This document shows positions 1 to 64,000 of a stretch of 64,000 nucleotides of DNA, piece by piece (position 1 is the stretch's first letter; each line of letters opens with the position of its first letter). The DNA comes from a virus (Duplodnaviria > Caudoviricetes): positions 17,332 through 81,331 of IMG/VR virus record IMGVR_UViG_3300037461_000547; one strand, written 5' to 3'. Below the pieces are notes generated by a model that ran no database searches, was not told where the DNA came from, and saw nothing but the letters and a program-made list of their open reading frames with translations. A program made the translations under genes and the position numbers.

Positions 1-1
1 C

Positions 2-18
2 CATCTTACTCTCCTTCC
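2..18 (-). promoter_or_regulatory. RBS and start codon of a minus-strand gene running off the left edge
   Basis: Minus strand reads GGAAGGAGAGTAAGATG: AAGGAG then ATG at 4..2. Confidence 0.5.
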
Positions 19-22
19 ACAA

Positions 23-69
23 CCCACACCCTGATTCATAGAGTCAGTGTTACTGGGTCAGGGTGTGGG
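23..69. other. Strong hairpin in divergent intergenic region
   Basis: CCCACACCCTGA (23-34) is the perfect inverted repeat of TCAGGGTGTGGG (58-69). Confidence 0.7.
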
Positions 70-171
70 CATACCTTTAGAGAGTCCCTTTTTAGGATTT
101 GGGCGGTGGTTAAACCACAAGATCATCCCCATCTCGTAGAAAGCGCTTCTGTCGCGTGAGAAGCTGTATTA

Positions 172-606
172 CAGGTAGCACAGTCACGTCGTACTGGTGG
201 AAAGAGAGGTCGCTATGTTCGCATTAGATTTAGGGCCAGTACCGAGTGAAGAAGAGTGTCAACAGTTCGGTACAGTTTCCTATGACGCTCTCCGAGCATG
301 GAAAGAGTGTCAAGCATTCCAGCACCAGTTAGAACGCCAATTCAAAAAAGAATTAACAGAAGCTAATCCCAAAGCACCAGCACCAAAGATCATCAGAATC
401 GCTGTCCACAAAGAACCTGAAGGTTACTATGAAGTAGTTGTCAAAGTAGAAGACGGCGCAAGTGATGATGTAATTGCTCTGGCGTACACCATAGAAGAAA
501 ATCTACCACAACACTGGGACAAAGAAGCTAAAGATGAACTAAAAAGAATAGAATGATTTATTAAATCAGTACGACACTACCTGTGCTGCAGGTAGCACAG
601 TCACGT
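172..606 (+). repeat. 18-bp direct repeat flanking the first ORF
   Basis: CAGGTAGCACAGTCACGT identical at 172-189 and 589-606. Confidence 0.95.
215..556 (+). CDS. Hypothetical phage protein (acidic)
   Basis: Open frame 197-556; GAGG RBS favours ATG 215; resembles a recurrent phage hypothetical (LGPVPSEEECQQ...YYEVVV...HWD). Confidence 0.8.
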   Translation: MFALDLGPVPSEEECQQFGTVSYDALRAWKECQAFQHQLERQFKKELTEANPKAPAPKIIRIAVHKEPEGYYEVVVKVEDGASDDVIALAYTIEENLPQHWDKEAKDELKRIE

Positions 607-628
607 TAAGCGTCCTGTCGCCATTGGA

Positions 629-675
629 AGGCCTGTGGGGAAACTCACAATACCCCAACGGGGTAGAAAGGCCTA
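629..675 (+). other. Local three-way-junction leader upstream of the ParB-like gene
   Basis: AGGCC/GGCCT closing stem, TGTGGG-GAAA-CTCACA GNRA hairpin, TACCCC-AAC-GGGGTA hairpin, ending 3 nt before ATG 679. Confidence 0.55.
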
Positions 676-678
676 ACA

Positions 679-1953
679 ATGGCTAAAGCTAAATCGATCT
701 TTGAGTCAATGACGCAAGAAGATATGCAGAAGCTGATCGATGCGTCAGAAGTGACGCCTGCGGGTCAGATTATGTATCAAGACGGTTTCATTGACCCTGA
801 AGCCGAGGGCAAAGACCTTAAGTACGACTGGGACGCACAACCCAGAGAAACGACAGATGGAAGAGGGTTGGTCGATTCTATTCTTCGTTTAGGATTGATT
901 GAACCTCCAACACTGGCGTTGTACGGTGGTGATGACGTCCCAGAAGTAGTTCGTGGACATCGTAGAATCGACGCCACGAAAATCAGTAAGACAGAACACC
1001 CAGAAGATTACAAGCGTATTTTCCCCAACGGTGTTCCTGTCAAGATTGCCGTCGGTAAAGTGGTCAATGGTAATCGGGTGGATTTAACGCACAAAGACAT
1101 CTTTCTTCTGCGTGCGGACCACGATTTGGACTCTCTCAAAGAATCCTTACATTCAAAGATTGAGTGCTACAAAATGGTATCCCCGCTGTTTCGCGCTGGG
1201 TTCACTTATGCAGAAGTAATTGAGAATACGTGGCGCACTGTGTCGCGTATCTTAAGCACAAAGTATAATGAACTCAAAGATGAAATCGCAAAGACTCCTG
1301 CACGTAGCGTTCAACTTCAAATACTGGAAAGAAGCCAACATGGGAATTACCAGTTTTTGAAGGCTTTGAGTGATTCACCGAATCTCCTTGTAGAAGCATG
1401 GATGAACGGTGAACGGAACAAAGGTCCTAAATTCACACAAGCACAGATCAAAGGTCTGGCTTCAAAGTTCAAAAGTCTTCAGGCGGATGCGGGCAAAACT
1501 GCCGGTGCAGACGCATTAACTCAAGAAAATCCTGGCGATGCTTGGATTAAAGAGTTCAATGATGTCTTCACAGAAATCAGTGTGCCTAAAGAAGCCAAAG
1601 AAGCCGGTCCAAAAATGGCAAAACGTGGCAAGATTGAAGAAATGCTCATTGCTGTTTCTTCAAAGACTGCACGCTTGGCTTTCCAATCTGTTCTCGGTGT
1701 GGAGAACGCAGAGAAACTGTTGAAAAACACCTATGACAAAGATGTCGCTGTGTTTGAATCAATCCGTGAATCTGTCCCCAGCTTCGTAGAATTCGTGCTG
1801 ATCAATGCGCCCCTAATGGAGCAAGACATTACCAAATCCGATGTTAAGAAATTGACAGAAGTGCTTGGTCTTGAATCTGCTCACAGTAAAGCGGCCCAAG
1901 CTGCTGCGAAGGGTGGCCGTTCAGCGAAACAAGAAACCGCAAAAGCAAAGTAA
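679..1953 (+). CDS. ParB/Srx-like N-terminal domain protein
   Basis: SILRLGLIEPPTL...VVRGHRRIDA matches ParB-N boxes including the GxxRxxA motif. Confidence 0.7.
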   Translation: MAKAKSIFESMTQEDMQKLIDASEVTPAGQIMYQDGFIDPEAEGKDLKYDWDAQPRETTDGRGLVDSILRLGLIEPPTLALYGGDDVPEVVRGHRRIDATKISKTEHPEDYKRIFPNGVPVKIAVGKVVNGNRVDLTHKDIFLLRADHDLDSLKESLHSKIECYKMVSPLFRAGFTYAEVIENTWRTVSRILSTKYNELKDEIAKTPARSVQLQILERSQHGNYQFLKALSDSPNLLVEAWMNGERNKGPKFTQAQIKGLASKFKSLQADAGKTAGADALTQENPGDAWIKEFNDVFTEISVPKEAKEAGPKMAKRGKIEEMLIAVSSKTARLAFQSVLGVENAEKLLKNTYDKDVAVFESIRESVPSFVEFVLINAPLMEQDITKSDVKKLTEVLGLESAHSKAAQAAAKGGRSAKQETAKAK

Positions 1954-2021
1954 ACGTGCTTAAATAGAACACCCTGCGGGTCTTCCAATGGCGGCAGACG
2001 CAGACTATATGGGAGGCCAAA

Positions 2022-2213
2022 ATGCGTAAAGTCATAGAAACTTTGCTTCGGATTCTTCGAATCCATAAGAAGCAATATATCACCTATCAAAGACGTGCCG
2101 TTGACCCGTTGGAGTCAATGGTGAAAATGTATAAAAGGCAACCTTCAATTCGAGTACTGTTTCTATTAAGAAACACAACCAATGGATTACCAAAGTTGAA
2201 ACTGAAACGGTAA
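2022..2213 (+). CDS. Small basic hypothetical protein
   Basis: GGGAGG RBS 5 nt before ATG; 63 aa, K/R-rich. Confidence 0.7.
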   Translation: MRKVIETLLRILRIHKKQYITYQRRAVDPLESMVKMYKRQPSIRVLFLLRNTTNGLPKLKLKR

Positions 2214-2261
2214 AGAAGTAGACATAGTCTGCCGCTTAATGGCGACAGGAATCATCTATTA

Positions 2262-2373
2262 GGGGCGCAATTGTGTGGCGATGAGGATACATCGTTAAAA
2301 CACACAATGGGTTCAGAAAATACCCTTCCCAACGGATAAAAATTCGAGAACACGAATCCACGTGTTCCGCCCC
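2262..2373 (+). ncRNA. Putative multi-way-junction RNA domain
   Basis: GGGGCG/CGCCCC closing stem; ATTGTGTG/CACACAAT carrying GCGATG/CATCGT; GGGT/ACCC; GAACACG/CGTGTTC hairpins; no ORF. Confidence 0.6.
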
Positions 2374-2381
2374 GTCTATAC

Positions 2382-2598
2382 GCCCCCATAGCTCAATTGG
2401 TAGAGCGTCGAGTGTAGAAGCACAGGGAGATAATGCCGTGCCAATCGTAAGATTTGACGAATCTCTACGAAAAGGTTGTGGTCAATATGGGTTTGCTGCC
2501 CAGACCATCACGGAGAAATAATGCCCTGCTACCTTGAAGGCGTGCCCTGTAGGTTCGTCACTACGCTGGGCCTGTGGGTTCGAGTCCCACTGGGGGTA
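2382..2598 (+). ncRNA. Large tRNA-like RNA (217 nt) with expanded anticodon domain and long variable arm
   Basis: Acceptor GCCCCCA/TGGGGGT plus A73; D arm GCTC-AATTGGTA-GAGC; TCGAG/CTTGA stem enclosing 120 nt; T arm GTGGG-TTCGAGT-CCCAC; no encoded CCA. Confidence 0.85.
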
Positions 2599-2631
2599 TT
2601 TGGTGACAGGACGACAGGAAGGACGGTCACT

Positions 2632-2901
2632 ATGGCAGAAACAGCACCTAAATCTTCGAAAGAAGTGATGCGTGAAATCGCGGAGAAAAATACTATCCCA
2701 GAAGGATATTCTCTCGAACAAGAAATACACATATCGCTCGACGATACTTTGATTTCAGAGGTGGCGTGCCAACTCCTACGGTATAGAGTTCGCGCCATTC
2801 GTTTAGATGGCGAGTGGGAGTTACCAGAATGGGTGTATAAATCCGCAGAGGATATTGTTGATTCATACATCCATGAACACTTTATCCATCGTAAAAGATA
2901 A
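2632..2901 (+). CDS. Hypothetical protein (89 aa)
   Basis: AGGAAGGA RBS before ATG 2632; the upstream extension of the track ORF overlaps the tRNA-like RNA. Confidence 0.75.
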   Translation: MAETAPKSSKEVMREIAEKNTIPEGYSLEQEIHISLDDTLISEVACQLLRYRVRAIRLDGEWELPEWVYKSAEDIVDSYIHEHFIHRKR

Positions 2902-2984
2902 CCCTTAAGATGTCGTCAATCCTGTCACCCAATGACGGTAGGACGATAGAAAGTGAGGTGCATATGAATAGAGATAATCACTAA

Positions 2985-3518
2985 ATGTACGAAACCCTTG
3001 TATATCAAACCGTAGAAGGGGTGATTACAAGAATCGCGATTGTCAATTACAGTAGTGAAGTGTTCGGGTCATTGTTTGTGAATCCTGAATTTAAGAATAA
3101 GGATTGGCGCTCTCGCAAAATAGAGATTGTCGCAAATGATGCGTATTACTCTCCTTGTTGGATGTACCTTGATTTGGTTGCGGCACTTTCCAGACAATAT
3201 GGAAATGCCGTCCCATGGGGCACAGCCGATGTACTACATCGCGTTGTCCCACACGTGAGTAAAGCATACATAGAAAATTACACACATCTTATGTTGCTTG
3301 ACTACCGGACAGAGATTGATCGCGTCCATCATCTGGACTTGGTAGCGAACAAACAAATCAAGACCGTCTATGAACGCGACATAACATGCCGGAACATTCA
3401 CTTGTCAAAGATAATTACGATTCAACCAATCACAGACTACGAGAATGAACACGTCTATGAAATCGCACAACAGACGTTAGAGAAAAACATGTACCCTGTA
3501 AAAGTCGTCCTGCAATAA
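2985..3518 (+). CDS. Hypothetical protein
   Basis: 177-aa ORF followed by a terminator; no recognisable motif. Confidence 0.8.
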   Translation: MYETLVYQTVEGVITRIAIVNYSSEVFGSLFVNPEFKNKDWRSRKIEIVANDAYYSPCWMYLDLVAALSRQYGNAVPWGTADVLHRVVPHVSKAYIENYTHLMLLDYRTEIDRVHHLDLVANKQIKTVYERDITCRNIHLSKIITIQPITDYENEHVYEIAQQTLEKNMYPVKVVLQ

Positions 3519-3520
3519 CC

Positions 3521-3559
3521 AAACGCCCGTATCTCGTTATGAGGTACGGGCGTTTTTTT
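3521..3559 (+). terminator. Intrinsic terminator of the + strand operon
   Basis: AAACGCCCGTA...TACGGGCGTTT stem followed by T7. Confidence 0.9.
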
Positions 3560-3604
3560 ATTGATTCAACGCATCGTTAGTGTGATTTTCAAAAATCAGA
3601 ATAT

Positions 3605-3620
3605 GATTGCACAATCATAA
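3605..3620. promoter_or_regulatory. Palindromic site GATTG-N2-CAATC(R)TAA, copy 1 of 3
   Basis: GATTGCACAATCATAA; also at 3924-3942 and 34970-34988. Confidence 0.55.
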
Positions 3621-3649
3621 CCCGATTACTGTTATTGTATTCTTTTTAT

Positions 3650-3674
3650 AAAAAAAAAAAAAAAAAAAAAAAAA
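3650..3674. repeat. Poly(A) tract (25 nt)
   Basis: Direct count of the A run. Confidence 0.9.
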
Positions 3675-3729
3675 TAATATAAAGAATAGGAACTACCCCT
3701 AATCGGTCATTTTCAGTAATGTGAAAATT

Positions 3730-3793
3730 ATCACAACACACCCACCGCCCGCTGCCCATCACAACACGCCCATCACAACACACCCACCGCCCG
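3730..3793. repeat. A/C-rich direct repeats
   Basis: ATCACAACACACCCACCGCCCG at 3730-3751 and 3772-3793; ATCACAACAC three times. Confidence 0.9.
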
Positions 3794-3865
3794 TAGAACG
3801 GTTAAGCAACGGTTGCTTTGCCCTTCAGAGCTTGAAACACCACACCACCCACCAAAACTACCAAT

Positions 3866-3902
3866 AAAAAAAGGTCGCTTCCTATCTCAAGGAGAGCGAC
3901 CT
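3866..3902 (-). terminator. Intrinsic terminator of the long - strand block
   Basis: AGGTCGCT/AGCGACCT stem followed by T7 on the minus strand, downstream of dut. Confidence 0.85.
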
Positions 3903-3954
3903 ACAACCACGATGCTACAATCAGATTGCACAATCATAATCGCATCTGGCACAA

Positions 3955-4383
3955 TCACATCTGAGAAACAATCCCACCACTCGCACCCCGACACGTTGCT
4001 ACGGGATGTGCGCAATCCACTTTCTCCAATACTGGGGTATGGACCGGTACTATTACGATTTGTGCAATCGGTTCACCTTTAGCAATATAAATCGCTTGGT
4101 CCATAATATTGAATATTTTCACCAGAATCTCACCTTGATAGTCCGCGTCAATCACGCCTGCACCGATTAAGAAGTTTGATTTACTTTTCGGCCAGACGAA
4201 GGCCACTGTACCTTTTTCCCAAGCACACTTCACACCTGTCCGCACAATCTGGTAATTATGCGGATACACAATCGTATCATGTAAAGCACAGACGTCGAAT
4301 CCGGCGTCCGTAGGATGCTTACGTTTAGGGTCAGTTGCGAACTCTTCCACTTGGTACTTACAAACTTTCTTCCTTTTCCACAT
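3955..4383 (-). CDS. dut: dUTPase (trimeric type)
   Basis: DAGFD, PKSKS, GAGVIDADYQGEI and RGASG motifs; start refined to ATG 4383. Confidence 0.95.
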   Translation of the reverse strand: MWKRKKVCKYQVEEFATDPKRKHPTDAGFDVCALHDTIVYPHNYQIVRTGVKCAWEKGTVAFVWPKSKSNFLIGAGVIDADYQGEILVKIFNIMDQAIYIAKGEPIAQIVIVPVHTPVLEKVDCAHPVATCRGASGGIVSQM

Positions 4384-4387
4384 ACCT

Positions 4388-4687
4388 TTACCTTTCCACC
4401 GCCCAACATCGGACGTCGAAACGTTGTCCTTTTCGGATTCGCTCAATCTTAAACACACGTTTAATAATTGAGTAACAAAGAGCTATCGTGTCTTCACCGT
4501 CTGCTACGAGAATAAATACTTCAGATTTTTTGACAACTTTATAACGACCCTTTGGATTCATTGTAATCTCGGCACGGAATTTACAATGGCCTCTCGGAAG
4601 ACCAAACATTTCAACGCGCCAATAGCTTGTGATAAATTGTCGCCTGTAAAAAATAGTGTAATTAATTTTTGTGAATGTCCGTATCAT
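4388..4687 (-). CDS. Hypothetical protein
   Basis: 99-aa ORF tightly packed between neighbours. Confidence 0.65.
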   Translation of the reverse strand: MIRTFTKINYTIFYRRQFITSYWRVEMFGLPRGHCKFRAEITMNPKGRYKVVKKSEVFILVADGEDTIALCYSIIKRVFKIERIRKGQRFDVRCWAVER

Positions 4688-4971
4688 TGTTCTTTCCTTT
4701 CAACACCTGCTATTTCTTCGAGAAATAGCACTTGTTTTTTCAAGTGCGCAATCTCATCCCGTAGTTTGTCTTCGACAGGGGCGGGTGTTAATAACCTCCA
4801 TGATTTCCCCAATCGTATACTCGTCTGAATCAAACATAAGCATAAAATTACAGTCATTGTTTGTGCATTCAACATTGTTCGTAGAGAAATATGGCTTCTG
4901 ATTAACAGGCCCCATTGATGTTGCATTTTTAACTAATTTTAATTCACTTCCGCAAATGGACATGGCTTCAT
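4684..4971 (-). pseudogene. Lar-like (restriction alleviation) zinc-finger gene with two compensating frameshifts
   Basis: MKPCPF + CGSELK...INTRP + VEDKLRDEIAHLK is restored by adding one T at 4954-4956 and removing one C at 4778-4781. Confidence 0.65.
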
Positions 4972-4972
4972 T

Positions 4973-5188
4973 TTAGAACCCTTTTATTTCTACCATTTCG
5001 ATGCCTTCAATCTTTTCGGATTGAAATACGGTGGATACTTCATTAGCATCACAGTGGGAGATAACACCGAATATTTCGATTGTCCTGCTATCTGACTTAA
5101 AATCAGTAATTGCCTTTTGAGCGACTTCCTCATTACAAATATACTGATATGTAGAAGTCGTAAAAACAACAAGTTTCACTCGTTTCAT
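4973..5188 (-). CDS. Hypothetical protein
   Basis: 71 aa with GAAAGGAGACTGAAAAATG leader. Confidence 0.8.
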   Translation of the reverse strand: MKRVKLVVFTTSTYQYICNEEVAQKAITDFKSDSRTIEIFGVISHCDANEVSTVFQSEKIEGIEMVEIKGF

Positions 5189-5212
5189 TTTTCAGTCTCC
5201 TTTCAAAAAGGT

Positions 5213-5329
5213 GCGGCGGGCAGTTGGTCTGCAACTCTTTCGTTTTCGTCCGGTTCTTACTGCCGGATTCCGTTATCGTTTCGCCAACGCCTACGGACAG
5301 GGTGAGTCTGGCCACCACGCCACCGCCGC
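5213..5329 (-). ncRNA. Putative ~120-nt structured RNA, copy 1
   Basis: Begins GCGGCGGTGGC and ends TGCCCGCCGC; internal hairpins; intergenic. Confidence 0.5.
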
Positions 5330-5373
5330 ATTATTCAGTTTTCAATTCCAGAACAAACTTAAACAAGGTTCAC

Positions 5374-5529
5374 TCAACACATCTCCTTTGGCTTGTACCC
5401 TTCTTTCAGGCGGTCAATCTCGGCGTCTTTGCAATCGCACAGCATAATAATTTTATGTTCATCGCATAGTTTATGAATCTCAACCCCTACCTGCTTTTTA
5501 CATTTAGCGCATTCAACAATTATCCTCAT
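5374..5529 (-). CDS. Small Cys-rich protein with KDAEI motif (51 aa, below track cutoff)
   Basis: MRIIVECAKCKKQ...CDCKDAEIDRLKEGYKPKEMC; ATGA overlap with the upstream gene. Confidence 0.7.
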   Translation of the reverse strand: MRIIVECAKCKKQVGVEIHKLCDEHKIIMLCDCKDAEIDRLKEGYKPKEMC

Positions 5530-5804
5530 TTTTCACCGCCTTTCAGGGCTTGTTCGATTAAACTTACTATGACATCTCCATCGTGTTTTAACATATCAAA
5601 TACATATTTCTGCGAAATCCCAAACAGCAATTTTTTCAGCCGCTCAATCTCGGCGTCTTTGGCAGCCAGTTCTGTCAATAACCGCTTAAACTCAAGTTCG
5701 TCGGCTTTGTCTTGGAGTGGATGTCTTTTGCCCATCGGCGCGTTCATCCATTCGTCGTCCTCATCGGTTGTTTCAAATTTCGATTCATGCCAATCTTTAC
5801 TCAT
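5526..5804 (-). CDS. Hypothetical protein with AAKDAEIERLK motif
   Basis: Strong RBS leader; coiled-coil-like motif shared with neighbours. Confidence 0.8.
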   Translation of the reverse strand: MSKDWHESKFETTDEDDEWMNAPMGKRHPLQDKADELEFKRLLTELAAKDAEIERLKKLLFGISQKYVFDMLKHDGDVIVSLIEQALKGGEK

Positions 5805-5807
5805 TTT

Positions 5808-6134
5808 TCAGTCTCCTTTCAAAACTTGCTCTATAAGCCCAAGATGAGAGCTTATCGACCACGCAGGGTCATCGATTCGAGTATGCAATAACCTCAAGAC
5901 ATCTTTCATCTGGTCAATCACTGAATTTAAGTCGGCTATCTCGATACAGTGGTCTGCAATCTGATGCTGCCATTCCAAATTCTCGGTTTTCAATGTTGCA
6001 ATCTCGGCGTCTTTGGCGGCACAGTTTGGACATTGGATATTCGGAATCAGCACCCCTTCTATTCTCTTGCAGGGACAGTTATATTCGTGATTTCCTGCCG
6101 TGTCCATCTGGCAATAACAACACTGGGTAATCAT
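5808..6134 (-). CDS. Hypothetical Cys-rich protein with AAKDAEIATLK motif
   Basis: Strong RBS leader; CxxC motifs. Confidence 0.8.
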   Translation of the reverse strand: MITQCCYCQMDTAGNHEYNCPCKRIEGVLIPNIQCPNCAAKDAEIATLKTENLEWQHQIADHCIEIADLNSVIDQMKDVLRLLHTRIDDPAWSISSHLGLIEQVLKGD

Positions 6135-6472
6135 TGTTCAGTCTCCTTTCCTGTTCCATTACAGTCTGGACATTTAATAAAATGCCATCCATCACACTTT
6201 TCGAAAGCTGATTTCCAGTACCTTGTAAAAAGCCTTTTTAATCTCCATCGGATTGACCGACAGGTTTTATTATGTTCTTTTAACCATTCGGCATTTTCAT
6301 AGTCAGTATTATGCTCATCACTTATTGTCAAATTATTACCTGTTGGCTGTTTCAAATGATGTATGACAGGGTAAAACCCTACGCCATCACAGTGTCCCTT
6401 GCACATCGTTTCTGGATTCGGATAAGGTATCCCTAATGCTTCGTATCGGTCTGTAAATTCGTATTCACTCAT
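6131..6472 (-). CDS. DnaJ-type zinc-finger (CxxCxGxG) protein
   Basis: CKGHCDGVG...CPDCNGTG. Confidence 0.75.
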   Translation of the reverse strand: MSEYEFTDRYEALGIPYPNPETMCKGHCDGVGFYPVIHHLKQPTGNNLTISDEHNTDYENAEWLKEHNKTCRSIRWRLKRLFTRYWKSAFEKCDGWHFIKCPDCNGTGKETEQ

Positions 6473-6653
6473 TTTTCATTCTCCTTTATTCCGTATGTTT
6501 TATGAATTTCATCAAGCGGAGAAATTTCGATTATCCCCTGCCGCAACACGTTCGGCAGACTTCGGCTGCCGTTGATGTAGTCGATTCCGGTGCGGTGTAA
6601 AATCCGTAAGGGACTAATCCTTTGCCCTCACAGACCGGACATTTTTGGTACAT
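6469..6653 (-). pseudogene. CxxCxGxG zinc-finger gene, truncated or frameshifted
   Basis: MYQKCPVCEGKG...CRTCCGRG then TAA; one extra G in the G4 run gives GIIEISPLDEIHKTYGIKENEK* ending in an ATGA overlap with the next gene. Confidence 0.6.
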
Positions 6654-6702
6654 TTTTCAGTCTCCTTTCAGCCCGTGCCATTTTGTCACGGGCTTAAAAT
6701 TA

Positions 6703-6824
6703 GGCGGCGGGCATTCATCAAAATCTTGGTTTGACCTCAGTACGGCTTATTAGGACTTAAACCAAGTAACCTCTTGTCCTGTATGTCCGTCGTTTTGGTC
6801 TGGTAGATGTTTGTCACCGCCGCC
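6703..6824 (-). ncRNA. Putative ~120-nt structured RNA, copy 2
   Basis: GGCGGCGGTGAC...TGCCCGCCGCC termini; internal CTTGGTTT/AAACCAAG stem. Confidence 0.5.
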
Positions 6825-6828
6825 CAAA

Positions 6829-6885
6829 TCAATTACGTTTACATTTACATTCGAGAGGGTGTTTCCCACATTTAGGACAAACCAT
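6829..6885 (-). CDS. 18-aa Cys-rich micropeptide
   Basis: AAGGAG RBS; MVCPKCGKHPLECKCKRN*. Confidence 0.5.
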   Translation of the reverse strand: MVCPKCGKHPLECKCKRN

Positions 6886-6905
6886 TTTATTCTCCTTAAA
6901 ATTAG

Positions 6906-7026
6906 GCAGCGGGCAGGATAAAACTGGCAATATTTCCTGAGCAATCTTTACAAAGACCTTTGGGGAGCAAGACTCAACCTACTCAATCAGTTCCAGTTTT
7001 GGCTGCTTCATATAAGCCACCGCCGC
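6906..7026 (-). ncRNA. Putative ~120-nt structured RNA, copy 3
   Basis: GCGGCGGTGGC...TGCCCGCTGC termini; internal AAAACTGG/CCAGTTTT stem. Confidence 0.5.
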
Positions 7027-7032
7027 ACGATT

Positions 7033-7215
7033 CTAATAATATTTACCCCAATTCCCGAACCTCTTAACATATTCCTCTTTACATGTCTGCGCTGCCACTT
7101 CATTACCGTCGACAAACTGGGCCATGTAACATGCCATTAAAAAATCTGCCTCCACATGCTTACCAATTCTATCCAATGTAATGATGTCATCATACATATC
7201 ACTATCATTTGCCAT
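7033..7215 (-). CDS. Hypothetical protein
   Basis: 60 aa, part of an overlapping gene string. Confidence 0.7.
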   Translation of the reverse strand: MANDSDMYDDIITLDRIGKHVEADFLMACYMAQFVDGNEVAAQTCKEEYVKRFGNWGKYY

Positions 7216-7453
7216 GTGTCCCTCTCAATTGTTTATATTCAAAATCAGATTCACAAGGACTGGGAACTGCAAACTGGATAGGGACGACAACCTGACCGTC
7301 ACAGTGTTTATGATTTCTTAAATCATTGACAGTATCACGTGTCGACGCAAGCAGTTGCGATATTCTAAACACTTTGTCTGCTAACCTTTCGATCTTTTCA
7401 TCACGCTTAAGTTCATCCCAATACTTTGCTCTTTTATTGGATTCCATGTTCAT
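7205..7453 (-). CDS. Hypothetical protein
   Basis: 82 aa, coupled overlaps with neighbours. Confidence 0.7.
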   Translation of the reverse strand: MNMESNKRAKYWDELKRDEKIERLADKVFRISQLLASTRDTVNDLRNHKHCDGQVVVPIQFAVPSPCESDFEYKQLRGTHGK

Positions 7454-7616
7454 GATGTGTCCTTTCTAAACTTAATTTCGATTTAGCCAATCTAAGTTCT
7501 GCTGTAAGATATTCAATATACTTTGATCGGCTCTCAATACGTTCTTGTTTTTGTTCAAACGTTAAATCTTCCCAACCTCGAAACAAGTCATCACACATTT
7601 TGCACCGTCCTTTCAA
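7434..7616 (-). CDS. Hypothetical protein
   Basis: 60 aa, ATGA overlap. Confidence 0.7.
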   Translation of the reverse strand: MKGRCKMCDDLFRGWEDLTFEQKQERIESRSKYIEYLTAELRLAKSKLSLERTHHEHGIQ

Positions 7617-8575
7617 TTTTCACGTGTCATTTCACTGAATATACGACCTTCTTCCGACCCCAAATCCCGTATATAGTTTTCCGCAAGTCGAGTAAGACGT
7701 GCCAACTCATCGGAATCCCAGTACAAAGTTGGGTCTTTACAAATGTTCCACAGTGTCACATACGCACTAAACAATTTCTTTTGATAATCCGCCCCAATAT
7801 ACGCACAATGTTGTGCCACACGTAGCTGACTATTACGACAAACGATTTGGTGAATCATGGCAGGATGTTTCTGTCCTACGGGAATCCCGCATATCCACCC
7901 GTATGGCGCTAATTGGGCAGCCCAATCAGGATAGAGGTCTTCAAAAGACTCACTAACATTAACGGACAACCCATTTTCATTGACAACATAAGCGTCCTTA
8001 TGCCACATGTTGGCGCCCTTCGAAGGCTTCCCAACCCAGCCATCCCGAATCTTGACGTACCCTCTCGCGGGACTCACACCTGAAAGACTGTAAAATCCAT
8101 TGACCTTCCAGTCTAACATAACTTCACCCCCACTCACCTTAAACTTAAGGTCAGGTCTTCCATGGATAATGACAGAGTTTTGGGGGTCATCGCATGTAGT
8201 ACATTGTAACGTACGCTCCGTTGCGAGTTCCAGATTCACGTCATCCGCCTGTTGTAACAAAGTTATGACGTCACTAAGCGCGCCGGAAGTTTTATATGCT
8301 TCAAATACCACACGCCCGTCTTCTTTGGCTTTAGCTCGATTCTGTTCCTCCACCTGTTTTTCGAAGAGTTCGTCGAAGGATACGGATGTAATCCCTAATA
8401 TCGATGCGATGTGTGTTTTAACATAAGCATCGAACGCTGAACCGACAGCCATAGGTATTGTCTGTGGTGGACGTGGCGGTCTATTATCCGCTAAATAACG
8501 AATAAAGAATTCTGTTTTATCTTCTTTCTGCCAACAGCTCATCGCTGTCGGTGACAAATAATTGGGGATACGCAT
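7613..8575 (-). CDS. PD-(D/E)xK (RecB/Cas4-like) exonuclease
   Basis: HGRPDL...MLDWK motif; N-terminal YLSPTAMSCW typical of phage exonucleases. Confidence 0.75.
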   Translation of the reverse strand: MRIPNYLSPTAMSCWQKEDKTEFFIRYLADNRPPRPPQTIPMAVGSAFDAYVKTHIASILGITSVSFDELFEKQVEEQNRAKAKEDGRVVFEAYKTSGALSDVITLLQQADDVNLELATERTLQCTTCDDPQNSVIIHGRPDLKFKVSGGEVMLDWKVNGFYSLSGVSPARGYVKIRDGWVGKPSKGANMWHKDAYVVNENGLSVNVSESFEDLYPDWAAQLAPYGWICGIPVGQKHPAMIHQIVCRNSQLRVAQHCAYIGADYQKKLFSAYVTLWNICKDPTLYWDSDELARLTRLAENYIRDLGSEEGRIFSEMTREN

Positions 8576-8584
8576 TATTTTATC

Positions 8585-8818
8585 CTATCCTTTCCATATA
8601 TATACGTTCATGAGTTCATACCCATGTTCCATAACACTATCAAGCCAAACACGGGGATTCAAGAAATCCTCAAACGAAACATTTACACATCTTATATGTT
8701 TTACACCGTTCCAAAACTTAAATACCTCTACCGTAATCCCCCTTAGAGTGGGGCAGAAACGTATTTCTACCCCACCCCGTAGGAGTTTGTCAAGTACCAA
8801 ATGTACGTCGAGAGCCAT
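8585..8818 (-). CDS. Hypothetical protein
   Basis: AAAGGA RBS before ATG 8818. Confidence 0.65.
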   Translation of the reverse strand: MALDVHLVLDKLLRGGVEIRFCPTLRGITVEVFKFWNGVKHIRCVNVSFEDFLNPRVWLDSVMEHGYELMNVYIWKG

Positions 8819-9026
8819 GGTTATCTGTCCTTTCATCCATAAGATGGACGAGTTCTCGTAATTCATCAAGCGTTACAATGTCCCAAAACTCCATCTCCCA
8901 AATCCCACGTCCGAGATCGTGTAAGAGACCTACACGACCCCGAACGTCGGCGACTTCTAAAATCTTTGGGGTTTCGGTATCAAGGAGACGTACAATTTTT
9001 CTCGAATTTTTGTTCCTTGAGTTCAT
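8790..9026 (-). CDS. Hypothetical protein
   Basis: 78-aa ORF in a packed string. Confidence 0.55.
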   Translation of the reverse strand: MNSRNKNSRKIVRLLDTETPKILEVADVRGRVGLLHDLGRGIWEMEFWDIVTLDELRELVHLMDERTDNHGSRRTFGT

Positions 9027-9267
9027 GCTTTACCTCACTAACTACTGCTTCAAGCAGTTCAAGACTTGTAGCACGTAACAAGGAGAGTAATCCATCACCG
9101 TCCTTAGCACGTAGAGATGCTTCGCTGTATCCATTGGACACCAATAGATTTATTGAATCTGAGCAAAGTACCTTCACTAAGTCGATTGCGTTTACCAGTT
9201 CTTTTAATTGTTGATGCAAACGAACTGTGTTCGTTGCAACTATATACAACTTCTCATTACTGTCCAT
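8980..9267 (-). CDS. Hypothetical protein
   Basis: GGAGG RBS, 95 aa. Confidence 0.75.
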   Translation of the reverse strand: MDSNEKLYIVATNTVRLHQQLKELVNAIDLVKVLCSDSINLLVSNGYSEASLRAKDGDGLLSLLRATSLELLEAVVSEVKHELKEQKFEKNCTSP

Positions 9268-9284
9268 AAATCCTCCATACTATT

Positions 9285-9476
9285 TTATTTAACACAAAAG
9301 GGACGGACAAGAATTTCCACGTTCTCATGAAATACCATAGAACCTAAAGACATTATCCCTTTCTTTTCTGCCTGTGAAGCGTTGTCCGCAAGCACAGTTC
9401 CTTGTTGCAATATATGTTGTTCATTTAGATCGCCATAATCTACTGCTACCCATTCATACACTTTTTTCTTTTCCAT
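9285..9476 (-). CDS. Hypothetical protein
   Basis: AAAGGA RBS before ATG 9476. Confidence 0.7.
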   Translation of the reverse strand: MEKKKVYEWVAVDYGDLNEQHILQQGTVLADNASQAEKKGIMSLGSMVFHENVEILVRPFCVK

Positions 9477-9817
9477 TTGTTTTCCTTTCCAAATAATAAA
9501 GACCCCAATAACACCCACAACGTTGTGGGTTCTGGGACTATTTTTCCTTGATATTTGTCATTAACATAGAATGAAACGGAATCTCCGGTATTGATGTACA
9601 GAATCCTACTATCGGTACCTTCGAAGTTGGGTAAGTTGTATGTTGTGCCACACCATAGGATTCTGATGTCTTCAATATTGGGCGGTGGTACTGATATTCC
9701 CAACCAATATGGTATTGTTGTTTGATACACGGGCTGATTTATTAAATCAACACGACGCCCATCTGTCGTGGGATACGCTGTCAATATTATTATAGTGAGG
9801 AGATGTATAATATTCAT
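9446..9817 (-). CDS. Secreted protein with C-terminal PEP-CTERM sorting signal
   Basis: Hydrophobic N-terminus; C-terminal VPEPTTLWVLLGSLLFG followed by basic KENKWKRKK. Confidence 0.8.
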   Translation of the reverse strand: MNIIHLLTIIILTAYPTTDGRRVDLINQPVYQTTIPYWLGISVPPPNIEDIRILWCGTTYNLPNFEGTDSRILYINTGDSVSFYVNDKYQGKIVPEPTTLWVLLGSLLFGKENKWKRKKCMNG

Positions 9818-9837
9818 TGTTTTATTTCTTTTCAAGG

Positions 9838-9941
9838 TCAAGAGGTGGGTTTCTCACCCACAGTACACTGAGTGCTCCGTTGCACATAACGGACTTGCGA
9901 CTATACAGATGTGCCTGTACCCTGCGTACGCAGACTCTTGA
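9838..9941 (-). ncRNA. Putative multi-way-junction RNA with complementary (kissing) loops
   Basis: 7-bp closing stem TCAAGAG/CTCTTGA; five hairpins; loops GCACAT (9882-9887) and ATGTGC (9909-9914) are exact reverse complements. Confidence 0.7.
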
Positions 9942-9956
9942 TGCGTTAAGGTTACG

Positions 9957-10130
9957 TTACTCAAACAATGTTACGAAAGTATCGGTGAATTGTTCGACAC
10001 CATAGTCTGATAGCACATCATAGACATCTTCCCCGTCATTGACACGCACTCTCATGTCGTCAATAACTTCGACGGCTTCCTCACGTTCGATACCTTCTGA
10101 CTCCATTACCGCTGCGATTAATTCTTCCAT
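9957..10130 (-). CDS. Small acidic protein (57 aa, below track cutoff)
   Basis: AAAGGA RBS; MEELIAAVMESEGIEREEAVEVIDDM... Confidence 0.75.
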   Translation of the reverse strand: MEELIAAVMESEGIEREEAVEVIDDMRVRVNDGEDVYDVLSDYGVEQFTDTFVTLFE

Positions 10131-10224
10131 ACTGTGTCCTTTCTTCTTGTGATTAATAAAATCAAAACAATTATCAACGTAATAATTGTCGGTTTAATCA
10201 TTGTACACTCTTTCTTATTAAAAG

Positions 10225-10304
10225 TGCCAGTACCATGGGGGATTCGAACCCGCATTCCTGATACTATTTATCAGATCCTACCAATTAGATGAATGTGTAC
10301 TGGC
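10225..10304 (-). tRNA. Aberrant tRNA-like gene (pseudo-tRNA), no valid anticodon
   Basis: GCCAGTAC/GTACTGGC stem plus A; D loop AATTGGTA; CTGAT/ATCAG stem; T loop TTCGAAT; acceptor extended by CAT/ATG; anticodon loop AAATAGT lacks U33. Confidence 0.65.
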
Positions 10305-10317
10305 AATATTCACAGGT

Positions 10318-10346
10318 GAGTGAGTCGACACCGAGCCGACTCACTC
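10318..10346. other. Perfect 10-bp hairpin upstream of the tRNA-like gene (terminator or processing site)
   Basis: GAGTGAGTCG / CGACTCACTC. Confidence 0.6.
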
Positions 10347-10381
10347 TATTGAAGGGAGACCTAAATAGAAAGGGAGAAGAC

Positions 10382-11656
10382 CTACAGGAATATTCCATGT
10401 TGATTTTCAAGAAGCGTAAGGATTTGACCAATCAAATAGTTCTGCATCTCACGTGTATTGTCACCTGCACAAGATTCCAAATGTGCGATTTCCTCTAAGA
10501 TAGTTTCAGCGAGTCGACGCAACCCTAAATCAAATAGGCGTGTGGACAATATTATTTTTCCGTTGTGTGCACGTCCATATATCTTAGAGTCTGTGAACCG
10601 TGCTATGAGAATTTCATACTTTATTTCTATCCCCACTTCTTTGAAAAATTCTAAAACTTTATTTAGTTTGAAGATTTCCCGTTTCGTGGGTGTTGACACT
10701 AAATACTCGTGTCTAACATCTACAGATTGGACAACAGATTTAAGATCTGGAAACTCACTTATCAAGACACTGAGTAAAGATGTTGGTAACTGTATTGCAT
10801 TAGATGCTGTGACATCATCGGGATACCAACCAGCATATTCCAGAGGTATTAAGAGTTTGTCCTTGAAAAATTCAAACCAATCATCGTTAAACATACCTGG
10901 ACAAGAGTCGTGCCACCGTAATCTATGTTCAAATCGTTCTTCCTTTAATGTAGTACAGTAAAGACTTAACATTTGTTTTGTTGCCATTGACGCCCACATC
11001 TTACATATACGTTCCTGAATATCACAAGACCAAGAAATTATGCGACACTCATTTACATGGATATTGTGAAAATCATAATCGAACAATGATGTATATTGTT
11101 CGTCATAAGCACGTACCCCTTTACGATAAAGAGTCATGTGTTGACCGGCACGGTTATAAATTTTTCCAACTTCATTCCCTGCAAGAGGGATTCTTTTCAT
11201 CGCAAAGTAACTTGTCCAATCTGTCGCGATAGCTTCGAGCTGTTCACCCACACATTTTATATGAAAGACTGTGGTGTTTTCTTTGGGTTGTGGGTCATCT
11301 TGTAAACTGTGTTCATATTCGCCTTCATCAATCGCGTTACAGAATATTTCACGTATCGCGTGCCACAATTTCCAATCTGGTCCCATATCAGTTGTTAGGG
11401 AAGTTTTTTGGCCGTTAATGTAAATAACATTAAATTCTTTACCTCTAAAAATTGTTGGTCGGGCATCAATGTAGATTTCTTGCAATCCTGAAAACACCTG
11501 AAACGGAATATTGTCCCGCAGGAGTACAGCTATTGCATATTTTAATCCCGAACCAAAGTAACCTATTGAATTTGTCCCACGTTTTGTGCATGCACCAAGC
11601 AATTGAAAAGCGTCTGGTTCAATCAGTGTGTTGTTTTGTATCACTAATGTTTTCAT
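10382..11656 (-). CDS. GHKL-type ATPase with permuted motif order and C-terminal EExxH motif
   Basis: IGYFGSGLKYA precedes AIREIFCNAIDEG; C-terminal ETILEEIAHLES. Confidence 0.7.
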   Translation of the reverse strand: MKTLVIQNNTLIEPDAFQLLGACTKRGTNSIGYFGSGLKYAIAVLLRDNIPFQVFSGLQEIYIDARPTIFRGKEFNVIYINGQKTSLTTDMGPDWKLWHAIREIFCNAIDEGEYEHSLQDDPQPKENTTVFHIKCVGEQLEAIATDWTSYFAMKRIPLAGNEVGKIYNRAGQHMTLYRKGVRAYDEQYTSLFDYDFHNIHVNECRIISWSCDIQERICKMWASMATKQMLSLYCTTLKEERFEHRLRWHDSCPGMFNDDWFEFFKDKLLIPLEYAGWYPDDVTASNAIQLPTSLLSVLISEFPDLKSVVQSVDVRHEYLVSTPTKREIFKLNKVLEFFKEVGIEIKYEILIARFTDSKIYGRAHNGKIILSTRLFDLGLRRLAETILEEIAHLESCAGDNTREMQNYLIGQILTLLENQHGIFL

Positions 11657-11978
11657 TTTTGTTCCCTTCACCATTTATCTTGTGTCTGTCTTCTTGTTCC
11701 ATTTGTTTTCCACGTCCAAGCGCAAGTATCTTTTCCAAGAGTCTATCTTTATGTTTTTCTAAAGCCACTATAATATCAGATATAACTTCTTTATTTTCTT
11801 CGGAGTTTGTTAATATTAAAACAATGTCTCCGCCGGTACGAATATCGAACCCTTTGCAAGGCAGATTTACAGCATCCGTCACAGCATGCAACTGTTCTGT
11901 GAGTTCTAATATCCTATCAACATAATCATCTCCACAACTTCTTTTCATATTGCACCCCTTACATCCAAATTTTGACAC
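11619..11978 (-). CDS. Hypothetical protein
   Basis: 119 aa with N-terminal CxxC...C. Confidence 0.7.
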   Translation of the reverse strand: MSKFGCKGCNMKRSCGDDYVDRILELTEQLHAVTDAVNLPCKGFDIRTGGDIVLILTNSEENKEVISDIIVALEKHKDRLLEKILALGRGKQMEQEDRHKINGEGNKNENISDTKQHTD

Positions 11979-12159
11979 GTTTCAAACTTTTCAGCATCCC
12001 ACGTATTGCCACACTGAATCTCGTTCCTTCGGAAATTATTTCCAGTGCTTTACTTAAGATTTCACGAATCTCAGTGCCATTATACTCTGGGTCTGTGTCG
12101 TCTAATGTGAGTTCGTGCATTTCATGTGCTAATTTTTCAATGTCTTGTAATTTACTCAT
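11959..12159 (-). CDS. Hypothetical protein
   Basis: AAAGGA RBS before ATG 12159. Confidence 0.7.
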   Translation of the reverse strand: MSKLQDIEKLAHEMHELTLDDTDPEYNGTEIREILSKALEIISEGTRFSVAIRGMLKSLKRVKIWM

Positions 12160-12223
12160 TGTTGTCCTTTCAAAAATGTGGTGGGGACAAGCCCCACCAC
12201 ATACACGGAGGGGAGGAGGTGAA

Positions 12224-13312
12224 TCAATATTCTTCATACTTTCGCCAATACCGTGCTTCAAGTGGTGTACCATCATTACTCCGGCCTCGATATTGGAACG
12301 TTACAATACTGCCTAAAGGAAAATTCCGTGGAACATAACACGGATCAATATTTTCTTTTCCTTCCATTACAATACCTGTTTCCCAAAATGGGTATGCCTT
12401 AAACTCATCATTTATTGGATTCCGACGCATTACAGCAGGTGAACCATCATACAATATTTCACGTTCATCGTCAGTGAATCCACTGATGAAAAGAATCGGG
12501 CCTGTACCTTTTTCACGTATCTTTAATCCACCTAATCTCCCTAAATGCCGAGAACCTTTATCCGTCGCTTTACCCCAAGAAAATCCAACAACCGTCCCTT
12601 CACTGTCGCTTAAGGGTTTGTGTTTCATTAAATTCCATGTACGTTCAGGCATCCATGGTGTACGTGGATTCCGTAACATAATACCCTCAGCACCTACTGA
12701 AAGAACGTCTTCCAAGTATTCATTTAATGTAGTCTCTAATTTGGCAGTCATCATTGGGAGTTGGATTTGTTTAATCGCAAACACAGGTGGAGAGAAATTA
12801 GTGTCCTTAACACTTAAACCGATACCGTCAGCACCGTTTCTATCTTCCCACCATTTTATAGCCCAGTGTGGTATTGTTTTTCTTATATACAAATTATCAA
12901 TGTGACGCGGTTCAAGAAAATGTGCAATTTTAGGGCTGTCAAATACACGGTAACTAACAGGTTTCCACTCCCCGTCAATGGGTTCATGTTTCTTAACAGC
13001 TGAAATAAGTTTTTGTCTGTCTTCTCTCTTAGTCCAGAGTTCACCGTCTAACGGGTATTTAGGTAGCGCTTCGAGAAACCAAACAGGTGCTGTGATAATT
13101 TTACCGTAACGTGTCCACAGTCCGGTTGCATATCTTACACTCTTGTCCTTCGCAGTATTTGCCCATGGGACATGGATTGCTTGCAATCCTGTTGAGACAC
13201 CACCATCCCAAAAACAACGAATACCATCCAACTTTTCAGACATTAGCCAACCGCCGATGAAGTGTTTCTTAGGATTATATTCTTGAGCAAGTTGTAAAAA
13301 TTCTGGTTTCAT
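12224..13312 (-). CDS. lig: ATP-dependent DNA ligase
   Basis: Motif I SEKLDGIR, LDGELW, EGIMLR, LMKHKP and C-terminal OB fold. Confidence 0.93.
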   Translation of the reverse strand: MKPEFLQLAQEYNPKKHFIGGWLMSEKLDGIRCFWDGGVSTGLQAIHVPWANTAKDKSVRYATGLWTRYGKIITAPVWFLEALPKYPLDGELWTKREDRQKLISAVKKHEPIDGEWKPVSYRVFDSPKIAHFLEPRHIDNLYIRKTIPHWAIKWWEDRNGADGIGLSVKDTNFSPPVFAIKQIQLPMMTAKLETTLNEYLEDVLSVGAEGIMLRNPRTPWMPERTWNLMKHKPLSDSEGTVVGFSWGKATDKGSRHLGRLGGLKIREKGTGPILFISGFTDDEREILYDGSPAVMRRNPINDEFKAYPFWETGIVMEGKENIDPCYVPRNFPLGSIVTFQYRGRSNDGTPLEARYWRKYEEY

Positions 13313-13336
13313 TTTCTGTTTCCTTAAAACATGTTG

Positions 13337-13693
13337 TTATCCCTTTTTCAAAAGTCCTTTGAATTTTTCAAGCGTATGGCACATTTTCATTATGCTCGGT
13401 AACGCCAACTCAACTAACTCAATATCATATTGAGTTAAAATGGTGTCACTGATTGGGATTTGTTTAATCGGCTCAGTAGTAGCAGGGGTCAGTGTTGCTT
13501 CTACTTTCTCAATGTCGATGTTGTGAATCGCGGTGGTCGGAAGAAGGACAGAGATATAATGTCCTTTGTTTTCTTCCTTTGGGATTTTGTGTGCCTTACG
13601 TAAATGCAATCCCATGTGTTGTAATCTGTCTGTTCTAAAATCACAATGCTTACAATTGAAATTGCCTCTCTTGTGTTCATATTTCTTAGTCAT
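13337..13693 (-). CDS. C2H2 zinc-finger protein
   Basis: FNCKHCDFRTDRLQHMGLHLRKAH. Confidence 0.7.
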   Translation of the reverse strand: MTKKYEHKRGNFNCKHCDFRTDRLQHMGLHLRKAHKIPKEENKGHYISVLLPTTAIHNIDIEKVEATLTPATTEPIKQIPISDTILTQYDIELVELALPSIMKMCHTLEKFKGLLKKG

Positions 13694-13732
13694 ATTTTCT
13701 CCTTTCATATTAACACATCAAGCAATTTTACA

Positions 13733-13954
13733 TTAAGGAACTTTATCTACAAGTTTATTTATTGCTTCATACAAAATAGTGTTATCACTTTTCTGACGTT
13801 CAAGCAAGACAGACCCGTCTTTTTCCATGATAAACGCATCAATTTCTTGGTTTCCCCAACGTGTATATTGTAACACAGTCCCATCGGGTTTTGTCACAAC
13901 GATACGTGCGCAACCACAGAGAAAAACTAACATTAAGACAATTGTTAAACGCAT
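13733..13954 (-). CDS. Small lipoprotein
   Basis: Signal peptide with lipobox FLCG-C. Confidence 0.75.
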   Translation of the reverse strand: MRLTIVLMLVFLCGCARIVVTKPDGTVLQYTRWGNQEIDAFIMEKDGSVLLERQKSDNTILYEAINKLVDKVP

Positions 13955-13967
13955 ACTTTCTCCTTTA

Positions 13968-14609
13968 TCAATACCGTAATCTTACAAGACTGTTATCGAC
14001 AGCTCTACGCAGTTCAAATCCACAACACAACATATTCAGACATTGTAACACTGGACTGGGCACATCACGCCAAGTATTCAGGAATTTGTTGATGTAGCAA
14101 ATCACACGCTCATCAGCCCCTGTCGGGTCGCCGGCCAAACAAACTACACGATGTTGAACCTCAGAGCAAATATTCTTTCTACTGTTGTGGAAACGTTTGT
14201 TACAGAGAAAAGATAAAATACACAGGAAATCGTACCCATCATTGTTTGCAACTTCCATTCGTAACCATGATAGTATTGCTGTGTATCCTGAATTACTTAC
14301 AGGGAACTCAATGTATAACCATCTCCGTGGGTCATCAACGACTTCCGAATATGGACGGACGCATGTACCTGTGCCTTTTTTGAAAAGATTGCGTAACAAT
14401 CCATGTCGACGCATTTCGCCCATCGTGGATGTATACATGTCATCCCCAAGACGCACCTCACCGTGCGATAACAACGGAAACCACTCTGGATTGATACAAC
14501 ACTCAATCATACGTTGTTTATTCGCTGCGTGGGTACTCCGTCCAATAATGTCATCCATTATATGGCCGTCAAATTGTGTCATAAAATAATACAATCGTAC
14601 AGTTTTCAT
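13968..14609 (-). CDS. Permuted papain-like (NlpC/P60, YiiX-like) amidase
   Basis: SHGEVR (His) precedes YDF and NICSEV (Cys). Confidence 0.65.
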   Translation of the reverse strand: MKTVRLYYFMTQFDGHIMDDIIGRSTHAANKQRMIECCINPEWFPLLSHGEVRLGDDMYTSTMGEMRRHGLLRNLFKKGTGTCVRPYSEVVDDPRRWLYIEFPVSNSGYTAILSWLRMEVANNDGYDFLCILSFLCNKRFHNSRKNICSEVQHRVVCLAGDPTGADERVICYINKFLNTWRDVPSPVLQCLNMLCCGFELRRAVDNSLVRLRY

Positions 14610-15193
14610 TTATTCTCCTGCGTCGGTAAAAGTTCTGGTCTGTCACATTGTGATAAAACATCATTGATAAATATCTGCCAATGCGGGAGTTTGTGATCAC
14701 GACGTTGAAGTATGATGTTACGCATCGTCTTATAACTCATACACCATAACCGTGATTGTAGGAATCCTTCTGGCAAAATAGATTTTAATTTTAACAGATT
14801 CCCATCCTCTTTAGCTAACTCCCACATCTGTATTATTTGGGCAGATTGTAATAACTCAGCACACTCAAAAGATTCACTTGCCCAAGCGACCATCTCATCC
14901 AAGTCATGGCAATCTCTAAGTTGTTTTACAAGTGTGTGCATCGTGCTCTCACTCTGTTTGGTAGACAGACGAAAGGTATCGGCTTCCTGCCACCAATATC
15001 GCGGTGCTTTAACCATGATCCACATAAAAATGGATTCAAGAAATTTATTGTGCCCGCCGTCCTTGAAAGCAAGTGTTTTTGCGACCTCCTCTGCACGTTC
15101 AAAACTATCTAAGTTGTACGAGAGTGCGAGTCCAGTTATCGCTTGTTCATATCCAACGTCTTGTAACACTATTGTTGTTATTTTTGGTCTCAT
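14606..15193 (-). CDS. thyX: FAD-dependent thymidylate synthase ThyX-like
   Basis: GHNKFLE, APRYWWQEADTFR, QSESTMH, LPEG and LPHW motifs. Confidence 0.8.
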   Translation of the reverse strand: MRPKITTIVLQDVGYEQAITGLALSYNLDSFERAEEVAKTLAFKDGGHNKFLESIFMWIMVKAPRYWWQEADTFRLSTKQSESTMHTLVKQLRDCHDLDEMVAWASESFECAELLQSAQIIQMWELAKEDGNLLKLKSILPEGFLQSRLWCMSYKTMRNIILQRRDHKLPHWQIFINDVLSQCDRPELLPTQENK

Positions 15194-15297
15194 ATTTTGT
15201 CTCCTAAGTGTTTTATTGTTGCCAATCACCAACACCAAAAATCGCGGGCAACCAATCCTGTCCGTCCCACACCATGATAATGTCACCATGCTTTGAA

Positions 15298-15597
15298 TCA
15301 CCTAATTTTACTGCCACTTTCAATCTCCCTTAACGAATATTCATTTGCACGTTTCTCTGAATCCCGATTCTGCCAATCCATCCAAGCGTCGAGAGTTTCC
15401 TTGCCTATGATCCCATCGACTTTAATGTTGTAACCTGCTTTACGTAGTAACTGTTGGACTTCATAAGTGTACAGTAATTGTTTTTGTGGTTCTGGCTTTG
15501 GAGGTCGCATTAAAGTAAGAGTAAGGGTTACAACGGAACAAATGATAACTATTGCGCAGAATATTCTTATAAGTTTTAGACATTTTTCAATTTCCAT
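15298..15597 (-). CDS. Membrane-anchored peptidoglycan-binding protein
   Basis: N-terminal TM helix; VQQLLRKAGYNIKVDGIIGKETLDA matches PG_binding_1. Confidence 0.75.
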   Translation of the reverse strand: MEIEKCLKLIRIFCAIVIICSVVTLTLTLMRPPKPEPQKQLLYTYEVQQLLRKAGYNIKVDGIIGKETLDAWMDWQNRDSEKRANEYSLREIESGSKIR

Positions 15598-15604
15598 ATT
15601 TCAC

Positions 15605-15784
15605 CTATTCGTATGGTGTTAGATTTTTTCCTTGTTCTATTGCATCAGTAATTATCGCTGAACAATACGCTCTGTTTTCAAGTTTCTTAAACAGTCGCTT
15701 ACGTTCTCGTAAAGATTCTCCAGGTCTTTTATGTAAGTCTTTGAGTTGATTTAAAATATCTTCTTGAGTTTGCTTCGTGTCCAT
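15605..15784 (-). CDS. Hypothetical protein (59 aa, below track cutoff)
   Basis: AAAGGA RBS; MDTKQTQEDILNQLK...NLTPYE*. Confidence 0.6.
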   Translation of the reverse strand: MDTKQTQEDILNQLKDLHKRPGESLRERKRLFKKLENRAYCSAIITDAIEQGKNLTPYE

Positions 15785-15987
15785 TGTATTATCCTTTCCA
15801 GTTTAGAGTGTTTAATTTCCCAAGAACCGCTGCCCAAATGCGCACAATCGTTTAACAGACAAAACAATATCTGACCCTCATCGCACACAACTGCAAATCG
15901 ATCGTGCCACATGCTTTCAATTTTGTACCATTTCCCTTTTGTAAGGTAGTAAGGTACATTACCTGTCTTTACCCTTGCTTTCGACAT
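15751..15987 (-). CDS. Hypothetical protein
   Basis: AAAGGAG RBS before ATG 15987. Confidence 0.65.
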   Translation of the reverse strand: MSKARVKTGNVPYYLTKGKWYKIESMWHDRFAVVCDEGQILFCLLNDCAHLGSGSWEIKHSKLERIIQWTRSKLKKIF

Positions 15988-17407
15988 AATACAGCTCCTT
16001 TTTCGCTCTTGTAATTGCGACATAGTGTAAATTATTTTCCTGAATTTTTTGCCACGGTTCGGTACATTTTGGATGTGGAAGAAGTTCTGGTTTCATAATG
16101 AAAACTCTATCGGCTTCCAATCCTTTACTTTTGTGTATTGTGCTGAATGTTACACCTTCACCTTTAGAAGAAAAGATTTTGTCAATCCGTTTCCTAACGT
16201 CCGAGACGGTCTCACAATCTGCACAAAGTGCGTACAGTGTGTCCCGCGTATCTTGGATTTTTATTGTCAGGGCTTCATGGCCGACACATCGCTTCATCTT
16301 CTTTGTGAGCCAACTTTCAAGGGACTCAAAATACGCTTCAATATTTGCTGAGTCTTTAAGATTCAGCTCATCGATAGTTGAAAGTAGATTCTCAGCAATA
16401 TCACGACCAAGAATAACTGCCTTCTGTCCGTTGCGTAACATATACATACACTCCTCTACAAGGGGCGCTGTAGTCCGGCATAGAACATAATCCCCTTCAC
16501 GGGCATCCAGCTTCTTGACACGTGTGACACATCCTTCTTCCGCGTTTTCCCACCACTCGATATAGGGTACAATTTTCTTTGCTTCTTTTACGATAGATTT
16601 ACTGCATCGGTAACAAATGCTCAGCGGTAATACTTTTGCCTTTAGTGTGCTGTGAAGCCCTTCAATGGCCTCAGTGTCTGCACCCCGAAACCCATATATC
16701 GCTTGAAACGTATCACCTACAGCTATTATACGCCCATTCTCTTTAATCAGCTGTAAGATAAAAGAAATTTGTAATGGTGAGAGGTCTTGCGATTCGTCCA
16801 CAAAGACATACTCAAACTTTGGAAAGTCCCAACCATACATCAAAGGAAACCAAATCATATCATCATAGTCAGCGACACGTGTGTATTCAAAACTACGGAC
16901 ATAAACACGACGCAACAAATCAACGTTCCAATTGTCAGGCAATTCAATTCCATGTCTATCTACGAGTGGCTGAATGTCAAACGTACATAGTGGCGGGTAC
17001 TCTGCGCTCTTCATAAGACTGACAAGTTTCTTTATCGGGCTAATGTGGCTCTTAAAAATTTTCACGTCATCCGGATTATCAAAATCAAGTATCTCATATT
17101 TGAGAATATTCTTAATTTTATTGTCATTAACTTTGATATATCCCCGAATATTGTCCCGACATAATTCCCATCCGACACTATGTAATGTACGTGCTTCCAC
17201 ATGTACAGGTAATCTACGTGCCAATTCCTCTGCGATGTGTTTGTTGAACGCAACAAAAATACAGCGTTTATCCCAGGGGACACGATTGGCAGCTTCAACA
17301 ATAGTGGTAGTTTTTCCGCTACCGGCGACAGCTTCAACGATACAATGTCCAACGCCATGATTTATGAAATCGAAAATGTCCTCTTGATATTTACTGTATT
17401 TAGTCAT
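15959..17407 (-). CDS. UvrD/Rep-family SF1 helicase
   Basis: AVAGSGKT, VDESQD, VGDTFQAIYGFRGA, STIHKSKGLE and YVAITRAK motifs. Confidence 0.93.
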   Translation of the reverse strand: MTKYSKYQEDIFDFINHGVGHCIVEAVAGSGKTTTIVEAANRVPWDKRCIFVAFNKHIAEELARRLPVHVEARTLHSVGWELCRDNIRGYIKVNDNKIKNILKYEILDFDNPDDVKIFKSHISPIKKLVSLMKSAEYPPLCTFDIQPLVDRHGIELPDNWNVDLLRRVYVRSFEYTRVADYDDMIWFPLMYGWDFPKFEYVFVDESQDLSPLQISFILQLIKENGRIIAVGDTFQAIYGFRGADTEAIEGLHSTLKAKVLPLSICYRCSKSIVKEAKKIVPYIEWWENAEEGCVTRVKKLDAREGDYVLCRTTAPLVEECMYMLRNGQKAVILGRDIAENLLSTIDELNLKDSANIEAYFESLESWLTKKMKRCVGHEALTIKIQDTRDTLYALCADCETVSDVRKRIDKIFSSKGEGVTFSTIHKSKGLEADRVFIMKPELLPHPKCTEPWQKIQENNLHYVAITRAKKELYYVESKGKDR

Positions 17408-17681
17408 GTCCTGTGTCTCCTACAATGTAATAGTAAATATATTTTTTGTTTCGTATTTCCGCCCAACGCAAATCTTGTTTCAGGTGTCCGACAACAAGTG
17501 TGTTGTCCCCAACTTTTTCTATCAGTTGTCTGAGTTCATTGAGCGTTAATCGATACCCTAATTCCTCATAATAATGGCCAAAACTTTCGAGAACGTCTAT
17601 TACATCATCGTCTAAAATAATGTTAAACGATGGACGCGTCTCAAAGTCAAAGCTGTTTACACGATGTGCTGATATTGACAT
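17400..17681 (-). CDS. Hypothetical protein
   Basis: AAGGAG RBS before ATG 17681. Confidence 0.7.
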   Translation of the reverse strand: MSISAHRVNSFDFETRPSFNIILDDDVIDVLESFGHYYEELGYRLTLNELRQLIEKVGDNTLVVGHLKQDLRWAEIRNKKYIYYYIVGDTGHD

Positions 17682-17692
17682 AATAGTTCTCC

Positions 17693-18064
17693 TTAACTTA
17701 TATGTACCAAAATAACTTTTGAAGAAGCATCGTTGGCTGTTATGTTGTAACGGTCTCTGATTTTTGGTTTCAAATCGAGTGTATTTAGATGGATAACATC
17801 CAATGTTATCCAACTAATTCCACATAAATTGACAGGTTTTTTGATGCTCTGAATCAAAGCCATTAACTCAACAGCGTCTGATGTGTACACGCAATCCTGT
17901 AAAACTTTTCTGAGTCCGTACGGTGTGATTGTCCAGCCTACACGCGTATCGTGTTTAAGTTCATCATCGGGTGTACTGTAGAGTATATTAAGTTGTGCTA
18001 CAATATCTTCGCTAAGATAAAAATAGCTGTCTGAATCGTCGTGGAAAATTTCTAATGCACGCAT
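17693..18064 (-). CDS. Hypothetical protein
   Basis: AAGGAG RBS before ATG 18064. Confidence 0.7.
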   Translation of the reverse strand: MRALEIFHDDSDSYFYLSEDIVAQLNILYSTPDDELKHDTRVGWTITPYGLRKVLQDCVYTSDAVELMALIQSIKKPVNLCGISWITLDVIHLNTLDLKPKIRDRYNITANDASSKVILVHIS

Positions 18065-18339
18065 ACTATTCTCCTTACCGGTTTTGTTAAACAATCAACC
18101 AATGCCTTAATATACTCTTGTGTAAACAGTTCATCTTGTTGAACACATATCCTACCCTTATAAATAGGAAATGTTATTACACCGTCCTCAAGATGCCAAA
18201 ACCCAATAACATATTCAGGGTCATCTTTGCTAATTATAGCTATATCGGGATCACCCAATTTTTTACGGAGTTCATCTGATTGTTTCAATCGGCTTGAACA
18301 ACTTTTCAAAAGATACTCTGTCCATTCTTCTAAGCTCAT
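18052..18339 (-). CDS. Hypothetical protein
   Basis: 95 aa, ATGA overlap. Confidence 0.7.
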   Translation of the reverse strand: MSLEEWTEYLLKSCSSRLKQSDELRKKLGDPDIAIISKDDPEYVIGFWHLEDGVITFPIYKGRICVQQDELFTQEYIKALVDCLTKPVRRIVCVH

Positions 18340-18608
18340 AATTTGTTCCCTTCAATTTTGAATTTTGTTTTAGCTTCTTCTACAAAAGAAACAGGATAAC
18401 AAGACATGTCCATATCCAAAGTCAATTCTAACATGATGTGACGAATTGGTGCGGCTATATTTAGACCTTCGTCAGTCCATGTTAACGCGCCGTCATGAAA
18501 CATTTTACGTAACCCCAACTCGATCAATCTTTGTTCTGTGTACATTGTCTTCCTTTCCGGACGCATGTCCTTCACAAAGGGTATTAAGCTCTGTTTTAAT
18601 GTATTCAC
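18336..18608 (-). CDS. Hypothetical protein
   Basis: 90 aa. Confidence 0.6.
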   Translation of the reverse strand: MNTLKQSLIPFVKDMRPERKTMYTEQRLIELGLRKMFHDGALTWTDEGLNIAAPIRHIMLELTLDMDMSCYPVSFVEEAKTKFKIEGNKL

Positions 18609-19104
18609 AAATATCTAAGTCTGTGAGAAAATGTTTCGCATTCCAGATTCGTGGAATCAGGATTCCTTTTCCACCTTGTGTTATCCAGCGTGCAACATTT
18701 GAGTCATTGTCGTCGATTAAAATAGCTTCTGGATGTGCACACATTTCTTTTACGGGTGTGACAATGAGTTTCCTATATAGTTCAGGTATCTCACGTTTAA
18801 CCCACGCAATCTTACCACCCACGCACTCAGGATGTAGTGTGGGTGTTGTGATTAATGCAATCGGTAATCCAACGTCAGTGACAGTTTCAAGAATATCTTT
18901 TCCATCAGGTGTCCATGGTAGTGATTCCCAGAATCCATAATTAAGTGGACTCCAGAAACTATTTTCCGACATCCTTAAGTAATTTACAAAATTCCACACG
19001 CCCGCCGGATACGGCCACGGATCATATGGCAACCCGTGAAACTGATGACTACCGCGTACAAAGTCAACTAACACACCGTCCATATCCAAAAAGATTTTAT
19101 ACAT
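18505..19104 (-). CDS. 5'(3')-deoxyribonucleotidase, HAD family
   Basis: IFLDMDGVLVDF motif I; ILIDDNDSN motif IV. Confidence 0.88.
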   Translation of the reverse strand: MYKIFLDMDGVLVDFVRGSHQFHGLPYDPWPYPAGVWNFVNYLRMSENSFWSPLNYGFWESLPWTPDGKDILETVTDVGLPIALITTPTLHPECVGGKIAWVKREIPELYRKLIVTPVKEMCAHPEAILIDDNDSNVARWITQGGKGILIPRIWNAKHFLTDLDICEYIKTELNTLCEGHASGKEDNVHRTKIDRVGVT

Positions 19105-19127
19105 CACGTACTCCTTAATAAAAGTAG

Positions 19128-19154
19128 ACACGCCCCGCCACGCACGGGGCGTGT
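19128..19154 (-). terminator. GC-rich hairpin, possible terminator
   Basis: ACACGCCCCG/CGGGGCGTGT followed by CTACTTTT on the minus strand. Confidence 0.5.
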
Positions 19155-19173
19155 AGCAAAGAAACAGCACATT

Positions 19174-19374
19174 TCAAGCATACGGGCAATGACTCGCAAG
19201 ATTCGCCAAATCGTAAAAATGTTTTGGGTCAAACTTAGGATTTTGTGTGAACTCTCTGGCGATAAGACCCAAGAATCTTGCTTTGATTGTCTTTGCCAAC
19301 CCTGGCTCACCAACATACATCTCTAACTCCAATTTCCCAATGTTAACAGCGATTTGATAAATCTCATTTAACAC
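19174..19374 (-). CDS. Hypothetical protein
   Basis: 66 aa. Confidence 0.65.
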   Translation of the reverse strand: MLNEIYQIAVNIGKLELEMYVGEPGLAKTIKARFLGLIAREFTQNPKFDPKHFYDLANLASHCPYA

Positions 19375-19377
19375 ATT

Positions 19378-19971
19378 TCACCCTTTCAAAGAATTATCGT
19401 TCAAATACTCTGACATTTTTCCCCGTAAACTTTGACGAAGATTTGATACAGTTGCAGATGAAACATTTAATATTTGAACAACATCTTCCTGTGAATAACC
19501 TTCAAGAAGATACCACAGGAGAAGCCGTTCTCTTTTAGTGAGGGACATAGCTTCAATGATTTCTGAAATCATATAAGGACAATCAACTTTTGCAGGAAGT
19601 GTCTCAAACAAAATATCGCGGGACACTGTTACAGACTGTCCAGTAGAATATCCATATCGTGTTATTTTGATTGGTTGATTTTCAGAAATAAATTGTATAA
19701 GCTCTCTTTTTATCCGTGTCGCCAAGATTGCCTTAATCGGCAATTCCCACTTATCAGGTTGTGTAATAAGTTCATTGACACACATGCAAAGAGCCAATAA
19801 TCCCACACCCTCCAAACTACTAAAATCATTTGGTAACAAATGCATGTAATTATGCACAACAGCTTTGGTGAAAGGCAAGTGTGCAAGTATAATTTTATTC
19901 CTTGCGGTCTGATCACCGTTCTTTGCAGACAGCAAACAACTTTGAATTTCGATTTGCGACATCGCTGACAT
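19378..19971 (-). CDS. Phage sigma70-family sigma factor
   Basis: Region 2-like AKNGDQTARNKIILAHL...GLLAL; region 4 LTKRER...GYSQEDVVQILNVSSATV. Confidence 0.8.
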   Translation of the reverse strand: MSAMSQIEIQSCLLSAKNGDQTARNKIILAHLPFTKAVVHNYMHLLPNDFSSLEGVGLLALCMCVNELITQPDKWELPIKAILATRIKRELIQFISENQPIKITRYGYSTGQSVTVSRDILFETLPAKVDCPYMISEIIEAMSLTKRERLLLWYLLEGYSQEDVVQILNVSSATVSNLRQSLRGKMSEYLNDNSLKG

Positions 19972-20061
19972 CCCAAGGCTCCTCAAACAATCGACGTATT
20001 ACTCATTATTTATTATGATGCAACAAATCTGTATTATACATCCATATGCACCCCCTTTTCT

Positions 20062-20294
20062 ATGGATTCACTGAATCCATTTCGCGTCTTTGATTCGATT
20101 TGCAGTAAATTATACCTAACTACAGCATATCACAGTAGTTATGGAAAGTCAAGAGAAAAAACAGAAAAAAAACACTGATTTGAAAATATATTTTATTGAT
20201 TCGATTTGCAAGTGGGCGGACGATTAGATTGGAACGCGCCCGCGAGGAAATCTAATCAGTAATTTTAGTGATAATGTAGTATGATTCGATTTGC
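20062..20294. promoter_or_regulatory. Operator-like array
   Basis: Palindrome ATGGATTCA-C-TGAATCCAT (20062-20080); (T)TGATTCGATTTGC at 20090, 20196 and 20282. Confidence 0.65.
20124..20152 (-). promoter_or_regulatory. Host sigma70-type promoter upstream of the sigma gene
   Basis: TTGACT-N17-TATGCT with extended -10 TG. Confidence 0.7.
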
Positions 20295-20710
20295 CCTTCT
20301 ATGTTTCCGATTGGATAAATCATACCCTTAGGGTCATATATTTTCTTACTGTCCCATGCAACAGCGTGTGTCTTTAATTTTATTACACCCTGTGTTTTTG
20401 TGAGGTAATTCAATAACCGTTGTTTTGCAACTGCGATTGAATAAATCAGATGTGTCTTATTGTCACCATACTGTCCTAACATAGGTAAGGATTGTATTTC
20501 TGTTACACAATACCCTAAACAACAAACAGCGTCAATAAGTTCTTGGATATGAAAGCCACGTCTACACTGTGGTTCGGGTAGACGTGGCCAGAGGATGTGG
20601 TTAGGGTCACTACCCACAAGATGAAAAAGGTGTGTTTGGTTTGTGTCACACGCCATCGCGAATGAAGTTAATAAACATGTATTAGGTATTAGTGATTTTT
20701 GTAGCTGCAT
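20252..20710 (-). CDS. Papain-like (C39-related) cysteine peptidase
   Basis: QKSLIPNTCLLTSFAM...HAVAWD...IYDP suggests a Cys-His-Asp triad. Confidence 0.55.
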   Translation of the reverse strand: MQLQKSLIPNTCLLTSFAMACDTNQTHLFHLVGSDPNHILWPRLPEPQCRRGFHIQELIDAVCCLGYCVTEIQSLPMLGQYGDNKTHLIYSIAVAKQRLLNYLTKTQGVIKLKTHAVAWDSKKIYDPKGMIYPIGNIEGQIESYYIITKITD

Positions 20711-21479
20711 TTATTTTCTTTCCAGCATAGTCGAAATATGTTTTATCTATTTCAACACCAATGAATTTTCTTTCTGTGTTGATTGCAACAATCCCTGTTG
20801 TCCCACTTCCCATGAAGGGATCAAGTACAGTGTCCCCTTTAACACTCCAAGTGAGTATTTGATCAAGCACAAGGTCACGTGGAAAACAAGCGGGGTGTAA
20901 TTCGCCAGGTTCTACAGAATGTCCGCCACCCACTTTATATATAAAGATATTTGTTGCCTTGACTTTTCCTGTGAGTGAAATTGTTGATTCGTGCGATCGT
21001 GTACCGTCTCTGTTTCTGGAGATACTTGTCCGACGTTCTTTTCGGTAAACATCAAAATATTTTCTATCGACCATTTTGGGTATAAATGTTTTTGGTTTTC
21101 CCTTAGAAAAAATAAACATATATTCAAATGCTTGGTAGTACCTTGTATCTCCGCTGACCGGAACAGGATTTTGTTTTACATATAATTGTGTGTCATGTAA
21201 ATTAAATCCAATTTCTTTTGCAAAAAGCGCTTGTCGAAAGGAAGTACCTGTTTCCGATCCTTTTACAGTGGCGTCTGCTACAACCCAAACAACAACACCA
21301 CCTTTTTTAGTAACTCTAAAGATTTGACGCATCGCAAGTTTCCAAACAGACCAATCCCAAACACATCCACCGTATGCACGTAAGTCATCATACGGTGGAC
21401 TTGTTATTGTCAAATCAACAGAATCATTAGGCAATTGTACTAATATGTCGCGACAATCTCCTAAATACAAATCAAACAT
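20682..21479 (-). CDS. DNA N4-cytosine/N6-adenine methyltransferase (beta class)
   Basis: TSPPY precedes DPFMGSGTTG. Confidence 0.92.
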   Translation of the reverse strand: MFDLYLGDCRDILVQLPNDSVDLTITSPPYDDLRAYGGCVWDWSVWKLAMRQIFRVTKKGGVVVWVVADATVKGSETGTSFRQALFAKEIGFNLHDTQLYVKQNPVPVSGDTRYYQAFEYMFIFSKGKPKTFIPKMVDRKYFDVYRKERRTSISRNRDGTRSHESTISLTGKVKATNIFIYKVGGGHSVEPGELHPACFPRDLVLDQILTWSVKGDTVLDPFMGSGTTGIVAINTERKFIGVEIDKTYFDYAGKKINAATKITNT

Positions 21480-21951
21480 TTGTTTTTTCCTCTAAAATGT
21501 CTTCAGAGATTTCAAAAATCCCGTCTGACGCTACCTTCAAATCTTTATGTAACCCACATCCCACAACGAAAACCTTAACACCATTTTCCCGTAGGAAATA
21601 TATCAATGGTATTAAATCGCGGTCGTTACTCACAAGTATTACCTTTGAAATCTTTTCGCGGATAAGGATTACCGTAATCGTAATATCGACATTTAGAGAA
21701 GTTATTTTCCCTGGGGTTGTGTACACAAATTTTGTAACATACCCGATCTGTTTCAAACTATCAATAAAGTTTTTCGCTTCATTTGAAAGACGTGTTCCGT
21801 ACGCATAAAGCAAATCAGGTTCAAACATCTCTTTGAGTTTTGTGTAATCTAATTTGCGATCAGGAAACGCTTTACGGATTGTGTAGTACAAATTAGCTGT
21901 ATCGACTAACAATGCTGTCTTCATTTTATTGGACACCCACCTTTCAAACAT
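21472..21951 (-). CDS. NYN-domain (PIN-like) protein
   Basis: LVDTANL...NVDITI...LVSNDRDLIPL...GVKVFVVG. Confidence 0.85.
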   Translation of the reverse strand: MFERWVSNKMKTALLVDTANLYYTIRKAFPDRKLDYTKLKEMFEPDLLYAYGTRLSNEAKNFIDSLKQIGYVTKFVYTTPGKITSLNVDITITVILIREKISKVILVSNDRDLIPLIYFLRENGVKVFVVGCGLHKDLKVASDGIFEISEDILEEKTNV

Positions 21952-23846
21952 TCAGAATCATCTTGTAATTGACCATCAAAAGAATCTTGTTTTATTTGGA
22001 CTATTGGTATTATCTTAGAAGTTAATTCTTTATACTGCTCACTCGTGATTGGTTCAATCGGCGCTTGTAAAAATCCATGTTCTTCACGAAGTAAAAAGGA
22101 AACAGATTTTATATTGTGGTAATGTCGGTTCAGCCAATCTTTAATCGCAGGAACTTCACTATCATCGTAGTAAATTGTAGCAGACACACTGTTGTCTGCC
22201 CAATATGTCTGTAACCATTGTTGCGCCCTTAGTTGATCGATTGCCGACATCTCTTCCGCACAAATAGCATCATCAGGTGTTTTAATCGGAAAACTAATAA
22301 CAGATGTTTCATAGTCCCGACCGCCGTCTTGGTTCATTTGCGGTTCAACAAAATACCCCGCATCACGACACATTTTAACAAGTGGGTCGGACGCAGCCAT
22401 ACGCACTCTACGGATATAGTATGGGGAATAAGCGGCATGAACACCTGGTAAGACACCTGGTAATAATGAAAGTGTGCCAGATGGTTTTACTGTTGTTAAT
22501 TTTATTGACTCGTTACTTCCAAGATATTGACTGTATTCTTTGTCCATGTGTTCAAGAACTTCATAGACATTATTAAACACTTCAATATCATAACGGAAAT
22601 GTGATTGCATGAATCCTGTTACACTGATACCGATGCGTTGATTTTGTTTCATTATCTCGGCAGACATTTTATGTATAAACGGGAGTTGAGTTACTGATTT
22701 GCACACCTTGTACATTATTTTTGCGATACGGATAAACTGTTCCTGTGTCTCAATATTCGGTAAAAATATTTCACACAGATTACATCCTTCATAACTTTCT
22801 AAAGGAATCTCTGCACAAGGATTAAAGCCAATCACACCCCTGTCCGGTCGGTATCCAAATCCATCAGCAATACGTCCATAATCACGTGCGGCACAAAGAT
22901 TAACAAGTCCAAGTGCTTCGCCCTCGCCATTAAAACCACTCCAAAATTCAGGGGGTAAATCGTTGGGGTCACAGCAAACTAAGCTATTATTACTCATCGC
23001 GCGCCACGTTGGGATTGTGCCCATCGACCAATTTTTGGCGTTAATGAACTCATAATCATTAACATCACCTAATGCGATCTCAGCACTCCGTCTGACATTA
23101 CCAGACACAACGATACTTCCAATAATGTTCATAATGTCAAGACAGTTAATCGGACGCAATTTTGTACCGTAACAAGCTCGCAAGATGTTAATGATTTTAT
23201 GAATCCCGTCAACAAGACTTTCGCTACCAGAAGCAGTCCCACCGAAACTTTTTATTTCTTTCCCTCTGGCACGGATACAATTGGTTGAGTATGTTAAATC
23301 ACCGCCACCATAGAAAAAGCGTTTCAATACTTTTCCAAGTAACTTAACCCATCCTTCACGGTTGTCTGGAACGATGAACCCACAATCAAAAGTATCGACA
23401 CGATTAATCCTTGGATTGAATTTGATTGGTGGCAATTCGTAAACATACTGTGGTTGTATATTAAAACCGACACCACCACCCAACATAAGTTCATCGAAAG
23501 CAAAACAAAATGATGTGACCGGATTGTTTACTGCGACTGCCCAACAGTTAATTAAACTGTCACCGCCAAAACGTTCCACAGTGGATGTCCCTAATTGCCA
23601 CAATGCACGACCTGAAAAACACGCACGTAAATTAAACACATGGTCATAAAGTTCTTCAATTTCATCTTGTGTAAAAGAGCCGATTTCGTCAATCGCTTTT
23701 ACACAACGTTTAACAGTTTGCCACCATTCTTCACGCCCATCATTCTCAATCAAACGTGCGTATGTTCTTTTATAGACAACATACCCGACAGGACCCCACG
23801 GGACAACACTGTTTCTGTATTTATCCATGAATGAGTAGTTATGCAT
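21921..23846 (-). CDS. nrdJ: Class II (B12-dependent) ribonucleotide reductase
   Basis: GPVGYVVYKRTYAR, INCW, GNVRRSA, FNPCAEI and TTVKPSGT motifs. Confidence 0.93.
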   Translation of the reverse strand: MHNYSFMDKYRNSVVPWGPVGYVVYKRTYARLIENDGREEWWQTVKRCVKAIDEIGSFTQDEIEELYDHVFNLRACFSGRALWQLGTSTVERFGGDSLINCWAVAVNNPVTSFCFAFDELMLGGGVGFNIQPQYVYELPPIKFNPRINRVDTFDCGFIVPDNREGWVKLLGKVLKRFFYGGGDLTYSTNCIRARGKEIKSFGGTASGSESLVDGIHKIINILRACYGTKLRPINCLDIMNIIGSIVVSGNVRRSAEIALGDVNDYEFINAKNWSMGTIPTWRAMSNNSLVCCDPNDLPPEFWSGFNGEGEALGLVNLCAARDYGRIADGFGYRPDRGVIGFNPCAEIPLESYEGCNLCEIFLPNIETQEQFIRIAKIMYKVCKSVTQLPFIHKMSAEIMKQNQRIGISVTGFMQSHFRYDIEVFNNVYEVLEHMDKEYSQYLGSNESIKLTTVKPSGTLSLLPGVLPGVHAAYSPYYIRRVRMAASDPLVKMCRDAGYFVEPQMNQDGGRDYETSVISFPIKTPDDAICAEEMSAIDQLRAQQWLQTYWADNSVSATIYYDDSEVPAIKDWLNRHYHNIKSVSFLLREEHGFLQAPIEPITSEQYKELTSKIIPIVQIKQDSFDGQLQDDSECLKGGCPIK

Positions 23847-23861
23847 TTTTTCTCCGTTATG

Positions 23862-24239
23862 TTAGCTATATTCAACTTCGATTAAGCCAATAATATGTCC
23901 TTGCAAACGTGCGCAACACGCATAGTTTTTGTCCCCAGTTTCACTGGTTTTTACTGAAAATGCAGGACATAAAGACCCACAACTTCTTGGCTTATCAAAC
24001 GCACACTCTAATGCCATTGGCGGGGAAAGGGACAAATCAACAAGGAAATCGTTTCTTTCTAATCCAAGACTTCGATGCAGTGAATCTGTACGTATTTTCA
24101 TATTTCCATGACATTTAGGACATGGACTAACATTTTGAGTTTGTCCATTTTCAAGTCTTTGAATGTAACGACCCTTTCCATTACACAAATCACATTCACC
24201 CCACATTGGTTGTACTTTCATTTTATCTCCAATCACCAT
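23862..24239 (-). CDS. Cys-rich protein with DnaJ-type zinc finger
   Basis: CDLCNGKG...CPKCHG. Confidence 0.7.
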   Translation of the reverse strand: MVIGDKMKVQPMWGECDLCNGKGRYIQRLENGQTQNVSPCPKCHGNMKIRTDSLHRSLGLERNDFLVDLSLSPPMALECAFDKPRSCGSLCPAFSVKTSETGDKNYACCARLQGHIIGLIEVEYS

Positions 24240-24571
24240 TTAAGGTATCTGTACCAATTCTCTTGTTGAAAAAGTTTATTTATCTCCGTATCACTGTCAC
24301 TTGTTAAAATCCAGATGGGCGATCCGTTAGCTGAAAACTTTGGAAAGAACTCAGCTTGTGCCGGTGTGAAATCATATCTGTCTGGATTTTTTACTTCCAC
24401 CCATCTTTGACCGTAACGTGTATGACAAATAAAAAGATCAGGGAAACCACTCTGATACATATTCCCGTGTGTCGCTTTTACAAACCAGCCAAGTAGTGTT
24501 AATTTTTTAATAATGGCAGCTTGTATTTGAGCTTCAGGACCTTTTACTTGTCTTGATTTGAATTTGTCCAC
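24233..24571 (-). CDS. VRR-NUC family nuclease
   Basis: EAQIQ...GFPDL...WVEVK...TPAQ. Confidence 0.85.
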   Translation of the reverse strand: MDKFKSRQVKGPEAQIQAAIIKKLTLLGWFVKATHGNMYQSGFPDLFICHTRYGQRWVEVKNPDRYDFTPAQAEFFPKFSANGSPIWILTSDSDTEINKLFQQENWYRYLKW

Positions 24572-24846
24572 TGTTTCCTCATAGTATAATAATCCACGTT
24601 AGTGTCAATAAGTGCTTGATACAATGCGAGCAAACTTATCACTTGGGTTATATTAGGTTTTGTTGTCGATTGTATCTCCGACAGCCACAATTCTTTCGCC
24701 CTCAATAGTAGATAACTCGGATTGACTTTCGCTGTTTCCAAGATGAATTTCAGTGACATCTCCGGATTTCTTGGGTCCACTATCGCACGTTTCAAGATTT
24801 GTTGAATCTGCGTTCTGCTCGGTAATTTGAACTTTTTCGTTGTCAT
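24544..24846 (-). CDS. Hypothetical protein
   Basis: GGAG RBS, 100 aa. Confidence 0.7.
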   Translation of the reverse strand: MTTKKFKLPSRTQIQQILKRAIVDPRNPEMSLKFILETAKVNPSYLLLRAKELWLSEIQSTTKPNITQVISLLALYQALIDTNVDYYTMRKQWTNSNQDK

Positions 24847-25066
24847 TGGATTCTCCTGTTTTGGGTATTAAGATACCTTTTTCATGTAGTATGTTTATTA
24901 TCGCCATCATTTGGGCTTGTTGTGAAACTAATGCTTCCCCCATACTTTTTAATGCGTCGTTTAGACTCCGAATGTGTGCGATACATTTATTCGTCAGTTC
25001 AGCAAGTCTGTCTGAACGTGTTACATGTTTATGTCTTTCTCTGCCCAACTTATTTGGTTTTATCAT
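24653..25066 (-). CDS. Hypothetical protein (3' end overlaps the next gene by about 190 nt)
   Basis: GAAGGTGA RBS. Confidence 0.6.
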   Translation of the reverse strand: MIKPNKLGRERHKHVTRSDRLAELTNKCIAHIRSLNDALKSMGEALVSQQAQMMAIINILHEKGILIPKTGESNDNEKVQITEQNADSTNLETCDSGPKKSGDVTEIHLGNSESQSELSTIEGERIVAVGDTIDNKT

Positions 25067-25421
25067 GTTTCACCTTCACATATTTAGGGAGAGTTTTCCA
25101 TGCTTCTTTCAATCCTTTAATCGCAGCTTTACGTTTTCTCATTTCCAGATTATCGAAATCCATTAAAATATAGTAGTCCCAAAGTTCCGGTGTCGTCATA
25201 TCCATATGCATAACACTGTCATATGCAATGACCGCATTTTTAATATTTTTGAGTGCTGTTAAAATATCTCCAACGTAACTCGCTTTTATGTCCGGTTTTT
25301 GGATACGTTTTAAGATTGCTGTAATCTTTTTCTCTGTCACATCAGCTACTGACAATATTTTTTGTGTTTCCACATTGTTTAAGTACGACTCAATTTCCCT
25401 AACCTTTTCATCTCGTTTCAT
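25050..25421 (-). CDS. Hypothetical protein
   Basis: 123 aa, coupled overlap. Confidence 0.7.
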   Translation of the reverse strand: MKRDEKVREIESYLNNVETQKILSVADVTEKKITAILKRIQKPDIKASYVGDILTALKNIKNAVIAYDSVMHMDMTTPELWDYYILMDFDNLEMRKRKAAIKGLKEAWKTLPKYVKVKHDKTK

Positions 25422-25798
25422 AATTCAGACCTTTCTTTCTTGATAAGTTGTATAAGTTGATTTTTATTTAATTTTGTTGCACCATAAACATTATAGTATC
25501 GGGCAATTTCGCGTAATTCAAATATATTCTTTGCTTCTAAACAGTCGCGTATTAGTGCCCGAACTACAACATACAACATTGATAAATCACCATGTTGAAT
25601 ACACTCCTTTAAGCATATTTTCTGTGTTTCATCAGCAACATTAAACGCATCAATAAAATTTCGCGTATTGACAAAGTAGTCTATGTTCCGCGCTTTTAAC
25701 AAAGCGTCATGTGCTTGTATTTGCAAATCCGTCATTGTTATCGTCATCGTCGTTGTCATCGTCGTTGGTTTCCCATCTTTTAATATCCTTTTCAACAA
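25418..25798 (-). CDS. Protein with C-terminal Rho_N/HeH-like motif
   Basis: ELREIARYYNVYGATKLNKNQLIQLI; true start may be a downstream Met. Confidence 0.6.
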   Translation of the reverse strand: MLKRILKDGKPTTMTTTMTITMTDLQIQAHDALLKARNIDYFVNTRNFIDAFNVADETQKICLKECIQHGDLSMLYVVVRALIRDCLEAKNIFELREIARYYNVYGATKLNKNQLIQLIKKERSEL

Positions 25799-25964
25799 TT
25801 AAACGTTGTAAGTAATAATAACGCTGCAAGAGTCTACCTAACTTTTCCATTGTTAGATACTCTTCATCACTTAACGCTTTTCCTTGCATTTGTTTTTCTA
25901 AAAAGTCGCCATAAAGCCCTTGCGCATTATTCCAAAAATTAAATATTGCATCATATCCGGTCAT
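25707..25964 (-). CDS. Hypothetical protein with acidic tail
   Basis: 85 aa, ATGA overlap with polA. Confidence 0.65.
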   Translation of the reverse strand: MTGYDAIFNFWNNAQGLYGDFLEKQMQGKALSDEEYLTMEKLGRLLQRYYYLQRLIVEKDIKRWETNDDDNDDDDNNDGFANTST

Positions 25965-28201
25965 TTATCTGCCCACGTTGTTAATTTATCCTGCCATTCC
26001 ATTTTTATTAAAGGGATAACAGGCCGGAACAATTCAACAGTTGTGTCTACGATTTGGTGAATCTTTTGTACAAAAATTTGTTTTGTGACTGCCATAATTT
26101 CATCGTGTATATTCAACGGCTTAACACACCAAATCCCAATTCCCGCAGGTTGAACCCCGTCCCAAATATTTCGTTCAACTCTTTTTGTGACTTCTGCGCC
26201 TGTCGATTGTATTTGGTGATTTGAAGCAGCACGCATATTGGCGGCTTGAATTGCGAACGCAGATGCAAATAATGCTGAACGTACAGCACCGCTTGCAGTT
26301 TGTTCTCTATCTCGTCGTATTACTTTGAGTTTAGCTTGTTGCCATTCTTTCGGTGGATTTTCAGCGAGATTAAATAGTGTCCGACAAATGTCATTTTCAA
26401 GTGTAAAGTATCGACGAAATCCTAACATGGATTCAATGTATTCCGCAGGTTCATGCCATTCAACTTTCGTGCCAATACCGCCAGGTTGTCGCATCGAACA
26501 AAACATATCATAAATCCGTTTCCTTGCAATCCCAACACCTGGATAATCTTTAGCAAAATCTTGATACGCTTTTGTGGCAGTCTGTTCATCGATACCTAAT
26601 TTTTGTTGTAAGGTATTTTCGTTGCCGCCATAAATCATTGCGAACACACCACGTTTTCCCTTGTCATACATATCGTTATCAGCGTCACCTTTGCTCGCGA
26701 CAATATCTCCGTATTCTTGACCTGGGAAAAGTTTTTCAGCGAATAGTCCATGTAGTTTTTTGCCTGAAAGAATTTGAGAGCGTAATTTTTCATCATTATA
26801 AAGGGCCTCGGCGATTGTTACTTCAAACGCATCAAAATCCCCACCCGTTAAGATTTCATCATTTTCTGCAAGCGTAAAGCAACTACGGATAAGTGGCGTA
26901 TGGTCAATACCTTGTGGATTAAGACCGTCGCTTCCGGACATTCTTGAGCTGAGAGTCCCGATGACCTTAAATGATGCGTGGAATCGACCAGCTTCCAATA
27001 ATTTATCAAATAGTTCACATTCTTTTTTCGCGCTTCTTGCATCTAATATATCGCTTGCCGCTTTAGCAGCTGGGTGTTTAGTCCCGTCATCATTTTCCCA
27101 TTTTGAAATTTCTTCAAGTAAGACGCCTTTTGTACTACCGTTGAGAACAGTTTTCTCGGTAACGTCCATATGTTGCTCAAGATAAATACGTGCGATATGT
27201 GGCGCTGTGGCAATGGCAGGGGGATATTTTTGTAATGTTTCAAGTTTCTTATTTTTGATTTCGAGAATCTTTTTAGTGTCTATTGCGAACCCGTGCCAAC
27301 GAACAGCACCCACCATACACGCTAACACACTATCATCATCTCCAGATGCAGGACACTGGAAAAATTTATAAAGGTCACGTGTATAGACAACATCGAGTCT
27401 TGCATATTCTCTTGCTGTCTTGTGGTATGCCCAATGGTCGATATGCCATTGTATTACTTCTGGCCACGATCGTTTCCAATATCCTTTTTTACCAACCGCT
27501 TTTGCAAAGGGCGCCCACCCCTTTTCCTCTGGCGGGAACGGCGGTTCAATGTCTACGAATCTTAAAATATAATCTTCTTTGACGCCAAGTGCATCAACGG
27601 CTAACGCTTTCAACGCGCTGGACGGATTAAATTTAAGGACAATATCCTTAAAATCTGTTATGACATTTCCAAGGTCATCCTCTAAATCCATTACCTTCCA
27701 TTTCTCACCCTGCGTTTTACGGCGCGCAAAATAGATTTCATTGAATCGTATATTCTTTTCCAAATACTCAGCAACTTTCCAAACAAGTATTGTGGGTACA
27801 CGTTTAATACGAATCTCATGTCTGTCCATTGTTGACTGATATTGGCCTTTGCGCGCATGTAGCATAAGGTCGCAAGCTGTTGTAGGTTTGAGACAAACGT
27901 CTTGAAAACGTGCTCGTTCTTCGAGTTCAGCAATTTCGTCAATATGGTCAACAGGATAAGCAAAGGGGTCAGGATACAAACAAAGAACAGTGTACAACTT
28001 ACATAAATGAAACCAATCAAAAGCGAGATTAAAACCAACAATACCAGTTTCATGATTTACAAAATCCTCAATAAGTTTAAGTGTTTCAATTATTGGCGTG
28101 TTCCAAACATCGTGGAGAATTATTTCTCCATCGTCGATGGCGTATTGTATTAGGACAACCATCCCGTGTAAGCCACAAGTTTCAGTATCAAAGAATATCA
28201 T
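25961..28201 (-). CDS. polA: Family A DNA polymerase with 3'-5' exonuclease
   Basis: FDTET, FNLAFD; motif A DFDAFE, motif B KRGVFAMIYGG, motif C IHDE. Confidence 0.93.
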   Translation of the reverse strand: MIFFDTETCGLHGMVVLIQYAIDDGEIILHDVWNTPIIETLKLIEDFVNHETGIVGFNLAFDWFHLCKLYTVLCLYPDPFAYPVDHIDEIAELEERARFQDVCLKPTTACDLMLHARKGQYQSTMDRHEIRIKRVPTILVWKVAEYLEKNIRFNEIYFARRKTQGEKWKVMDLEDDLGNVITDFKDIVLKFNPSSALKALAVDALGVKEDYILRFVDIEPPFPPEEKGWAPFAKAVGKKGYWKRSWPEVIQWHIDHWAYHKTAREYARLDVVYTRDLYKFFQCPASGDDDSVLACMVGAVRWHGFAIDTKKILEIKNKKLETLQKYPPAIATAPHIARIYLEQHMDVTEKTVLNGSTKGVLLEEISKWENDDGTKHPAAKAASDILDARSAKKECELFDKLLEAGRFHASFKVIGTLSSRMSGSDGLNPQGIDHTPLIRSCFTLAENDEILTGGDFDAFEVTIAEALYNDEKLRSQILSGKKLHGLFAEKLFPGQEYGDIVASKGDADNDMYDKGKRGVFAMIYGGNENTLQQKLGIDEQTATKAYQDFAKDYPGVGIARKRIYDMFCSMRQPGGIGTKVEWHEPAEYIESMLGFRRYFTLENDICRTLFNLAENPPKEWQQAKLKVIRRDREQTASGAVRSALFASAFAIQAANMRAASNHQIQSTGAEVTKRVERNIWDGVQPAGIGIWCVKPLNIHDEIMAVTKQIFVQKIHQIVDTTVELFRPVIPLIKMEWQDKLTTWADK

Positions 28202-28737
28202 ATTTTCCACTCGCAAATAAGGCGTCTTGTTGTTGTTACTTTTATGGGACAAAGTACGGTTTGTGTTGGCAAAACTGGAAACCATTCATTGATGTGTGTT
28301 TCATTTAACCCGTCATGAATCCTATCGCCAACGTCCCACATATAAGGAATTGATACAATTAAATATTTTTGTGTGTGTTGATAAAGTTTTTCAGCAAACT
28401 TTTTCTTATCTTCGATGTGTTCAATCACTTGAAGACAGAGTACCACATCACAAGGTTGTATATGAGCCGTCAGGAAATCTTCTTGAATGTATGTTAGATT
28501 TTTAACATCACCACCGAAAAACAGTAAGTTACAAGGGTCGACGAGAATTCGTGTTTTATATTTAGGCAACTGGAATAACACACCTACAGGTCCACCGCCC
28601 ACGTCCATGACCGATGTACAGTTTTCGTATCCGTTGACTTTAGCAATAACAGTCGTGATGTATTCTTTTTTAATACGTTTTTTATAATACGCAATTTGTC
28701 CCTCATGTGTGTTTGCCATGTCCCTGAAATTAATCAT
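28198..28737 (-). CDS. Class I SAM-dependent methyltransferase
   Basis: VMDVGGG...LCLQVIEHI. Confidence 0.8.
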   Translation of the reverse strand: MINFRDMANTHEGQIAYYKKRIKKEYITTVIAKVNGYENCTSVMDVGGGPVGVLFQLPKYKTRILVDPCNLLFFGGDVKNLTYIQEDFLTAHIQPCDVVLCLQVIEHIEDKKKFAEKLYQHTQKYLIVSIPYMWDVGDRIHDGLNETHINEWFPVLPTQTVLCPIKVTTTRRLICEWKI

Positions 28738-29077
28738 CTTGGGACATTTCCGTCACGTTACGGTAATCTGCCCCGAAACAAAAGAATAATTCTACAGGAG
28801 TTATCTTATCTTCGTACGAAATACATTCAAAATAAATTCCGTACTTGGGCGGATCACTGTATTGTTCGATAGTTTCAAATAGTGTAGAGTACCCATAATA
28901 CAGGAAAGCATCCTCATGAAAAAGAAAATCACATTTTGTAACTAACACATGGGATAATAAATCTGTTACAAGATGTGGGTAATTTAATACTGTTTTTTTA
29001 TCTATCTGAAATTTTCCGAGCCGACGTTCCTCAATTATTTTACAGGGATTGGCTTGGGATTGTATAGTCTTTTCCAT
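28730..29077 (-). CDS. Hypothetical protein
   Basis: 115 aa. Confidence 0.7.
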   Translation of the reverse strand: MEKTIQSQANPCKIIEERRLGKFQIDKKTVLNYPHLVTDLLSHVLVTKCDFLFHEDAFLYYGYSTLFETIEQYSDPPKYGIYFECISYEDKITPVELFFCFGADYRNVTEMSQDD

Positions 29078-29873
29078 TTTTCATTGCCTCATTTTTAATG
29101 TCTTGAAAAATATCTAAATCACTAATTTCACCTGCACACCATGAAACACATCTGGCACCAAAACTATTCCCGAGATGTTCCAAGATGTGGTCAATCAAAG
29201 CAAACATTTCTTGTCGTTTACGCAACCGTTTTGATTGTGCCGGTGGCATTTTTCGCGGGATATGTTTGCCAATACCACTATGTTTAATTTTGTTGTCTTT
29301 GATTATTTTGACATGCTCATAGAGTTGTTCGTCAGTCGCACCATTATTTTTTAATGTGTACAAATCACGTATTTGTGTTTGAGATAAAAGACCGGCTGCT
29401 GCTTCCTTTTGAACTTCCACAGGTAATTTAAGTAGCATTACACGGACTTGTACCCATCCTCTTGAAGCACTTGGAAGTTCATCTGCAATTTGGTATTCGT
29501 TTAATCCAAGTTTGAAAAGTGGGAGGATGGATTTTGCTTCTTCAAGTATTGTGAGGTTATGTCTTGAAAGATTTTCTGTTAGATTTAAAATTCTGGCTGC
29601 TTTTTCATCAAGATCAGCTCTAACAATACAATCAATGGTTTCCGCTTTATTTACGCGATGTGCAAAAAGCCGTCTAAAGCCAGCCACAACTTTGTACTTG
29701 TAATCTTCGATAGGCTCTTTTATCGTAGTTACTACGATAGGTTGAATCAGACCGTCTTTAGCAATACTCTTTGCAAGGTCAACAACTTCAACGGGATTTA
29801 TAGAATCCCTACAGTTAAATTCTTCGTCTACATAAATTTCATTCAGTGGGATTTTTTGAATCTGTTCTGACAT
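29040..29873 (-). CDS. ParB-like protein
   Basis: LAKSIAKDGLIQPIVV...VVAGFRRLFA...ENLSRHNL plus HTH. Confidence 0.88.
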   Translation of the reverse strand: MSEQIQKIPLNEIYVDEEFNCRDSINPVEVVDLAKSIAKDGLIQPIVVTTIKEPIEDYKYKVVAGFRRLFAHRVNKAETIDCIVRADLDEKAARILNLTENLSRHNLTILEEAKSILPLFKLGLNEYQIADELPSASRGWVQVRVMLLKLPVEVQKEAAAGLLSQTQIRDLYTLKNNGATDEQLYEHVKIIKDNKIKHSGIGKHIPRKMPPAQSKRLRKRQEMFALIDHILEHLGNSFGARCVSWCAGEISDLDIFQDIKNEAMKNGKDYTIPSQSL

Positions 29874-30528
29874 TTTTGATTTCCTTAAAGCAATAGGTTG
29901 CATATTTTATTTGGTATAAACAATCACTCAATGCGTCGTGTTTATTTTCTTGCGGGTGTTTTTCTTTTAATTTTTTATAGTCGCCACCCCACAACCAAGT
30001 TAAGGTTCTGAGATCACACATGTCGTGGTAGTTAAAAGGTGTACCTTGTCCGAGTATACGGTATGCGTTTGTAATAATAGGAATATCAAACGTTGAATGT
30101 GACCACACATGTTTCGCGTTAAACGAAAAGACTCTGAACGCATTTAAGGCCTCCGACAATGTTTTAGCATCTTTAATCCATGTTCTCGCGGATTCAGGTT
30201 GCTCGAACCACCACTTTATTGTGGAACCATCAATAATTAATCCATGATTCAAACAATCTTGAATCTGTATATTGACACTGAACTTACCACCTATGTCACC
30301 GTCCATATTAAAATAAGCCGCGCCGATTTGTGTAATCACAGATTGTGGTCCTCGACCAAGCGTTTCAAGATCAAGCATTAAATGTGGTGTTGGATTTATA
30401 ATTTTGGGTGTTTCACCTATACATTCTGGATCACCATGTTCCTGTATATAAGCATCAGTATAGGTTGCACCGCAAACACCGCACTCCCACTGTCGGTTTG
30501 CGCGATTTTGATATAGTGAACATTTCAT
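29839..30528 (-). CDS. DEDDh 3'-5' exo(ribo)nuclease (Rv2179c-like) with N-terminal Zn ribbon
   Basis: LMLDLETLG...FDIPII...HDALSD. Confidence 0.85.
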   Translation of the reverse strand: MKCSLYQNRANRQWECGVCGATYTDAYIQEHGDPECIGETPKIINPTPHLMLDLETLGRGPQSVITQIGAAYFNMDGDIGGKFSVNIQIQDCLNHGLIIDGSTIKWWFEQPESARTWIKDAKTLSEALNAFRVFSFNAKHVWSHSTFDIPIITNAYRILGQGTPFNYHDMCDLRTLTWLWGGDYKKLKEKHPQENKHDALSDCLYQIKYATYCFKEIKNVRTDSKNPTE

Positions 30529-30782
30529 CGTATTGCCTCATAAGTTTTCTCGAAAACATCTTTATTAAAAATTCCAATACCGTAGTTAGGATGTCGAGTT
30601 ACATAATCCCCTGGATATAGTATATTTCCTTCGCACAAGCGAATACAACCGTCAGGAGATACAGCAACTTTTTCAGGGTGCAAGATTTCTTGAATCTGTA
30701 TAATACTTATCGGTTCACCGGTGAATTGCACCGCTTCAAAAATTATGTCTTCTTTACGCTTATACTGTACGAACTTGCTCAT
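30525..30782 (-). CDS. Hypothetical phage protein
   Basis: YKRK...EAVQFTG...FEKTYE, a common phage hypothetical. Confidence 0.75.
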   Translation of the reverse strand: MSKFVQYKRKEDIIFEAVQFTGEPISIIQIQEILHPEKVAVSPDGCIRLCEGNILYPGDYVTRHPNYGIGIFNKDVFEKTYEAIR

Positions 30783-32628
30783 GGTCAATTCCTTTGAATA
30801 GACTTCGAATGTCATCTATACTTTGTTTTTGTAAATCACGTTTCTTTTTCAAGTTATTTAATACATATTCATCAGTCGGCAGGTGAAGAATATCGATTAT
30901 AGTTGCACCACGATTGGTGTCCATCCCTACTCTATGGATACGGTCCTCTGACTGTATTCTGGATTCAGCATTAAAATCATTGCTGAAATAAATAATGGAC
31001 GGTGAGGCCGTAAGCGTTAGACCCATGCCACCGGACCCTGGCTGACCAATAAATGCGAGCCTTGGGAATTGTTTTTCTAACAATTCTTTATCTGGATGCG
31101 ACGCATCCATAGCTTGTAGTAGTTTTTTGTCATCTGGGAAGGGGTGGCCATCGCAGTCCACACACTCGATTCCTCTACCGTCCATTTTTATATACGCCCA
31201 ATGGAAGCGTCTACAAATCTTCATTATACGTTCAATTGATCCTTGAAATCCCGCATAAATAACGGCACGTCCGACCTCACTGTGTTCGTCAAGAAGATCG
31301 ATTAAAGCACGTTCTTTAGGACTATCAACTTCAGCAATTGTACGTTCTTTTTTCACTTGTTCACCTGTGCCTTTACAATTAGGGCAAGTTTCGGTTTGTT
31401 CATTTATCGTGTATGTTCTTTTTCCATGACAAAGTTCACAAACTTCTTTACCGACTACAGTTTCCTGATACTGAAAGCCGTCGGACAATTCCCGTAAAAG
31501 TATAAGACACTGTGCAGCTCGCGGCGTTTTTGTTGCAATAAGACTTGCCGCACGTAAAATACTCGGTGTTGGGTCGACACGAACGATTCGATAAATCTTA
31601 TCAGGTAAGTCCAAACAATCTTTCTTAAAGATTACTTGAACCAAACCCCGCATCCGTTTTCCCAATCGAGCAACTTCATCCACAGACGGTTCAAAAGTAT
31701 GTCCATCTGAAGATAAATGAATCTCACTCATTAACTCTTGACCACAAATATTACACAATTTAGGGTTATTGCGCCATGTAACAAGATGTGGATAAACACC
31801 ACCTGTTATGGATTCGCGTTCCTCAATAATAGCAAGAGTCTTTTTGAATAAAAATTGGTCACCTTCTTTAAGAAATCCTGGGCAAGCGACCTCAGCTTGA
31901 TGCCACCAATCAACGGGGCTTTTAGGCGCTGGCGACCCTGACAACAGAACAATGTACCCTGAATCTTCCCACGCACCGCGTATTGCGTTTGCTAAATGTA
32001 AAGCGGCTTCCGAGCGTTGGGCGGTAGGATTTTTAATTCTCGAAGATTCATCAAAAACTACACCGTGTGGTGGCGGTGTACCATTTTGCCAAGCACTTAG
32101 GACAGATTTAAGACCTTCGTAAGTCAACAGGCGGGGACGAACCGAAGCCTGCCATTTAATCAATTCCAATTCAACTGATTTCAAAGCAGACTTCGGCCCA
32201 ATCCACCACCAATCAGTGTGGCCAGATTGTTCCATAACCTCAATACCAGCCAATGTTTTTCCAGTTCCCATCTCTGCGGCCTCGATACAGTGTTTAACAG
32301 TCAAAATGTGGCTGACCATTAAACGCTGGTGTTCATATAAAGACCGTTTCGGTGTAACTTCAATCAAAGGTTGGTCATAGCGGGCGTAAGGATTTTTTCC
32401 CTCAAGATAACTTATTTGGAATCGGTTACGCGGGGAGTTGGTAACTGACCATATTTTTTGAGGATTGGCTTCATCGAAACCGTGCCAACGGCATCCTTGC
32501 ATATTTTTTATTTCGTCTTTTAATATCTTGTTATATTTGAATTTGAAAAATATTCTATCGTCCGCTATCAATAACGTGACAGGAATCATGAATTTACCTG
32601 CCCGCAATTTTGTGTTATGTTCAATCAT
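30760..32628 (-). CDS. SNF2-like SF2 helicase with inserted DnaJ-type zinc finger
   Basis: EMGTGKT, FDES, LSGSP, GMGLTLT and QSEDRIHRVG; CELCHG...CPNCKGTG insert. Confidence 0.9.
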   Translation of the reverse strand: MIEHNTKLRAGKFMIPVTLLIADDRIFFKFKYNKILKDEIKNMQGCRWHGFDEANPQKIWSVTNSPRNRFQISYLEGKNPYARYDQPLIEVTPKRSLYEHQRLMVSHILTVKHCIEAAEMGTGKTLAGIEVMEQSGHTDWWWIGPKSALKSVELELIKWQASVRPRLLTYEGLKSVLSAWQNGTPPPHGVVFDESSRIKNPTAQRSEAALHLANAIRGAWEDSGYIVLLSGSPAPKSPVDWWHQAEVACPGFLKEGDQFLFKKTLAIIEERESITGGVYPHLVTWRNNPKLCNICGQELMSEIHLSSDGHTFEPSVDEVARLGKRMRGLVQVIFKKDCLDLPDKIYRIVRVDPTPSILRAASLIATKTPRAAQCLILLRELSDGFQYQETVVGKEVCELCHGKRTYTINEQTETCPNCKGTGEQVKKERTIAEVDSPKERALIDLLDEHSEVGRAVIYAGFQGSIERIMKICRRFHWAYIKMDGRGIECVDCDGHPFPDDKKLLQAMDASHPDKELLEKQFPRLAFIGQPGSGGMGLTLTASPSIIYFSNDFNAESRIQSEDRIHRVGMDTNRGATIIDILHLPTDEYVLNNLKKKRDLQKQSIDDIRSLFKGIDHEQVRTV

Positions 32629-32638
32629 GGTTTCGCCT

Positions 32639-33142
32639 TTATATATCTATAATCAAAGTTCCGTCACTGTGTTTTCGTCGTGTTGCTTTAGGCCAAAGAT
32701 TCAAACGTAAGTTGATAAAATGTAAAAAACATTTGTTGAGGGTCAAGCGTACATCATTGGGCACTGATGCTGCGCATCCGATATAGATGGCTTGTTGCCA
32801 TTCCATTAAATTGCCTGTGAAGATTGCTAAGTTCCATGTCCTATCAATCTCAACTGTGCAAGTATGTATAGGTGTTTTTTCCATTACAAACACAACGGTC
32901 TCAAACAAACATCTTACAATAAAGGAAACATGGATATGTCCCCAAACGTGATTGTAGTAATCAGCGTCTTTGACACCGGTTAGGGCTTGTAGTGTCAAAA
33001 GCAAAGCATTGGGGTCATCCAATTGAACGCCGTTTGAATCTAATACCCGTGTTGGACTGTTGCCAAGACTCTCTTGAACAAGGTCAATGTACTCTTGCCA
33101 ATTAGGGATTGGCAACATCAAAATCTTGACAACATTTTCCAT
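32639..33142 (-). CDS. Hypothetical protein
   Basis: 167 aa. Confidence 0.75.
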   Translation of the reverse strand: MENVVKILMLPIPNWQEYIDLVQESLGNSPTRVLDSNGVQLDDPNALLLTLQALTGVKDADYYNHVWGHIHVSFIVRCLFETVVFVMEKTPIHTCTVEIDRTWNLAIFTGNLMEWQQAIYIGCAASVPNDVRLTLNKCFLHFINLRLNLWPKATRRKHSDGTLIIDI

Positions 33143-33145
33143 CTA

Positions 33146-33826
33146 TTATCTCTCTCTATCAGATGGGGCGGCTTCAGCAATCTCGACACCAGAATCCTTA
33201 GGAGGATTCTTAAATTTTTCCAATGCCTTTAGGAACTTTTCGGGCGTAGGATTGTGGAAAGGCGTTGAACATTGTGTGACAATGGGTGCATGCCATTTGT
33301 ACCGTTTAGTTTCAACTAAAGTAGATTTCAATGTGGCTGGCCCTGGTGCATTATTTTCTTCATCGATGAAACTACGTACTTTTTTGGCTTCACGTTGTGC
33401 AGATTTACTCGCCATATAAAACGTCGCAAACGTTTCGATTTGCGGAATCCAAAGTAAAAATTCCACACCACACATACAGCCAGAGTCCTTAACACCGGAC
33501 TGCGCACGAATACGACTGAAATTGGGGTCAGAGGGATTATAGACGCTAATCACAGTTTCATCAGCTACTTGCATAGCTTTGAGACGCCATGAACAAACAA
33601 GCACGTCAATCTCTTTACCTAAAACTTGAAAATCATCTTTAGTGGCAATGAAAACATACTCTCCAACATTAGCATCACCACTTTGTACCAACCCTGAATT
33701 TCCAGTCATGAGTTGAACGCGCGGGAAAAAATCACCCGCTGTAATAACTGAATCAAACGCGTCAATTTGGTCTTGATTTACAAGTGTACCTGATTCTGTG
33801 TTCAAAGCAAGAGCATTTTCTTCCAT
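33146..33826 (-). CDS. Putative ssDNA-binding protein
   Basis: Context among replication genes; beta-rich core with charged C-terminus; function inferred only. Confidence 0.45.
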   Translation of the reverse strand: MEENALALNTESGTLVNQDQIDAFDSVITAGDFFPRVQLMTGNSGLVQSGDANVGEYVFIATKDDFQVLGKEIDVLVCSWRLKAMQVADETVISVYNPSDPNFSRIRAQSGVKDSGCMCGVEFLLWIPQIETFATFYMASKSAQREAKKVRSFIDEENNAPGPATLKSTLVETKRYKWHAPIVTQCSTPFHNPTPEKFLKALEKFKNPPKDSGVEIAEAAPSDRER

Positions 33827-33845
33827 ATGTTTTTCCTTTGTTTGT

Positions 33846-33884
33846 AAAAAGCGAGTGCTCTGATAACTAACACAGAGCACTCGC
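33846..33884 (-). terminator. Intrinsic terminator after the ParB-like gene
   Basis: 12-bp stem GCGAGTGCTCTG/CAGAGCACTCGC followed by T5 on the minus strand. Confidence 0.8.
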
Positions 33885-33917
33885 AATATTAAATGAAAAT
33901 GATTTATCGAATCTGTT

Positions 33918-34877
33918 TTACTTTGTCAAGTTTGCTTCAATCTCAACAGCTTTCTTTGCAGCATCTGCAGCTTTCTGTTTTTCACGTTCAGCTTTCCGAC
34001 GTTGCTTGGCTTCTTCTCTTGAACGTTTTCGCTGTTCATCTAAAATCTGTGCAGCTTCAATCGACTTCTGATCAAGATGCAGTACCCACTGTAGCGTCAG
34101 CATCGCGGCATCCACAGGATTCTTAACCCCAAACTCTTTAATAAGAGCTGGAAGAATCTGCGGGGTCGTCAATTCAGATTTGAGGACAGAAACTTTCTGG
34201 AGGTGTGCAATCGGAACAAACTCAGCAGCTTCAACTTTCTTACCCTGCCGACGGGCTTCCCGAATCTCTTTTGCGCGTTGCTGAATGAGGGGTACAAACT
34301 CATTGGGCTTCATCGTTTGTGCCCTATCAACGAAGGCAGCTTGTTCATCCGGCGGGAGTTTAGCAAGGGCATACGCGTTGGAAAGATTGATTTTTTCCTC
34401 ATCGACAAGTGCGCCGATATTCTTGTCAAGGCGAAGTAAGCCAAGACGCTCGCCAACCCAAGTAGGACTCTTTGACAATTTTGTAGCCAGCTCGGAAATT
34501 GTCATTGTCGCGTTGCAACCCAAAATCTTCTGCAACTGTTTGCTGTACTCGACGGGCTTAGTTTCAATGCGGTGAACATTTGCTAAGACCTGTGCCTCAA
34601 GGACTTGTGCGTCCGAGAGTTTCATAATGTGAACTGGGATTTCGGGAATCCCTGCGTCACAGCACGCCGAAAAACGCTGGAGACCATCAACCAACTCAAA
34701 GAAATCTTTGCCGTCAACACTCTTGGGGCGGACAACGATCGGGTTCAATAATCCGTTCTGTTTGATTGACGCCATCAAATTTTGATAATCTTCAGCTTCC
34801 TTGTTTACGCCACGCAAAGCAACTTCATTCGGGACGATTTCGGTAATCGCAATTGTTTTAACTTCTGTCTTTTGCAT
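33918..34877 (-). CDS. ParB-like protein, first gene of the - block
   Basis: LMASIKQNGLLNPIVV...LVDGLQRFSA...ANVHR plus HTH ISELATKLSKSPTWV. Confidence 0.88.
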   Translation of the reverse strand: MQKTEVKTIAITEIVPNEVALRGVNKEAEDYQNLMASIKQNGLLNPIVVRPKSVDGKDFFELVDGLQRFSACCDAGIPEIPVHIMKLSDAQVLEAQVLANVHRIETKPVEYSKQLQKILGCNATMTISELATKLSKSPTWVGERLGLLRLDKNIGALVDEEKINLSNAYALAKLPPDEQAAFVDRAQTMKPNEFVPLIQQRAKEIREARRQGKKVEAAEFVPIAHLQKVSVLKSELTTPQILPALIKEFGVKNPVDAAMLTLQWVLHLDQKSIEAAQILDEQRKRSREEAKQRRKAEREKQKAADAAKKAVEIEANLTK

Positions 34878-34879
34878 TT

Positions 34880-35278
34880 TGAATGTTACTCCAATAAATA
34901 GTGTTAATTTTCTTTTTCCCGATTCACTGAATCATATTGCCCTAACTCTGAAATCAAATCCAACGATGTGATTGCCCAATCGTAATCGTGGGATTACAGT
35001 GAATAAAGGGGCTTTCATTATATTATCGCCGAAAATGGCGTACATTTTCAGAAAATAAAAAAATTATTTTCTATTTTTGCATATAATAGAACACGCGGGC
35101 GCGACTGTTTTTCAAATCCTTTTTTATATACATTTTATTTTATTTTATTTTATATATAAAGGATTGAAAAATAGTAATCGGGTCGGCGATAATATAGGGG
35201 CGATATATACTTTTGAGTTAATCGAATCAACTTTTGATTCGATTTGCGAACTATTTATTTCCGATTGAATGAATCGTA
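34880..35278. promoter_or_regulatory. Divergent control region, candidate replication origin
   Basis: AT-rich core (35119-35160); inverted 14-mers TCGGCGATAATATA at 35019-35032 (-) and 35183-35196 (+); palindromes at 34921, 34970 and 35220-35244. Confidence 0.65.
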
Positions 35279-35293
35279 ATGAAAGGAAAAGAA

Positions 35294-38032
35294 ATGGCGG
35301 TTACAAGAACAACAGCAATTAAAAATTTCCTGATTGCGCGAACACGTCCCGATTTGGCTAATCTCTATGATATGTCAATGGAGTGCCAAGTTAATGTCGC
35401 ACAGGATGGCGGTGAAAGGATTGAAGGGACATATAGAGGGCGTCAATGGCATGGATGGTCAAACGGTGTTCAAACTTGGAAAAGTTTTCGTATCCCGTAC
35501 AATGCAAATAAAAATCCAGAATATGAAGATGTTGAATTAAAATTCGATTTAGCTGAACATGCTGAAGGCATCGGGATGACTGGGTGGGATTGGAAACACA
35601 AAGTAAGTAAATGGGTTGCTTTTGACTTCGATGCTATAATCGGCCACACTGGAAGTAAAGCATTAAATACACGAAGTGAGATTCAGCAAATCGCGGATGC
35701 TGCGTGTGGTATCCCGTGGGTTACTGTAAGATCGTCAACATCTGGAAGTGGATTACATTTGTATGTTTTTCTTAATCCTGTTGTTAATACGGATAATCAC
35801 AATGAACATGCTGCCCTCGCGCGTTCTATTTTAGGTGTAATGTCCGCGATGACAGGGTTTGATTTTAGTGCTAAAGTGGATGCCTGTGGTGGTAATATGT
35901 GGGTTTGGCATAGACGTATGACTAACGACGGACTACGATGCACGAAATCGGGTGTAGCTTTGTCTGAAGTACCTGTTAATTGGAGAGACCATCTTAATGT
36001 TATTTCAGGACAACGGAAAAAGACGATTCCAAACAATTTACAAAACATTCCAACAAGAGATGATTCGTCTAATCTTTCGGAAACTGAACGAATTTTTGAA
36101 GAACTCACAGGACAAAGACCGAATATCTTACTTGATATAACACATAAAAAACTCATTGACTTTATACGAGATTCAGGATACATTTGGTGGTGGGATGCAG
36201 ACAATCATATGCTTGTTACGCACACATGTGCACTTGCTGATGCACATTTAGCACTCTCACTCAGGGGTCTTTTTAAGACGTCCTCACCTAATTCTGACCC
36301 ACACACTCAAAATTGTTTCTGCTTCCCACTTCCCGATGGCGGATGGATTGTCCGACGATTCACACCAGGTGTTCAGGAAGCAGATACTTGGTCGCAAGAT
36401 GCTGGAGGTTGGACACGATGTTATTTTAATGTTGAACCTGATTTAAAAACAGCGGCACGTTCTTTTGAAGGCGTTGAGCATGATAAAAAGGGCTTCATTT
36501 TCCGTCATGCCGAGATGGCCGTACGAACCGCAGAAGCCGTAAATGTTTACCCGAATCTCCCGAATTGGGCGATGGCGCGTGAAGCAACGATTAAACGACA
36601 CAAAGACGGACGTATGATTTTCGAAATCAAGCGTGAAGCAACTGACCATTATGACGATATGAAAGGATGGTTGGCCGAAAAAGATGTTTGGCGTAAAATC
36701 TTTGATAGAGTTGTTGATGTTGACAGGATGGAGATTGGAAATTTTGACAACATTGTTCGGCATATCGTCACTGAATCTGGCGAAGATTGTGGGTGGTCAA
36801 TTAAATCAGATGAAGTTTGGCGGAGTGAACCGCTTAACCATGTTAAAGTTGCATTGAAATCTATGGGCCACAACCCGCAAGAGGTTGACCAAATCTTGGG
36901 TTCGAGTATTTTCCAATGTTGGGAATTGGTGAACAGACCCTTTGACCCTGAATATCCTGGGAATAGGAAATGGAATAAGGGTGCTGCACAATTTAGATTC
37001 ACGCCATCACAAACGCGCGACGATTTGAAATATCCGACGTGGGAGAAAATTCTTAATCACGTTGGCATTGGTTTGGATTCAGCAGTTTCCGACAGTGATT
37101 GGTGTAAAACAAACGGAATAATTTCTGGCGCGGATTATCTTATGTGTTGGGTCGCATCTTTATTCCAAGAGCCCCGCGAACCACTCCCGTATTTATTTTT
37201 GCATGGACCGCAGAACAGTGGTAAAAGTATTTTACATGAAGCACTCAGTCTTTTACTCACGACAGGGTATCAACGTGCAGATAACTGTTTATCCAGCTCA
37301 TCGATTTTTAATGGTGAATTGGAAAATGCTGTCATCTGTGTTGTGGAAGAAACAGACTTGAAACGTAATAAAGTTGCGTATAACCGTATTAAGGATTGGG
37401 TAACATCGAAACATTTGAATATCCGACATCTGTACCGAAGCCCATATCATGTGCCTAACACAACACACTGGATACATTGTGCTAATGACGCATCTGCTTG
37501 TCCTGTATTTGCAGGTGATACACGAATAACAATGTGTTACGTGGATGCATTAAATCCTGGTGACGCAATTCCTAAAAAATATTTATTTCCGAAATTAGAG
37601 TCTGAAGCGCCAGATTTCTTGGCGCGTGTTTTATTCCTTGAAATTCCAAAAACCAACGACCGTCTAAATATTCCTGTACTGATGACCAGTGATAAGGAAT
37701 TTTTACAATCACAAAATCAGTCAAGCGTTGAAATGTTTTTCGATGATTGTGCATATTATGTTGAAGGTGAAATGATTAGTTTTTCTGATGTTTATGAAAA
37801 GTTTCTTGAATGGCTTGACCCCGCTGAAATTCACGATTGGTCGAAAATTAAATTCGGGCGTGAGTTACCTTCAGTATATCCTAAAGGACGTAGGATTTCT
37901 GATGGTACACACTGGATTGGGAATCTGTCTTTCGAACCTAAAGAATCCACAGCCCCAAAACTGATTGTACGTCAAGGAAAACTTGTCCCTGCAGGAGAAC
38001 ATAGCGATGGCACGACCAATAAACAAGAATAA
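35294..38032 (+). CDS. Primase-helicase (primpol-like N-terminus, SF3 helicase C-terminus)
   Basis: AFDFD and SSTSGSGLHLY; Walker A HGPQNSGKS, Walker B VVEE. Confidence 0.85.
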   Translation: MAVTRTTAIKNFLIARTRPDLANLYDMSMECQVNVAQDGGERIEGTYRGRQWHGWSNGVQTWKSFRIPYNANKNPEYEDVELKFDLAEHAEGIGMTGWDWKHKVSKWVAFDFDAIIGHTGSKALNTRSEIQQIADAACGIPWVTVRSSTSGSGLHLYVFLNPVVNTDNHNEHAALARSILGVMSAMTGFDFSAKVDACGGNMWVWHRRMTNDGLRCTKSGVALSEVPVNWRDHLNVISGQRKKTIPNNLQNIPTRDDSSNLSETERIFEELTGQRPNILLDITHKKLIDFIRDSGYIWWWDADNHMLVTHTCALADAHLALSLRGLFKTSSPNSDPHTQNCFCFPLPDGGWIVRRFTPGVQEADTWSQDAGGWTRCYFNVEPDLKTAARSFEGVEHDKKGFIFRHAEMAVRTAEAVNVYPNLPNWAMAREATIKRHKDGRMIFEIKREATDHYDDMKGWLAEKDVWRKIFDRVVDVDRMEIGNFDNIVRHIVTESGEDCGWSIKSDEVWRSEPLNHVKVALKSMGHNPQEVDQILGSSIFQCWELVNRPFDPEYPGNRKWNKGAAQFRFTPSQTRDDLKYPTWEKILNHVGIGLDSAVSDSDWCKTNGIISGADYLMCWVASLFQEPREPLPYLFLHGPQNSGKSILHEALSLLLTTGYQRADNCLSSSSIFNGELENAVICVVEETDLKRNKVAYNRIKDWVTSKHLNIRHLYRSPYHVPNTTHWIHCANDASACPVFAGDTRITMCYVDALNPGDAIPKKYLFPKLESEAPDFLARVLFLEIPKTNDRLNIPVLMTSDKEFLQSQNQSSVEMFFDDCAYYVEGEMISFSDVYEKFLEWLDPAEIHDWSKIKFGRELPSVYPKGRRISDGTHWIGNLSFEPKESTAPKLIVRQGKLVPAGEHSDGTTNKQE

Positions 38033-38522
38033 AATGACGTTTTATCCACAGATGATACCAATCTTAAAAGCCGCAGCGTTTTTAACATGGAAGGCACACA
38101 AAGTTTTAATGCAAGAAGTAGGTATAGATGAGGATGATCTTATTCAAATTGGATGGTTGCGCGTAGGTAGATTTCTTAAATCTGAAGAACAATTAAAATA
38201 CATGTTCTTAAACGCAAAATCTTGTATGTTTCGTTACTTAGTTTACATGCATGCTAAACGCAATCGTCTTACATTAGTAAGGATACCTGACTTGTCTGAA
38301 GATATGTCACATAAACTGGCTTCAAAAGATAAAATAGAAATACCTGTGATTCAACAACTTTTAGAGTTAAAACAATTAACAGACAGACATAAAAGTATTC
38401 TATATTATTTCTACATTAAAAAACACACATTAAAGGAAATAGGTGAAATTTTAGGTATTAGTCGTGAACGTGTCAGACAATTAAAAAGAGAGGCGTTGCA
38501 AATTAGTAGAGGACTATTATGA
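38007..38522 (+). CDS. Sigma70 region-4 / sigma-like protein
   Basis: LTDRHKSILYYFY...TLKEIGEILGISRERVRQL. Confidence 0.8.
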   Translation: MARPINKNKMTFYPQMIPILKAAAFLTWKAHKVLMQEVGIDEDDLIQIGWLRVGRFLKSEEQLKYMFLNAKSCMFRYLVYMHAKRNRLTLVRIPDLSEDMSHKLASKDKIEIPVIQQLLELKQLTDRHKSILYYFYIKKHTLKEIGEILGISRERVRQLKREALQISRGLL

Positions 38523-39046
38523 TGAACGATGTTAAAGACAGTGGTGAACGAAGAACGTTTGAAACAGGTGCACAACGTGATCGTGCGTTTGGTAAGGGTC
38601 TACCAACTTTAATAAGTCCAATTTTTGTACGAGATTTAATTGCAAAAACAAATCCCGGACCTTTGGAAGGGGATTTATTGGCGCTTGATATTGCCTATGA
38701 AATTCTTGAAACTGGTGATTGGACTAAAGCATTAGACATCTTCGATGCACTCACATCGGACTATCCTTCGGGTCTACGTTTATTATCTTACCAGTTAGAG
38801 AAAGGTGCTGCGAAATATAGTGCAAGGAATTGGGAAAAAGGCATGCCTTTGGAAGAATATCTGAACTCTTTGATTCGCCACATCCTTGCAGTTATAGAGG
38901 GTAAAAATGATGAACCACATTTAGACGCGGCGCTTTTCAATGCGATGGCACTTTATCATACAGGTAAAATGATTCAACGTTGTTTGCTACCTTCTACGCT
39001 GGATAATTTGCCGAAACCAATCAATTATGTAAGAGAGATAATTTAA
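38519..39046 (+). CDS. dATP/dGTP diphosphohydrolase-like (DUF5664)
   Basis: RTFETGAQRD...GAAKYSARNWEKGM...SLIRH...HL. Confidence 0.8.
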   Translation: MMNDVKDSGERRTFETGAQRDRAFGKGLPTLISPIFVRDLIAKTNPGPLEGDLLALDIAYEILETGDWTKALDIFDALTSDYPSGLRLLSYQLEKGAAKYSARNWEKGMPLEEYLNSLIRHILAVIEGKNDEPHLDAALFNAMALYHTGKMIQRCLLPSTLDNLPKPINYVREII

Positions 39047-39249
39047 TGGACTTCTATGTTGAACAATCAAACTATCAACCTGATGTGCTGTGTCCTAATT
39101 GCAGGTGTTCACTTGCTGTTGAAGATTTAAGATGTTATGAGGGCAAAGTGGATTGTGAAGAAAAACACACGTGTTCATGTTGTGGGCTTCCGTACAACTT
39201 AATATGTAGGATAGAAACGATTTATGAAACGGAGAAAGTAAATGACTGA
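39046..39249 (+). CDS. Small zinc-ribbon protein
   Basis: CPNC...CSCC. Confidence 0.7.
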   Translation: MDFYVEQSNYQPDVLCPNCRCSLAVEDLRCYEGKVDCEEKHTCSCCGLPYNLICRIETIYETEKVND

Positions 39250-39805
39250 GACATTCGACTTATTGGCAGCTTTTGCAGATTTGGATAATCTGACAAAACT
39301 ACCACCCAACAAAATACTCTATTCCAACGGTAACTATGATGAATGTTATACACCGCCGTATGCTGTATATCCGCTTGTGAAATATGTCCCCAAAGATACT
39401 ATTATTTGGTGCCCGTTCGATACGCTTGAAAGTGCATTTGTTAAAATTTTAAGTAAAACAAACATTGTATTTAGGAGCCATATTTCAGATGGTCAGGATT
39501 TTTATACATTCACACCGCCCATTCATTGGGACATGATTATAAGTAATCCGCCATTCACAAATAAAAGACAGATATTTGAGCGTGCGTTGTCGTTTGGAAA
39601 ACCTTTTGCTTTGTTAATGTCTAACACATGGCTCAATGACGCAGCACCTAAACAAATATTCAAACATAAAGATTTGCAACTTTTAATGTTTGAAGAACGT
39701 ATTGATTTTACAGGTACTGAAAAAATACCATTTAGTAGTAGTTATTTTTGTTGGAATTTTTTACCCAAACAAATTATAATGGAAAGTTTGAAAGGATATT
39801 TATGA
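39242..39805 (+). CDS. Phage N6-adenine-type methyltransferase
   Basis: YTPPY, WCPFD and ISNPPF motifs. Confidence 0.8.
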   Translation: MTETFDLLAAFADLDNLTKLPPNKILYSNGNYDECYTPPYAVYPLVKYVPKDTIIWCPFDTLESAFVKILSKTNIVFRSHISDGQDFYTFTPPIHWDMIISNPPFTNKRQIFERALSFGKPFALLMSNTWLNDAAPKQIFKHKDLQLLMFEERIDFTGTEKIPFSSSYFCWNFLPKQIIMESLKGYL

Positions 39806-39848
39806 CTGAGAAATTCGACTTATTGGCAGCCTTTGCAGATTTGGATAA
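39242..39848 (+). repeat. 47-bp duplicated gene start shared by two methyltransferases
   Basis: 39242-39288 versus 39802-39848, 45/47 identical. Confidence 0.95.
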
Positions 39849-40683
39849 ATCAGACGAAACACGGGAAACAATTCTTCGTGCGCCGTTCAGTTATCCAGGC
39901 GGTAAATCGCGCTCTGTGGAAACAATTACACAACATTTACCGATTAAAAAGATTTACGTTGAACCGTTTGGCGGAAGTGGCGCTGTTCTTCTTGCACGCC
40001 AGAAAAGCAAATTAGAGATATTCAATGATAGATATGCAGGCGTTGTTGCACTATATCGTGTTATCCGAGACCCGCAAAAGTTAGAACAATTCCTTGACAG
40101 GATGCGTGCAATCATACACTCACGTGAGGAGTTTCGATGGTGTAAGGATACCTGGAAGACATGTGCAGATGATGTTGAACGGGCAGCACGTTGGTATTAT
40201 ATGACAATGTGTTCTTTCAGTTCTTTAGGGAGAAACTTCGGACGCTCAACGTCGGGTTCTAATAATATGATGTCAAAAATCAGAAATAAATTCCCAGATT
40301 TCTGGCCACTTCACGACCGCATCAAGGACGTTACTTTCGAAAATCAGGATTGGGAACAAATAGTGTATGACTATGATAATGAAGATGCTGTCTTTTATAT
40401 GGACCCACCATATCTAACTGCATATAAAGGCACATACAAACATGAAATGACGTATGATGAACACCGGCACTTGCTTGATGTAATTATGAAAATGAAAGCG
40501 TTTGTTGCAGTAAGTGGTTTTAGTAATGAACTTTACGACAGTTATAAGTGGGATGAAAAATATACTTGGGATGTTAACCAATCGATTAAAGCTATGGCTT
40601 TCCATGAAGAAAATTATAAGGCAGAATTGAAAGATTTAGCAACACGTGAAACACAGGAGGAAGTTTTGTGGATAAAGCATTAG
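39802..40683 (+). CDS. Dam-like (D12 class) DNA adenine methyltransferase
   Basis: YPGGKS, VEPFGGSG, FYMDPPY and EEVLW motifs. Confidence 0.92.
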   Translation: MTEKFDLLAAFADLDKSDETRETILRAPFSYPGGKSRSVETITQHLPIKKIYVEPFGGSGAVLLARQKSKLEIFNDRYAGVVALYRVIRDPQKLEQFLDRMRAIIHSREEFRWCKDTWKTCADDVERAARWYYMTMCSFSSLGRNFGRSTSGSNNMMSKIRNKFPDFWPLHDRIKDVTFENQDWEQIVYDYDNEDAVFYMDPPYLTAYKGTYKHEMTYDEHRHLLDVIMKMKAFVAVSGFSNELYDSYKWDEKYTWDVNQSIKAMAFHEENYKAELKDLATRETQEEVLWIKH

Positions 40684-41378
40684 ACCTATATTGTGGTGCC
40701 GGTGGCGCGTCACAAGGATTAGCAAAAGCTGGCTTCGATGTGACTGGTGTTGATATTGCGTTTCAACCAAACTATCTTTTTAATTTTATCCAAAAAGATG
40801 TTATGAAACTCGACATTGAATTTCTAAAATCTTTCGACCTTATTTGGGCGTCCCCACCTTGTCAAGCATATACTGCGTTGCGTACATGCGGCCATCAAGA
40901 GCGTGAGTATCCTGATTTAATAGATGCGACACGGCAAATGCTGAAGAAATCAGGGAAACCATATATCATTGAGAATGTGGTCGGCGCCCCTTTATTCGAG
41001 TGTGTTATGTTGTGTGGTACAATGTTTAAGTTACAAACCCAAGATGGCGCGCAACTCATCAGACACAGAATATTTGAAACAACGTTCTTAGTTGATCAAC
41101 CTATCTGTAACCATAAATCAGGTTCGGCAATCGGTGTCTATGGTGGTGGTCAAAATCCACATAGGAAAAAGATTCAGAGCATCGGTGTTTATGGAAACTC
41201 TGGTGGATCATCTTCACGGGATGGACTTACATTTTACGGCGCGCGTGCTCGTGAATACGCTATGGGAATAAGTTGGATGTCACCAAAAGAACTTTCACAA
41301 GCAATACCACCTGCCTATTCTTATTATTTGGCAGAACAATTCAAAAAATATGGACATGAAATTATTTACAGGAGATAA
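40668..41378 (+). CDS. DNA cytosine-C5 methyltransferase
   Basis: LDLYCGAGG, ASPPCQ, IENV and RHRIFE motifs. Confidence 0.88.
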   Translation: MDKALDLYCGAGGASQGLAKAGFDVTGVDIAFQPNYLFNFIQKDVMKLDIEFLKSFDLIWASPPCQAYTALRTCGHQEREYPDLIDATRQMLKKSGKPYIIENVVGAPLFECVMLCGTMFKLQTQDGAQLIRHRIFETTFLVDQPICNHKSGSAIGVYGGGQNPHRKKIQSIGVYGNSGGSSSRDGLTFYGARAREYAMGISWMSPKELSQAIPPAYSYYLAEQFKKYGHEIIYRR

Positions 41379-41379
41379 T

Positions 41380-41994
41380 ATGAATTTAATACATCTCAAT
41401 GGTAATATAATGTGTGCGGTTGATGTTGAAACTACAGGGTTAGATGTACAACAACATGATATTGTTGAAATCTGCGTACTTCCTTTGAACGCAAATCTTG
41501 ACCCTATTCAAACAAAATTTCCTTTTGACATGCTTTTACAACCTGGGCGCCCACAGAATATCGATCCAAGAGCTACACGCACACACAAGCATAAATTAGT
41601 TGAATTGATGACATCCGGTATTGAACAGTTTAAGGCGGCAGATTTATTTGATGAGTGGTTTGAAAAATTAGATTTGCCGTTCGGAAAGAAAATTGTGCCA
41701 CTTGCACATAACTGGCCTTTTGACCATGGATTTATACAAGCGTGGCTGGGCATCGAACATTTTAATCACTATTTTTCACCGCTTTACCGTGACACAATGG
41801 CTGCTGCCCAGTATTTTAATGACCGTGCAACTTTCCATGCTAATGAAATACCTTTCAATAAAGTAACACTTTCTTATCTTGCTTCACAACTGTACGTTCC
41901 ACATGAACATTCTCATAATGCGTTAAACGATTGCTTGACTACTGCGGCGGTATACAAGAAGTTAATGTTTCACGGCCCGTCTCTGCTGGCGTAA
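41380..41994 (+). CDS. DEDDh 3'-5' exonuclease (DnaQ/RNase T-like)
   Basis: VDVETTG, AHNWPFD, HNALND. Confidence 0.88.
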   Translation: MNLIHLNGNIMCAVDVETTGLDVQQHDIVEICVLPLNANLDPIQTKFPFDMLLQPGRPQNIDPRATRTHKHKLVELMTSGIEQFKAADLFDEWFEKLDLPFGKKIVPLAHNWPFDHGFIQAWLGIEHFNHYFSPLYRDTMAAAQYFNDRATFHANEIPFNKVTLSYLASQLYVPHEHSHNALNDCLTTAAVYKKLMFHGPSLLA

Positions 41995-42691
41995 AAACAG
42001 TATATTCAACATTGTTGAGCGCATTAAGTAGAGCTTGTCGATGGTTCAAAAATCTTCTTTGGTCTGTATACACTTGATTTAATGAATCTTTGACACAGTT
42101 TGCATAAGTTATTTTCCCCAAAAACGCACCATCGAAAGCTGCCATTATGATGCGACTGCATCCAAGATATTTTGCAAGACCCACACCTAAACATCCGACG
42201 GGCGTCCATGTTGGAATGTCTAACTCTTTAGGATTTGGAACATATAATAAATGTGCATCATTGTAAAAATGTGCACAATTTGCCAAAATAACTGGTGTTG
42301 AAAACGGATTGTAATTTCTTTTTGCTACAGGGTCGCATTGAACGTTGTATATACATTTATGTTGTGAAACTTCTACAACTTTATGTACGGCATTGTTACA
42401 CGCAATTAGTACATCTGCCATAGCATAATCTTCTTTGGTTAAATGATCTAAACTTGGGCCTTTACCGATTACCATCGCGATCAGGCCCTTTTTTATGTCC
42501 TTTAATTCCTGTGTAGGTCTATAATTGAAAGGAACTAAATACCAAACCTCTTTCTTAGGATTCAGGCGATGTATTCCTGATGTATTATCGAGCGTTTGTA
42601 TTTGTGTTTTGTCTTTCCGTGACAACCAAAAAGGCCCCATTTCAGTAAGCCCATGTAAATTTTTGCAACCGAACTTTCCTTCAAATTTCAT
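41939..42691 (-). CDS. DUF115/Maf-like (glycosyltransferase-related) protein
   Basis: VIGKGPSL...ACNNA...LGCSRIIMAAFDG. Confidence 0.65.
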   Translation of the reverse strand: MKFEGKFGCKNLHGLTEMGPFWLSRKDKTQIQTLDNTSGIHRLNPKKEVWYLVPFNYRPTQELKDIKKGLIAMVIGKGPSLDHLTKEDYAMADVLIACNNAVHKVVEVSQHKCIYNVQCDPVAKRNYNPFSTPVILANCAHFYNDAHLLYVPNPKELDIPTWTPVGCLGVGLAKYLGCSRIIMAAFDGAFLGKITYANCVKDSLNQVYTDQRRFLNHRQALLNALNNVEYTVFTPAETGRETLTSCIPPQ

Positions 42692-42701
42692 AGTATCCTC
42701 T

Positions 42702-43706
42702 TTAATAAACGTTCTTATTTATAATACTTCTATTTAAGACTTGGAAACCATCTTTAGTGTTTAACACAATTGCAAATCCGTGATTCCATTTATTTATGGG
42801 AAGATATTCTGGACGTAAATCACACAAACATCCAACGGACCAACAAGAAATAATTTTACTGTTCATGCTTTTTTCTACGTGTTGCGATGTTTGATGGAAA
42901 TGTCCACACAGCGCATTATCTTTTCCACGTAAATAAAGTCCACGCGCCGGATTAACTGGATTTGAAATCGTACGCCCGAACTCATGTCCATGTATACAAT
43001 TAAGTTTTCCGATTTTGAGAATCCGTTTTTGATCGACGATACGGATTTTAAATCTTCTGGCGTCAATCATTTCTGTGTATTCTAAAGCACGGTATCCTAA
43101 TAATTCAGGTGCTTTAACTCGTAAATAGCGTTCAAGTCTTTCTTCATGATTCCCTAATAAATAATACATATCAACATCAGGGAAAACTTCTCTAAGGATT
43201 TCGAACACTGTCTTACATTTATCAAGTTCTTCTTGAATGTTTCTGAGTCTTGGGTCATTTACCCATCGACTTAGAGAATAGAAATCAATAAAATCTCCAA
43301 GAAAAATGATTGCGGAAATCCCAAATGAATCAGCATACTCTAACGCTGTTTTTAATGCTTCTGTGTTGTGATATGGGACGTGGGCGTCAGATAATATAAG
43401 TGTTGCTTCACTTTCTATATTGATTGGCTCCCACTGACCGTAGTCTCTAAGTCCTTCTGGTAATTTGTCGAAAGGAGAAAAATTAGGGTCGCCACTTATT
43501 ACAGACGTTTTATCTGTCAATTTATTATACGCAGCACGTCCGTGCCTTCCACGTAACTGTCTTATCTTGTCTCTAATTTGTTCAACAGATATAAAGACAG
43601 TTGGATTTTCTTTATATATTTTCTTTGCCAGTGTTAATGACGGTGTCTCTGGAAAATCTTGTAAAACTTTTTTAACAATTTCGTGTTCTATATTACTTTT
43701 TTTCAT
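42702..43706 (-). CDS. Calcineurin-like metallophosphoesterase
   Basis: SDAH, GDFID, GNHE, HGH and GHFH motifs. Confidence 0.9.
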   Translation of the reverse strand: MKKSNIEHEIVKKVLQDFPETPSLTLAKKIYKENPTVFISVEQIRDKIRQLRGRHGRAAYNKLTDKTSVISGDPNFSPFDKLPEGLRDYGQWEPINIESEATLILSDAHVPYHNTEALKTALEYADSFGISAIIFLGDFIDFYSLSRWVNDPRLRNIQEELDKCKTVFEILREVFPDVDMYYLLGNHEERLERYLRVKAPELLGYRALEYTEMIDARRFKIRIVDQKRILKIGKLNCIHGHEFGRTISNPVNPARGLYLRGKDNALCGHFHQTSQHVEKSMNSKIISCWSVGCLCDLRPEYLPINKWNHGFAIVLNTKDGFQVLNRSIINKNVY

Positions 43707-44793
43707 AGTTATCTCTTTCAAAAAGTAATCCGATTTTTCCACAAGGATGCCTACTTGTGAAATGTTCAATATATTTCGCGTTGGGGTGATTTATAAAATC
43801 GGACCCCTCCCAAATTGAGCGATGTTTTTCATATGGATATTCTTTAGCAATATCATCATTTTCGTTCAGCTGATCGCCAAGTGGGATAGTTGCCATCACA
43901 AATTTATTGTTTGCAATCATGTGTTCTAAAACAACTGTCGCAACAGATTTTTCTAAATGTTCAAGAACATCATTCATTATTACTAAATCATAACCATGTA
44001 ATTCAGATAAACATTCCTCAACAGTACATATTTTAATCGTATTATAAATGTAACGTGTCAATGGTGTAATGTATGTTTCACAAGGTTCAATACCGTCGAT
44101 CTGTATTTTCCAATCTTCTTTTTTCATACGTAAACATGCCGCTTCTAAATAATCTCGACAAAGAAATCCCCATTTCCCAAACCCCACACCTATATCCAAG
44201 ACCTTAGTTGGTTTAATTTTACGAATCATAGATACACACCAAACTAAATTTGATTGTTGTGATGTTGGCATGAAAAGTCTCCTACTAATATAGTCGTGAA
44301 CAATTACAGATTCTTTAAATCTCTCACCTTCACGTTTTAATACAGCATACTCATCTGGTAAAATACCTTTGTTCAAGGGTAAACTTCGCCATAATTTACG
44401 GAATGGAGTCTGTTGATTATTTCCAGATTCTTTCATTAACACATACCATTGTTTCAAAAAATTAAATGTATTGTGTGTCGGTTCAAGATATATAGTTCCA
44501 AGTATTGGTGTTTTTTCGTTGTATAATCGACAAGCAATATCACAGGAGAGCGTATCAAAAATTGTTGGTTTTCGTAATATCCTACAATCCACGTCAAGAG
44601 AAACTATCGGCTGATTATATTCCTCTAACGTCTGTGCTATTAACAAAGGACGCAGTAAAAGATTCTTGAAACGTGTTTGATGCGGTTCTCTCTGTAGACA
44701 ATAACTTAAATTAAATCTGTTAAAGTCTTTTTCTAAACACTTCGCTAAAGACTCATAAAGCGTGTGTTGTGTGTAATAGGCGAAGTAAATCAT
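43693..44793 (-). CDS. Nucleotide-sugar transferase-like domain fused to SAM methyltransferase
   Basis: DVD (DxD) motif in the N-half; VLDIGVGFG...DVLEH in the C-half. Confidence 0.7.
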   Translation of the reverse strand: MIYFAYYTQHTLYESLAKCLEKDFNRFNLSYCLQREPHQTRFKNLLLRPLLIAQTLEEYNQPIVSLDVDCRILRKPTIFDTLSCDIACRLYNEKTPILGTIYLEPTHNTFNFLKQWYVLMKESGNNQQTPFRKLWRSLPLNKGILPDEYAVLKREGERFKESVIVHDYISRRLFMPTSQQSNLVWCVSMIRKIKPTKVLDIGVGFGKWGFLCRDYLEAACLRMKKEDWKIQIDGIEPCETYITPLTRYIYNTIKICTVEECLSELHGYDLVIMNDVLEHLEKSVATVVLEHMIANNKFVMATIPLGDQLNENDDIAKEYPYEKHRSIWEGSDFINHPNAKYIEHFTSRHPCGKIGLLFERDNYEKK

Positions 44794-45430
44794 AATCCTC
44801 CTCAGGTGTTATAACAGGCAGTTCCTCAAATTTGGGGTATTTTTGTCCTTTATGGACGTGCCAAGATTCACCCAATCTGTATACGAGAGAGGGCTTCACA
44901 TCTAAAAGTACCTGACAATTTATTCGACGAAGTAAAATACTGTCGAATCCATTTTGTTTTTTGTGCCCATCTGCAAGACTTTGAAGTCGTGATTGCGGGA
45001 ATCCAGTCACAGCAAATCTACACCACATACCCGATGTTTGTTGTGTCACATATTTATTTTCTACTTGCCAGTATCCCCAACACCCGATACCGTGACAAGG
45101 GACGATGTTAAGATTTGATATTGCTTCAATTCCTTTTATAAGTGCGTCAGTGTGATGTGGTAATGCATAATCATCAGAATCTAAAACACACCAATAAGGT
45201 GTTTCGACTTGTTTAAGCGCATACGCGATTTGTAAGGGATAATATTCAAAAGGTTCGATGTTATGTATTTCAACGTTTGGATATTCTTTGTCAAGATGCA
45301 AGCCATCAGGATGTATACAAAAGATTTTGAACATAAAATCTTTGTTACTTTGATTTAACACTGAGTAAATTGCGTGTGAAATTAAATGTGGGTGATGCCC
45401 CGTCATATTCATAACAACAGTAAGTTTCAT
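44753..45430 (-). CDS. GT2-like glycosyltransferase
   Basis: AIYSVLNQS...LDSDD. Confidence 0.75.
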   Translation of the reverse strand: MKLTVVMNMTGHHPHLISHAIYSVLNQSNKDFMFKIFCIHPDGLHLDKEYPNVEIHNIEPFEYYPLQIAYALKQVETPYWCVLDSDDYALPHHTDALIKGIEAISNLNIVPCHGIGCWGYWQVENKYVTQQTSGMWCRFAVTGFPQSRLQSLADGHKKQNGFDSILLRRINCQVLLDVKPSLVYRLGESWHVHKGQKYPKFEELPVITPEEDYDLLRLLHTTHAL

Positions 45431-45444
45431 AAAATTCCCTTATA

Positions 45445-45915
45445 TTAAAATTCTTTTTTATTACTTACAACAGTTGTCCATGGTTTCAATAATCTACAAT
45501 CATAGCGGTATTTGAACTGTTGTAACACAGGCTCATAATTATATGCAGGTTCTTCTGTATCGTGTACAACAATATGATTTGCAACATCTTTTAATTTAAG
45601 AATATCAATTATTCGACGTTCCCCAGGCGCGTGGTCAATAAATACAACGTCCCACGCCGGCCACACTTGTTTATAAATATCATCCCAATTCTTAACACGG
45701 ACAAAAATATGGTTGTCCGATTGCATGTGTATTACACGTTTTATCCACGCGGGATTATTTTCAACCGTCACCAACTGTCGATGCATAACATCGCAAATTT
45801 CATGTAAAACAGGTGTACTGTTGTCCCCGCATCCAAATTCAATAACAGGGCCTGTTGTTTTACACATCACAGCAGTTAATAATGGTAAGTGTGTTGCACG
45901 TGATTCCATCAACAA
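45445..45915 (-). CDS. SAM-dependent methyltransferase-like protein
   Basis: VIEFGCG...VTVEN...VFIDH. Confidence 0.7.
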   Translation of the reverse strand: MLMESRATHLPLLTAVMCKTTGPVIEFGCGDNSTPVLHEICDVMHRQLVTVENNPAWIKRVIHMQSDNHIFVRVKNWDDIYKQVWPAWDVVFIDHAPGERRIIDILKLKDVANHIVVHDTEEPAYNYEPVLQQFKYRYDCRLLKPWTTVVSNKKEF

Positions 45916-46709
45916 TACTCCATGTATAAAGGTTCAAATTCTTTCTTCCAATATGTTAAAATATTGAATCTGTCGTCAACCACGTCATAAGTCTGTTCAG
46001 ACGCGGACAAAACATCCTGTATGTATTTTTCATTTTCTTCTAATGGATGGCTCATAAAATGAGAATGTGACCCCATTTTTCTTTTTAATTCTGTGATGTT
46101 AAAACGAACTGCCGTCATATGATGCATAAGTAATTCTTTGGGTTTGAAAATATAAAAGTCTTGTGTCTTAACTTTTCTACTTTCATCAAGTAAAACAGGG
46201 AATAATGCACTTCCCAAAGGCATGGTAATGTCGTGAATAAAGGGAACATACAACTTTGTAATTTGTTTGGCGCGCAATATAGGTGTTTTTACATAATCAA
46301 TGATTGGTGCAATCAATAATTTATGTTGTTTTATTTTTGTCTTTATATTTTTTAATTGTTCTTTGTCATAATACTCATCGCAATCACAACCTAAAAAATG
46401 TGTACAACCTTTTTTAATACAGTATGCTTTTAGTATTCGATAATTGTCACGTGCATACTGACAATAAAGGTGAGGGTCTTGTATCTGTTCAAATTTATAT
46501 TCAATAAAATCATCAATCAACCCTTCATGTTTTAGACTTAACAAAAGAGGAAGTAAGTATTTAGGGGACGGCACCCCAAAATAAGATGTTTGTGAATATG
46601 AACAAACAATGATATTTGCAAACTCTCTCAAACATTTTAACATTGGTTTGAGATGTTCAGCTCCACTATAAGTAATGATGCCAATTCCCAGTTTCAAAAT
46701 CCACCTCAA
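45909..46709 (-). CDS. GT-A-fold glycosyltransferase-like protein
   Basis: GIITYSG...DCDEYY. Confidence 0.6.
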   Translation of the reverse strand: MRWILKLGIGIITYSGAEHLKPMLKCLREFANIIVCSYSQTSYFGVPSPKYLLPLLLSLKHEGLIDDFIEYKFEQIQDPHLYCQYARDNYRILKAYCIKKGCTHFLGCDCDEYYDKEQLKNIKTKIKQHKLLIAPIIDYVKTPILRAKQITKLYVPFIHDITMPLGSALFPVLLDESRKVKTQDFYIFKPKELLMHHMTAVRFNITELKRKMGSHSHFMSHPLEENEKYIQDVLSASEQTYDVVDDRFNILTYWKKEFEPLYMEYC

Positions 46710-47322
46710 AACACATTGTTCTAAATTTAGTTATTGACGTTCTTCCATACCACTTTTTCAGTAACCATTCAACAGCTAATCTGAATGTTGGGTCATATTT
46801 TCCTTTGGCAGACAAATGTTCTAACGTCGAATAAATTATATAATTATTAAAACCCGCTTCAATAGCAGATAAACAAATATCCGCACCGTACACATGAAAA
46901 TACGGACAAGATTCATCGAATCTTAAACCGAATGACTTATAAAGAATTAAACAATGTTCATCCAAAGTTAATGCTTCACATGGGAGTGTGCCACTTTTTC
47001 GTAATGTGGGGTACGGATTATAAATGTATCCAGCACACTTCAAATCAAACTTACGCCCGAATGTCCCGACGACTCCAACATTTTCCAACGTTGACAATTG
47101 TGTTAAAAGTATTTGATGCCAATTAATAGGGAACTTGACATCTTGATGGCAACAAATTACTAAATCATTATTCGATTGCTCTATACCAACATTGAGACCT
47201 TGTGTTGCAGAAATCGGATTATAAACAGGGATAAGTTCAAAATATTTGGGATTCAGGGAATCACAGACCATTTCCCTGTACATTTTTTCATTGTTAACAA
47301 GTGTCACTACTGACGCTATCAC
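46666..47322 (-). CDS. Glycosyltransferase-like (GT2-related) protein
   Basis: ATQGLNVG...CHQDV...FHVYGADIC. Confidence 0.8.
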   Translation of the reverse strand: MIASVVTLVNNEKMYREMVCDSLNPKYFELIPVYNPISATQGLNVGIEQSNNDLVICCHQDVKFPINWHQILLTQLSTLENVGVVGTFGRKFDLKCAGYIYNPYPTLRKSGTLPCEALTLDEHCLILYKSFGLRFDESCPYFHVYGADICLSAIEAGFNNYIIYSTLEHLSAKGKYDPTFRLAVEWLLKKWYGRTSITKFRTMCFEVDFETGNWHHYL

Positions 47323-48899
47323 AAATACCTCTCATACAAATTGATGTCATCACCTACCACAGATTTGAAGTATGCTAAATCCCTGTCCTTAATTATAGCA
47401 CGTTTCAAAACCCCTTTATTAGACGCATACGTTACACCGCGTCTCCCAGGCAATCCTTTTATACCTAATACAAAAACATCTGTTTCTTTGAATACACCTT
47501 GTTGTACATTTTTTCCAGCTCCACGCCATAATGACAAATCAATATAAGGGCTGTCATTACGCATTGACATTATCCTTTTACAAACACTGAATTGGAATGA
47601 TGTTGAACAAAATGAAGAGTGTTTTGTATTTACATGTGTGCAATATTCTCGGTCTTTTATATAATAGTATTTATTATGTTGTAATCCAACCATCGTGTAT
47701 GTATTAAGTTTTTCCACAGCCCATTCAAAATAATCTGATTTGTACCAATCATCGTCTTCCATTATAATTATTTTATTAGTTTTAACATGGGAGAGTGCTA
47801 CTTTCATTTGTAATGGGAGTGTATGGTGTGGTTCTCTTTTTTCTCTACAACGTTTTATATATTGAACAAATGGAAAGTCAGGTATTTTTATATCGTCAGT
47901 AATACCGTCATCAACGATTATCCATTGTGTCGGTTTTACAGTTTGTTTAGCCATCAACGCACAACAAATTTCAAATGATTCTGGTCTATCCCCCGTCGGT
48001 GTTATCACTGTAAAACCGTCGACCAATGTTGCGATTGGTGTTTCTAATTTACGCACAATAGGACTCTTTCTTATTTTATATGACGTGCGAGTGTCTTTGC
48101 AACCGCAAATTTTTGTTCTGTCCAACGCTTCACAATATTCGATATATGGGAACGCGGTTAATCCACTGTTAGGTGTACAGTTAAATACGTTAAAACCAGA
48201 TTCTAAAAATCTTGGTTGTAATTTATTGAAATACTGATTAGTTAAAGAATATAAATTATTATTCCCCGATGTTTTTTCAACACACATGTCTACAGGAAAA
48301 AAGTAAGGATTCTTTGCATCCATATGGAAATCTGCACCCAAAATAAAAACTGTTCTGAAACCCAAAAACCAAATAATATGTAGTGCTGCCACCATTGTAT
48401 TACTTCTGTGGCCTTTATTTTTCGGCACTCCCCACGATATTTTGTCGTGCGTCAGCCATCCATCAGAATTTCGGTAAGTATCTTTTCTATGCCAAACAAT
48501 ATTCGGGCAGTCTGCAATCGTTTCATCGCTGACAGTATTTTTAACACTGTCCCAAAAATGTCCTGTTTTTGCACCGAACGGAATAAATTTTATTATTGTC
48601 GGGTCACGCCAAATACTGTCCAGAAATTTATCAGACGGGTCCTGTGCTGTCCAAAATGTTGGACGTAAAATGCCACCATTGTTCATTCCAAATGTTAATC
48701 TTTGTTTAAGGGGTTCTACGTCAATTTCTTTGACACTTGGCCCGTTACAAATTAAAAAAATTTGTTGATTTAAAAAGTAATCTTCAAGATTCAACACATC
48801 ACCATTCAAACGGTAAAAATGGTTTTGTGTTGTAAGTGTTGGATATATTATACCATCACTTTTGTTTCTTGTCTTCGGGTGTATTTGTAGGAAACCCAT
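47319..48899 (-). CDS. DUF115/Maf-like domain fused to GT2-like domain
   Basis: ICNGPS...GMN...FILGAD in the N-half; VITPTG...WIIVDDG...MEDDDWY in the C-half. Confidence 0.7.
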   Translation of the reverse strand: MGFLQIHPKTRNKSDGIIYPTLTTQNHFYRLNGDVLNLEDYFLNQQIFLICNGPSVKEIDVEPLKQRLTFGMNNGGILRPTFWTAQDPSDKFLDSIWRDPTIIKFIPFGAKTGHFWDSVKNTVSDETIADCPNIVWHRKDTYRNSDGWLTHDKISWGVPKNKGHRSNTMVAALHIIWFLGFRTVFILGADFHMDAKNPYFFPVDMCVEKTSGNNNLYSLTNQYFNKLQPRFLESGFNVFNCTPNSGLTAFPYIEYCEALDRTKICGCKDTRTSYKIRKSPIVRKLETPIATLVDGFTVITPTGDRPESFEICCALMAKQTVKPTQWIIVDDGITDDIKIPDFPFVQYIKRCREKREPHHTLPLQMKVALSHVKTNKIIIMEDDDWYKSDYFEWAVEKLNTYTMVGLQHNKYYYIKDREYCTHVNTKHSSFCSTSFQFSVCKRIMSMRNDSPYIDLSLWRGAGKNVQQGVFKETDVFVLGIKGLPGRRGVTYASNKGVLKRAIIKDRDLAYFKSVVGDDINLYERYL

Positions 48900-49122
48900 T
48901 TTTCCAATATCCTTTAGGACAATCTTCAGTTTCTACTGCTGCTTTTGCCCACAACTGACAACCACAAATCGGGCATGTCCATCCATTGGAACATTTTGCA
49001 CATATTTGCCGTCTTTTTATATATTCTTCTTTACTACAAACCGGAGTACCGGCACGTACCCATTTAGTCATGGCTTTTGCAAAGTGTAAGACGAGTTGGG
49101 CTATGGATGGTCCTCTTTCCAT
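48856..49122 (-). CDS. Small Cys-rich protein (DUF6171-like)
   Basis: RRQICAKC...CPICGC...K...CPKGYW. Confidence 0.7.
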   Translation of the reverse strand: MERGPSIAQLVLHFAKAMTKWVRAGTPVCSKEEYIKRRQICAKCSNGWTCPICGCQLWAKAAVETEDCPKGYWKNGFPTNTPEDKKQK

Positions 49123-49138
49123 TTAATCCTCTTTAATA

Positions 49139-52100
49139 TTAATAAGGTTGAATCGTATAATCTTTATCCATTGTTAAAGTTAAAGGGTTGTCTCCATAAG
49201 TCGTTTCATTCAATGAATCGATCCAATAATAGTTTAATGGATCAGACTCAACTTCCACTTCTGTGTCCACTGGATATATGTGCGTATATGGTAAATCTAC
49301 TTCCACACTATCTACAGTTACAGTGTACCCTGAACTGTCCAATATTTTGAGTACATACCCTGATGGAAGTTCATACTGACATTTAATGCCAGATTTTCCG
49401 GTATCTACGTTTTTATACCGCAAACGATAAACATATCGATTGCAATCAGGTGCTTCTATCCAAATACAACCGTCACCAACCATGTTAGGGGCACGTTCAC
49501 TTACTGTGACATCTTGAGTTTCTTCCTCATAATCCCATAAAAGGGGTTGGGTATCAATTGCACATTCTGTCCAAGGCCCGACTATATTTGTAGCTCTTTC
49601 CAATACGAAGGTAAGTTCGGCGTCATCCGGCATTATTGGGAGTTTAACTTTTATAAAATCCCACCACTCAGTCGGTTCACTGGTTTCTGTTGGCCCGATT
49701 ATCCCAATCCGACAAGGTGGATAATATATTGTACTACCCAACCCAAACAAATCTGCCGTGACACTTGTTTCTGGCATAACTGAAACAGGGAACATCGGCA
49801 CATCACTGTCAAAATCGATTAACACAGGGTCAGCAGGTGTTCCTATATTGTCGTCTAATCCAGGTGGAATACGATCAGAATAATTGTCCTTACTGTTCAA
49901 CGTAACTTCCCACTCATCTATAAGATGATCACGCGTGTACCACGCATCAAACTCATCGCCTGCGATACTTTGATTTTCCCCCATGTCTAAAGTTTTATCG
50001 TATTTTCTGACTGTACTTGTTTGATCCATTAAATCTGCATCGGTGCCATATGTTTCATGATAAAAATCTATAATATAACTGACGCCGTTGCCCTCTAAAT
50101 CTTCCATTAAAACAGGTCTGGCTTTTATTTTCCAACATGTCCCACCGCCGTCTTTTCCGATATATCCTTCGGCGTCATATTTCATTCCACTGTATAAGTT
50201 GTCGTAAAGTGTGGGGACTATGTTCCATTCATTTCTCCATACAGGTGGTTTTGTGTCAGGCCCGTAAGGGTCTATGAGTTTGTAGTCTGCTCTTTCTTTT
50301 GTTCTGTCCCATAATAAATCTGTGTAACTGTACCAGTCAAATTTCATCATATACGGAAATGTGCTTGATACTATTTTAACATAGGCTGAACAATCAATCC
50401 TATGTTGTGCCATTCCTTCGCCACCAGAGAAAACAAATTCACAATCCGTATAATCGCGACTGCCCGTTCCACCCCAAACATTCATCCAATATCGGGTATA
50501 TGTATCATCAGACAAAGGGAGCGCCATCCAACAATAGTTTACATAGTAAGTTTCTCCAACATCTGCATAACCAACCTGCATATCAAACACACCTTCAATA
50601 CCGACAGACGGTTGCCTTTCATCAGGTAAGAAATATTCAACAGGACTTGTCAACGGTATTTCATAGTGCGCGTAATAATATGCGCCGATTAACATATTTA
50701 ATTGTGTACCGTCAGGGTCTGAAAATATTGGATTCGTAATTTGTAAATACATCTCTTTAATTGCGACTTCACCTGAATCCATTGTGGCTTCTTGCCAAAT
50801 ATCGTAAAGTGCATCTGTTCCAAACCAGACATACCCCGAACCCTCAGCACTCCATGAATCTAAGTCATCATAGTCATTTTCATATTTCTCAAGTTCCCAT
50901 CCAGCTTCAACTTGAGCAAACACTCCGGCCAATGACGTTGGGGTATGAAATCCATTAGCAGACCATGAAAAAGAATAGAAACCAGCAGAAACATCGGGTA
51001 CTGCTTTATATTGTAACTGTTGTAAAACGACACGGCAATGGTTCAGTATTAACGGGAGTCTATCACCTTGATAATGTATCGTATCGTTGATAGCAAGACA
51101 TCCATCATGCGTTTCCGATAAGTCAATATCACCGTAAAGCGTTGTTGGATTCACTGAATCAAAATTATCAGATAAACGTATAACGGTATTTGTGCCGTCA
51201 AACGTTACATTTAACACTGTAAAAGAGTAATACTCATCTTCACTATTCTCTTTCGCCCATACCTTCCAACCTGTGTGAAATTCATCGGTTTTGTCACCAA
51301 CAAAAGAGATAACATTATCTTCAATTTCTGTCCAATCTGTTTCGTCCCAAGAATAGAACACAGTATCTTCTGGAGTATTGTCTATCGTCGGCGTTTCCAT
51401 AACAACAGTACCGACCATACGATTATGTCCGGTTTCACTTACGTCATCATATTCATAAACTTGATCACCTACAGGAGGTCCACCTTCACCAGAACGCATA
51501 AATATATCGTCGACACGACCAAGAGAGTATTTCCAAGTTCGTCTCCAAACTCCTTTAGGTTCTGGCCAACAAGCGTCGGCAACGTCATGTCCAGTTTCAC
51601 ACTCCACACCGTTCCAAGTACCTATCCACTCATCCTCACCATTATCTGCATCCCATTTCCAATAATCATCAAGAATACGCTTACTGCGATAGGGATAATC
51701 GGTATCGTAATACCAATCGTAATAGTCTGAACCGAGCTTCTTTAATATTAACTCAAACGCTGAGCTATTACACCCCCAATACTCTGTATTCAAGTAATCA
51801 TATTTTAATTGACTGCTACAATGTACCGGATCATATGCTGCACTTTCACCGTAACTGTCTACAATATCTTGATACGTCGCATCATCTAATTCTCCAGGTG
51901 TTAAGTCATTATCATATTCTAACCATTCTTGTAAATCACTTGCAATTGTATTATCTTGATTTATCCAAAGCCAGTTAGTCACATAAGCAGAATCAACTTC
52001 TAAAACCCAGTCAAGACTTGAACACGCCAGTTCTACCATATTCTGTAATGCTGTGTCATATTTCCGATTGTACCACCAACTATCTGGATATGTATTCAAC

Positions 52101-53461
52101 GACGTATTTGGAAAGTAACCATCCTGAGGATATGACCTTGTGCTGGTAGTACGTAAGAAGGTTGTATTATATTGATGGTCAGTAGAATCCCCCAAATTAC
52201 CAGATTCCGAAGTCCAGTAACCATTAGCCCTAACTGCTTGAATTGCCCCAAGATTTGCCGAATCAGTTATTTGTGTCGCTCTGATAGATACTTTGTCACC
52301 ATACTTCCAATGTATACGGTATGTATCTTCATAAAAGAATGGTGATTCAACTTCTTTAGGGTCTGTCTGTGTCGGTAGATATTCATGTGCGGGTATTAAA
52401 GCTGTGTACTGCTCGTAATCAATATCACCTGGAGAATTAATTGTGTGTGCCTTAATGTCCCATCTATGCGCGTTAGTATCATACGTATGATACAAGTTTG
52501 GATTTGGACACCTTATCCAGTCACCATTACAATCAGCAGACATTTGTCCACCATCAGGTGGACGACCATCATTAGGGCCAGAAACATTGCCCACATAACG
52601 ATGTATGAAATCTTTATTACTCCACCATCTATCTCTCGATGTTACATATTGCTCATCGACAACTTTAGCAGAAAACATGGTGTCCATATGACCACCATCT
52701 GTCATATAACCTTCTAACGAGTTACCATTCCCACCGCGAAAGATATACCAATCTCCGCCAAAATCACATTTTGCAGTTGTATCCTCATCTGAATAGGTAC
52801 ATTCAACTAATTCTTGTTGTTCATAATTATTATTGTCCGGTGTTACATACACATAACCAGACTCGTATCTAACAGAACGCACTCTATAAAAACCATCGTT
52901 AGTTGAAATATCTTCACCGGCACTCTTGAGTATAAACGGTGTTCCACGTCGAAAATCATCTTGTTCTTCATACCATGTTTCTAACGTGCCATCAATATCG
53001 ATGGTCGACCCATTCTCATCATAAATACCATAGACATTTTTCTCAGTCGCTGCAAACTTAAATTCACCCAACGGTTCTTCCGTAGTAATTACAACGCCAA
53101 GACACTGATGCTCGAATTCTCTTTCGTGAAAAACAATATGTGCTCCAGGTTCTATTCGTGGATGTTGTACGTTTTGGACATACTCTGATGGTGGACCATC
53201 ACCAGTGTCATAAACTATATCCTCCGTCGGATAATCAGCGAGTAAATCAGCAAATGATCCGGCAAATCTTTTTACATAACCAGATTCGCCAGGACTTTTA
53301 CTTGTGTCTTGAGCTTCAAAGACTGTACTACTTGCATGTGCATAGTGACCAATCGTTGTTAGCCAAATAAAACGACGTATATCTTCTGCTGTTAAGTGAT
53401 GTATTTTATCGCCTTCACTCGCAGGCCATTCATAATCTTCCCAAGGATTTGCTTGTACCAT
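49139..53461 (-). CDS. Large acidic virion/tail-associated protein
   Basis: 1440 aa, D/E/Y/W-rich, directly downstream of tail genes. Confidence 0.7.
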   Translation of the reverse strand: MVQANPWEDYEWPASEGDKIHHLTAEDIRRFIWLTTIGHYAHASSTVFEAQDTSKSPGESGYVKRFAGSFADLLADYPTEDIVYDTGDGPPSEYVQNVQHPRIEPGAHIVFHEREFEHQCLGVVITTEEPLGEFKFAATEKNVYGIYDENGSTIDIDGTLETWYEEQDDFRRGTPFILKSAGEDISTNDGFYRVRSVRYESGYVYVTPDNNNYEQQELVECTYSDEDTTAKCDFGGDWYIFRGGNGNSLEGYMTDGGHMDTMFSAKVVDEQYVTSRDRWWSNKDFIHRYVGNVSGPNDGRPPDGGQMSADCNGDWIRCPNPNLYHTYDTNAHRWDIKAHTINSPGDIDYEQYTALIPAHEYLPTQTDPKEVESPFFYEDTYRIHWKYGDKVSIRATQITDSANLGAIQAVRANGYWTSESGNLGDSTDHQYNTTFLRTTSTRSYPQDGYFPNTSLNTYPDSWWYNRKYDTALQNMVELACSSLDWVLEVDSAYVTNWLWINQDNTIASDLQEWLEYDNDLTPGELDDATYQDIVDSYGESAAYDPVHCSSQLKYDYLNTEYWGCNSSAFELILKKLGSDYYDWYYDTDYPYRSKRILDDYWKWDADNGEDEWIGTWNGVECETGHDVADACWPEPKGVWRRTWKYSLGRVDDIFMRSGEGGPPVGDQVYEYDDVSETGHNRMVGTVVMETPTIDNTPEDTVFYSWDETDWTEIEDNVISFVGDKTDEFHTGWKVWAKENSEDEYYSFTVLNVTFDGTNTVIRLSDNFDSVNPTTLYGDIDLSETHDGCLAINDTIHYQGDRLPLILNHCRVVLQQLQYKAVPDVSAGFYSFSWSANGFHTPTSLAGVFAQVEAGWELEKYENDYDDLDSWSAEGSGYVWFGTDALYDIWQEATMDSGEVAIKEMYLQITNPIFSDPDGTQLNMLIGAYYYAHYEIPLTSPVEYFLPDERQPSVGIEGVFDMQVGYADVGETYYVNYCWMALPLSDDTYTRYWMNVWGGTGSRDYTDCEFVFSGGEGMAQHRIDCSAYVKIVSSTFPYMMKFDWYSYTDLLWDRTKERADYKLIDPYGPDTKPPVWRNEWNIVPTLYDNLYSGMKYDAEGYIGKDGGGTCWKIKARPVLMEDLEGNGVSYIIDFYHETYGTDADLMDQTSTVRKYDKTLDMGENQSIAGDEFDAWYTRDHLIDEWEVTLNSKDNYSDRIPPGLDDNIGTPADPVLIDFDSDVPMFPVSVMPETSVTADLFGLGSTIYYPPCRIGIIGPTETSEPTEWWDFIKVKLPIMPDDAELTFVLERATNIVGPWTECAIDTQPLLWDYEEETQDVTVSERAPNMVGDGCIWIEAPDCNRYVYRLRYKNVDTGKSGIKCQYELPSGYVLKILDSSGYTVTVDSVEVDLPYTHIYPVDTEVEVESDPLNYYWIDSLNETTYGDNPLTLTMDKDYTIQPY

Positions 53462-53468
53462 AATTTAC

Positions 53469-53924
53469 CTATGTCCAAACTGCTTCAATATGATTGTTAG
53501 TCACATCATGTCTTAAACTTGCAGTTGTTTCTGGTCCTGTATACATAAGTGGCATATCTAAAAACCACTTTTCTTCGCTGGTTTCATTGTCAAAACGTTG
53601 GACAATTTTAACGATGCTACCAATCTCATACCATGGATTCCAATTCCTTATATCCTTTGCATCTTCTGGATAACCTTCAAAACCCAAAGCACGATCAATT
53701 TCAATATCGTTACCATCGCCTTCCCATCCATTGACCGTAGTTGAAGATTCAACAGCTTTTTGCACAACATATTTATTTTTTGTTATTTCATTATACTCAG
53801 GTATTTGTAATACAATGGCCCATTGAAAATCAGCAACACCGCCACCAGACCCGCCGCCCTGTTCATACAAAACTTTTTCAATACCACCGTCATTAAAAAA
53901 TACTGCTGTTGAGTCGAGTGTCAT
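53469..53924 (-). CDS. Putative tail-associated protein
   Basis: 151 aa within the tail operon. Confidence 0.6.
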   Translation of the reverse strand: MTLDSTAVFFNDGGIEKVLYEQGGGSGGGVADFQWAIVLQIPEYNEITKNKYVVQKAVESSTTVNGWEGDGNDIEIDRALGFEGYPEDAKDIRNWNPWYEIGSIVKIVQRFDNETSEEKWFLDMPLMYTGPETTASLRHDVTNNHIEAVWT

Positions 53925-53925
53925 A

Positions 53926-56367
53926 TTAGCCCCTATATACTGTGGTTAAGATACCACCAACATAGTACCATTCTCCAGAATGTTTAGCAACGATTATCCG
54001 ATTATTAACGCTTAGTTTTGGTATTTGATACGTGTATATTCCACCGTATGTCGATTGTAAATTCACTGTGACGTTTGACCATTCACCGGCCGTTTGTTCA
54101 ATATCATCTTCATTGTAAAAATTTACTTGGCACGTTGTGCCACTTATACTTTTTATGACACAAAAGTAGACATAACTCCAAGAAATGTCAGGCTTTGTTT
54201 CTGCATTGTTGATATTTATTGCATTATCAGGTTCGACATAAATTTCTGGTGTATAATCAACGAGCGTTCTTCCCTCAATAGGATTATCTGGTGTCGGGTC
54301 GCCAACACTTGTAACATACGCGTCACTACTCTGTGTAAGAGTCCCAGCTATAACGGGCGTCCAGATATTATATGTCAAAAGATTTTTATCCATGTCATAG
54401 ACAATATCTATAAGCAACCCGTAAACAGAAGATGACGCAATAGGATTATTTGTAAAATTAAGATTCACGTAATCACCAACGTCCAAACCAACTAACGGGA
54501 GTGGTGTACTTACGCTCAAGATTTTCCACACATTTGATTTTCTGTTCAACCAAAATTGCAACGATTTCTGGACAACAGATTTTATATTGTATGCGTAAAA
54601 ATTAAAATCTTGTTTTTTATTCCCGAACAAATCTACATTGTTTTCTAACGTAAGTTCATACGCTTTTGTTTGACTTCCTTCAAGTTTCCATGTTGCTTTT
54701 GCTTTAGTTATTAAATCAACATCGTCGGTCAAAGACACAGATATTGATTTATGTAGCGCTTTGGATTCAGCCAACGTCCCTGAACCACTTATAGGTTCTC
54801 TGCTTAAAAGTTTATAATAGACGGTATTGTGTCTAATGAAAATACCCATACGTGCCTGCCAAGCTAAATCTTGAATTAGATCAAGAACATTGAGTTCATC
54901 AACAAGGAATCCGTGCATGGGATATTTTGTAACTAAAACACCGATTAAAGTTCTTGATGACACGTCAGAGGACAAATCACTAAAATATGTCACAAACGTT
55001 TCTATAAGTGTTGCTGTATTATAACTTAATGTCGACCATAGAGAAACATAAATGACATCATCTTTCCATTTCTCATCCACATATCTATGTAACGGTGTTT
55101 CGAATTTAATTGCCGTACAAACTGTATTAGCATCAGGGTTATTGGTTTTATATCTATCAGGGACGGGATAATCATAATCAATAGTAAATCGCGATGACGG
55201 TACAGCAACTAATTTTTGAATATCATTCATACCGTATGAGCGATATGCCATAACTTCTGCAATACCTGTCGATTCAAACAAATTTGCAATATACACAGTT
55301 TCAATGTTAGGGTCATCGACCCAATAAATAACGCTTCCCGACAATATGACAGTATATGTTGCCATATTTGTAACATATCCTGTCCATGCATCATCAGGAA
55401 ATCCACGTACCTCAGTAAATGATGTGGGTTGTGTGCCTGTGCTTGAATACCAGTCTGACGTGAACCAACATTTTTTACCGTCTTGACGGATACACTTTTG
55501 AAACTTTGTTCCAGTATAACAATAAAGATTCAAAAGATTTTTGCTTGAATCGCTTATCCATAAAACAGTATGATTGCTGTAATCTTCATCCGCATGGTGT
55601 AACGTGCGCGATTCTATTGTAACACCCGTGTACCACGTTCCATTCATTGTGCCAGCAGCAATAGTTAAAATATCTCCTTCTATTTCTCCTGTGCATTTAA
55701 TATTTTTTATTGAGTATGTTTGTGAACCTGTTGGAACACTACCTGTATAATTAACCTTAACTTCTACTTCTGAATCATCTAAAGGGAAATCGCTCTCAGT
55801 TTCTCCTCTGAACGGTTCAATAATTTTAAGGGCAGGCACACGTAAAGCACTACCCCAACACATAGGCCATGCTTGTCCTATTGCGCTTTCAAGCGCAACA
55901 ATAGGATAACCGTCCGCGGTATCATTATCCTGTAAAGAAAAACCTGCTGTGCGGTATCCCCAATCACTAATTATAGCAAAAGATAATGTTCGTTGCCCCT
56001 CATCCCAAATAATGGGTCCGCCAACTTTACCTGTGACCAATTTAATTCCGTCAGTCGCAATTTCAGTATACGCAAGATAACATTCAGCAACAAGACCAAG
56101 AATATTTTCTGTGTCAAATACCGTTTTCAAATCTCCAGAGGAGTCATCAAGTACAACACTTAAAACACCGATGTTATTTATTTGTCCAACTGAAAATGAT
56201 TCATTGAATCCTGAAATACTTAATACATTCGCATAATCAACACCAGTTATTGATTTTTCACCGTAATAAACATCTCCATCGTACCACCCTATTTTGATAA
56301 TTAAAACAGGTTCTGTGGCTTTGATTGTATCAATCTTAGTTTGTGCACCACTGGATACAGTTTTCAT
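53926..56367 (-). CDS. Tail tip / baseplate hub-like protein
   Basis: 813 aa, third gene after the tape measure; position typical of Tal/hub. Confidence 0.65.
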   Translation of the reverse strand: MKTVSSGAQTKIDTIKATEPVLIIKIGWYDGDVYYGEKSITGVDYANVLSISGFNESFSVGQINNIGVLSVVLDDSSGDLKTVFDTENILGLVAECYLAYTEIATDGIKLVTGKVGGPIIWDEGQRTLSFAIISDWGYRTAGFSLQDNDTADGYPIVALESAIGQAWPMCWGSALRVPALKIIEPFRGETESDFPLDDSEVEVKVNYTGSVPTGSQTYSIKNIKCTGEIEGDILTIAAGTMNGTWYTGVTIESRTLHHADEDYSNHTVLWISDSSKNLLNLYCYTGTKFQKCIRQDGKKCWFTSDWYSSTGTQPTSFTEVRGFPDDAWTGYVTNMATYTVILSGSVIYWVDDPNIETVYIANLFESTGIAEVMAYRSYGMNDIQKLVAVPSSRFTIDYDYPVPDRYKTNNPDANTVCTAIKFETPLHRYVDEKWKDDVIYVSLWSTLSYNTATLIETFVTYFSDLSSDVSSRTLIGVLVTKYPMHGFLVDELNVLDLIQDLAWQARMGIFIRHNTVYYKLLSREPISGSGTLAESKALHKSISVSLTDDVDLITKAKATWKLEGSQTKAYELTLENNVDLFGNKKQDFNFYAYNIKSVVQKSLQFWLNRKSNVWKILSVSTPLPLVGLDVGDYVNLNFTNNPIASSSVYGLLIDIVYDMDKNLLTYNIWTPVIAGTLTQSSDAYVTSVGDPTPDNPIEGRTLVDYTPEIYVEPDNAININNAETKPDISWSYVYFCVIKSISGTTCQVNFYNEDDIEQTAGEWSNVTVNLQSTYGGIYTYQIPKLSVNNRIIVAKHSGEWYYVGGILTTVYRG

Positions 56368-56756
56368 GCGTATACTGCCCCTTCAAACTCTAACGTAATT
56401 GAACCGAGTTCGGTTTGATATGTGTTACCACCCGTTTCAAAACATGAACCCTCACCAATACCGCGTGAAGTCCAAACAATACTTGCGGGATTTGTGCGAA
56501 TATAACCACCCCAAGTAACACTGTCCCAATCAATGAGTGTAATAAATGTGCCTGCTGTGCTTATGAGGTACGCTTTCAATGCCACAAATGTTCCATAACT
56601 GAGATTAGAGATTGTGAATGTTAAATGGTAATCAGCAGATTTGCGAACGTATGTGTACAGTGTTCCGTCCATCATACGATGTGCGTTCATTTCTATGATT
56701 CTTGATTTAGAGTCACCCCATTCGGGATTTGGAAGTGTGATTGTGCCAATCTGCAT
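56364..56756 (-). CDS. Distal-tail-like protein
   Basis: TLPNP...RMMDGTLYT, similar to its neighbour; position after the tape measure. Confidence 0.55.
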   Translation of the reverse strand: MQIGTITLPNPEWGDSKSRIIEMNAHRMMDGTLYTYVRKSADYHLTFTISNLSYGTFVALKAYLISTAGTFITLIDWDSVTWGGYIRTNPASIVWTSRGIGEGSCFETGGNTYQTELGSITLEFEGAVYA

Positions 56757-57137
56757 TTATACAACCTCCAATTCAAGACTTATATTACGTTGTCCTTTTG
56801 CATTTGGATAATCAACAACATCACGCCCTTCTTGTATTGTATTATTGTTAAGCGTCAATACTATTACATCGAAAGAATCACCACGATAATCAACATACGT
56901 TATTTGTTCACCAGCGTGTTCATATAGGAAAGTTAATAAATCATCAACAAGATTAATGTCTAAAAAACGCCATGTTACATTGAATCGTTCAATAGTCTGC
57001 CAATTAGCATCGTTGACCGCTAATATCTCCTGTCCACTCGTCCTACGCACGATTGACGGGTCTTGCCACCATTCTGAATCCCCTAAAATTGGATTGGGCA
57101 ATTCAAGTATTTCTTCATCTATCGTAAATGTTACCAT
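56757..57137 (-). CDS. Distal-tail-like protein
   Basis: ELPNP...RRTSG; directly after the tape measure. Confidence 0.55.
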   Translation of the reverse strand: MVTFTIDEEILELPNPILGDSEWWQDPSIVRRTSGQEILAVNDANWQTIERFNVTWRFLDINLVDDLLTFLYEHAGEQITYVDYRGDSFDVIVLTLNNNTIQEGRDVVDYPNAKGQRNISLELEVV

Positions 57138-60100
57138 GATAATCTTCCCCGACGTATCTCTCTACGGAGTTCTATCCCGATTTCTTGTGCAGTTTGTCGT
57201 GGCGTATTACCACCTGCAACATTTACATTTATGTCCCCAACTGAAATTGTGTCACTGGATTGCGTAAATCTACTTGCGTTATGTGCGAAATTCATTGGAA
57301 CTAATTGTTGTAGGAATTTCTTAGTCGCAGATTTACTTAAAACAAATTCCCCAGGTGTCAACATAGCAGGTACAGTGTCTGTTGATTTTGGAATAAACTG
57401 TCCGGCCGTTGCGTAAACCGCTTTTTCCTTTGTGTTAGGAACAATCTGTCCTGCTACAGCATGAATCGCCCCACCTACAGATTTAGGTTGAATTGGTAAC
57501 TGTTGTTTTTCATTTATTGTGTTTAGATTTGAAATAACTTCTTTTAATATGTTGTTCAACGCACTAAAATCAGATTTGCCTGTGGACGCTAAATTAGATA
57601 ATGCGTTCATGGCATTATTGGATGAAGTTGTTATATTGTCTAAATTAAGTGTGACATCAACAAGAAGTTGAATGTATTCTCGTAATATTTGTTCACTTTC
57701 CTCAGAAATTAAATTTATTGAGATTGCACTTATCGTTGTTGCCAACGTTTGTATTTGTTGCAATTCCGATAACATATTTCCGTAAGACGGTACACCCATC
57801 TGTGGATACATCTGTTGGCCAAACATCTGTTGTGGAAACATTTGCTGTTGACCGTACATCTGTTGTTGACCGTACATCTGCTGTGGGTACATCTGCTGTG
57901 GATAAATTTGTTCAGGGTATATTTGTTTTGGGAAAAACATTTGTTGATTACCCCAAATCTTTTGTAAGATACCCATTCGGGATTCCATCATTTTCTCAAT
58001 CTGCATCCACGGCGTTTCAAATGGGGACATTCCTTTTTCACGTGGCTCACGCTGTCGCGGTTCACGTTCACGTGGCTCACGCACACGACCACCACCGCGC
58101 TCATCACGCTTTTGTAAACGCACACTTTCCAAATGTTGATTGTGTAAATCACGAGCATTTTCTCGTAATATTTTTAGTACACCCTTGTCCGTTGTTTTTG
58201 AGTAAACGTCTCTGATTGCATTCATCTCTTGTCTGTATGTTGTTTTCTCAGGACTTATTACACGTGTTTCTTGTTTTTGTGTATTTAATTCTTTTAACTT
58301 TTCAAACAATTTATTAAAAGAATTTTCAATATTATCATAGGATTTATTGTTCTCAGGTGAAATTGTTCTCAGGTTCTGTAATGTCGTTTGATATTCTTTA
58401 ATACGTTCTGCTATTTCTTTAATTCTTAATGGTATCTCGTCCGACTGTCTTTCTGAAATCATTTCCTGTGTAAGACTGTCGATGGCTTCCGTTATTTCTT
58501 GAACACCCTCACCCCAAGTTTCCGCAATATTTGATGGAAATATTTTATCTTCAATTTCTACTTGAGGTCTATCGTATTTAGTGTCCCAACCATTGACAAA
58601 ACGATTTGGATGGTTGTCATCCTTAAACGGACTACCCCAATGATATAGATTATCCGTTGGATCAATAGCTGGTTCTATACGTGCCTTCCATGCTTTACGA
58701 TAGTCATAATACTGTCTTTCATCATCGGGATTTGGATTTAGGTGGGCTGGACGTCCTTGTGGGTCAATGATGTTATTCGTGTCATAGTATTTATTTATTT
58801 TATTAACCCATGCAGAATACCATGCTTGGAAAGTTGCCTCATCTTCTGGTTTTAATTCCAAATGTAGAGATTGTGGTTCTACAGTTGCCATCGCCGCCGC
58901 GGTCATTGCCTGCATCGCGGCATTTAATAACAATGTTCCACCACCCTGATTATAGCTCATTGGTTTTGAAGTCATTTGTTCAGGTGTGGGTGTTGGGGTG
59001 CCATATCTACCAATGTTCTCAATACGCTTTTCAAATGAGCTGACAGATTGTTCTGCTGTGTTTATTTGTATAATGATTGTATCAAGTAGTTTTGATAATT
59101 CTTGGAAATTATTGATCCCTATTTGTGCTGCCTTGTCAAGGTTCACATGGATATTGGCTGTTATATTATAAAATTCAGCAGCTTTTGTGAGTTCTTCATT
59201 GAGCGCGTCAATGGCCTGTTGCGCTTTATCTTCTACAACGTAAGATTCTTGAATTTTTTCAAATGCATCACTGATAATTTTTAATAAGTTTTCATAACTT
59301 GCGATTTCTTGTATTGGAACTTTTTCTAATATAATTTCCTGAGGAATTCCCTCAACCTGTACTGATGTTGTAATGACTTCAAGTTTTTTCAACTTAGCAA
59401 GAACAGTATAAAATTCATTGTACGCAGCAGTCAGTTTCGTTACATCTTTTTCAGTTGTTATCGTCTGGACAAGTTGTTGTAATTCTTTGACATATTCAGT
59501 TGTTCCACCTTCACCGACCGTTCGTTGCGGTACTTTCATTACATCAGCGAGAGCTTTGCTTATTTTATCTAAATATTCGAGTCTATTTCCTTGTGCTGTT
59601 TCAGCTTGTTTAGTTGCATTACGTATTTCTTCATTGTAACGCATTATAGCTTTAACAGCATTTTCTGTCGCAGTTTTTGTTTTGTCTATCGCTGAACTCC
59701 AACCAGTTATCGACGCTTCAATTTGTTGGGTTTGATTTAATAAATCAGTTAATTGATTGGCAGTATCACCGAGACCAAGTTCTACAAGTGTTAGTGTTTT
59801 TCCTTCTGTTAATAACGTTTTAATTCGCTCTATTTCTCTTGTTGATGTTTCACCAAAAACAACACCTTTTAACGCGTTAGCGATAAGTTCACCGACAGCC
59901 GAGCCAATTCCTTTTGCTTCTTCAATGAGTTTTAATCGGGATTCTTCTAATCTAATTATTGCCTGTTCTGCTTCAAAAATAATTTCATTTTGTGTTTCTT
60001 TTTCTTTTTCCGCCACAGCCTCTAACGCGGACATTCCTTCTTCAAGAGCTTTTGCTGCTTTGTCATACGTTGTTTTCTGTTTGGCAGGGTCAACACCTTC

Positions 60101-63100
60101 AAATTTTTCATTTTCAAAAGAGGGGAAATCAGACTTATATAAATTAGGTTGTCCTCTACGCGCGTTCATTCTTGAACGTAGTTCTGTGTAATATTGATTC
60201 TGATACTTTGCACGTGCGTTATTTGTTTTTACTATTTCACGTTGTTTGTCCTCTTCAATTTTTATTTCAAGAGACGCGATTTCTTGGACAATTTCTTTGT
60301 AACGATTAAACGCAGATTCTGCTTTTTCAAAGTCCGGCGCCAACTGTATTTCTCTTAATGTTTGTGCTTCTCTTTCATACAGGGCTTTAAGTTGTTGTTC
60401 TGTTGTCCGTCCTTTTTGTTGAAAATCAAATATAGTATCAAGATAATTTTCACGGATGTCCGTCATCCGTTTATCGACGTCCTCAATAGCTTTAGTTGCT
60501 TCTTTTATTGAATCTTGTAACTCGTCATAAACGCCTTTGAGTGAGTCAACGACGTTTTTAACATTGTCCCCAAAACTCTTAACCATTTCCTCTTGTAATT
60601 TTTGTATGTCCTCAAGTTTCTTTTGTAAGACATCAAAACCAACGCCAAGAACTTTGTACTTATCAGACGCTGAATCCACAGGTTCAATAAAAGCAATATC
60701 AAACGCTGTTCTTAATTCATTAGTTTTATGTATGACACCTTCCATATCCGCATTTATTGTTGCGAATACACGTTTTACTTGTGTGTCATCAATTGCGGTT
60801 GTTAAATTTTTAAGACCTTCTTTGATTAATTCTCGATTAACAGAATCAGGTTTTTGTCGTGTACGATTTCTAAAATCCTCTAAGAGTTGTTCCCTTCTCC
60901 TTAAATTATCTATTTCGGCACCCATTTGTGCTAAACTCTCTTTAGCTTGTCTGACTTCCTGTGCCCATTCAATCATTTTACCGATAGCAAATGACGCGGC
61001 TACAACAGCTGCAGCAGCTAAAACAGTGTATGTTGTTGAAATATATGCGGCTTTTATTGCACGTTGTGCCGCAATAGTCTTTTCAGACATGTGAATCATG
61101 GTAACTTCAGCAGCAGAAAATGCAGCAGCTTGTTCTGTAACATTAGCTGTACCGCGTTTCACAGCGTCATTTGTCAACATTAAACGTTCGTGTAAACTTA
61201 CCTGTAATGCTTTTTGAGCTTTGAGTTGTTCCATAAATGCTACTTTCGCAGCATGTACTGAACTTCTCATATGCAAATAGTGTCCACTTATTACCAATAA
61301 AATTGGTGAGAACCCTTTTAATACTGTCGTGAGCAATTTAACAATATTCAATAATCCTGAAACTTCTTTAGTCGTTCCATTGATGGTTGTGGTAGTTGTT
61401 TTGAATGCGTCAGTAAGATTTAATAATGTCTCTGTTATAGATTCACCCAATCCGATTTGTACATAGTTTTTAACTTGATTAAATGCAAGTTTTGCTCTTT
61501 CTCCGGTTGTTTTGAATTGATAATTAAGTGCTTCTTGATATTCAACTGCGGCTGTTTCATCCAATGAATCAAGAATCTCTACATACCCCTTAACATCTGA
61601 CAGTAAGGCAGCCATACCAGTTGCAGGGCGTATATTATTAAAGAGATCAGCAATTTCAGATGCCGTTCCTTTTGTTTCCGTGTACAGTTTTTCAATCACA
61701 CCCATCCAACCGTATGTTGCAATTGCGGCTTCAGCAGATTTGACGCCCCATCTATCAAATAATGCCGTCATATCTTCTGTGGGTTTTGCTAATTTCATTA
61801 TGATGCCACGAATCAAAGTCATGGCTTCATGTGCTCGCACACCGCGTAATGTGATATGTGCAAGAGTCGCAGAAACTTCTTCAAGACTGATACCTAATTG
61901 TGCTGCTGGAACTGTTATACGTCCAAAAGTTTCTGCTATTTCTTCAGCTCTAACACGTCCCAAGTCAATCGTCTTAAATAAAATACTTGAAACACGTGTT
62001 ACTTCTGTTGCACTCATGCCATAAGCATTAAGCACAGCTGTTAAAACATTCACAGAGTCTGCTGCTGTTGACGCTGTGACTTTAGCGAAATCAAAAACAG
62101 ATTCACTGAATCTTTCTGTTTGAAAAGCGCCTTCTGTTAATTGGTTAGACAATAATTCATATGCAGATTTAGCTGTATCAACTAAGTCAATACCCCACGC
62201 ATCAGACAATCTAACAAGCGAATTTGACCAACCATCGACAGAGGATTGTAATCTTTGGCTGATTGTTTGAATCTCAACCAATTTGGTATGAAACATTACA
62301 ATTCTATCGATCGACGAGCGTAAGACATTTATTAACTGATGAAAAGCACGCCTAATAATATGCACAAGTAAAACACGTTCAAGTGTTCGCCAAGACAAAA
62401 TTGTTTGTTGTAATGCTTCTTTGGACGCTGCTCCAAATAACATTGTCCGTAAAATTGTGCGTCTTGTCGCGTCTGCAACTTTATTTTGTGCGCGCACTTG
62501 CGTGTCGGCCGCTTTTTGTGCCGCAGCTTCTTCGCGTGCTACTGCGTTGATTCTTTGTGTAACGAGGGACAATCTTTCACGTGCTTCTTGTCTTTCACGA
62601 TTCCAACGTTGTTCTCTACGCGATTCTGCTTGAGATTCTGCTTGTTCTCTACGTGCAATAGATTCTTCGTACGCTCTATCTTCTGCTTCTTGCGCCCTGA
62701 AAATTTCTTTTTCACGTTGTTCCGTTAATTTTATATAATCACGTAATTCTTTACCTTCCTCTCTACCAACGACCGCCGCAGATTTAAGTTCTGTGGACAA
62801 TGCTTTTTGTGCAGGCGTTCCTTTTACAGTTTCCCGCATCATCTTTTTCTGTGTTGCAACAATTTTAGCGAGTTGAGCTTGTGTTAATGCTTTCTCGCTC
62901 TCTGTTAAATTTTGATTTGCAACAGTTAAATCTTTAGTTTGAACTACCGCTGCACGATTAAGTGCATTAACGGCGCTTTGCTGTCTATTATATTCATCTA
63001 AAGTTTTAACAACTTTAGCATATATCAACGCTAAACTGGTATTTTTCTCCGTGATTCGTTGTAAAATACCTGTGGCCGTAGTTTGGTTGTCAAGTTGTAC

Positions 63101-63262
63101 TTGTATTGTTCTGTTTGCTTTCGCCGCCCACGTATCAAAGTTTTCAACAGCTTTTGCCGCCGTGGTAAAAGCCGCTCTCAACTTATCAGGAACGGCCGAA
63201 ATTAACTCCCCACCTTCCGTACCGTATTCTGTTATAACTCTATTTCTGATTTCTTCGCCCAT
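57131..63262 (-). CDS. Tail tape measure protein
   Basis: 2043 aa, helical; TP901-like core (VLTAVLNAYG...KTIDLG); C-terminal TDTVPAMLTPGEFV. Confidence 0.93.
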   Translation of the reverse strand: MGEEIRNRVITEYGTEGGELISAVPDKLRAAFTTAAKAVENFDTWAAKANRTIQVQLDNQTTATGILQRITEKNTSLALIYAKVVKTLDEYNRQQSAVNALNRAAVVQTKDLTVANQNLTESEKALTQAQLAKIVATQKKMMRETVKGTPAQKALSTELKSAAVVGREEGKELRDYIKLTEQREKEIFRAQEAEDRAYEESIARREQAESQAESRREQRWNRERQEARERLSLVTQRINAVAREEAAAQKAADTQVRAQNKVADATRRTILRTMLFGAASKEALQQTILSWRTLERVLLVHIIRRAFHQLINVLRSSIDRIVMFHTKLVEIQTISQRLQSSVDGWSNSLVRLSDAWGIDLVDTAKSAYELLSNQLTEGAFQTERFSESVFDFAKVTASTAADSVNVLTAVLNAYGMSATEVTRVSSILFKTIDLGRVRAEEIAETFGRITVPAAQLGISLEEVSATLAHITLRGVRAHEAMTLIRGIIMKLAKPTEDMTALFDRWGVKSAEAAIATYGWMGVIEKLYTETKGTASEIADLFNNIRPATGMAALLSDVKGYVEILDSLDETAAVEYQEALNYQFKTTGERAKLAFNQVKNYVQIGLGESITETLLNLTDAFKTTTTTINGTTKEVSGLLNIVKLLTTVLKGFSPILLVISGHYLHMRSSVHAAKVAFMEQLKAQKALQVSLHERLMLTNDAVKRGTANVTEQAAAFSAAEVTMIHMSEKTIAAQRAIKAAYISTTYTVLAAAAVVAASFAIGKMIEWAQEVRQAKESLAQMGAEIDNLRRREQLLEDFRNRTRQKPDSVNRELIKEGLKNLTTAIDDTQVKRVFATINADMEGVIHKTNELRTAFDIAFIEPVDSASDKYKVLGVGFDVLQKKLEDIQKLQEEMVKSFGDNVKNVVDSLKGVYDELQDSIKEATKAIEDVDKRMTDIRENYLDTIFDFQQKGRTTEQQLKALYEREAQTLREIQLAPDFEKAESAFNRYKEIVQEIASLEIKIEEDKQREIVKTNNARAKYQNQYYTELRSRMNARRGQPNLYKSDFPSFENEKFEGVDPAKQKTTYDKAAKALEEGMSALEAVAEKEKETQNEIIFEAEQAIIRLEESRLKLIEEAKGIGSAVGELIANALKGVVFGETSTREIERIKTLLTEGKTLTLVELGLGDTANQLTDLLNQTQQIEASITGWSSAIDKTKTATENAVKAIMRYNEEIRNATKQAETAQGNRLEYLDKISKALADVMKVPQRTVGEGGTTEYVKELQQLVQTITTEKDVTKLTAAYNEFYTVLAKLKKLEVITTSVQVEGIPQEIILEKVPIQEIASYENLLKIISDAFEKIQESYVVEDKAQQAIDALNEELTKAAEFYNITANIHVNLDKAAQIGINNFQELSKLLDTIIIQINTAEQSVSSFEKRIENIGRYGTPTPTPEQMTSKPMSYNQGGGTLLLNAAMQAMTAAAMATVEPQSLHLELKPEDEATFQAWYSAWVNKINKYYDTNNIIDPQGRPAHLNPNPDDERQYYDYRKAWKARIEPAIDPTDNLYHWGSPFKDDNHPNRFVNGWDTKYDRPQVEIEDKIFPSNIAETWGEGVQEITEAIDSLTQEMISERQSDEIPLRIKEIAERIKEYQTTLQNLRTISPENNKSYDNIENSFNKLFEKLKELNTQKQETRVISPEKTTYRQEMNAIRDVYSKTTDKGVLKILRENARDLHNQHLESVRLQKRDERGGGRVREPREREPRQREPREKGMSPFETPWMQIEKMMESRMGILQKIWGNQQMFFPKQIYPEQIYPQQMYPQQMYGQQQMYGQQQMFPQQMFGQQMYPQMGVPSYGNMLSELQQIQTLATTISAISINLISEESEQILREYIQLLVDVTLNLDNITTSSNNAMNALSNLASTGKSDFSALNNILKEVISNLNTINEKQQLPIQPKSVGGAIHAVAGQIVPNTKEKAVYATAGQFIPKSTDTVPAMLTPGEFVLSKSATKKFLQQLVPMNFAHNASRFTQSSDTISVGDINVNVAGGNTPRQTAQEIGIELRREIRRGRLSW
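57797..58082 (-). repeat. Low-complexity coding repeats inside the tape measure
   Basis: REPREREPRQREPRE and QIYP/QQMYP/QQQMYG/QQMF tandem units. Confidence 0.85.
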
Positions 63263-63897
63263 TATTTTTTCTCCTCAACAACTTCAACGAAACCGGATAC
63301 AACACGTAATTTTGGATTATATTTTACAAATCTCCAACGACCGTATGTCGTTGGTTTGGGTGGATGTCGTGCATCATCCGTAAGGGATTGATATGCAATT
63401 TTCATTGCGTTTCTTACAGCGTGCCACGGTGGGTACACGACTTTACCCGTCATAGTTTTTCCACCTAAATGAAAACACGGTGCACCTGTATGTATATTCT
63501 CAATTTTATTTGTATCAACTTGATCATTAAGGTTAAAGTGATCAACAAACGTTTCCCAATTAAAGTTGAACCACATGTTTGCATCACCTTTTAGTATTGT
63601 CGTTTTCACACCCATCTTCCCACCTAAAGACTCACCTAATGCGCGTCGATCCGGCGCATCTTCAACAGGGATAATGGGTACGGCAAAACGTACGGCTCTG
63701 GCCAACGGTTTTATCGAGGCCAGAGCCATACCAGACCAGACGGGAACACTTTTATAGATTTCAGCACAAAAAGTACGGCCAGCTTTTCGTATTATCCGGT
63801 TTCCAAATTCAAAAACAGCTTTATTGAATTTATCAACGTTGAACTCATAAAATTTGAGTGTTAGCGATGCACTAATAAAATTTTTATTTGTGGACAT
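63262..63897 (-). CDS. Hypothetical tail/neck completion protein
   Basis: 211 aa immediately upstream of the tape measure. Confidence 0.6.
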   Translation of the reverse strand: MSTNKNFISASLTLKFYEFNVDKFNKAVFEFGNRIIRKAGRTFCAEIYKSVPVWSGMALASIKPLARAVRFAVPIIPVEDAPDRRALGESLGGKMGVKTTILKGDANMWFNFNWETFVDHFNLNDQVDTNKIENIHTGAPCFHLGGKTMTGKVVYPPWHAVRNAMKIAYQSLTDDARHPPKPTTYGRWRFVKYNPKLRVVSGFVEVVEEKK

Positions 63898-64000
63898 TAT
63901 GCTGGCGGACCTTTCGTTGCAACACCTATTGTTGCAAGTTCCATTTCTTCATACTCACGAATTTGTTCATACGTTAATAGTTGTGAAATTGTCCATGCTG
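63897..64000 (-). CDS. 3' end of a gene entering from the right edge (possible tail assembly chaperone)
   Basis: ...AWTISQLLTYEQIREYEEMELATIGVATKGPPA*, TAATG overlap. Confidence 0.5.
   Translation of the reverse strand, partial: AWTISQLLTYEQIREYEEMELATIGVATKGPPA

Follow-up and report, generated by a model that had tools for sequence, protein, structure and literature searches.

A 104-nt intercistronic sequence of an uncultured phage is predicted to fold as a closed, multi-helix RNA domain in which two neighboring hairpins carry exactly complementary six-nucleotide loops. The element occupies positions 9838 to 9941 of the window, by which we mean the whole 64,000-nucleotide stretch of DNA that was analyzed, and it derives from an 81,331-bp IMG/VR virus record recovered from a wetland metagenome. 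Our modeling suggests that this is an orphan domain of the sense polycistronic transcript and that its structure is probably real, and we consider it fairly likely that the fold has been selected as an RNA structure. The reading we favor, with a probability of roughly 0.38, is that of a cis-acting compact domain of the polycistronic message whose junction would be locked by an intramolecular 6-bp kissing helix.

Nearly all genes from approximately 34,900 down to approximately 3,900 of the window are encoded on the minus strand, in a run that includes an ATP-dependent DNA ligase, helicases, ribonucleotide reductase, and a family A DNA polymerase (PolA). A primase-like gene is located on the plus strand just outside this run (35,279-38,032). 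The element sits among small early or middle genes, and because its neighbors are all encoded on the minus strand, the relevant RNA is the reverse complement of 9838-9941 (a position in this sense RNA equals 9942 minus the window coordinate). Upstream is an acidic 57-aa ORF (9957-10130, minus strand), which carries AAGGA 7 nt ahead of its ATG and whose stop codon lies 15 nt 5′ of the element. Downstream is a PEP-CTERM-like gene for a secreted protein of 123 aa (9446-9817, minus strand). Its ATG lies 20 nt 3′ of the element, which thus occupies the leader position, on the gene's own strand, that was proposed in the initial annotation. The tail of the 123-aa protein scores below threshold against both Pfam PEP-CTERM (15.2 bits; cut-off 20.7) and TIGR02595 (15.9; cut-off 16), and the start codon of its gene was set by alignment with P0122, the sole homologue found. 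No clear Shine-Dalgarno sequence precedes this ATG, which is unremarkable because about one-third of the genes in the minus-strand run have no obvious one.

The run is otherwise tightly packed and co-directional, and in it the gap between the stop of the 57-aa ORF and the start of the PEP-CTERM-like gene amounts to 115 nt by one count and to 139 nt when measured from stop codon to start codon. The element fills this gap, leaving only 15 nt free at its 5′ end and 20 nt at its 3′ end. It is non-coding, with stop codons in all three sense frames, and its GC content is 52%, compared with approximately 40% for the genome and 31-48% for neighboring windows.

The MFE fold of the sense RNA (-37.7 kcal/mol for the whole element, minus strand) is exactly the architecture that had been proposed, namely a closing helix that encloses hairpins 1-5, with hairpin 4 weak. 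Each of the stems previously picked out on the plus strand is indeed present: a closing stem of 7 bp formed by TCAAGAG (9838-9844) and CTCTTGA (9935-9941); GTGGGT (9845-9850) with ACCCAC (9856-9861); a 3-bp CAG/CTG hairpin (9860-9869); TCCGTT (9876-9881) and AACGGA (9888-9893) around the loop GCACAT (9882-9887); TACAG (9904-9908) and CTGTA (9915-9919) around the loop ATGTGC (9909-9914); and CTGC (9922-9925) with GCAG (9930-9933). The complementary-loop architecture is therefore the predicted ground state of the sense RNA, as well as a pattern that can be read from the letters.

In the order of the sense RNA (all features on the minus strand), the 5′ strand of the closing helix, UCAAGAG (9935-9941), pairs over 7 bp with CUCUUGA (9838-9844), the 3′ strand being read from the sequence and the MFE fold; the mean pair probability is 0.95 when the element is folded in isolation. 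Hairpin 1 (9921-9934; CUGC/GCAG with a U·G extension) has the palindromic loop GUAC and a pair probability of 0.96. Hairpin 2 (9903-9920; UACAG/CUGUA plus a G·U pair, probability 0.98) presents the 6-nt loop GCACAU (9909-9914) and is separated from hairpin 3 by a 9-nt linker, AGUCGCAAG (9894-9902), that is unpaired in both the MFE and the centroid structure. Hairpin 3 (9876-9893; UCCGUU/AACGGA, probability 0.92) presents the 6-nt loop AUGUGC (9882-9887). Hairpin 4 (9865-9875) is marginal and forms as GCAC/GUGU or, alternatively, as CAG/CUG, with a probability of 0.36-0.37. Hairpin 5 (9845-9861; GUGGGU/ACCCAC, probability 0.99) abuts the 3′ strand of the closing helix. The initial annotation described a six-way junction, and this holds for the closing helix and four of the hairpins, all with probabilities of at least 0.92, but not for the sixth helix, which reaches 0.37. 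For this reason, a predicted five-way junction with a possible sixth helix is the safer description. An open reading frame of 21 codons, which runs from an AUG in the loop of hairpin 3 and ends 4 nt ahead of the main AUG, was considered as an upstream ORF and judged to be a chance occurrence because it has no Shine-Dalgarno sequence.

Hairpin 5 can be read in two ways, either as 6 bp with the loop GAGAA or as 5 bp with the 7-nt loop UGAGAAA. The reported consensus for T-loops is UGNRA (10.1101/2022.12.26.521914), and the UGAGA of the second reading fits this motif, which is degenerate and spans 5 nt. We therefore treat the putative T-loop of hairpin 5 as a lead only.

The claim that two of the loops are exact complements is borne out by the sequence, because the loops of hairpins 2 and 3 are reverse complements of each other over all 6 nt. 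Their duplex would comprise six Watson-Crick pairs with a computed energy of -6.3 kcal/mol, and the arrangement in which the two hairpins form and leave their loops free beats a nested loop-loop helix by 7 kcal/mol. The most likely arrangement in our model is that these loops pair within one molecule as a 6-bp kissing helix. The linker of 9 nt could plausibly span the coaxial stack of approximately 17 bp that would result (stem, kissing helix, and stem), and the other helices are joined without spacers, which makes a closed, ring-like junction feasible. That the loop-loop contact has a function is a tentative proposal, to which we give somewhat less than even odds.

Loop pairs of this kind were counted by searching for perfect hairpins with stems of at least 5 bp and loops of 4-8 nt, located within 60 nt of each other and sharing at least six complementary loop bases. 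The pair formed by hairpins 2 and 3 is the only one in the 81-kb genome, compared with 0.033 per genome among 30 Markov-shuffled versions. In 1.2 Mb of other phage loci there are two such pairs, both of them A/U-rich. These appear chance-like, and the idea of an analogous class of loop pairs in related phages was dropped.

The predicted fold also depends on which strand is read. Hairpin 2 has a pair probability of 0.98 on the sense strand versus 0.17 for its mirror hairpin on the plus strand, where a different long arm forms and displaces it. The three G·U pairs that extend helices, including the U·G pair of hairpin 1, occur only in the sense RNA, and only there do the two hairpins with complementary 6-nt loops coexist in the predicted fold. 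The five-helix fold is thus favored on the sense strand alone, which ties the free-loop architecture to the presumed transcript strand.

This asymmetry bears on the proposal that the sequence acts as DNA, for example by extruding hairpins that serve as an origin, a recombination site, or a site of single-strand initiation. Every Watson-Crick stem is necessarily present on both strands, and the element is located in a replication and recombination region near the genes for ligase, helicases, and PolA, as such a proposal would predict. However, the full architecture is favored only on the transcript-sense strand, and the G·U extensions would be irrelevant to duplex DNA. Moreover, the five inverted repeats are all different and hence are not repeated protein-binding sites, and there is no second copy of the element in the 81-kb genome. 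We consider a DNA-level role to be highly improbable. A MITE or other repeat was also considered and dropped because the element occurs once in the genome.

The statistics of the fold are less emphatic. Its z-score is -2.65 for the minus (sense) strand and -3.17 for the plus strand, and 2 of 200 shuffled sequences fold equally well. After correction for GC content, the element ranks 117 (sense) and 77 (plus) among 10,154 sliding 104-nt windows of the genome. This rank is in the top 1% yet is not extreme, and the statistical support is moderate. The closing helix is also sensitive to context, with its probability falling to 0.17-0.26 when 300-430 nt are folded. In a 301-nt fold, hairpins 3 and 5 stay intact in both the MFE and the centroid structure, whereas hairpin 2 is partly kept in the centroid only; in the MFE structure its loop and 3′ strand pair with GAUGUGC. 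The weaker closing helix in the long context is explained by competition, because GAUGUGC (10013-10019) and CAGACU of the upstream ORF compete with hairpins 2 and 1, respectively. Translating ribosomes would normally keep the 57-aa ORF from pairing with the element.

These numbers leave room for a fold that has never been under selection. In such a case, phage modules would have recombined and left the gap behind as a mosaic junction, and the hairpins and the loop match would be functionless. A rank merely in the top 1% and the instability of the closing helix in long context are consistent with this explanation. Furthermore, a loop-pair P of about 0.03 per genome is weak for a feature picked by eye, and because the choice was made post hoc in a very large scan, a value of this size is expected to recur there by chance. 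Against this, a closed domain, stable hairpins, and an exact loop match are jointly less likely than any one of them, the fold spans the whole gap, and its architecture is specific to the sense strand. In addition, phages seldom keep 115 nt of GC-enriched non-coding DNA unused, and several other closed intergenic RNA domains are present in the same genome.

The element was described at the outset as unrecognized, and this description stands, as scanning with Rfam matched it to no catalogued family. With Rfam 15 there were no matches at the gathering score in the whole window, and a 2-kb search with permissive filters yielded none overlapping 9838-9941 at E values up to 10. Neither pRNA, ROOL, nor GOLLD matched the element. 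ARAGORN called no tRNAs anywhere in the window, and nothing on the element matched the tRNA model of Rfam at E up to 10. No terminator-like site is present inside the element or at its end on either strand (the 3′ flank is CCUUGAAAAG), and U-tracts are missing downstream of all its hairpins, which rules out an intrinsic terminator.

Intergenic regions of phages frequently harbor small ribozymes, and an element located between phage genes that joins several helices in a compact junction, with a putative tertiary contact between loops, has the general appearance of one. On this view, the element might cleave itself as a small ribozyme and so process the polycistronic transcript. None of the Rfam ribozyme families matched even at E up to 10, including hammerhead, twister, twister-sister, pistol, hatchet, and HDV-like models, and inspection by eye revealed no catalytic core motifs such as CUGAUGA or GAAA at junction positions. 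This is the least probable of the functions that we have weighed.

Several additional identities were also dropped. A Ro60/Y-RNA was set aside because the phage has no TROVE gene, and a retron because no reverse transcriptase gene was noted among the neighboring ORFs. A boxB/boxA-like nut site (the GAGAA pentaloop followed by CUCUU) was abandoned because CUCUU is merely a strand of the closing helix and because the window holds no second copy of the hairpin.

The search for relatives was extensive. A blastn search with 9000-11700 against 50,697 phage records returned no match. Patterns for the kissing hairpins, both exact and gapped, gave zero or chance matches in viral and metagenome contig collections, as did a pattern that fixes the loops and linker and leaves the stems free. 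The same patterns gave five matches in a genome contig collection. A single-sequence covariance model of the element produced no significant score at L090 or L093-L097; at L093, the only pattern match where the model alignment fell on the site, the stems are missing, and this candidate was rejected. Likewise, the model found nothing across 86 loci (1.2 Mb) surrounding homologues of the neighboring 430-aa gene, across the loci of homologues of both flanking genes, or in five whole related viral records. A public sequencing-run index listed one run, the probable source wetland metagenome, and no RNA run. The contig from this probable source is identical, without variants, and so offers no covariation at the population level.

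Neighboring genes provided little additional reach. The DNA polymerase, when used as an anchor in viral contigs, revealed no close relatives. Relatives of the 430-aa gene (phrog_8203) are numerous and share at most 50% identity with it, and none of the inspected contigs that carry them is syntenic downstream. One relative of the 57-aa ORF was found (P0129, 50% identity); an unstructured spacer of 51 nt separates it from the next gene, which is a different one, and no such element is adjacent to the homologues of this ORF at L091 and L092. The PEP-CTERM-like protein has one relative, P0122, with 43% identity, at locus L009. Because homologues of the flanking genes reside in other neighborhoods that do not carry the element, it appears to sit at a mosaic junction. 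For now, the element is an orphan, with no relative in the viral, metagenome, and genome collections searched. The absence of homologues, together with flanking genes that occur elsewhere without the element, is also what an unselected fold would predict. Taking both sides into account, we regard a chance origin as unlikely, if by no means far-fetched.

Locus L009 is also relevant to the proposal that translation of the PEP-CTERM-like gene is controlled by the element as a cis-regulatory leader, such as a riboswitch, a thermosensor, or a protein operator, with the kissing loops organizing a junction that binds a ligand or protein. At this locus, only 3 nt separate the end of the preceding ORF from the start codon of the PEP-CTERM-like homologue, which leaves no room for a leader. 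The element is thus not conserved upstream of the homologous gene, a weak test with a single homologue, and a dedicated leader of the PEP-CTERM-like gene is weakly disfavored by this comparison of sequences. In favor of a leader is the position of the element 20 nt upstream of a start codon that has no Shine-Dalgarno sequence. Lysine and purine riboswitches use pairing between loops L2 and L3 to pre-organize a multi-helix junction in a 5′ leader, and our element likewise is a multi-helix junction in leader position with two neighboring complementary loops. It differs from these riboswitches in having no expression platform, whether a terminator or a helix that sequesters a Shine-Dalgarno sequence, and no terminator/anti-terminator alternative is evident. 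Riboswitches are also normally conserved in many genomes, and this element is not.

One additional helix might connect the element to the start codon. The predicted fold includes an 8-bp bracketing helix between CAUUGUUU (9963-9970, the last codons of the 57-aa ORF) and AAACAAUG (9815-9822, which includes the downstream start codon), both on the minus strand. This helix is found in both the MFE and the centroid structure of a 221-nt fold, and an 8-bp helix arises between shuffled flanks with P = 0.044. Its probability is 0.6-0.98 in a context of 180-220 nt and at most 0.09 in longer context, and we therefore view the predicted helix as weak and context-dependent. If formed, it could mask the start codon, as expected for a regulatory leader, but the element itself does not sequester the start region, which is predicted to be mostly unpaired in long context. 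Collectively, these considerations lead us to judge a regulatory leader for this gene to be quite unlikely. The interpretation given in the initial annotation is partly supported, in that our models point to an uncatalogued structured RNA in leader position that is probably real.

Another use for complementary loops is assembly. The pRNA of phi29 is a phage RNA whose complementary loops make intermolecular contacts, and it belongs to phi29-like packaging motors. Natural RNA-only homo-oligomers held together by kissing loops have been documented among phage-associated RNAs (PMC12286853). If intramolecular contact were geometrically barred in our element, loop 2 could pair with loop 3 of the next copy to give dimers or rings, in the manner of phi29 pRNA or the ROOL and GOLLD cages. 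The exact 6-nt complementarity fits this idea, and the GUAC loop of hairpin 1 is also a palindrome. However, pRNA, ROOL, GOLLD, and OLE are free-standing, conserved RNAs with intermolecular contacts, whereas the element is embedded in an mRNA, and ROOL and GOLLD exceed 500 nt compared with its 104 nt. The host phage is also not phi29-like. phi29 is a small protein-primed podovirus with its RNA gene at the genome end by the packaging genes, whereas here the genome is 81 kb and encodes its own PolA, primase, and helicases. Finally, if the linker can bridge the loop-loop stack as proposed above, then pairing within one molecule should be entropically favored. Self-multimerization therefore seems very unlikely to us.

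The intramolecularly locked domain that we favor has some resemblance to tRNA. The order and lengths of its helices (7, 4, and 5-6 bp, then an elaborated 'variable region', then 5-6 bp abutting the terminal helix) recall the tRNA arrangement, and a single U follows the terminal helix. The resemblance does not extend to details. The 'D loop' would be 4 nt, and there is no GG/TΨC elbow, no 7-nt anticodon loop, and no CCA. Neither a canonical T-loop nor a canonical D-loop is present, and the loops of hairpin 1 and of hairpins 2 and 3 are 4 and 6 nt, respectively.

A closer likeness is to species 1 RNA (rnaC) of phage T4, a small stable RNA of 139 nt from the T4 tRNA region (AF158101, 70908-71046). 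It combines a canonical T arm and an acceptor-like stem with two hairpins whose loops, UUGACG and CGUCAA, are complementary. Among five Tevenvirinae, both rnaC loops are invariant and 19 stem pairs are compensated. Like rnaC, the element has a terminal helix of 7 bp that resembles an acceptor stem and carries a hairpin stacked on its 3′ strand, and both RNAs enclose in their closed domain two hairpins with exactly complementary 6-nt loops. These two hairpins occupy the 'anticodon' and 'variable' positions in the element, as they likewise do relative to the tRNA-like top of rnaC. Both RNAs are phage-encoded and non-coding and measure approximately 100-140 nt, and the element may, like rnaC, lie near tRNA-like genes. 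The differences are equally clear, in that there is no sequence similarity and the loop pair is of another sequence. Moreover, rnaC has a canonical T arm (GGTTCGAATCC) where the element has UGAGAAA or GAGAA, and rnaC resides in a tRNA array whereas the element is embedded in an mRNA with a protein gene on either side. The window was scanned, with filters off, with a covariance model built from rnaC of T4 and four diverged Tevenvirinae homologues, and there was no match over 9838-9941 at E up to 10. The element thus resembles rnaC by design but is not recognized as a member of the rnaC family. To our knowledge, the function of T4 species 1 RNA has been unknown for decades.

Closed, structured RNAs are unusually abundant in the intergenic regions of this phage. 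Approximately 280 nt upstream of the element is a tRNA-like sequence (10225-10304) with a 10-bp hairpin ahead of it, and a domain with a 19-bp hairpin is found at 8860-8990 (fold z -3.7). Three elements of approximately 120 nt share the termini GCGGCGGUG...CCCGCCGC. On the plus strand, an RNA of 217 nt (2382-2598) has canonical tRNA acceptor, D, and T arms, and one of its hairpin loops, UGACGAA, is complementary to its variable-arm loop UUCGUCA.

It is possible to speculate further that the element and the 217-nt RNA belong to an undescribed design class of phage RNAs, in which tRNA-derived scaffolds have had their 'anticodon' and 'variable' arms re-purposed as a kissing pair. The element would be a minimal member that has no T-loop and resides in an mRNA, and its paired loops might hold together a punctuation domain that resists nucleases or, alternatively, link copies head-to-tail as rings. 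With the 217-nt RNA, this phage would then carry at least two independent versions. We view this proposal as a long shot.

A more familiar precedent for structure between phage genes is provided by the RNase III sites of the T7 early region, which are intercistronic processing and stability hairpins of a phage operon. Like them, the element is a structured intercistronic sequence in a polycistronic phage transcript that could set mRNA ends or stability. It differs in its form, because the T7 sites are single irregular hairpins whereas the element is a closed multi-helix junction with complementary loops.

By combining these observations, we can outline how the cis-acting domain that we favor might work. 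The 6-bp kissing helix between loops 2 and 3 would lock the junction into a compact body, and this body could act as 'punctuation' that sets the 57-aa ORF apart from the PEP-CTERM-like gene, by resisting nucleases or by directing processing. A stack of 7 + 5 bp is the shape recognized by RNase P. The 12-bp stack formed by the terminal helix and the 3′ hairpin of the element may therefore offer a plausible point of recognition for host nucleases that process tRNA, such as RNase P. Cleavage at this stack would separate the cistrons and may free the domain, which would then resemble T4 species 1 RNA in being small and stable. Alternatively, cleavage might protect the 3′ end of the upstream message and give the downstream message a structured 5′ end. 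The domain may also affect translation, because looping out its 104 nt would bring the upstream stop codon near the downstream start, which has no Shine-Dalgarno sequence. A terminating ribosome might then open the bracketing helix and so couple translation of the two genes.

As an orphan known from a single genome and with moderate statistics, the element has the value of a candidate and not of a result. If both the fold and the loop contact are real, then it would be a very small natural junction RNA that is locked by a 6-bp kissing helix within a phage message, and the phage RNAs that share the plan of T4 species 1 RNA, a growing set, would gain another example. Its existence in an mRNA-embedded form that has no T-loop would suggest that the functional part of such RNAs is the kissing body rather than the tRNA-like top.

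A tRNA-shaped RNA elsewhere in this phage, like the 104-nt RNA (9838-9941, minus strand), has complementary loops. This 217-nt RNA (2382-2598, plus strand) carries canonical tRNA acceptor, D and T arms, with D arm AAUUGGUA and T arm GGGUUCGAGUCCC, and a big structured insert occupies its anticodon position. The hairpin of the variable arm, GUAG-GUUCGUCA-CUAC, is very similar to the hairpin GUAG-CGUCAA-CUAC of rnaC, the species 1 RNA of phage T4, and the partner to the variable-arm loop, UGACGAA, is also found within the same RNA. The narrow covariance model R2, which was built from T4 rnaC and four diverged Tevenvirinae homologs, did not match the 217-nt RNA when scanned over the window. The 217-nt RNA nevertheless looks like a species-1-type RNA.

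Near the 104-nt RNA, the loop partner occurs a third time, as GAUGUGC, on the same strand (10013-10019) within the upstream 57-aa ORF. This copy is complementary to GCACAUC of hairpin 2, and in long-context folds it competes against the proposed kissing architecture of hairpins 2 and 3. The contig that holds a homolog of this 57-aa ORF (L091) has a GC-rich intergenic region of 248 nt with several hairpins (1663-1910).

Farther upstream on the minus strand is a tRNA-like sequence (10225-10304) with an intact T arm, GGTTCGAATCC. Its anticodon loop, AAAUAGU, is aberrant in that it lacks U33, and there is no CCA. Neither ARAGORN nor the Rfam tRNA model called this sequence. A perfect 10-bp hairpin (~10318-10346, minus strand) lies immediately upstream of it.

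Several other minus-strand regions are also structured. Three intergenic elements of ~120 nt (5213-5329, 6703-6824 and 6906-7026) have the termini GCGGCGGUG(G/A)C ... CCCGC(C/U)GC in common, which pair to form a closing helix of 7-8 bp around dissimilar interiors. Just downstream of each of the three is a strong Shine-Dalgarno sequence followed by an ATG. Their fold z scores are -1.5, -3.4 and -0.7, respectively, and an Rfam search with the three elements returned no match. The stretch at 8860-8990, which includes a perfect hairpin of ~19 bp, is among the best-folding windows genome-wide (MFE -49.7, z -3.7), and none of 200 shuffles folded equally well.

The neighboring minus-strand genes encode both small and larger proteins. 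The phage gene at 9446-9817 encodes a small secreted protein, in whose PEP-CTERM-like tail VPEP is followed by a hydrophobic stretch and then by basic residues. It scores slightly below the cut-offs for PEP-CTERM families (15.2 versus 20.7 for Pfam, and 15.9 versus 16 for TIGR02595), and it has a single homolog in 5.8 billion clustered proteins. A 27-codon ORF (10118-10201), whose last nucleotides overlap the beginning of the 57-aa ORF, encodes the hydrophobic sequence MIKPTIITLIIVLILLITRRKD... and may specify a small membrane peptide. The 430-aa protein encoded at 10382-11674 belongs to phrog_8203, and a Pfam search with it gave no match. It carries an invariant GxxGxGxKY motif, and its 179 relatives in phage contigs adjoin varied recombination genes (e.g., RecT, ERF, RusA, YqaJ and DUF3799).

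Finally, the initial ~176 nt of the 81,331-bp record are repeated at its end (record positions 81156-81331, equivalent to 63825-64000 of the window), where the two copies agree exactly for 48 nt before at least one mismatch. Given this end-to-start recurrence, the record, although classed as 'linear', probably represents a complete genome that is terminally redundant or circularly assembled.
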